64,000 bases of DNA from Stylophora pistillata (GCF_002571385.2 NW_019217919.1:230265-294264), one strand, 5' to 3'. Counted from the stretch's first letter, positions 1 through 64,000 are shown. Numbers and translations are program-made. The notes: generated by a model from the sequence alone, not told the origin.

Positions 1-2461
1 TAGCAGCTAAGTCTTGAACCTCTTTGTTAATTTTTGTTATAACCGTCTCCATAGCTTCTCTTCCCTGCAGAAAAAAATAGAAGTCTTGATTTACATTAAC
101 ACATACCACAATTACGTATGATGCACAATTCTTGCAGTAGAGACCACTATTTATGCAATAGCGAAAATGAGACCTGAAAAAAATCAGGCCAGTACAGGAT
201 TCGAACCACTGACCTCTGCGATACTAGTGCAGCGTTCTACCAATAGCGCTCTCTACTGCGAGAATCGTGCATCAAACGTATCTATAACCGCAGTTCAAAA
301 TATACGAACTTCATATATTCATCCTACATACCACAATTATTGTTAACATCATTAAAATTTTATTTAAAGCATATTTTACTTATAATTCATCATCCATACC
401 TTTGACGCATTACTGGCCATTGTATTCTTGATAAGACTTTCACAATAGTCTTTGAAGCTAACTCCAAAAACCGTGATTACTGCATCTTGTGTTAGTCTAG
501 TTCTAGAAAATAAAAATTACACTTACAAAATTAGGCAATACTACTATAGTTCCTTGTTGAAGACAAACTTTTCTACTGAGATTACCCTCAACTTGCTTTG
601 GGGAAGCTGGAAATTCTTTAAAGAAACTCAAGAGGATATGTTAGAGATCATTTTAAGGTAAAAAACACATTCTGCTTTGACTTACTTGTTAATTTCCTGG
701 TCTTGAGTATAAGTTACTGTCTCATCTACATCTGCCCAGCCCGACAGTGTTACATTCCTACTCGCCATTGTCATTGTCTTTGCAACTGGATCAACCACAG
801 AGTGTTCATAAGCATAACAGAGGTTATCAACTCCAATCATGTTACAAACCCATGAAGGTAAAAATCCTTCAGTGCCTACAAGTCTAGTTGTGTGTAATCG
901 TCCTTGTTCATCCACATGTCTGTCTAGAACATCCATGGTTTTTACATTAGGATTGAGATCGTTAGGATACTTTCGCCATACTGCTTGAGTGACACGATCC
1001 CAGCAGTGACTTAAAGGAAAAAATGCCACCATTAGTTACTACCATGAGAAAGCTGAAGACCCAAATAATGTGATTTTTCACCTCAAGCCTCTCAGAGAGA
1101 CTGACATGTAAGTCCTGAGGTTAACTCATATGTCAAAACACTCGTAGTTGCAAATCACTGACTATGGTTATGTGAACTATTCACCACTAGAACTTTAAGT
1201 ACATGTTATTTCAAACATTAAGGACTTGGTTTATTTTGCTTTAACATGCAATGCAATTACACATTTTAAATCAGTCAGAAGTAAAGATTCTACTCTGAAC
1301 TAAGTTTGAAGCTGGTGTGGAATCTTCGGAATCTCACATCACAGCCACAAGTTAATTTTTAAACCCATCTTATACAATAAACCATACATGATTTCTAGAG
1401 AGTTCTTCACCTTTGCGTATATAGCTTAGATGAAACATCAAAATCTTAGCAACCGGAGTAATAGAACAGATTTCCAAAAGAAATGAAAAAAGTCAATTCC
1501 CTGGAAGTCTTTACAAGAATTGTAACGCAATTATAGAATTGAGTATCTTTCTGTGACTAAATAATGCTTTTGAGACACCAGTGTTGGTCTGATTAAAAAT
1601 TTTAGATTAATTTTCTCAGCCAAGATATAACCAGAGTCATCCTTGGGGAAGCTTGTTAGTTACATAACATAGCTAGTAATGATGGAATAACAAAATAGCT
1701 AAAAAGGGTACTCCTAATCAGTCTGACTAGTTGGAAATAAAGCAACACAACCTTTAAGCACACTTCTATTGCAATTTTGGCATATGTATCACAGCCCTGC
1801 CAAGCTGTCAAACTTTCTAGTACAACATCATATTGGAAGAGAAAGTTTTACCACTAACATTTAGCTGCCTCTTAACCTCCACCCCAGCATCCTAAATTCT
1901 ACTTTCCTATCCAGTACAAAATATTGTTGACTTCAGGGCCTCCCTATGCAACTTCACTGATGGATGATTACGTAAGGGGGTGTGAGTGAAATGTTGGTTG
2001 CAGAGTTATTCACTTTCTCTTGTCAACGGGGAAACAATAAGCTTTGAACACCTTCGAAAGACAGACAGTAATGTTTTCCGGTAAACTTCTACCAAGAATT
2101 TAAAAGATTGAAATCAAGACAGTTTCAGGTTGCTATAAACATGTATAAGAGCACTTACTTCTACATGCATGGTTGAATTTTCAAACGAAAGAAAAACATT
2201 TCACACCCATCAAACATAAACTGAGCCTTAAAAATTCTATATTAAAAACTAACAACAGAAAGGCCTCAGTTATTGATACAAGATGACATAAGATGTAGAG
2301 TAAGTTTCCGACATTACACGTGAATTTCAATGTTTACGGCACGTGAATATATGGAGACTTCAAAAAACAACATACATTCAAATTGAGCTTAAAGTTGATG
2401 AAAACCAAACAAAAATGGTTTATACTCACTCGAAAATATGCTCTGAGGACCAAAATTTCAT
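1..2461 (-). CDS. PRELID3B: PRELI domain protein 3 / slowmo homologue (mitochondrial lipid transfer), 3'-partial
   Basis: Exons (-) 2461-2430, 1009-686, 502-400, 64-<1, all GT/AG and in phase. They give [33 protein letters not shown]...MASNASKGREAMETVITKIN, typical of PRELID3/Ups2. The 3A vs 3B label is nominal for an invertebrate. Confidence 0.93.
115..325. mobile_element. Short repeat with a tRNA-like core between inverted repeats, flanked by a 14-bp direct repeat
   Basis: TACGTATGATGCACAATTCTTGCAGTAGAG (~113-142) is inverted against CTCTACTGCGAGAATCGTGCATCAAACGTA (~251-280). The - strand carries a B-box (GGTTCGAATCC). ACATACCACAATTA occurs at 101-114 and 326-339. A related fragment lies at ~32232-32318. 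Confidence 0.7.
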
Positions 2462-2851
2462 AACTCACGATCAAATGTTGCAAGGAATTCTTCACCGCTG
2501 ATACGTTACCCATGTAGGAGCAAACAATATATCCAATACTGCCCCCGCTTCACATGAAATGAACAAAGTCCGATCTTACGCAATTACATGATTTGATTGG
2601 TCGAAGAGCATTAATTTATGCAATTAGGATATGATTATGACTCAACAAGATGACGCAGAACTTTCGAAAACTCAGGTGCACTATGGGATAGTTTTTGTGA
2701 AGGTTACATAGAATACATATAGTTACAGCAGATATCCGCTGACGTAGATTCTAGATGGCGGTCTTCAGACCATGTTCCATTCTGCACAGTGTTTTGGGGT
2801 CAAATTTTCCCTCTTTCCTGTAACGAAGTTTCACTTTTTTCATTTTAAATA
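2462..2851. promoter_or_regulatory. Putative bidirectional promoter region PRELID3/NELFCD
   Basis: Only 390 bp separate the divergent ATGs (2461 on -, 2852 on +). Contains a CCAAT box (ATTGG ~2596), TGACGT and a YY1-like AGATGGCGG (~2753). Confidence 0.6.
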
Positions 2852-5800
2852 ATGGATGACTATGGAGAAGATGTTGGATGGGATGATGCAGCTGTAGGTT
2901 GACATTTTGTCTTTTCTATAGGTCTTATTTCATGATATTCAACTCAACGACTTGGTAAACTGGCTAACTTACTGACCGTATATTTTCCTTTTTCCTTTTA
3001 GCTGAGTCCGTCAGATGAAAAAAGGGACAATGAAGTTGTTATACAGGAGTGTATGCAAAACTTTGCTACAAAAGACTTTATCATGGAACCGGAAATTTTC
3101 AACAATCTCAGGAGGTTAGCATGTATAGACTTAACCATAACGGGTTCATGTTGATCTTTAATCTTTAATAGTATCCTCCTAAGACAGGGGAAAAAAAACT
3201 GTACTTGGAGTTTTTAAAATGATATCATAAAAAATAACAATAATTTCAAAAACAATGGCACTAAGTAATGAACGACAATCGGTTAAAATTCTTCATATAA
3301 ATATGATCCTATGAATTACAAATACATAAATATAAAAACAACAATAAAACATATTGAATATATAAATATAGCTATAACATAATGTACTATACATGTAGTG
3401 TAATTGAAGCAAGGTTCAAAACAAAGGAATCTTTGAAAATTACTTTTAAATATTGGTGAAAATGAGCAAAATGAGGTAGCTAGGTTGTGGTGAATTGTCT
3501 ACCTCTATAGTGTGCTTAATGTCAAACCTTGAACTTCAAACTATATGCAAATGCTGTATTATAGATATTACCAGGCAGGAGGAATCCATGAAGAAATGGC
3601 AAAGATGTTGTCTGAAAATTATACTGGAATTGCTCAGAGTACAAATTTAATAGCAAACTGGTTGATTGTAACAGGTAAGGTATTTAAAAGATACAATTAC
3701 TGCATTGTAGTGTTTAAAGGTCATCATTTGTGTTTGATTTTACTATATTCACATATTATGGGAGTGAATAAAGTGAATAATTCAATACCTTAATGGCAGC
3801 ATAGGCTGAATTGCTAAGGTCAACAGTGTTGCTAAGGTTGAGATTGGATGTCAGCATTATCAGGCACCTCTGGTAGCTGCTTTAGTCCATGTAACAACCT
3901 CACCTTTTCCCCCCACACATCCCACCCCAGGGTAGGACATCCATCACACAGTAATCTCGTGCGTGGGAAATTAACGTCTCCTAACCCTAACCCTGCGGGA
4001 GAGGGACCTCCATTTATTCATCCTTATCCAAGAAGACTAGAATATCTATCCATTTCATTGATGTTATAGAAAGGTAGCAAATTCTCCTCAGTTATTTTAA
4101 GACCATCAGTATTGGTCCGGCCAGGGCTCGAACCCTCGACCTCCCACACAACACAATCCAGCACTCTAACCAATTGTGCTAACCAGGAGGCGGTTAAAGG
4201 TGGTTATTAAGGGTGAAGTGAACATCATTACTTAATATTGATTTCCAAATATTTGGTGACTTTTTGTTGCTACCCTGTAAACAAAACTGATACAGACTTT
4301 ATTACAAATATCAATGGCAATGGCAAGAAAGTTGTTGTGGACAATTCATTGTCTGAAAAGTGTTGTCCTATTGCAGACCTGCCAACCCCTGATAAAGGAA
4401 AATCTGGAGACCCATGAAAAAAAACCTGGAGATTCTACAAAAAATCGTGAGATTCGATTTTTTTTCCCTATCAAGATTAAAAAAAGCCCTTTTCTATCAG
4501 GGAAAGTCATTAATAGTCTATCTAAATCTTGCTTTAACCCTAACCCACCATCTCTTTTCGCCATGTTTATACGATTGGCATTGCGATCACTTCCTGCGCT
4601 GAACTTACAAAGACTACTTGGAAATTCAACATGGATATGAGGTCCAATATAGGAGATGCCTGGGAACTAGACACCAACCTCATTCCCAGGGCCTACTTCC
4701 CTTAGAAAAATAATGGTGGACAGACACGAACACAAACCTGGAGAAAAACGATTAAGTTTATTGAACACAGGCAAAAATCACAGCTTGGCACAAAAAAGTA
4801 AGAACAGGGTTCTTCTTTATTTGTTTATCACTATATGGCACTAGCATTTCTCATTCTTTTCCCATAATTTTTTCAACAACTTAATTTATTTCATTTCAAA
4901 TGTTTTTCCCAAAAACCCATGAGATTGCAGAGCCTTGTCGTGAGACCGTGAGAAATGAAAAAAAATCATGAGACTCATGGCAGAACCATGAGAGTTGGCA
5001 GGTCTGCTATTGAAACATGCTGGTCAATCAGACAAAGAATGAAACAGAGTTCAGTCTACATGTAGAGGTTGTGTTAGCTTGTTTTCACTTTTTATTTCTA
5101 TTTCTCCAATTTCTACATCTTTTGTATTGATTTTAGATAAGTCATTAATATGTACCAAGCCAGAGAACATATCTTGTCCTTTTTCCTGTATTCATAGGAA
5201 AAACCATGTATGCTAATTAACTATCTGTACATTGCTAGGATCAGCAATGTCAAAAGTATCCAATGCTGTGATAGAGAAACAGGACATGGTAAACTTAAAT
5301 TCTTAATATTTTCTTATTTTCAAAGGAGCTAAAGTGACAGATGTGGAACAAATGGTTGAAAATCACCTGGAAACCCTGATTATCAAACACTTTGACCCAA
5401 AAAAAGCAGACTCTATCTTTTCTGCTGAGGGGGAGGTAAGTAAACCCTGATTATCAAACACTTTGACCCAAAAAAAGCAGACTCTATCTTTTCTGCTGAG
5501 GGGGAGGTAAGNNNNNNNNNNNNNNNNNNNNNNNNNNNNNNNNNNNNNNNNNNNNNNNNNNNNNNNNNNNNNNNNNNNNNNNNNNNNNNNNNNNNNNNNN
5601 NNNNNNNNNNNNNNNNNNNNNNNNNNNNNNNNNNNNNNNNNNNNNNNNNNNNNNNNNNNNNNNNNNNNNNNNNNNNNNNNNNNNNNNNNNNNNNNNNNNN
5701 NNNNNNNNNNNNNNNNNNNNNNNNNNNNNNNNNNNNNNNNNNNNNNNNNNNNNNNNNNNNNNNNNNNNNNNNNNNNNNNNNNNNNNNNNNNNNNNNNNNN

Positions 5801-8495
5801 NNNNNNNNNNNNNNNNNNNNNNNNNNNNNNNNNNNNNNNNNNNNNNNNNNNNNNNNNNNNNNNNNNNNNNNNNNNNNNNNNNNNNNNNNNNNNNNNNNNN
5901 NNNNNNNNNNNNNNNNNNNNNNNNNNNNNNNNNNNNNNNNNNNNNNNNNNNNNNNNNNNNNNNNNNNNNNNNNNNNNNNNNNNNNNNNNNNNNNNNNNNN
6001 NNNNNNNNNNNNNNNNNNNNNNNNNNNNNNNNNNNNNNNNNNNNNNNNNNNNNNNNNNNNNNNNNNNNNNNNNNNNNNNNNNNNNNNNNNNNNNNNNNNN
6101 NNNNNNNNNNNNNNNNNNNNNNNNNNNNNNNNNNNNNNNNNNNNNNNNNNNNNNNNNNNNNNNNNNNNNNNNNNNNNNNNNNNNNNNNNNNNNNNNNNNN
6201 NNNNNNNNNNNNNNNNNNNNNNNNNNNNNNNNNNNNNNNNNNNNNNNNNNNNNNNNNNNNNNNNNNNNNNNNNNNNNNNNNNNNNNNNNNNNNNNNNNNN
6301 NNNNNNNNNNNNNCTACTCACTCTTCTTCTTTACCCCGAATAATCCCCAAATGTATGGTCATCAATGCAAGATCTCTTGTTAAAGTTGATGCTGCTTCTG
6401 CTTTGCATATGGAATTGCACTCAAACAACTGCGATATTTGCATCATCTCCGAGACATGGCTTAAACCAAATTTTCCATCTCATCTCATTTGTCCGAAGGA
6501 TTACTCAATTTTGCGAAAGGATAGAATTGACCGGTCAGGCGGTGGTGTTGCTATTGTCTGTAGGAGCGATTGGTTATTGGAACGATTAGACAGCGTTTTT
6601 TATAATGCCTTTGAATGCTTGTGGGCTAAGATTACAACTCCCAACTCAAGTTTTTATGTGACTGCTGTTTATCATCCTCCAGATCCGCCATATTGTCCTG
6701 ATGAGTTATTGGAACATCTAACAAATAGTTGTGATGGATTATTGACTGGTAATCCTAACAGCAACCTTATAATTTGTCGTGACCTCAATCAGCTAGATTA
6801 CAATGATTTTTTACACAACTAAATTTATTCCAGATGGTGAATACACNGACAAGAAAGAACAAAATTTTGGATGTTTTTATAACTAATGTCCCACATTTTT
6901 GGAGGAAAGTATCGGTCGCTCAAGGACTAGTTCGATCTGACCACTCTATGGTCCTGGTATATCCCAGAATCGCACTTAAGGCTGAAAGGAAAACTGTGAT
7001 GTTTAGAGATGTTCGTGATCATCATAAACTGGATATGGACAAACTGTTGAAGTTTCATAACTGGGACAATGTTTATCAATGCGGAGATGTGAATGGAAAA
7101 CTTAATCTTTTTTGTACCAAGATTAAGTCCATGTTTGATGAGCGTTTCCGGGTATATCAGTATGTGTGTCTAATAGAGACCTCCCGTTCTTTTCTCCTCT
7201 AATCAAACATCTACTGGACCAACGGCGAAAATTGATTCAGCGAAGTAACATGTCAGGAAATTCTGTTTCGATTGAGATCCAAACTCTTCAAGAGAAAATC
7301 AACAAGTTGATCAGAATAATCAAGTTCGGGCAGTTAAAGGGAATTTTGAGAAACAGTGCAGGATCCAAATCTTGGTGGTCAACAGTTAATTCCCTGACAG
7401 GAAGGAAGTCTACCAACTCGCAAGTAAGCTCAATTATCTCCCCGAGCGAGATCAATAATTTTTTTTGTTCCATTAACACTGATCCCCTTTATACACTGTC
7501 ACTATCCCAAAATCAAGCAAGATGCCTGTTTTAACGGTCTCCAGTGTTACCAGGAGTCTACTGAAATTAAAAAGAACTGCCTCTGGTCCAGATGGAATCC
7601 CGTACTGGTTTTGGAAAGAGTTTGCATACGACCTTGCTCCTGTTGTTACCCATATTTTCAACTGTTCTTTGGAAAACCACATTGTGCCTGATCTTTGGAA
7701 ATTGGCCGACATAACTCCCTTGCCTAAAGAGCCCAACTTTAAAANNNNNNNNNNNNNNNNNNNNNNNNNNNNNNNNNNNNNNNNNNNNNNNNNNNNNNNN
7801 NNNNNNNNNNNNNNNNNNNNNNNNNNNNNNNNNNNNNNNNNNNNNNNNNNNNNNNNNNNNNNNNNNNNNNNNNNNNNNNNNNNNNNNNNNNNNNNNNNNN
7901 NNNNNNNNNNNNNNNNNNNNNNNNNNNNNNNNNNNNNNNNNNNNNNNNNNNNNNNNNNNNNNNNNNNNNNNNNNNNNNNNNNNNNNNNNNNNNNNNNNNN
8001 NNNNNNNNNNNNNNNNNNNNNNNNNNNNNNNNNNNNNNNNNNNNNNNNNNNNNNNNNNNNNNNNNNNNNNNNNNNNNNNNNNNNNNNNNNNNNNNNNNNN
8101 NNNNNNNNNNNNNNNNNNNNNNNNNNNNNNNNNNNNNNNNNNNNNNNNNNNNNNNNNNNNNNNNNNNNNNNNNNNNNNNNNNNNNNNNNNNNNNNNNNNN
8201 NNNNNNNNNNNNNNNNNNNNNNNNNNNNNNNNNNNNNNNNNNNNNNNNNNNNNNNNNNNNNNNNNNNNNNNNNNNNNNNNNNNNNNNNNNNNNNNNNNNN
8301 NNNNNNNNNNNNNNNNNNNNNNNNNNNNNNNNNNNNNNNNNNNNNNNNNNNNNNNNNNNNNNNNNNNNNNNNNNNNNNNNNNNNNNNNNNNNNNNNNNNN
8401 NNNNNNNNNNNNNNNNNNNNNNNNNNNNNNNNNNNNNTTGCTGAGTTCATATCTGTAACTAAACACGTTTGTTGTTTAGAATGCTTAATAAAGAC

Positions 8496-8531
<36 letters not shown>

Positions 8532-11500
8532 CTTTTCTGCTGAGGGGGAGGTAAGGAAACCCTGATTATCAAACACTTTGACCCAAAAAAAGCAGACTCT
8601 ATCTTTTCTGCTGAGGGAGAGGAAAGAGAAAACCAGTTGAGGAATACCATTTTGATGCTGTTTGTTAAAGAAAATCAAAAGATTGAAGTCCGTTACACTT
8701 GCGTCTTGGACATGCTAAGGTTGTATACTCTGAATCAATGAGAAATTATGTGTTACATCGTGGTTAGAATGGAATTTGGGTTTTGGAAGTCACCCTGTGG
8801 ATGTCCATTGCAAAATCTGATATTCAAATTCATGAATTTATTTGATTGAGATGTTTTGGTTGAATTAAATTTATCTTTGTTCTGTTGGCAGACACCATCC
8901 TGGCTAGAAGACATGATTGTCCACCAGACATGGCGTTCAATGTTTTATAAACTTGCAGAGCATTATCCTGATTGCTTGATGCTCAATTTTACTATCAAGG
9001 TTTAATCACTCTTTCATTTTCATCAAACTCAGTTGATGTAACATATAAATTGGCCCCTTTAGTAGAAATGCAGTAAGGGAAAAGATATACCCATTTGCCT
9101 TTAGGGTGTCAGAAACATATTTTCTCTTCTCAAACTTGGAATCAAGTGAAGATGGTAGATGGTCAGCCCTCTTCAGTAAAGTTTCAGCAAAGGACTTTTT
9201 ATGGCAAATAGGGTGGTGAGAGTCAAAAGCGAGAGATTTGTCAGTGTGGGTCAGTTTACGATAAACACTTATCTGCTTTGCACACATTTAAAATCAAGAA
9301 AGGATAAGTGTCTATCCTTTTCGCACTCAAGGTTGAATTGGATAGACAGCTCCACTGAATTCACATGAACTTCTTTGGTGGGGAAATGAACTTATTATCC
9401 AACTACTCAATGTAGAGTATAAATAAGGCTTGAATCAAGTACAAATATCACGCAATATTTGTACTCCAGACAGTAAAAGTCAGCATTGTAGAGAGAATAT
9501 AATCATGAAAATGATAATCTTAAATTCAAGCTTTCTTGTGTGCAGAGGGTTTATTTGAGTAGAAATGTGTATCACTCTAATGTAGGATATTCTTGTTATG
9601 AACAATAATAATGTTGGACACAAGACAGTCATATTTACTTTCAATGGAATCTTCAGGGAACTGAGATGTTTTTAGATAAGTACTTACTTCCTAGTTGGAG
9701 TCTTCACCCTTTTGTGTTCAGTAAGGAACTGATTGGGTCCAGGAAATAGATGAGGAATTAAAGAGACTATGTTGTGTGATCCTAAATCCTGTTGGAAATT
9801 TGCTCATTGCAAATATCATATCTTTTTGCAGCTGATTTCTGATGCAGGATATCAGGGTGAGATTAGAAGTGTCTCTACAGCCTGCCATCAAATTGAGGTG
9901 TTTTCCCGAGTGCTCAAGACTTCAGCTTGTTCTTTTCTTGAGGAAGGAGATATGACTATGGAAAGCAACCTGCCAGAATTTTCTGTATGTTGAAATATGG
10001 TATCTCAAGAAATTATAAACCTCAGGGAATAGGCATAGCTCTGTAGTCATAAGTTTTGTATGGATTACCTTCCAGAGGATGGTATGTTATGGACAGCACA
10101 CCTACCTGTATGCACAATGCTTGCTAAATCACATTGCACAAAACACAGAAGGAGGAACAAAACTTCAAAGACTCGGTCAAGAGCTTCAAAAACGGGCAGT
10201 TCAAAGGTGATGTTAATCATTCAGGCTCAGTGTTACACATTTTTTTTTAATCCCAAGGCTTAGTCTGTGTGATCAATATGGGCTGAGTGGCTTAAAACAT
10301 ATTTAATCCTTTTTGTCTTGCCTTCATTAATTGAGAACCTGGAACAGGCTGTAATTTTTTTAATTGTCTGTTTACTGGTACCACTCTTTTTTTTGTGGGA
10401 GATGTGTTGGCCCACTGATTAGTGTGCAGTACTCCAGCTGCTGGTCAAGAGGTAGTGTTGTGTCATTTAGCTAAACACTTAACTATCCCTATGCCTCTCT
10501 CAACCCAGGAGTATAAAAGGATATCGGCAATCATGAGTGAGGCCTTATGAAATGCTGGGGGGGTAACCTTGTGAGGGACTGACATCTCGTCCAGGGGAGA
10601 GTAGTAACACTCCTAGCTGCCTCATATATAAGGAAACTGGGATGACTTAGGCTACATGTGCCAGCTAAATGCAGTACAGACTTACCTACCTACCTTCCTC
10701 TTTTTTAATTTTCAACTTAGAGTTTTCATTTTGAATTATTTCAGTCCTGTTTATGGTGCTGTATTGAAAGCATTTTTTATCTTTTTACAGTGGACATGAA
10801 GTGACAGAGATCACTCTGTCATTGAATGGTGCTGCAGCTTTTCCCAGAGCAAATTCAGCCCTCTCATCCATGTTAGGAAAAAATTCCCTTAATCCTGGAG
10901 ATGTCACAGTGGTAAGCTGACAGAGAAAAATAACAGAGTGCATGAGAAATTTTTAGAGGGCAATTGATAATATCTATGATACAAACAAATGTTCAAGTGT
11001 CTGTTTTATCATAAAGGCCCAGTTACTTTTTAATAAAAAACTTTTATCATTTGAACTCTATCCAAAGATTTCATTTCTTTTTAATGTTGTTATTGGTATT
11101 TTCATAAATGATATCATTGTTATTACTAGCCTAGGGTTGCTTGTTATATTTCAATCATGTACAATCCCCTGTTATTTTTGGTGATTTGAATGTAATGATT
11201 CAACATGAGGCCATGTTAAGAGTTAAGTTGTCTATACATTTATCTCTTTATTCAGTCACTTACTTATTATATAATTGATGCACTTCGCTTCATCTCTTTC
11301 TGCCTCAACACAGTTGTACAAGTTATATAATAGTGCTCAAGCTCCTCCTTGTGCACTGATCAGGATTCCACAGTTTTTAGGTGAGGAAAAGTCTCATAAA
11401 TCATTCTCCTTACTCTCTGCCATACAATTCTTATGATATTAGTTTGGAGAATTTGGTATTGGAACAACTTCCAATCCTGTAATTTAAATTTTCCTTTATT

Positions 11501-14500
11501 CTTACCACTTGTCCCCTTGAGATTGTATTGGTATTATAAGAAGAATTCTGTCCTGGTCACTGACAGGAGTTATAGGGTTAAATCTGCAATTCCAATCAGC
11601 TTATTAGATCTTTTCAATGGTGAGGATAAACCAGCTAGTTGCGGTTTGTTTAATCAGTTTGTTGAAGGATGAATGAGGCCACCAGTTCTTTGCATTCCAG
11701 CAACACTCTTGGGTAATTGGTCATGTCCAGAAAATATGCCACAAATTAGAAATTTATTTTAAGGCTGGAATTTCTATCAGTGTGCATTTGGTATAGTGTT
11801 GGAGGGTGTAAAGTGGGAGGAAACATTAGCTACTGTAATCATACAAGTGAAGGTGGTGCCGTCAGGGGCTGCTATTAGTGACAATGATTGAGAGGAGATC
11901 TTATAGACACACACAAGAGAGGAGTTGTTTGACCATTGAAGGTCTGATTGTGGGCACCGATTGTCTACTGCTTCAACTGAACATCATAGCCAACCTGAAA
12001 AATCAATTTTCACAACTAAGGACTTTTGATTGACAAATAATGCTTCCCTTGACTTTGATGATGACGATTTCCCACCATGTTGTCACCAATGATAGTGAAA
12101 TTCAAGCTATCACACAACCAACCCTTACCGTGCAACTGTATGGTATGAATTTGAATAATTACAATAGTATTTTTGTCTAGAACTTCTTTTGGAAGCGTTG
12201 TTCAAACCTGGACAACACTTGAATCCAGAACACAAGTTTAAATATGTTTACCTGTTGGCTTATGCTGCAGCTGTACATGAAACCTGGGTTGAGGTATTTC
12301 CATATTTGATTATTTTTTAGGTAATTTTAAAAGGTTAGTGTGGAAAGTAATTCAAAATAAAATTGTTTAGTTTTACTATGCTAAACGCAAGCCCCCTCCT
12401 GATGCTCTTTTAGACCAAACATAATTTGGTAACTGGAATTTTCTTTCATTACACTTTCAAATAGATTACTTGGTCACACTTTGAATTCTCATCAACTCTT
12501 TGTGATATTCACACCTATCCTAGTTGACCCTTGTAATTGCTTTTGGTTTCATTTGTTGAAAGAAAAAAGGAAGAAGCAATTTACTAGGCAGAGTCAGTGT
12601 TATTTCTTGCAAACCTGGTTCTTTATCCTGAAAGGGGAATGAGTTTGGCCACTAACCTTGTAAGTCATATCAGTCCATCAAGGTTACAGCTACATCATCA
12701 TATAACAATAATTTGATTCATTTTGCTGATTTATTTTTCTTTTTTCTGATTTGTAGAATGAACGTACAATGCTTAATAGGGATGAACTGAAAACAACTTC
12801 CCAAGCCCTGGATAAAATTCACTTACTGTGCGTACAGGAGACTAAGAAAGGCTCACAGCTGCTCGCAGAAGTGAGTGTCTTGTTCCAGTGTATAAGGTAT
12901 GTAAGAAGCCAAAGTAAACCAAAATTTCTGAGAGAAAGTTTCAAACTGAAAACAAATAATCGCCATGCAGCGTTTTCTTGCTTCTGTAGGTTTCCTGTAG
13001 TTGCTATGGGCTTGTTAAAGTGGGTTGATTGTACGGTATGTGATCCATCATTCTTCAAGCTGCTTACAGACTCGACACCAGTCCACTTGGCTTTATTGGA
13101 TGAGGTATGAGATAGATAGTCAGGTAGCTGCTTAACCAACTGAAATCCTTTCCATTACCACGTGATTCTTCCCCAGCCCTCTATTCACTTTCCTCCCTAA
13201 TTTTATTGTCTTTTCACGTCTCGTAGATCAGCTCATGTCATGCTCTTCAGCATCGCTTGGTCCTCAATGTATTGGTCCGTTTATTCGAGTCTCCGACGCC
13301 TCTGGACACTTTAGTAGAGGTGGGTATTATTCACTCCAAGTTTGCTTGGTAAATTTAGTGCTATTACATGACGGTACTGGTAAGTCTGCACACGTACCAT
13401 GTAGACCGCACTTCCAGAGCTTATCCTGATAGCTGTAGTTCCCTTCACGCCCCTCCCCTCCCCCCTTTGAAACATTTCGTAAGGTTTCTTTGATAGTTCA
13501 CCGGTGTCATAGCGGATTTGGACCCCTGGGACCTCCTGGGTTTTGGTACGGTAAAAAAGTAAAATCAAATTGCCATACTGCGACAGTAATAATGATAAGT
13601 TTTGAATCGACGCAGTGAAGAAGGCTCGTATCCGCGGGTGAATTTTGCACGGGGGGGAGGATGGGACATGGGGTCCAAATTCCCGGGGGGGTCCAAATCT
13701 GCTGTGACACTGGCACTCATTTATAGTTCTGGGTAGAGAGAGACACTGAGAGAAATGTGTTAACCCAAGAACAGAATAACCCGGTTTGGACTCAAACACA
13801 GACCTTTAGTACCACATTCTAGTACAACAGCCATAAGGCTTAAACTCCCCCTAGCACACGAATGTGTATTGCTACTTCACAGTCGCCCAATGTAAACTGT
13901 GATCTTATTAAAGGTTTCTAAAAACTATCGGTAATTATGTGTGTTGATTTCAATACAAATTTGCTATGTTCAATATTTTGTGCATCCTTTTTATTCGAAT
14001 TTCATCATTACAGAGGTCACAACCATGGTGTCTTTTTGTATTTTAAAGCCAGAGACACTCGAGGGAAAGGAATCCTCGAACGTTTCACTTGCTCTGTTCT
14101 TAGTTTTGGCCTGCGGAAATTTGTAGTTGTCACACTGTTCTGATCGTTGTTTTTAGTTTCGAACAAGTATGATGCGTGGCACTTTTTTGCTGTCTCCCTC
14201 ATTGGGTTTATATCCACAAAGTTTACATTTGGGCAGGGCAGATCGACATTTAAAGAAAGAGCCAGTGTTTCGTTTTCGTGTTGAATGACCGCGGGAAAAG
14301 TGATGAGGGAGGAGGTTGAAGACTCTGTCTGAGTTATCCCTTCTTCTGAAGCTGTTGCTGCAGTTGCACTGTCCGACGTCGCAGCATTAAGACTTTGTGC
14401 CATGTTAGCAACTCGTGCCAGCGATGAGACTCTTCTTGTTTCAGAATCATTGGGAAGTGATTTGTAGTTTACAAAGTTACAGCAAAATCCTTTCACGTCT

Positions 14501-23765: not shown

Positions 23766-25676
23766 TTCGCTTTGTAGTTGTAAAAAAGACAATGAAAAGG
23801 ATGGTTCCCTACTTTTCGTTTGCCATATGATAAGCAGAGGAGTCCATCGATCATTTCTACAAGTGCAAGAGTGTTGTCTGAAGGGGTTGTAAGTGCGTAG
23901 AAAGAATGGGTTTTCAAAATATATCAAGAGTCTCGTTATAAATAATGTTGTTGATAAATCTAGAATCTAAAGGCTTTTGAAACTCTGAGATTCAGATTAA
24001 GTTTTCGAAAACAACCAAAGTTCCGAGAAAAAGCCAATCCGGAAAATAGTTAGAGCTAGTATACAGGCGCCTTTGATATAACATGGACAGAAATAGCATT
24101 TTCAATGAACGGTTCTTCTCCTGAAATAAAAACAATGTGTTTTCGCCCATAGATACCGTCTCACCTGGAAACATGAAATTATTCATAGTTGCAGCGAAAA
24201 TTTTTGTTGGTAACTGACCGTGAAAACGTTTCATTTAAACTAACATTTACCGAACTTACTGGGTTCCCCAAGAATATCAGCTCTCATAGTGGACCATTGA
24301 TTGTTTGCGATGCAACATTACATCTGTCATGTACAGCTGATATGATTTAGTATAAAACCATAGTATAATAGCTTTTACAGCAGAAAGACAAAAACTTGGG
24401 AGGGGTGGATTTTCTTTCTGACGGTGGGTCTTCAACATATTAGTAATCATGGTTCGATTCTTTTGTTTTCATCACTCTAATAAAGAAAAGCAATCTGATA
24501 AACACAATAGAACTTTATTTTTTTTTTAAACAAATACCATCTGGTCCTCTGGCGAAATGATCCCATAAAATGAAAGAGACTTGGTCGGTGTTCTTGAGAT
24601 CTCTGAAACTTCGAATTTGACGTAATAATAAGATTCCTCATCATCGTTTGTTAGTTTGTTCGTTTGTTCTGATCCCTACTAGACCTGCATGGCGTAGTGA
24701 TTCCATTAGATCAAAGAGACCCAGCCGAATTCTAGAAATTTCACAAACTTTAGCCTTCAGGGTGCTAACTAAATAGTTACGATGAAATTTTTCAAAACGA
24801 TTATTTATCTTAAGTGTTACTATACTCACGGTTTCATTTTCGATTCAACGAAAAATTAAAGCGACGACTTCCTTCTGAATATCGCGGACTCTTTCTCTGG
24901 CAGAGGTGGGAAAGGACGTTGTTCCACTTTATCACCTTGACATGACAAAAAACAAAACTCAGGCAAAACCTTCCTAGGACGCAATGTCAAAAACGTTCCT
25001 TTTGTCTTGCGCTTGCAAAGCTGGTATGATGTCAACACCTTTGTCCTCTATTGAGAGAAAAATAGATAATTGAATCCAGAAAAAGAAACAACCTAATTGT
25101 TTTAAACGTGAGGGTGAATAACCAATATGTATGGCCGCACAAATAACTGAGACTCCATGCGATTGGCAAAAGTGATAAATGGCAACTTGATTAAGGGGAT
25201 ATGCGAGTGGTACGACACTAACAAATGAACTGATAGTTCTGCGAAATGGCCGATGTTGAGATAGTCGATAATACGCCTAATGCAATGGCTCATTTTCCTA
25301 TTTTAATACTGCTCGTATAAACAGAGCGGATTTCCTTCTTAAGACAATCTAATCGTAAGTGTAGCTCGAGCGTGAATGTAATGACAGCTCAGTGATGTTT
25401 CGACTAGAAACGTTTCTTGTCAGTTTTTGCAGAGAGGAGAAAAATGTGTTCTTCCCGGCTGATTTGGTAAATATTGGCCTTGTCAAGAATTCCCTAGTGG
25501 GAGTCGCGGTGGCCCTACGTCTAGTAACCTAGACGCCAGATCGGAACGCTAGTTCATCGCGGGCGATACCCAGAGCACCGAATATATTGCACTTAAACTA
25601 AGTCATTTATTCGGCCAGAATATTAACTCTTATTGTAACGCTGGCGATGCTCGTGGGCAATATGTAGCGAATCCTC

Positions 25677-25709
<33 letters not shown>

Positions 25710-26974
25710 GCCGTCATGCCCGCTCGAGTTTTCCCGCTTTGATCCTGCGTTAAAAGAAATGCTTGGAGTGGACTTCCAAAGTTCTTAACTTTTGGACAAA
25801 GTCAGCGATGGAGTCGCAAAAAGCGGCAGAAGAAGGTCAAAACAAAGAAAATATATACGACTCTGGTGGGCTTTTCTCCTGCTGGTACAAAAACACAGTT
25901 GGCTTTCTTTCCCGGTTATCGATCTTGATTCTTGATAAACCGAAATATTTCTGCTGTATAATAAATCCTTTATTTACCTCGTTTTTTGTGTTTTCATGGA
26001 CCTCGAGTTCATCTCGGTAATTCTACAATAACACAACTCTTTTATGCAGTTGATATTAACTAGAATAAACTTGACTTGGATGGAATAGTTTTAACGGCTT
26101 GAACACGAAAAGAAGAAAAGTTCCTTTTCTTTCCGACAGTGGGTCTTAAATACATTAGTCATCGAAATTCGTCTTTACTATCATTGCCGTTTAGGAAAAA
26201 AAGCATTGTGATTATTAGATAAATACTTTAAAGTGGATGCCATCTATTCGTCTGTCTCTTATGGGGAGAAGTCTTTTCAAAAGATCTCTCAAACTCCAAA
26301 TGTCACTTGAATGGATATCTTATTTCTGCATCATTTACTTAAAAGTGGATAAACAAATCAACAAAAACAAAAAAGAAGACAAGACAGTAGCGTGCGAAAG
26401 GCTTTATAGATAATTATGAGCGAGTAATATTACGAAATAAATGACGTGGCCATTATTTGTTCTAGAAATCCCAAGAACTTGGCCTGTTCGAGGCTAACTA
26501 GATCGGCGGTAAGACAAAAAAATGTTTTCCCTCTGAAGATCACGGTTTTATTTTTTCTTTCGGTTTAATTTTTGAAGGAAGCTGTTTCAGAAAGCAGGAG
26601 GCAGCTTTTAATTGTTAGGGGAAGATCGTCTTCCTGTCAACGCTTTAAAATTACTTATGCAATAGGCAATGGTCCAACAAAAGTGTTAAGAGTAAGTGAG
26701 TGTTTTGTAAATGAGGTTTAAGATAGCTCAATGAAAGTGCTGACAGCCGCTTATTGTTCTCGTTGTATCGTAGGTCATTGCTTAGACTTTTGACACTAGG
26801 CGTGTAATTTCTGAATTTATTTATGGTCGACATGGCAGGAAATCTAAGTTACATTTCTTTAAAACAACTTTTGATTGGATAATTGGGACACAATATTGTC
26901 GATTGTTTGTAGTTTGAACTCGTGCGGGACCTCTTCTTTTATGCCTAACTGAAGTGTCTTTGAATCTGTAACTT

Positions 26975-27335
26975 CGATTTACACTCAAGATTTAAACTCA
27001 ATATCTATATTAAGATTTACGCTTAAAAATTACTCTCAAGATTTAGACTTAACATTTACAATCAAGAATTACACTCGAGATTTACACTCGATATTTACGC
27101 GCGAGATTTACGCTCGACATTTACACTCGAGATTTACACTCGAGAATTACACTCGAGATTTACACTCGAGATTTTACACTTGAGATTTACGCACGAGATT
27201 ACACTCGACATTTACACTCGACATTTACACTCGACATTTACACTCGAGATTTACACTCGAGATTTACACTCGAGATTTACACTCGAGATTTACACTCGAG
27301 ATTTACACTCAAGATTTAGACTCGAGATTCACACT
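26975..27335. repeat. 13-bp minisatellite (ATTTACACTCGAG)n, ~27 units
   Basis: Tandem units are directly visible, degenerate on the left and near-perfect at 27230-27310. Confidence 0.93.
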
Positions 27336-28179
27336 AGACCACTACCTCTTGAGATTTGTTTAAAATTTGACTATCTTGAAGTAGTCATTGAGAACTATTC
27401 ATTTATTTGCATTATCGTCTCGCCTGAGTTGATGAATATCAGCTTTGTTACAGAAGGGAGAAGCAGTGGTTGAGGTGTTGGTCAGTTCATTGTGTTGCGT
27501 GCGTAGGGAATATTCTTTTCCTCAGTGTCTTGCTCCACTCAAGTCATGGGTAGCGACAAACCGTAACTAAATTATGGCGAAATTTTTGAAGGGTAAACTG
27601 GCTTACAATGGAGTGGCATCGCATCCGTGGGAGGCTTTTAATGTTTCTACTTATTCAATGCTAGCTCTTAAAAATCATAAAAAACTCCCGAAAGGCTGGC
27701 TCTGCTGCTAGTGGTTAAGCAGCATAGTAGTTCTAACTTAGGCACCTTGGGTATCAAAGAATAAACAAAATCCTTTTCTGTTCCCTTTTTCCAGCAACAA
27801 AGAAGGAGCGCACTTGTGGGGAAGAAGTGGAAGAGACTTAATTTCGAATTTAACATTTATCAAGCTCTCTGATTGAGGTGACCTTTATTGACCTGGGGTT
27901 CAACGGAAAAACAGCAGCAATTCAGTCGCAATTGGTGCCCACATTCGTATTACAAGAATTTTCATTTGAATAATTGTTGTGTTGAATACATACCGAGTAA
28001 ATATGGAACCCGAATTGTTTAGTTTTAAATCGAGAGAACGAATCAGGTCCACATGGTGTGTTGCACTAAAGAAACCAGCAAGAAATAATCTCAAATGGCA
28101 GACATAAAACAATCACCTTTATTCCCACCAAATCTAAGCTACACTGAATTATTGGTTGCTTTGTTAATCTTTCAAAAAT

Positions 28180-30065
<1,886 letters not shown>

Positions 30066-30433
30066 CTTATTGACAATTGGTCAAATGCCAAGCCAAGGCT
30101 TGAGATTAATTTCCAAGAAAACTTCCATTTTGCAAGATGGCATGCTCGAAGGTAAAAGGTGTAAAAAAATTTGTCAAGTTGAGATCTTTAAAAATGCAAT
30201 TACCCTCAGTGTAAGACTTTACGAAGTGTGAAGAGATTGAAAGAAGTTGCTCAACGAACGTTTACTAGGTTTGATCAATAGAATATAAACTGTTTGTAAT
30301 CTCTTGGTTTGATATGGATGCCTAAACCAGACTACCCGATCATCTCACTCCACAATTTCGAATGAAGACTTACACTTAGTGAAATTCTGCTAATTAGCTA
30401 ACATAGGTAATGCACAGAAACACTATAGTCTCA

Positions 30434-30613
<180 letters not shown>

Positions 30614-31369
30614 TCACGAGAGTCAACTGAATTTTCTTGTTTTTTCACTAAGTAAGTTCGAGCGAAGCGAGGCACATAAGTAAAAAATAGAAAAACATCT
30701 TCATCTGACAGAAATGGTAATATGTATGGTACAATCATAAGTTTTACAAAGTAATTTATGTGAACTCGAATTTGTAGGAAAAAAATTTAAAAGAAAAAAT
30801 GAATATAAGGGAAGTCAGAATTCTTCAAAGGCAACTTCCCTGAAATCAAACGGTGTTTTTAATACCAGGCACTGTTTAAAAAGCCGGACGAAGCAATGGC
30901 TCACCAATAGTGATTCTTTTAAACTATGGAAACTGTTAAACAGTAACACAGACATCTTCTACATCCTGCAACTGACTTTGATTGCTTTATTCAGCTCTGT
31001 AAACTTTGAAAGAGTTTAAGAATCAAAACTGAACATTTTAGTGTTATAGGTGTATACTTTAATGGCTTGTATTGTTTTCTAGTTATCTTAGTTTGAAGGC
31101 TGATTGTTGGCTTTCAAAAAAGATATTGAACTATAATATTTACAATTATAAAATAAAGCTTAAGACAACAAGTATGGAAATTTTTAGTTTTCCGCCTTGT
31201 ACCCCTATATTTTTGGGACGCTTGTAGCAATTTATTAGGCAGGCGTAGTTGATCCTCAGACTGACTTTGTTAACGCTCTCGTCGCATGTTGTGATATTAA
31301 TCTTCAAATAATTGGGATATTGCCTTTTGACCCCTTTTTCGACTGGGAGATCGTTTTTGGACGGGAGAT

Positions 31370-32230
31370 TACGACACTGAAGATTGCTGCAATGGAGGCT
31401 TGTATACGAGATGTACGGGAGTGGATGATCAAAGATAAGCTCAACATCAACGACGAAAAGTCTGAGTTTATTCTTCTTTGCACTCGAGCGCCAAACTTGT
31501 ACAGCAGGTTTCCTTTACCTCCATAATATAAGCAGGATAAGAAAATTCTTAACTCAAGAAATCACGGAGAATTTGATACGTGCGTTCGTTATGAGCCGCA
31601 TCGACTATTGTAATTCTCTACCGTATGGATTACCTAATTGTCTTGTATCTAAAATGCAATGCGTTCAAAATGCTGCCACAAGACTGGTACATAGAGCACC
31701 CAGATATTGTCACATTACCCCATTGTTAACAGAACTTCATTGGTTAAATGCTAAACATAGAACTGACTTTAAGATAATCCTTATAACCTGTAAGGCTATT
31801 CATGGAACAGCACCAGAATATATTAAGAAGTTAGTCTCCCTTCAACAGAACTCCCAGCATGGACTACCTTCTGATAACATTATGCTACTAACACCATTAG
31901 CTAAAAAAACCTTGCCAACTCTTGGTGACCTTGCATTTACTGCTGCTGCCACTCGTCTCTGGAACTCCTTGCCAACAGAGATAAGAGAGGAGCAGAGTCT
32001 TAATACTCTCAAGAAATAGCTCAAGACTCATCTTTTTAGGATCGCATATTTAAATTAGAATTTATATTTTACAACTTTTATTAACTTTTTATAACTTTTA
32101 GCCCATCACATAGTTTGTATTTATTTGTTTTTAGATTTTTAAGATTGTAAAGCGCTTTTGAAAACGTATATTGAATGTGTATATGCTTTTGAAAACGTAT
32201 GTTGAATGTAAATAAACATAATATTATATT
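31370..32230 (+). mobile_element. 5'-truncated L2/CR1-group LINE 3' end
   Basis: VREWMIKDKLNINDEKSEFI, SRIDYCNSL.YGLP, VQNAATRLV, HITPLLTELHWL, RLWNSLP and LKTHLF, with stops and deletions and an AT-rich tail. Confidence 0.9.
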
Positions 32231-33329
32231 CACGTATGATGCACGATCCTCGCAGTAGAGATACGATGAATATATGAAGTTCGTATATTTTGAACTGCGG
32301 TTATAGATATGTATATCTATATAGCTATACCGCATATTATTAAAAACTAGATCATTGGATAATGCGATAGCGAAATTCGTACCCAACCTCCCAATGAATG
32401 TTGAATCCTCACGGCGCGTACACGGCGCGGAGAATCACCAAGAATAACATCTGGGTACGAGTTAGCAGTTTGCTAAAATAATATCCCATAATAATAATCA
32501 CGCTTCACCTCGCGGTTGAACGGATTTGTCGCGGATCTGTGTCGGTCGTCGTAGATTCCTTCTATATTAATCTGTGAATTCATTTTTATTATAGATGGTT
32601 TGACCATTACGTAGTTTTCCTTTTCTTCCTGAACGATCAGACGAAGGGAAGAACCCAAATATTTTGACGTTGCTCTGAAAAAAGGTAAATACTGTCATAG
32701 TTTCGAATTGCGCGTGGTGACTGGAAGTTGTTCAAGCACGTTAATCGAACGACTTATCTAATGGACGCACTGCAGTGAAACGTAATTTAGTTGTTTGATA
32801 TGGTTACAGAAAAGCTTTTCGTGCTTGTTCAACATTTAGGCTGTTTCTGAAAGGGGGAAGACTTTCGGAAACGTCAACACTGCATTGATCTGGCATCTGC
32901 GAATAGATTGGCTTCGAACACAGGTCAGGTGTTTTTTTGATCCCGTTAAAGTTGTCTGTGATTTTTCCTTGGCTGACTAATCCTTGGCTATTATTAAAGG
33001 AATTTTGGTAGTCTACATTTTTGGACTTTCTGTTGGGTGATTTTCTCCACAGCAAGTTTTTTTTCGAAGTGCATTCGAGAGTATTATCATGGCTTGTTCA
33101 TTGCTGGAAATTAAAAAAAAAATCTGGTATCATCAGACAAAAACTGCTATTCCTTGACAAAACAAAGATGATGATTATGGTTTTCGTGCCTGAAGGCTTT
33201 TTCATCTAACCTTGGAAGTCCAAAAGTATGATTTTGCATCGGCAAAGTTCAACATTCTGAGTTTTTTTATTTCTTTTTTCTGTTGTCTTGTTGGTAACAA
33301 GTGTTTTTTTAATTTCCAGTAAAAACAGC

Positions 33330-36300
33330 ATGAACTCTGATCTAAAAGTGGCTCCTAATGATATGAAAGACACAAGGTTCCGTGATAATCGTAAGGGATC
33401 CCCTGAGCGATGGGGCAAGCCAGGGAGACGTGAAAATACTCCACCTAAGGAGACCAACAGAAGTGACCCGCACTCTATTAGGTGTCGTGTTTTCATCGGT
33501 AACCTTCAGATGAGCCGCAAGGAGCTTGAAGATATTTTTGTTCAGTATGGCAAAGTAGTGGGATGCTCAGTTCATAATAACTATGGTTTTGTACAATTTG
33601 AAGATGAAAAGGCAGCTGATGCTGCAGTTGCAAAAGAAAATGGCCAAGTTTATTGTGGCAAACGAGTAGGTGAGTCAGTGAGAAGAAGATGCAGCAAGGA
33701 CAGAGTGTATAGCAGTTTGGAATGGGGTCAGATGTTGCAGAGGAGCCTTAGACCAAAATTCAATATAATGTTGAATTTTTTTTTTTTTTGTCGCACAGTT
33801 ATTTCAATGGCCAAATCTTAGTGGGATTTTGCATAATGAAAAGTAAAACTTTGTCAAAAACGTCTCAAACAGCCTAGGTCTGGTGAAAAGGGTATGTTGA
33901 TCTTAGTTTCCTATGTTACCTTGGTGTATTTCCAAGAGATTCTTGGTGATGTTTATGCATTTTTTAAATTGTAGATGTCAACTTAGCTGGTGACAGAAGA
34001 AAAGAAAAGATGGACGAGAGACCACGTGACAGAGACTCGCGACCACCCTTTGCCTTCAACAGGCGAGAACGAGAATTTGAGCGGGAAGGAAACAGACCAT
34101 TTAGGAAATCTCCCCCACGTGATAGACCAAGATTTGAAGATTATGATCGCTTCCCATCACGGTTTGAGCCACCTCCTTTTGATCGGCGGGGGAGGTCTCC
34201 ATCTCCACCTCGGAGAATGGAAGACCGTCCTTATGGTGGTGGTAGAAATGATGATTTCTACATGCGAGACAGATACAGGAATGAACCTACTCCCAGGGAG
34301 CCATACCCACGGCATGGGTTTGATCACAGAGGTGATCCATACGACAGAGATAGGAGGGATCCATATGATTCTCCAAGGGGCCCATACCCAGACAGAAGGG
34401 ATGATCGGTTTGATCGGTATGACTCCTATGGAAGGGATGGCCGTGAGAGCCGAGATTACCCTCGACCTGGAGATTATCCAGGTCCAGCAAAGAGGCCAAG
34501 AATGGATTATGATGGTCCTGATGATATTTACAGTAGCAGCAAAACTATTGAGGCTCCAACTGACTGTGTTATAGTAGTCATGAACAAACAACAAAGGTAT
34601 TTGCTGGCAAGTGCCATTTCATTTTCAGTTAGTTGTTGACATTTTTTTTAGTGAAGAACTGGGCTTTTTCAGAAAAGATTAGTTTTTGATTTTCATTTTG
34701 TTCTCAAGAAAGGTGAGATATGTGGGAGCTGTATTGAGCACACCATTTTGCTGTTGTTGGTGTTATGATGACCTTCAACTTTCGCAGGTGTGCGAGATCA
34801 ACTTGTGAGCTTATTAGCAGCGGTGGAAACAATAAAATCCACAGTTGTCAGTCGTCTCTCAAACATCTTGAATTATACACTTTGAAGGAAATAACTGAAT
34901 ATTATAGCATGGATGAGAAAACAAGCATGTTTTTTTTCTCAAAAGTTCCTGGATCATATTAGGTCCAGAGGCCTTATTTTTAAGTCTCTGAGAAACTTTG
35001 TTTCTTAAAAATTAATCCTTCCAATATTCTTAAAAAAGAGAAACTTTTTTGCCCTTCTTGTTTGCTCTTGGAAAGCTTTGCTGAAATTTCTCTGCAAGAA
35101 AATAATTTCTGTTGAGTCTGTTTAATGCAAATTGTAAAGATGTCTTTTTTGGCAAAAGTATACCGGTGCTCTGAAGGGATCTTTTGTTTTATATGGATAG
35201 ATTTCCCTACTTGGTAAGGAGATTTTTGGTTTAAGCCCCACCCTGTTAGGAATCACAGCTGACCTCGGCAAATTCCTTTTAATGCAAAGGCTTTTGACAC
35301 CTCTGTCATTCAGAATTTTTATTGATGTGGTTATGTAATTTTTGGAAGTCCAGAATTTGCCCAAATTCATTTACAAGTACGTTCTTTGTCTTCTATGCAG
35401 AGGCTATGCAGAGCTGGTTCAAAGAAGACTGAAGTCTGTTGGACTGGTGGTAGATCTGCACTTTCATGGAACTCAACCAATTGTGGAACTCTTGGATGAT
35501 GTGGCTCGGCGTGGCGTGTTGTATGCAATAGTGATTACCAGCCAACATGAGGTGCATCGCTCAGTGACCGTCAACATTCTGCATGGATCACCCCAAGGTA
35601 AAGATGAAACACCCCTTGCAGGGAAAACAACACATGCTGGTAAGGGGTTCATGGGGGAGAGGACAAGAGTATTGAAAGTTCAATCATAATGACAAAGCCT
35701 GTCAATGAAATGAAAATGTCTTAACTACGTAATTTTCAGGGAATTCAGTAATTCAAAACATTATGCTTCCGCATTCAGATAGCAAGCTCTTTATGAAGCA
35801 GGGCTTACCATGCACTCATTGAGAACAAAAATGTTAGTTATTATGTTTATTCTAAATCTCCCAGCTTCAATGAATACAATTGAAGATTGGTTTTTCTTAG
35901 GTAAAAATGCTGTGCTATTTAAAGCATTTAAAAACTATTATGGGCCTTCAAAAACATATATTTTGTGTTGAATTGCTACACATACCCTGCCTAAATGAAT
36001 AACAACACTAAAGTATAGGTGGCATCATCATGACAGCATTGTCATTATGCCCTGTGTTTTAGCTAAGGGTTTTGGTTTGGGAATATGTGACTAGAGGGTT
36101 TATAATCAGCTGGCTCATCGGAGTGTTTACATGCAAATCAGTTTGTCGACAACAAGTTGGATTCAAATGTCATCCTAGCCCACAACAGGATGATTGTTGG
36201 CCACCATGCATGCGTATCAGACAGAAGGTATGGTATAAACCCTGGGTCAAGGTGATACATCACATATAAATATGCTTACTTGAACTTAGAACCACATTAG

Positions 36301-39300
36301 GATTTTTTTGGCTGAGTTTGGATCTTTTGTAAACCCAGGCGTGAATGGTTTCTTAAATTTTTATGTTCTTTTATCTTTCTCTTTTTCTTGAAAATGAAAC
36401 ATGCTCTCTTTGTTACAATTTTAATTTTAATATCTAATTTAGCTATCAGTCAGTGGATGATCCTTGTACACTGAACACACAGAGCTTACAACCATTGTGA
36501 TGCACGTTGTGTGAATTGTAATTGCTTTGTTATTTCCTATATATATTTGTTCATCATTTATTTCTCATACAATTAATGATACAACAATGCAATTTATGTA
36601 GCCAGGACACTGTACCTAAAAGACAGCTATGATTGTCTCAATACTATAAAATAGTGCAAATGAAGGGTAACTGGCTGCCTGAAGTCACCTTATTAGTTAA
36701 AAATGCAAGGTTGTCATTTAATTATTTAATTTTGCTGTTCGGGAAAAAAAACTCTAAAAATTGCTTGTCGCATTAGTATTAATCCTATTATTCACTCCAC
36801 TACCACCACCACTCATACTTTTACTCTTATTAAATTCGATTATATTATTAGAAGTATTATTTTATTGATAGGGACTGTCTGAATGCTATAGTCTACATGT
36901 ACGTTCTCTTGACATTCTATTGTTAATTTTTTCTTCATTGTGATAACTTATCTGCACATGTCCTGCTCTCTTCTTTTTGTCCAATTCTTGTCATCTGATC
37001 AAAAGAATGTAAAATATTTATGTTTGACAATAGCAAGATGATTATAGGTTAATTATAAAACAAAATTTGCAACAAACATATCTCAAGGAAGTCTTTCCTG
37101 TTCTCTTTTGAATTGATCTTTTTATAATGAACTGAAAATTGCAAGCTGCAGACATTGCCTCTTAATTACTGTAACTGTCATGTATGAGCAAGGAAAGGAA
37201 AACAATACTCAAGCTTAACATATTCCAAAAGAAATAGGAGTGGTTACATATTTCAACAAAATAAAACTTATAAGATGTACCACTTTGTCTCAGCATCCTG
37301 TGTTACAGTAAATATAGCAAAACCAAGAAATAGCTTTAAACTCAACTTTATATCTTCAAGATTGAACACCATTAAGTTTTCCACATGTTATAGGGGTGTA
37401 TTTTTTTTTTGTGGAATCTCTTTTCAAATGAGTGCCATAAAGCAGGTAGTTTAAAGAGCTTCTCTAAGAAATGACTTGCACTTAACTTATCATTACAGCA
37501 TGTTTTTAGCTAACTAGTGTTGTTAATTGGTCAAATTATTAATCATGATTGGTTATTATAGTGGAGCTCGCAGTGCATGCAGCGAAGCCCCATATTTATA
37601 CAAAATGGTAGTAGTGACCCATCAAGCCACAAAAATTTGGACTTTTGACCGTACAGGAGTCCGTACAAGGTGCTACTTTTAGCATGCATGGTTAACTGTA
37701 CCACAGGTACACTAACACCGTGGCTTTGTCCAGTAGTTCAGTGGTCAGTGCACTTGGTTCTGAGGCGGACCCAGGTTTGAGTACTGGCCAGGGCAAGGCG
37801 TTGTTGTTGTGTTTGTTTTTGTTTCTTTTAAGCATTTTCTTATGTTTAAATACAAAATAGAAATTAAGAAAAAAATAGGAAAATAATAAAAAAAGAGAAA
37901 AACACACACACACACACCCTTATATAGTACAAATAGAAGTATACTAAGCTAAAACACACACACAAAACTATTACAGCAGTACAGTTACCCAGTATATAAT
38001 GCAAGGCGTTGTGCCCTTGAGACATGCAGGAAAAAAGAAATGCGAGCTCCGCTTTTAGGCTTGGCTAAATCTATATATTATTGATCAGACAGAATCCTGT
38101 TATGAATTGTTATAAATTGTACACACACACACACTACGTATAGGTTTTATAAATAATATTTATAATAACATTACCCACAAACTACTAAGCTTAACTTTCT
38201 ATTGTGTTTGAATACGGGTAAAAGGTTTTACTTTCATCTTCAATAATGTGGCATGCATACATACAATAGAGGGTTATCAAACTTTTCTGGAAGCAGGGTT
38301 TATGCTCAAGATACCTGATGAACAGAGATTCTTCACTTAACAACCTGTTTAGAGATGTGTAGAATGTTGTTTGACTTCTCCTGTATTATTTGGAGTGAAC
38401 TATGTTGTCCCTCAACTTAACTGTTATTCTTTCATCATGGTGCTGGATATGTACAAGTGCAAGTGGTTATGATAACTTTGGTGTTTGTCAGATGCACTAG
38501 AAACAATTCTTTTACTAGGAAAACAACCCCCGCCCCCCCCCCCAAGTATCTCTTAAATGGCCTCTTAATTTTCTCCCCTTTTTCTGTTTTCAACCTAATA
38601 AACCATTGATCATTTTTGAACTTTTGTATTTTGTAATGGTTCATGGTGAAAACAAAAAAGCAAGTACCAACCATATTATTGTAATTACTCTTCTAATCAG
38701 AGATGGCACTGACTACTTTGTCACTAAATAAGGGTTCACTCATGTGGTAAACTGAAATACCTTGTGGGATAATTTTTTCTTGTTTTGCTCTAATTTTGTA
38801 AATATGACAAGTGTTGGTCTCTTTTCAGTTGGTACAATTGCCATCTTATTTCAAGTTACTTGAGTAACACTTTGGTACTTTATAGAGTGTAATCTTTACT
38901 ATACAGACCCTTTGTTCTTATTATTGTTCTATAACTGTACTTATGATTTAGTTTACTTGGTTTCAGTGGAAGAAACTTAGAGACCACCTCTCTCTTAAAC
39001 CAACTTGTATCACCCCTCCTAAACCATCTACAGAATATCTTTCTCTCTTTCTCATTGCACTTAAATTAATTTAGTTATTCATTGTAACAATGATACTCGG
39101 GGTAAGTTGTACTTGTTTGTCAAATGACAAAGTCATGCACACAGAGATCTGCTTTGTAAATAGTCTTTATATAATATTTATTCACAGTGAAGTTGTGATG
39201 TTCCTAAAATGTAGAATCTTTAACTGACTGAGAAGTTGTTTATTTAACCAAAATATAGAATTCAACTTTCTGAAAATTGTGGACAAAAATCCAGAGATTT

Positions 39301-51408: not shown

Positions 51409-54400
51409 TTAGCTGTTAGAAGGTGAATCTGAGTCTGCTTCTTTGCTTAAGATAACTTTCCTGTAAGGATCTTCGGTAGAGTAACCTTCAGTCTGAAAAT
51501 TATGATGTGAATAGTCCCACGCCTGTCCGTAATCGTAATTACTACACCCATTATAATAATCAGAACAATTCCAATATGCCTCTGAGGTTTGACCATTTTC
51601 ATTGTTGCTGTATTCAGAAAGCTGAGTGGTTTCTTCATCACTTTTCTTTGTGTTTTCAGGATAGAGAGCCTCTACTTTCTTGAGGGCTTCGTCTAACCTC
51701 GTACAATCTGTGTAAACATTTTGGAGAACCTCGGCCTAAAGAAAAAAAATATAGTTATAATTTGGCGATAGAATTATCAAGACATTTTCAGTAGTTAATT
51801 TACTCAATATTTCGTAAAAAAAAAACCCTTCTTAATTGTTGAAATGTAACAAAATCTAAGAATAAATAACTTAAAACATTGAAATGAATGAGAGGAATTC
51901 AGTTAAGTGTTTGATAATCAGTAATTAACAAGATCAGAGGACCGCGTCGCTATGTCCAATGCTTCAATACCAATAAGACGACTGCTTCTAGTGTTCCATC
52001 GGTGAGGCGTGATTATTTGAATAAACGTTCTTAATGCGCTGGGCGGAACATTAGTAAAATATTCTGTGCCGGTTATGCTATTTCAGGTTATAACCGGGAG
52101 CAGAGAAAAGTCGTTTTTAAAACAGTATCTGAAGTTGACGGAACGATTGCAAAATTTTTTAAACGTTTTCCTCTAAATCAATCATTACCAATGTATGTTT
52201 CAGTGGGGAGATTGAAAAATCTTTGAGACTTAATAATTAAATGATTACAACTCTCTGGTGGATTTAAGTGACTGCTATACCTGCTCAACTTGCTCCCTTG
52301 TCAAAGGGCCGGATTCCACAGGGTACTGATTGTCTGTGTTCGGATAAGGCCCTGTTACCTGAGCACCTGATGGCTGAGTGGGACGTGACAGAGCTTTCTG
52401 AAGTAACCCTCGTTCTGTGGCCGCCTCAAGCACTCTATGTTTAGATCGCAACAACTCCTGAACGAACATGAAGCAAATTTTAGTTTAAAATTTTCCATCA
52501 TCCACCTTAGACTTTTACAGAATTCCGTCTCTCTGTTTTTTCTCACCAACTCAAAAAGAAGAGAAAAGATGCCTAGTTTAACAGTAGCTGACAAACAGAC
52601 TAGTAATGAGCTAGTGGAGTACCTCTCTTCGTGCTTTTGGATTCGGATCGTCGTAAGCCCACCGTACATTCAGCAACTCTCTGTTGTCCAGCTTTTGATC
52701 TGACATGGCAATCTAAAGAAACAAATAATCTGACATGGTTTTCTTATAAAAGTGCAAACTGCATTGTAACTCATTAGCTATTGTCACAGGCTCTCTGCAT
52801 TTATGGCGTTATTTTATTTTTCAACATAATTTTTCTGCAGGAACTTATCTTTCCAAAGCAAGGACTATCCACCAAACCCACAAAAATTAAATCTTAACAC
52901 ATTTTTATGTTACACGACAAATGACGGACAGCGCACAGGAGAAAAAGATAACCTATCATTGAACTCCTTTCTCTCACCTTCGCAAATTCAGCATTTACTC
53001 TGTTCTTGTAACGTACAAATGCTATGTTGCGTTTGTGTATTATTCTTATGTCCTGCAGAATTTGTATAAAACAAAAACAATTACTTTTAAAGTACCAAGG
53101 CAATTTTAAGTCCATGTCCACTGAGAAAAATTCACCACAAAATCAATGGGTGAGAAAAAAAACTTAAATTTAAAACCAATTCAAATGTTTTTTTCTCACT
53201 TTAATTGTTTGAGAAATAAAAGGTCAATAAACTTCAAACCAAAGTTCAGCATATCTAGAAAATGTACTTCAAAAAAGCATCACTATTTTCTAACCCCGTA
53301 TTCTTTTGATAAACAATTTATTTTGTATCAATTTAACTATAAGCCACCTATTTGTTCAAATTAGTCATGCAATTCTAACATGTCCAACTTAAAGAGATGC
53401 CTGAAGAGCATAAAAATGTGACATTAACCTCAATTTCACCCCACTCCCCAAACTCCTTCCACAAAAGTTTCTCCAGAGTTGTTCGACAGCCCAGGCCTCC
53501 TACGTAAAGTGTTCTACATTCTTTGTCAAATGTACCAACCCCTCCCATGTCTTCCTTGTGAAGTCGATGACGTTCTCGGCCAAAAACATCATGGGCTAGA
53601 TCGATTCTAGATAAGTTAGGAAAGCAAATTCCATTGTTAAACCTCTGCCTAATTAAGACACGTTCAATATAACATCCATCTGATATGGCTAGTGTGTATC
53701 ACTACAAATGTACAACTCAGTCAATGTACACCTGCTAATAACTTTATTATAATTATAAGCATGCTAATATTATTACCACTGACCTCTTATCATCTTTATC
53801 AGTAGGTATAACATGCAGATAACCACATTCAGAACCCAGATGACAAGAGCCTTTGGCAAAATAAATGCAGTAATAATGCTTGTTTCCACCAGGATCATAA
53901 ATATTTGCCTTGGTGAATCCTGCATCTGTTTCTATGCAGCATTTCGTCTCCGATGGCCCTATTACAAAACAAGTGAAAAAGGTTACGCAGTTTCTAGTCA
54001 AGTCTTAAGTTTCTCTCTTTCTCTTGATAGCCTAGCAAATGTTGTTTCATAATTGCCACTCCACTGAAAAAAAAATTCAGTCTTACACTTGAATACTTGA
54101 ATAGATCTGTTGCAATTGAATGTGTTGTATATATCTCCCATTTCAATTTCTGGCTTTGTTTCCACACTTCCCTTTTCCTATTTACTCCTCTTAACTTCTA
54201 CGCTGTCCTAATAGCCCTTATCGCATTTGTGTCTGCAATGCAAAGGGTCCACGGAGTTACAGTTTCAGGACAAGGTTAGCAGGTCAATGTTTCTCGAGAA
54301 ACACCAGAAACACTCTATGTCTGATCGTATAACTCTAGAATCTGCGTTTTTCTCTGCCGAGGAAAAGGTTAAAATTCTTAGTGGTAATTGTCCTGGCATC

Positions 54401-56159
54401 ACGAAAGGAAAATTGAAAGAATGGTTGTAATTTTAGAAAGAAATGGCAAAATTTTGTCGCGTTTGTTCATGACTACGGTTATTGTTTCTTTGTTGGCCTT
54501 TTTGAGGTTTAACTCAGAGTCACGTTTCAAGGCCCTAAGCGCCTTGCGTTTGGCTGGAAGCAAATTATCTTTTGGCTTTGTAATTTCTATTTCTGAAAGG
54601 TCACTTTTAACCTCTTCTAAATAGCTTTCAAGGGCTACTGATTTTTGCATTCGTGGTAACCATGTAGATTTGACGTGGCAGGGATGGGTTTTTTTTGTCT
54701 TCCCCTCAGAATGTGTAAATCAGACGCATTCTCCTTGTGAACTGATCAAAGTCACCCAATAGTTCTTGTCTGATCTGTTTTTGTTTTGTAGTGGGTGTTG
54801 GAATGAATTTAAGCCCTTTTGTCAGTAAATTAATCTGGTCGTTTGTAAGTTCTTTATTTGAGAGGTTTTTTATGTGCGTTTTGTTCGCCTCTAGTTTGAT
54901 AGTTGAGCATGTTTGGCAAGACCACGGTTTCGATCCTAATCTTGTGGATCTCATCAGTTGCTGATTCACTGAATAGACTGTTGCACCCGTACGCAATACA
55001 ATGTCTAACCATGACGAGAGCACACTGTATCCTTAAGAAAATGAATAAAAATGCCTCCAAACGTAGCTGCCTGCTTCGATTTTACTTGAAAGTTTTACCT
55101 GTGTGACCCGATAACCTCATTTCGAAACTTCAAAGTCTGCTGAGCTCTCGTACAGTGGGCGTAAATGCAATAAGGGCTATTCATCACTCCTTTTCATATA
55201 AACCCTTTCCACTTAAAGTAGCAGTATAGGGATTTTTTTTCTTCTCAAAGTCCTTCTCTTGTTGACTTTTTTGTTTCGGAATCTATCCACGGAATATTAT
55301 TTGATAACACTTCCTTTCTAATACATTGATTCTTTCAAGATAGTCTTTCTAAGTGTCCATGCCTCACACCCTTGTGTACTCATGGAGTAGGTAACCAATC
55401 CCATGGCAAACATCCATGTTTAAGAAATGTCCAGGAAGTATTTGGGCTTCCCTTTCCCAACCCCTTCCTAAGAGATAGCACTAAATAATATTGCTTCAAA
55501 CCATGTGAAGCCCTGATATTACAGCGGTTAGGGTTAGGGAAAGGAACATTGGGGGCTCGCATGGCTAGAAGCAATGTTACCCAATGCATTCCCTTCCAAG
55601 GTGTCAGAAGTCTTTCTCATCACTAACCGTGATCTTTGTCGTTCCGCCAGTGTTCTCCTACCCATCGATCGTACCATATATTGTACTCTGTGGCCCCTTC
55701 GGGAATCCAGTGCAACTTTTCTTTTTCTTCAGGATCGATCTGTCGACGAGCTGGCCTCGTTAGCAGTCTCTCAACCTTAGCTTCTAAATCAGTGGCAGTT
55801 TGTTTTACATTTTCCTTCGGATGATCATTGTTCGTTGTACCATCTGCTGTTCCGTTATAAAATCCTTGATAATAATATTGGTTCGCTGGAATAAACAGAG
55901 GATGAATAGAATCCCACTCAGTCGGTTTCTCCCATTGAGTTCTATAATCGCTAATGTTTTGATAGTAGTAGAGTCCACTATTCCAGTCGAACATAGCTAT
56001 CCAAGGACCGCGTTGTTCGTAAAACTGTGGGAAAAATGAAGAATCCGTGCTATGAACAGTCGTTTTTTCGTGTGTTGTTGTAGTTCCCTGCCTTTTAGGC
56101 TGCAAAGTTGATATATTTTCAAGATCAATGTCATCCTCTACCTTACGTTTGGCCGCCAT
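51409..56159 (-). CDS. CWC2: Cwc2/Cwf2-type pre-mRNA splicing factor (Torus/CCCH + RRM) with N-terminal WW domain, 517 aa
   Basis: Exons 56159-55628, 53958-53784, 53606-53429, 53052-52978, 52712-52623, 52457-52281, 51735-51409 (1554 nt, in phase). Motifs PARRQ, YNIWYDRW, CIYFAKGSCHLGSECGYLH, DVFGRERH..EDMGGVGTF, RTLYVGG, NAEFAKIAMSDQ, VRWAYDDPNP. Confidence 0.9.
54210..55181. mobile_element. Composite: TIR element with a THAP-like start, containing a Penelope 5' fragment (-)
   Basis: TIRs AATAGCCCTTATyGCATTT at both ends, loosely extending ~70 bp. MVRHCIAYGCNS starts at 55012 (-). PLE N-terminal motifs NLSNKELT..LLTKGLKFIP and LKKANKETITVVM at ~54890-54450. Confidence 0.75.
54916..54961 (-). 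ncRNA. Minimal type I hammerhead ribozyme
   Basis: (-) GCAA-CTGATGA-GATCC[ACAAGATTA]GGATC-GAAA-CCGTGG-TC^TTGC: canonical core, 5-bp stem II, 4-bp stem I, GUC cleavage triplet, directly 5' of the Penelope ORF remnant. Confidence 0.85.
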
Positions 56160-56957
56160 GTTTAACTTTGACCGCGAAGCCGCTGACCGTTTTTGTGCAA
56201 GGCGGCTGCTCGCTGTTGCTGTTATCAAATGAACTGCTCGCGGCGTGTTACCTCTTCCAAGTACAGAATGAATCTCCTGATTTCCTGTACAATTCACAAA
56301 AATTCCTAGATGAATGAAAAATTTAATATTCCTTATATAAAGAGGGGGGAAGGAGCTATTATGTGATATAGGATTAAGTGTTTTTTTAGTTTTCATAACC
56401 AGTGAAAATAAGAAATTAAAACCCCGAGGACTGTGAAGCATTAACTTTAAGGTTGTTTAAGGATTTTCCGTGATACATTATTTCTACTTTTTGATGCACA
56501 TTAAATGTGAGCAGGACCCCACTTTACCACTATACAAAGGTTGGATTTATTGCCATTAAAAATAATTGTTTTTCTTTCTTTTCAAGGATAGTCATACTTG
56601 AAACATTTTTTTTATTTTTCCCAATTTAGATCATGTGCTTCTACTGCAGTGATTTTCAGTGAGCAGAGACTGCAAAAATGTTCAACTAATAAAATTAAGG
56701 GAGAGGGGTGCACTGCAAGGATAACATTGTCAAACATCTTTAGGTTTCACATTCCCACACATTGGCATCTCTGTTTTCATCTACTTGTTCAGCTGTTTAC
56801 TTATGAATTGGTTTGTTTAGTTATTTATAAAACTAATAATCACCCTATTAAAATTTGAAAAAAAAAATTCTGAATCACGGTTTGATCCCTTTTTCCAAAA
56901 CAATGACAGCAGCTTTCCAAAGGGGTCTGTTTTTAAAATAAAATTGTATTTTATTCC

Positions 56958-58640
56958 TCAGAAACCACCATTTATTTTTCTTACACCAATAAGCTTATCT
57001 GTACTCAGAAGTTGTGATATGCATTGCAAGACACTCTGCCAGAGCAAGAATTTTCCTTGAAGAGGCTCAAAAATCTCACACTCTTGAGGATTTAATGATG
57101 TACCTGTCTTTGAATCTATCCCTAACAACAATCCATCTTTCTTCCAAGACCACTCCATCTCATTCAAACAGTAAATGAAGTTTTCCTTTTGATGAGACAT
57201 GGAAAATGAATTTTGATGGAGGAACCTTGGTATGGTTTGCAATGCACTGCTCAGGATTTCCAAAGCCTGTGATAAATTTGAGTCTTTTGCACACTGAGAA
57301 ATTTTTTTCAAAGAAAAATTTAAGGCCAGTTCACATGCACCAGCACCTGGAAGAAAGAGTAACTTCCTTCCATCTTTGCTAAAAGACATTTTGATACATT
57401 TTAGTGCATGGTGAAGGGCAATGTAATACTGCTTACATAATCCTTGTGCTGGAGAACAAAGCAGTATGCTGCAAGGAGAGAATTTGCAGCTTGATAAATC
57501 GAACTCAAGCTGGACAAATCTATGATGACCTGTTATGTGAAGATCACACGAAACACCCTTTCCAACAAAGAGTTCTGATAGACTGTCTTCACCAACATTG
57601 TTGATGGCAAGCATTCCTGTACACTTGCATATGTAGTTGACATACTCCTGAGGAATGTTGCTAACTACAGCAATGCCATACTGCCTGCAGAAATGCAAGG
57701 CTAAGTCTGGTACATCCTCTGAGGACAGAATCAGTTTAATTTTATGTTCATGAAATGTGGTGATTACTTTTTCTACTTGGTTTCTTTTCCACTGAACACT
57801 TAAAAATAAAATGGTTTTATCATTCATTTGAATTGTTGATGATGTCTGTGGTCCCAAGAAGTCAAACCTACAGTTCATGATAACAAACATGAATGCATGA
57901 GAAGTTTTAAGCACTCCTTCTTGTTCAGTGGAAAATCCACGTGGTATTATTATTCCAGTTTTCAAATGGGAAGAATAAACTGGAACACCAGGAATTTCTA
58001 TACAGATCTGAGCAAATTCATCAATTACATGTAAAAGTGAGTCCTGCAGGGAAACAGCTGATGATTTCCAAGTATCCATAACAACCTGGCAAAGAAGTTC
58101 AACAAAGTTCGAAACCAAACTGGACGGAAATTTTCCATTAAGCGTTGTGATAAGAAGTCTAATCATTCTCTGTTTTATAAGCGAGGAATCCTCGGCCTTG
58201 ACATCCGTAGTTACTGCGATCCCGTTCAGAACTGAAGCAACAACTTCGTGTTCAAGTAAGTTTGATTCAAGTTTGTAAAAAGCTCGAGATAAAGCGACTA
58301 AAGTTTGTCTTGGGTGAATTGATAAAGTTTCGTTGGGAACATAATTATCTCTCATTCCTGTAATAGAAACAACTTCCCGTAGAACTGATGATAAAAGCAA
58401 CACGAATGACGTTGCGCCGTCTCCAGAGATTGAGGAGAAGGAAACAATTTTGTCGACAATAGTTCGACCGATAGGATTTTCTATATTCAAGGATCTCAAA
58501 ATTAGCGCACCATTATTGGTAACAAGTGTTTCTCCTGAAGATGAATTCAGCATGACATCAAGTCCGTTCGGTCCAAATGTTCCCTTCAAAATCCCTTCCA
58601 AAGTCTCACAAACTTTGAGCGCTTCTTCTGGGACCGCCAT
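56958..58640 (-). CDS. BBS10: Bardet-Biedl syndrome 10 chaperonin-like protein, single exon, 560 aa
   Basis: Group II chaperonin-like with N-terminus ALKVCETLEGIL..FGPNG..GETLVTNNG..ENPIGRTIV..GDGATSF. The GDGA motif in place of GDGT(T) matches BBS10 better than CCT subunits or MKKS. ATG at 58640. Confidence 0.85.
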   Translation of the reverse strand: MAVPEEALKVCETLEGILKGTFGPNGLDVMLNSSSGETLVTNNGALILRSLNIENPIGRTIVDKIVSFSSISGDGATSFVLLLSSVLREVVSITGMRDNYVPNETLSIHPRQTLVALSRAFYKLESNLLEHEVVASVLNGIAVTTDVKAEDSSLIKQRMIRLLITTLNGKFPSSLVSNFVELLCQVVMDTWKSSAVSLQDSLLHVIDEFAQICIEIPGVPVYSSHLKTGIIIPRGFSTEQEGVLKTSHAFMFVIMNCRFDFLGPQTSSTIQMNDKTILFLSVQWKRNQVEKVITTFHEHKIKLILSSEDVPDLALHFCRQYGIAVVSNIPQEYVNYICKCTGMLAINNVGEDSLSELFVGKGVSCDLHITGHHRFVQLEFDLSSCKFSPCSILLCSPAQGLCKQYYIALHHALKCIKMSFSKDGRKLLFLPGAGACELALNFSLKKISQCAKDSNLSQALEILSSALQTIPRFLHQNSFSMSHQKENFIYCLNEMEWSWKKDGLLLGIDSKTGTSLNPQECEIFEPLQGKFLLWQSVLQCISQLLSTDKLIGVRKINGGF

Positions 58641-59085
58641 GTTGAACTTGAGCCGTCTTTCCTTACAACCTTTGGCCAGCGTTGTTTCAAGTCCAAAGCT
58701 CCCGGATTTGAAACAGAAATGGCCGTCATTACTTTTGTTCGAAAGGCGCGAGATTTTCTTTGAAAAACTCAACAACAACAGTAGATGTTGTCGTTGAAGC
58801 TGTCTCGCACGCAAAACGGCTTCGCTTAACTCTATACAGCTCAGGATCAACCTCGTCGCCGAACTACTAACTAACGTGTTGTGTTTCTTCTCGTTGCGTC
58901 ATCGGCTCAATCTCATGTCAAACTTGATTGTTCTAAAAGTCACACCGGCCAGGAGTGTTGCTGATATTCGGCGTAGGGTAAAATATAATTGCTTATGAAG
59001 AACCACTTTCCATTAAGGTGTAGTCGACGTTAATATCCACATGGAATATGATACGACCCTTCATCAGCTGTGTTTTTTTGTGTGT

Positions 59086-59098
59086 GTGGCCTGGTAAC
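59086..59098. promoter_or_regulatory. Candidate RFX X-box in the BBS10 / RUN-gene divergent promoter
   Basis: GTGGCC-T-GGTAAC fits GTNRCC(N0-3)RGYAAC within the 515-bp intergenic region. Confidence 0.35.
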
Positions 59099-59155
59099 AC
59101 GATCCGTTCGCGATTCGCACAGACTTGAACAGCGTTAAGTTTGGAGTCTAATGAC

Positions 59156-61759
59156 ATGCAGGACTCGCACGATTCTGAACGTGACGAACTGTTTCAAAAT
59201 CTATCTTGTGCAGTTCAAGAGGTAAGATTAATTTTAAAAGCATTCCCATAAGCATCGTTCTCTTGACGTTTCAGAACAAAATCTTCCTTTTGGAAGATCT
59301 CCAGTTAAAATTGATAGAGGAAGATTACCTATCAGCTGACTTGGTATTGTAATTGGGAAATTATAACTAAGAGGCAGGTATCATTTTTAACATTAATGGA
59401 ATGTAATTGAAATATTGAAACATCTTTCACAGGTGAGCCTTTAATGTAGAAACTTCCTTCCGCAATTCAAGTTTAGTATTTTGGCTGTGATCGATTCACG
59501 TGCTTATATGCAATGTCACTTTCACATTCACTTGTGATGAGAAGAAAGGCAAAAAGTATCAAAACTTGAACTAGATGTTTTTAGGATTTGAAAGAAGAAA
59601 GCACTGTAACAGGCAATTCAACATCGATTTTTTTTTTCTAACCATTTTCACTGCATTATTGCAGTAGGACTAAAATGGAACATATGCGAACCATGCGAGT
59701 AGTCCACCCAATAAATCCCACCCATCCCACCCCAGGGGAGGACATCCATCACACAGTAATCTCGTGCGTGGGAAATTAACGGGGATGGGACCTCTATTTA
59801 TTCGTCCTTATCCAAGAAGACTAGAATATTTAACCATTACTTGATGTTATAGAAAGGTAGCATATTATTCTCAATTATTGTAAGACCTTGAGTGTTGGTC
59901 CGGCCGGGGCTTGAACCCTCAACCTCCCGCACAACAGTCCAGCGCTCTATCCATTGAGCTAACAGGGAGGCAGTTTCTTGACTGTTTTAGATCCTTGCAA
60001 TGGCAGTTTGAAACTACTTTTAACTACTTTCAACCACTTTCATAGGAAATAATGTGATGAGTTCATATATGTAAATATCCACAATAACCACCAGATAATC
60101 TTGGTTTACCAGATTGAGTATCACATTCAGTAATTCTATTAAATTCTCTTTTTTTTCTTAAACTCCAAAGCTAGTCAAGTGTCAGTCCATTAAATTTTTG
60201 CTTGAGTATTGCTTGTATTCAATCCCTTCAAAGAAGCTGAGAATGGAAGCAAACCAGTTTGCTTTCTGTGAATTTATTGGGCTGAAAACTTGAAGAGTAT
60301 CCCTCATTATGATCCATCAAATAATTTTGTTTGTGCACAATTTGTCCAAATGCATCGTATGATCTTATATTCCTCAGCTGAAATCAGGGATATCCAAGGA
60401 TATCACTCAAGGGGGGTAAAATAGTGGCAGGAAAGTGGCAGTAAACTTTTGAAACCAGAAGAAATTTACTATAATGGAAAGTCCCAGGGAAATTGGGAAT
60501 ACGTTATGTGTCTCAATTCAATTTGTTCTTAAACCCAGCACTTGGATAAGTTTCCCCTAAAATTTGCCACTTTGATTCCACAGACAAGTCATGTATATTT
60601 AAGTGGAGTTAAGCTCTTTGAAATTGAGTGTCTAGCTTAACAATGTAACACAATGCGAGTCATAGTAAATGCTAGCTCCATGTTTTTATTCGAATTGCTT
60701 AAAAGAACAACTGAAATACAAGGCATGCCCAAGGGTACAAAAAATCTTCAACATTTGCATTTCTCAGATTCAAGGGCGTGTTGCTCAAGGGTACAGCGTG
60801 ATATGGAATTGCAGTGCTGTTGACAAATTATGTTTCTGTATGGAGGACGTCTTTAATCATGGACTTAAGGAAGGGTTTGTATAATTATGTTCCAAGTGAA
60901 GTCTCTATGATGCACTCATCATAATACATTCTTACACTTTGGATCAGTTGAATTCATTGACCAGTCTGCCTAACAGTCTCAAATTAATTAATTGATTTGT
61001 TTCTTGCAGGCTGCTGAGCTGGGCTTCTAGCAACCAAGTTTCCTTTTGGTCACTGGCAAACAATATTACTTGTAAAAAAGATATTGAAGATATCAAGAGG
61101 TACCAAGACCAAGATACTTAAAGGGATGTACTTAGATCAATGCATTGCAAAATTTTAAATTTTTGAGACACATGCAGGATGTATCTCCTCTTTATACAAG
61201 TGGAAATTGTTGTAATACATCAATCAATTCAAAGCTTCAACTTAACTCCTTTGCTTTTCAACTTTTGGAGATTGGTTTGTTCTAATTCCAAGCACAATTT
61301 TTTTTTGAATGATTCTCTGTGTGATCAACAAATTAAGCAAAGCCAAGTACTAGTTTTTGACAGTGCAACTGTTGGGTTTTTCATTTGTAAGCATCATTCA
61401 ATGCTGTTAAATTTTTCTCCGAGCCATTGGCTCATGGAAGTAACCTCTTTACCTTTAACTCGTCTAAATTTAATATAAAAACACATGACATGTAGTCTGC
61501 TGGTTCAAATATCCCAACTCCACCCAGTCAAATGCCAGTGGTTTGCCTGGAATGGAGGGGTGGGGGGAAATGGTAATGCTTCAAATTGAGCAACACATAA
61601 CCAGGTAATTGTTTTGATTTTTTTTGCCTTTTTTTTTTTAAACAGACTACAACTGAAATGTGAACAGGAGAAATGTTTGGCTTGGATAAGACAAGGACTG
61701 AAGGAAAATACACTTGGAAGCTACATAAATGTTATTACACAAGATGAAAAGCTCCTTAG
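59156..61759 (+). CDS. RUN-domain protein (PLEKHM/SNX29-like N-terminus), 3'-partial
   Basis: Exons 59156-59221, 60768-60874, 61010-61099, 61646-61759 in phase: ..LCFCMEDVFNHGLK..FWSL..CLAWIRQGLKENTLGSYI, matching the RUN blocks. Confidence 0.85.
59716..59972 (-). mobile_element. tRNA-derived SINE (family A)
   Basis: Reverse-complement copy of 15912-16190 with a small internal deletion. Confidence 0.85.
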
Positions 61760-61929
61760 GTTTGAAATACATGTGTATTTAATTGGTAATTCAAATAATG
61801 AATAAAAGACCCAAGCAATTGTTACTCTTAACTTCCATTAATTTATTTAATTTAGAGTTTATTTGGATTTACACACGACCCCGCAAGCTGTCCAGCTTTA
61901 AACATTACTGTGTCTAAATAATTAAAAGG

Positions 61930-61930
<1 letters not shown>

Positions 61931-61963
<33 letters not shown>

Positions 61964-61980
61964 GTTATTATTATTATTAT
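61931..61980. repeat. (ATT)n microsatellite
   Basis: About 16 ATT units. Confidence 0.9.
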
Positions 61981-62744
61981 GATCGTGTCCAAGACAGAAT
62001 TTCTCCTTACTATATCAACACAATATCAAACAAATATGTGATGAGAATAAAAAGAAATTCCAATTAGAGGATTATTCATTCTCTCAATTAGCATCATAAA
62101 ATTGTTTGGAAGACAGTGTTAAGGAAGGAAAAAATTAATGCTGATTTACATGGCAGTTTTTTGCCAATGATGTATGTAATACTGATTCCAGTCATGTCAC
62201 CCTTTATATCCCAAAATCAATATGCTTTTACATGAATGGTTGCTATACCATTCTCCATACATTTTCTATGATACTGACACAGACAATTTGTGTGACAATT
62301 GATAAATGGGTGATTGTTTGCTTAATTCCTGTGACCTTAATGTTTGAATCAGCAGTGATATTGTTTGGAGAAATCAGCTGTTGGTCACTCTCAGGGAATC
62401 AAGGGTTACTAATTCATTTCAAGTCATTTTTTTTTTAAGTAATTGCATAAATACATGTTAACTCTGCTAATTATTTTAATGCACATGAAATTAAGCAGAT
62501 TGCACTTTGAAACCCAGTCCATGCCTGTAGTGTGTTATTGAGAAATTCTAGACTTTATTATTTCATTGATACATTATTTTAGTGCATTAAGGCTATGGAA
62601 TGTACAAAATATGCAATGGAATTACACTGTAGAACAGGGCAAAAATATGGTGGAAACAATCCATGTGATCTTTGATTTCTTTTCTGTTTTTTACACATTT
62701 TTTTCAGCAATGGACTTTAAAGCCTACAAGGATTTATTTTGGTC

Positions 62745-62967
62745 ATACCTACATTACTTGACCACTCCCCATAGGGGCTTTTCAGGGCCAATTCCCACCC
62801 ATCCCACCCCAGGGGAGGACATCCACCACACAGTAATCTTGTGCGTGGGAAATTAACGTCTCCTACCCCTAACCCTGCTGGAGACAGGGCCTACGGTTTA
62901 TTCGTCCTTATCTGAGAAGACTAGAATATCTATCCATTTTTTGATCATAGAAAGGTAGCAAATTCTC
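62745..62967 (-). mobile_element. tRNA-derived SINE (family A), head lost in the gap
   Basis: Body matches the other copies and also shows an extended 3' end (GGCCCTGAAAAGCCCCTATGGGGAGTGGTC on -). Confidence 0.8.
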
Positions 62968-64000
62968 NNNNNNNNNNNNNNNNNNNNNNNNNNNNNNNNN
63001 NNNNNNNNNNNNNNNNNNNNNNNNNNNNNNNNNNNNNNNNNNNNNNNNNNNNNNNNNNNNNNNNNNNNNNNNNNNNNNNNNNNNNNNNNNNNNNNNNNNN
63101 NNNNNNNNNNNNNNNNNNNNNNNNNNNNNNNNNNNNNNNNNNNNNNNNNNNNNNNNNNNNNNNNNNNNNNNNNNNNNNNNNNNNNNNNNNNNNNNNNNNN
63201 NNNNNNNNNNNNNNNNNNNNNNNNNNNNNNNNNNNNNNNNNNNNNNNNNNNNNNNNNNNNNNNNNNNNNNNNNNNNNNNNNNNNNNNNNNNNNNNNNNNN
63301 NNNNNNNNNNNNNNNNNNNNNNNNNNNNNNNNNNNNNNNNNNNNNNNNNNNNNNNNNNNNNNNNNNNNNNNNNNNNNNNNNNNNNNNNNNNNNNNNNNNN
63401 NNNNNNNNNNNNNNNNNNNNNNNNNNNNNNNNNNNNNNNNNNNNNNNNNNNNNNNNNNNNNNNNNNNNNNNNNNNNNNNNNNNNNNNNNNNNNNNNGTTT
63501 TTTGTGTGTGTTGTATTCCTCTTACACACACTTTATGGGAGCAGTTTGATGCTCAGATAAGACTGTACAAAATTTTGAAAACTAGAAGCCAAAAAGACTA
63601 GAAAATGAAATAATAGAAGAATAGTAAATCCCTTATTTGATGGTTTAACATATGATATAAGAGGACATTTGGCAAGTTGGGTTGTATTTTTCCCAAGTCC
63701 AGAGGGGCAATGAAAATACGAACAACTTGCAAAATTTCTTGGCATGTGATAAATTGAGCCATTAAATAAGGTGTATAGATTACACAGAACATGAATTATG
63801 TAAATGTTGTTGTGTAAGTTGAATTTCAGACCAAAATGATTCCAAACTAGTTTGAGAAATTTTTTTACTTCAAAAGTCCTTTGAAACTAGTTTGAACTCA
63901 TTTTAGCCTGGAGACATTTTAATCTGTGACTCAAATACTTGTAAATGTTGTTTGGCTATATAAGAGTACTGATCTGCTAATTTTTGTTAAAAGCCAGGTT

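What the first reader, a model, noticed from the sequence alone, without database searches (positions are those of the whole stretch)
51409..56159. A fungal-type Cwc2 spliceosome factor in an animal, fused to a WW domain
Seen: an intact 7-exon gene with the Cwc2/Cwf2 signatures (NIWY..W, C-x7-C-x5-C-x3-H, FGRE....EDMGG.G.F, TLYVGG, NAEFAK.AM.DQ, WA.DDP.P), preceded by a WW domain (W..YYY..TQWEKP, ~56009-55921). Established: yeast Cwc2 contacts U6 snRNA at the catalytic centre, while human, fly and worm spliceosomes use RBM22 and lack a separate Cwc2; yeast Cwc2 has no WW domain. Inference: this lineage kept an ancestral Cwc2, probably alongside RBM22, and the WW module could link it to proline-rich splicing factors or the Pol II CTD. 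That points to an alternative NTC-related spliceosome configuration in early-branching animals. Introns with host-type repeats and animal neighbours argue against contamination.
Basis: partly seen in the sequence, partly recalled or inferred. Interest (0 to 1): 0.8.

Follow-up and report, generated by a model that had tools for sequence, protein, structure and literature searches.

The report
Coral WW-domain Cwc2 splicing factor gene
This is a real, expressed coral gene for a Cwc2-family splicing factor carrying a WW domain, but the WW-Cwc2 design is ancient, found in many protists and non-bilaterian animals, and already auto-annotated as "cwc2-like", so it is a lineage that bilaterians and fungi lost, not a new fusion.

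Summary
Observation confirmed. A 7-exon, 517-codon gene lies on the minus strand (ATG 56159, stop 51411-51409). All six GT..AG introns are confirmed to the base by poly(A) RNA-seq contigs and raw reads. It encodes WW + Torus/CCCH + RRM.

Interpretation partly supported.
- The protein is Cwc2/Cwf2-like, not RBM22-like: an orthologue scores 1e-57 against Cwf2 and 1e-11 against RBM22.
- The genome also has an RBM22 gene on contig C11.
- No bilaterian orthologue appeared in three large protein searches.

Two parts of the interpretation do not hold.
- The WW is not a coral or animal novelty. WW-Torus-RRM proteins occur in corals, an octocoral, Nematostella, Trichoplax, the sponge Sycon, a choanoflagellate, ichthyosporeans, oomycetes and ochrophytes, and Vitrella. 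Cryptophytes carry the WW at the C-terminus. NCBI and UniProt already name them "cwc2-like" or "cwf2-like".
- The window gene is not the "fungal-type" copy. A second, intronless Cwc2 gene on contig C44 groups with fungal Cwc2 (100/98 support). The window gene groups with holozoan and stramenopile WW forms.

Cwc2-type and RBM22-type proteins already coexist in solved S. pombe spliceosomes (Cwf2 and Cwf5), so a novel spliceosome configuration is not needed. Verdict: new member of a known kind, with a modest evolutionary point.

The parts
55628..56159 (-). Exon 1 (532 nt, ends in phase 1): start codon at 56159, disordered N-terminus, WW domain, linker, and the start of the Torus domain (RPARRQ...YNIWYDRWVGEHW)
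   Evidence: Pfam Torus on residues 134-174, 30.6 bits against a cut-off of 29. 73% identical to the Oculina orthologue N-terminus. Junction 55627|53957 seen in RNA.
55923..56003 (-). WW domain (residues W53 to P79: W..D..SGLYYYQN....TQWEKP)
   Evidence: Pfam WW E=0.0099, 16.3 bits, below the cut-off of 26.9. The same columns hit PF00397 in 9 of 12 clade members, best 1.3e-9. W53 and P79 are invariant and W76 nearly invariant across 25 sequences. AlphaFold2 gives three strands at pLDDT about 90. Foldseek top hits are almost all WW domains: Pin1, PRPF40A, FBP28, FE65.
53784..53958 (-). Exon 2: Torus core with the CCCH zinc finger (C-x7-C-x5-C-x3-H)
   Evidence: Pfam Torus 3e-16, 60.4 bits; zf_CCCH_4 5.8e-5. 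Junctions seen in RNA.
53429..53606 (-). Exon 3: end of Torus/connector (FGRERH..DMGGVG.F) and RRM RNP2 (TLYVGG)
   Evidence: PDB Cwf2 4.7e-12, Cwc2 2e-7, RBM22 only 0.11. Junctions seen in RNA.
52978..53052 (-). Exon 4: RRM RNP1 (NIAFVRY) and NAEFAK
   Evidence: Pfam RRM_1 E=0.01 on 25 aa. Orthologue P0121 RRM_1 9.7e-11. Junctions seen in RNA.
52623..52712 (-). Exon 5: end of RRM and the WAYDDPNP motif
52281..52457 (-). Exon 6: helical region and the conserved YPNTD.QY motif
   Evidence: The motif is shared with stramenopile, amoebozoan and coral C44-type proteins.
51409..51735 (-). Exon 7 coding part and stop codon: conserved C-terminal helix (..TRLDEALKKVEA..), low-complexity tail, DPYR motif, TAA at 51411-51409
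56160..56287 (-). 5' UTR (at least this far)
   Evidence: The RNA contig of run X7 reaches 56287.
51300..51408 (-). 3' UTR (continues beyond the stretch that was laid)
   Evidence: RNA depth continues to 51300 and contigs run over the end of the stretch.
54200..55180 (.). Dispersed host repeat (about 970 bp) inside intron 1, read at high depth mostly from the opposite strand
   Evidence: At least 40 copies at 88-95% identity on many contigs of the same genome. Depth and variants.

Best explanation
The locus is the coral orthologue of an old eukaryotic 'WW-type' Cwc2: an N-terminal WW domain, then the Torus domain with its CCCH zinc finger, an RRM, and a conserved C-terminal helix.

Shown:
- The gene is intact, transcribed, polyadenylated and spliced exactly as modelled.
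- It is single-copy and conserved across Anthozoa, Placozoa, a calcareous sponge, a choanoflagellate, ichthyosporeans, SAR groups and cryptists.
- It belongs to the Cwc2/Cwf2 family, not to RBM22.
- It coexists in this genome with RBM22 and with a second, intronless, fungal-type Cwc2 gene.

Inferred:
- Like Cwc2/Cwf2, it acts as an NTC-related spliceosome protein. Its Torus/zinc-finger/RRM unit would hold U6 snRNA and the intron near the catalytic centre. RBM22 would play the Cwf5/Ecm2 part, as in S. pombe.
- The WW domain is an added docking module for a proline-rich partner. Candidates are the very proline-rich RBM22 tail of this genome, or other proline-rich splicing proteins.
- Fungi lost the WW form, and bilaterians lost Cwc2 altogether.
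For: - Gene structure and expression.
- Family assignment. Torus 60 bits on one exon. Exon 3 against Cwf2 4.7e-12, against RBM22 0.11. Orthologue P0121 against Cwf2 1e-57, Cwc2 2e-30, RBM22 1.4e-11. P0121 Torus 5.4e-32 and RRM 9.7e-11.
- Orthologues and database names: NCBI 'pre-mRNA-splicing factor cwc2-like' in Montipora and Acropora, 'cwf2-like' in Dendronephthya, 'Pre-mRNA-splicing factor cwc2' in Trichoplax; Sycon; Stephanoeca; Sphaerothecum.
- The same N-terminal WW-Torus-RRM order in oomycetes: WW 75-101, Torus 135-244.
- Tree: the holozoan WW clade has 98/98 support and is sister to the stramenopile WW clade (98/89). The split from fungi + Monosiga + the coral C44 type has 100/98.
- AU tests.
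- Core identities: animal WW type against stramenopiles 49.8%, against fungi 45.0%, against the same genome's C44 type 41.6%.
- WW fold.
- RBM22 gene in this genome.
- Cwf2 and Cwf5 chains occur in the same PDB entries, 3jb9 and 9esh.
- Single copy of the WW type in the genome.
Against: - No functional data exist for any WW-type Cwc2. Spliceosome association, U6 binding and the WW ligand are all inferred from fungal homologues.
- The window's own WW scores below Pfam's gathering threshold (16.3 against 26.9 bits).
- The AlphaFold2 model of the full orthologue was poor over the Torus domain (pLDDT below 50), so the compact Cwc2 fold was not verified.
- The tree is unrooted because no RBM22 outgroup protein could be obtained. 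The age of the split between the two Cwc2 types is therefore uncertain.
- Opisthokont monophyly is rejected only at p=0.015, and the group was named after the tree was seen.
- Absence from bilaterians rests on ranked hit lists (120-150 rows), not on genome searches.
Confidence: 0.75

Rival explanations
1. One reading: a fungal-type Cwc2 retained in early animals that newly acquired a WW domain, creating a lineage-specific spliceosome configuration.
For: Best PDB hits are fungal Cwf2/Cwc2, because only fungal structures exist. Yeast Cwc2 lacks a WW. No bilaterian orthologue was seen.
Against: WW-Torus-RRM in the same order occurs in oomycetes, ochrophytes, Vitrella, a choanoflagellate, ichthyosporeans, a sponge and a placozoan. 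The tree separates the window gene from the fungal clade with 100/98 support and puts another gene of this genome (C44) with the fungi. Cwc2-type and RBM22-type proteins coexist in S. pombe spliceosomes.
Confidence: 0.05
2. The WW-type protein has diverged in function from canonical Cwc2. With RBM22 and a fungal-type Cwc2 also present, it may serve a specialised or regulatory role, for example a subset of introns, the minor spliceosome, co-transcriptional coupling, or a non-spliceosomal RNA process.
For: Three related genes are present in one genome. The WW type has its own conserved extras: the WW, a C-terminal helix, and a DPYR tail in place of the acidic L.xYxSSDDE tail of the fungal, amoebozoan and C44 types. 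The coral genome has many U12 introns according to earlier unchecked notes.
Against: The RNA-binding core is highly conserved, about 45-50% identical to fungal and stramenopile proteins. The zinc ligands and RNP motifs are intact. Most WW-type lineages show no second Cwc2 in the lists, so there the WW type is probably the only Cwc2 and does the canonical job.
Confidence: 0.18
3. Contaminant or recent horizontal transfer: the gene belongs to a fungus or protist associated with the coral.
For: Corals carry eukaryotic symbionts. The nearest non-holozoan relatives are stramenopiles.
Against: Intron 1 holds a dispersed repeat with at least 40 copies across the host assembly. The flanks hold animal-type genes on a large scaffold. 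Orthologues with the same exon joins exist on chromosome-scale records of Oculina, Montipora and Acropora. The holozoan sequences form one clade, but its internal branching is unresolved and animals are not recovered as a group.
Confidence: 0.01
4. It is a divergent RBM22/Slt11 homologue rather than Cwc2.
For: The zinc finger and RRM of the orthologue P0121 align weakly to RBM22 (1.4e-11).
Against: No STL11_N domain is found in any exon. The genome's only STL11_N match is a separate gene on C11 that hits human RBM22 at 4.5e-27. Cwf2 scores 150 bits higher than RBM22.
Confidence: 0.01

Closest known systems
S. pombe Cwf2 (Prp3) / S. cerevisiae Cwc2, NTC-related splicing factors (PDB 3jb9, 9esh, 5gm6, 3u1l)
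   Same: Torus domain with a CCCH zinc finger, connector, and RRM with the same RNP motifs. About 45% identity over the roughly 210-column core. Orthologue E-values 1e-57 (Cwf2) and 2e-30 (Cwc2).
   Different: Fungal proteins have no WW domain, carry an acidic C-terminal L.xYxSDDE tail, and fall in a separate clade with 100/98 support. The coral gene has an N-terminal WW, a different C-terminal helix and a DPYR tail.
Oomycete and ochrophyte 'Pre-mRNA-splicing factor cwc2' (e.g. Phytophthora P0131, Pythium P0113)
   Same: The same N-terminal WW, then Torus, then RRM order. Shared signatures: EGA.EYNIWYD+..G.HW, LW..FGEWGE, WA[FY]DDPNP. Sister clade in the tree.
   Different: These carry an extra RanBP2-type zinc finger before the WW. 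Some ochrophytes add C-terminal WW domains. Uncharacterised experimentally as far as I could find.
The same genome's intronless Cwc2 paralogue (G000:C44, L001 1474-2625) and its hexacoral orthologues
   Same: Torus + RRM, Pfam 1.4e-28 and 8.3e-10. YPxTDxQY motif.
   Different: No WW and no introns. Only about 42% core identity to the window type. Groups with fungi and Monosiga. Carries the fungal-like acidic C-terminal tail.
RBM22 (human) / Cwf5 (S. pombe) / Slt11-Ecm2 (S. cerevisiae)
   Same: CCCH zinc finger and RRM distantly related to those of Cwc2. In human spliceosomes RBM22 is taken to replace Cwc2 and Ecm2 (PMC11833078, PMC13601561).
   Different: Defined by the N-terminal STL11_N zinc-binding domain, which the window gene lacks. 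Encoded separately in this genome on C11.
Spliceosomal WW-domain proteins Prp40/PRPF40A and WBP4 (FBP21)
   Same: The window's WW gives its closest, though non-significant, PDB sequence matches to Prp40 and WBP4 WW domains (E 0.27). PRPF40A and FBP WW domains are among the structural matches.
   Different: These are unrelated proteins of early (U1/B-complex) stages. The similarity is confined to the 30-residue WW fold and says nothing firm about ligand class.

Membership tests
Cwc2/Cwf2 family (Pfam Torus PF16131 + RRM) | Torus domain above Pfam's gathering score | tested here: met
   Exon 2 alone scores 60.4 bits and exon 1 30.6 bits, against a cut-off of 29. Orthologue P0121 scores 111 bits over profile positions 3-109.
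Cwc2/Cwf2 family (Pfam Torus PF16131 + RRM) | CCCH zinc finger embedded in the Torus domain (C-x7-C-x5-C-x3-H) | tested here: met
   CIYFAKGSCHLGSECGYLH read directly in exon 2. zf_CCCH_4 5.8e-5. The ligand columns are nearly invariant in 25 sequences.
Cwc2/Cwf2 family (Pfam Torus PF16131 + RRM) | RRM directly after the Torus/connector, with RNP2 LYVGG and RNP1 (I/V)AFV.Y | tested here: met
   TLYVGG in exon 3 and NIAFVRY in exon 4. RRM_1 E=0.01 on the 25-aa exon and 9.7e-11 in orthologue P0121.
Cwc2/Cwf2 family (Pfam Torus PF16131 + RRM) | Closer to Cwc2/Cwf2 than to RBM22 by sequence and by tree | tested here: met
   (Cwf2 1e-57 against RBM22 1.4e-11). It lies inside the Cwc2 tree, but in the WW-type clade, not the clade that holds fungal Cwc2/Cwf2.
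Cwc2/Cwf2 family (Pfam Torus PF16131 + RRM) | Torus, zinc finger and RRM forming one compact folding unit, as in the Cwc2 crystal structures | tested here: inconclusive
   The AlphaFold2 model of orthologue P0121 had pLDDT below 50 over residues 133-265, the Torus domain. Only the WW and RRM were confident. No fold comparison was attempted on it.
Cwc2/Cwf2 family (Pfam Torus PF16131 + RRM) | Binds U6 snRNA and the intron in the activated spliceosome and contacts Prp19 | not testable with these tools
   Needs IP-MS, CLIP or cryo-EM.
RBM22 / Slt11 / Cwf5 | N-terminal STL11_N domain (PF21369) | tested here: not met
   No match in any exon. The only STL11_N match in the genome is on C11; that exon hits human RBM22 at 4.5e-27.
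WW domain (PF00397) | Two Trp 20-23 residues apart, central aromatic cluster, Pro three residues after the second Trp | tested here: met
   W53, Y64-Y66, W76, P79. W53 and P79 are invariant and W76 nearly invariant in 25 sequences.
WW domain (PF00397) | Pfam profile score above the gathering threshold | tested here: not met
   The window's exon 1 scores 16.3 bits against a cut-off of 26.9, E=0.0099. The homologous segment passes in relatives: 9 of 12 at E<=0.01, best 1.3e-9; Phytophthora scores 43.7 bits.
WW domain (PF00397) | Three-stranded antiparallel beta-sheet fold | tested here: met
   AlphaFold2 strands 53-58, 63-68 and 74-75 at pLDDT about 90. Foldseek top hits are almost all WW domains, rmsd 0.8-2 A, probability 0.9-0.99. 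E-values are 0.3-1, as expected for about 30 residues.
WW domain (PF00397) | Binds proline-rich or phospho-Ser/Thr-Pro peptides | not testable with these tools
   Needs peptide arrays, pull-downs or NMR.

The most novel reading that the evidence does not exclude
Cwc2 exists as two lineages that split before opisthokonts diversified. One is a WW-type, kept in Holozoa, SAR and Cryptista and lost in fungi and bilaterians. The other is a WW-less 'fungal type'. Hexacorals keep both, plus RBM22. That would give three related U6/intron-binding NTC-related proteins, with the WW-type tethered through its WW domain to a proline-rich spliceosome partner such as the RBM22 tail. Non-bilaterian animals would then run a catalytic-core protein set richer than either yeast or human.
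Probability: 0.3. Interest if true: 0.6.

Novelty: new member of a known kind. Interest (0 to 1): 0.38.

Why it matters
Spliceosome papers usually say that metazoan RBM22 stands in for yeast Cwc2 and Ecm2 (e.g. PMC11833078, PMC13601561). This locus and its relatives show that this holds for bilaterians, not for animals as a whole. Corals, an octocoral, Nematostella, Trichoplax and a sponge keep a true Cwc2 beside RBM22, as S. pombe does.

Two further points follow. The ancestral holozoan form carried a WW domain. The gene alone is an ordinary orthologue that automatic annotation has already named.

The added value is evolutionary: two deep Cwc2 lineages, their loss pattern, and a testable idea about what the WW docks to. 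I found no paper describing WW-type Cwc2 or animal Cwc2.

Tried and rejected
- Joined protein left out. Exons were searched one by one, and natural orthologues returned by the tools (P0121 Oculina, P0118 Dendronephthya and others) served as full-length proxies.
- No outgroup. I could not obtain a full-length RBM22 protein id. The length window of the word search excludes it when the query is a single exon. The Cwc2 tree is therefore unrooted.
- Full-length structure. The AlphaFold2 model of P0121 from a 12-row alignment was too poor over the Torus domain. I ran no fold search on it.
- Foldseek on the exon-1 model gave no match at E<=0.001, but the list was almost entirely WW domains.
- Literature. 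Combinations of Cwc2 with metazoa, cnidaria, WW domain, LECA, and 'cwc2-like'/'cwf2-like' found nothing on animal or WW-type Cwc2. The last search was swamped by CWC22/24/25/27.
- Rfam found no RNA gene in 50000-58000.
- Other weak Torus matches in the genome (C146, C698, C273) are unrelated CCCH proteins or fall below the cut-off.
- Rejected readings: retrocopy origin of the C44 gene from the window gene (AU p=0.0003), RBM22 identity, and contamination.


Full report
**What is there**

On the minus strand of the window there is a seven-exon gene:
- E1 56159-55628
- E2 53958-53784
- E3 53606-53429
- E4 53052-52978
- E5 52712-52623
- E6 52457-52281
- E7 51735-51412, stop 51411-51409

All introns are GT..AG and the reading frame is 517 codons.
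- the WW signature (W53 ... YYY ... TQW76EKP79, about 56003-55923)
- YNIWYDRWVGEHW
- the CCCH finger CIYFAKGSCHLGSECGYLH (C-x7-C-x5-C-x3-H)
- FGRERHRLHKEDMGGVGTF
- TLYVGG
- NAEFAK / IAMSDQ
- WAYDDPNP

Exons were analysed one at a time. Natural full-length orthologues returned by the tools served as proxies.

**Is it real and expressed?**

Single exons already give significant family matches:
- Pfam Torus 3e-16 on exon 2 and 5.5e-7 on exon 1.
- Exon 3 alone hits S. pombe Cwf2 at 4.7e-12 and S. cerevisiae Cwc2 at about 2e-7 in the PDB, against 0.11 for RBM22.

Public poly(A) RNA-seq runs hold about 0.37-0.46 of the sampled words of the 5-kb stretch. That is about what the exons plus UTRs would give.

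I laid two contig sets and two raw-read runs on the locus.
- All six junctions appear at exactly the modelled coordinates, as CT..AC on the plus strand.
- One 1514-nt contig runs fully spliced from 51580 to 56287.
- First mates lie on the plus strand, as expected for a minus-strand mRNA in a stranded library.

Intron 1 carries a roughly 970-bp dispersed repeat with at least 40 copies at 88-95% identity on other contigs of the same assembly. The upstream neighbour is an intronless TCP-1/cpn60-family ORF. Earlier notes on the window list animal genes such as NCOA5 and NELFCD (unchecked). Contamination can be dismissed.

**What family?**

The Oculina patagonica orthologue (P0121) is 74-96% identical to each of exons 1-6 of the window and 57% to exon 7. 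It has identical exon joins. Its PDB scores are 1e-57 against S. pombe Cwf2, 2.6e-58 against another fungal Cwc2-type chain (9l5r), 2e-30 against S. cerevisiae Cwc2, and only 1.4e-11 against human RBM22. Pfam gives Torus 5.4e-32 and RRM_1 9.7e-11. No exon has the STL11_N domain that defines RBM22/Slt11/Cwf5. The protein is a Cwc2/Cwf2-family member, not an RBM22.

**Does the genome also have RBM22?**

Yes. The only STL11_N match in the 398-Mb assembly is on contig C11. The surrounding 10 kb contains exons for the RBM22 N-terminal zinc-binding region, its CCCH finger, its RRM and a very proline-rich tail. One 48-aa exon hits human RBM22 at 4.5e-27, then S. pombe Cwf5 and S. cerevisiae Slt11 more weakly.

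**A second Cwc2 gene**

A search of the whole genome for Torus domains found a stronger hit than the window, at G000:C44:868529-868858. It is an intronless 384-codon ORF with a full Torus domain and RRM but no WW.

Its orthologues are conserved at 47-88% identity in stony corals (Pocillopora, Montipora, Desmophyllum) and in unnamed sequences. A partial Nematostella model is 63% identical. The WW-type gene of the window is single-copy.

**The WW domain**

The window's WW scores below Pfam's threshold (16.3 bits, E=0.0099). The evidence that it is nonetheless a real WW is:
- The homologous segment passes in 9 of 12 clade members, best 1.3e-9. It scores 43.7 bits in Phytophthora.
- W53 and P79 are invariant and W76 nearly so across 25 sequences.
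- AlphaFold2 on exon 1 with that alignment gives a three-stranded sheet at pLDDT about 90.
- Foldseek's best matches are almost all WW domains: Pin1, PRPF40A, FBP28, FE65, FBP11, FBP21, Prp40. Their rmsd is 0.8-2 A and probability 0.9-0.99. E-values are only 0.3-1, as expected for about 30 residues.

The nearest WW sequences in the PDB are the spliceosomal Prp40 and WBP4 WW domains, but not significantly (E 0.27).

**How widespread is WW-Cwc2?**

I ran three searches: a word search with the Dendronephthya orthologue, a full HMMER scan of 1.84 billion representatives with a holozoan WW-Cwc2 profile, and a profile word search.

The best hits are:
- stony corals: Oculina; Montipora and Acropora, which NCBI names 'pre-mRNA-splicing factor cwc2-like'
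- the octocoral Dendronephthya ('cwf2-like')
- Nematostella
- Trichoplax ('Pre-mRNA-splicing factor cwc2')
- the sponge Sycon
- the choanoflagellate Stephanoeca and the ichthyosporean Sphaerothecum (identified)
- Chromosphaera Nk52, going by its EukProt label
- a few unnamed holozoan-like sequences

Next come scores of oomycete, ochrophyte, chromerid (Vitrella) and cryptist proteins. Most carry PF00397 + PF16131.

In Phytophthora the order is RanBP2 finger, WW (75-101), Torus (135-244), RRM. That is the same N-terminal WW placement as in the coral. A cryptophyte has its WW at the C-terminus instead.

About 581 cluster representatives match at E<=1e-30. Only five score above 390 bits. No sequence named as bilaterian appears in any list.

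This supports loss in Bilateria. It is not proof, because only the top 120-150 rows are shown and no animal genomes could be searched.

**Phylogeny**

I built a careful IQ-TREE (LG+C20+F+G4 PMSF) of 49 sequences on 210 core columns, from RPARxQ to DPNPxA, so the WW columns are excluded.

The tree splits with 100/98 support into two groups:
- (I) fungi + Monosiga + the coral intronless C44-type
- (II) Amoebozoa + [cryptophyte + (stramenopile WW clade + holozoan WW clade)]

The holozoan WW clade has 98/98 support and contains the window's orthologues.

AU tests:
- Forcing all holozoan sequences together is rejected (p-AU 0.0003). The C44 gene is therefore not a retrocopy of the window gene.
- Forcing all opisthokont sequences together is rejected more weakly (p-AU 0.015). 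That group was named after the tree was seen.

Mean core identities agree:
- animal WW-type against stramenopiles, 49.8%
- against fungi, 45.0%
- against the C44-type of the same genome, 41.6%
- C44-type against fungi, 49.9%

Signature residues agree too. KGVAFV, WAT.DPNP, IV..HF.EWG and the acidic C-terminal L.xYxSSDDE tail are shared by fungi and the C44-type. EGA.EYNIWYD..G.HW, LW..FGEWG and WA[FY]DDPNP are shared by holozoan and stramenopile WW types.

The tree is unrooted because I could not obtain an RBM22 protein to use as outgroup. The split could be a pre-opisthokont duplication. It could also be an older-looking artefact of faster evolution after WW loss. Ancient transfer of the C44-type cannot be excluded, given its patchy distribution (hexacorals and Monosiga only, in these lists).

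Correct:
- It is a Cwc2, it sits in an animal beside RBM22, and bilaterians appear to lack it.

Not correct:
- It is not 'fungal-type'. That label fits the C44 gene.
- The WW is not a new fusion. It is the widespread, probably ancestral, state outside fungi and Amoebozoa.
- An 'alternative spliceosome configuration' is not required. Solved S. pombe spliceosomes (3jb9, 9esh) and 9l5r contain a Cwc2-type and an RBM22/Cwf5-type chain together.

The simplest view is that RBM22 corresponds to Cwf5/Ecm2, that early eukaryotes had both proteins, and that bilaterians lost Cwc2.

**Likely mechanism**

Shown: the gene is intact and expressed, the Torus/CCCH/RRM core is conserved with zinc ligands and RNP motifs in place, and the WW fold is conserved.

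Inferred from the fungal homologues (established knowledge from the Cwc2 crystal structures and yeast cryo-EM entries listed):
- The core contacts U6 snRNA and the intron near the catalytic centre and links to the NTC.
- The WW docks to a proline-rich partner. The RBM22 tail of this genome (PPPLPPPP, PPPPGGYPPPPPP, PPGPPP) is an attractive neighbour, since Cwc2 and Ecm2 adjoin each other in yeast structures. This is speculation.

A rival reading is that, with three related genes present, the WW-type has a specialised role. I give that about 0.18.

**Novelty and score**

RefSeq and UniProt already label the orthologues as cwc2/cwf2-like, so the gene is a new member of a known family.

I found no paper on animal Cwc2, on WW-type Cwc2, or even containing the strings 'cwc2-like' or 'cwf2-like'. 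Structural papers equate RBM22 with Cwc2 plus Ecm2 for non-yeast organisms (PMC11833078, PMC13601561). The two-lineage picture and the loss pattern are therefore a modest, publishable-as-a-note evolutionary point. They are not a new kind of system. Interest 0.38.

**Limits**
- The full-length AlphaFold2 model was unusable over the Torus domain.
- Assembly gaps (runs of N) in the window were left alone.
- No step needed referral.

Noticed in passing
G000:C44:868502-869653 (L001 1474-2625, + strand): Second Cwc2 gene of this genome: an intronless 384-codon ORF with Torus + RRM and no WW, and an acidic fungal-like C-terminal tail. It is conserved in stony corals and Nematostella. It groups with fungal Cwc2 and Monosiga (100/98), not with the window gene. 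Its origin is open: an old paralogue with many losses, or an ancient transfer.
   Followed up: partly
G000:C11 about 355000-361000 (L008, minus strand): RBM22 gene of this genome: STL11_N, CCCH finger and RRM exons, and a very proline-rich C-terminal exon (L008 4141-4551) with PPLP-like and PPGPPP motifs. This tail is a candidate ligand for the WW domain of the window's protein.
   Followed up: partly
window 56958-58850 (minus strand): The upstream neighbour is a single long ORF (up to 630 aa) of the TCP-1/cpn60 chaperonin family (Pfam 1.1e-54). It is apparently intronless and looks like a chaperonin-like (BBS/MKKS-type) gene. Not analysed further.
   Followed up: partly
window 54200-55180 (intron 1): A dispersed repeat of about 970 bp with at least 40 genomic copies at 88-95% identity. 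RNA reads cover it at high depth, mostly from the opposite strand and with many variant letters, so they come from other copies. It holds a degenerate ORF (54706-55023) with an LS..E..LL.KGLKF.P.P motif typical of retroelement proteins (from memory, not tested).
   Followed up: partly
window 51399-51533: In both raw-read RNA runs, 4 reads each show a joint that 'goes back 135' (51533 to 51399, one extra A between). It spans the last 40 codons, the stop and 10 nt of the 3' UTR. It could be a tandem-duplication polymorphism lying in the 3' UTR of other individuals, or a template-switch artefact. The coding sequence up to the first stop would be unchanged.
   Followed up: no
related proteins P0043, P0049, P0051, P0201, P0225, P0220; P0178; P0238: Other Cwc2 architectures seen in the hit lists. 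Torus-RRM with a C-terminal SAM domain occurs in unnamed metagenome/transcriptome sequences, which cluster with Planoprotostelium (Pfam SAM confirmed for P0049; the Planoprotostelium C-terminus looked SAM-like by eye only). A cryptophyte form has a CCHC knuckle at the N-terminus and a WW at the C-terminus. One 3638-aa protein has 27 WW-like stretches.
   Followed up: no
window about 49640-50150 and 62945-63500: Runs of N (2502 N in the window).
   Followed up: no
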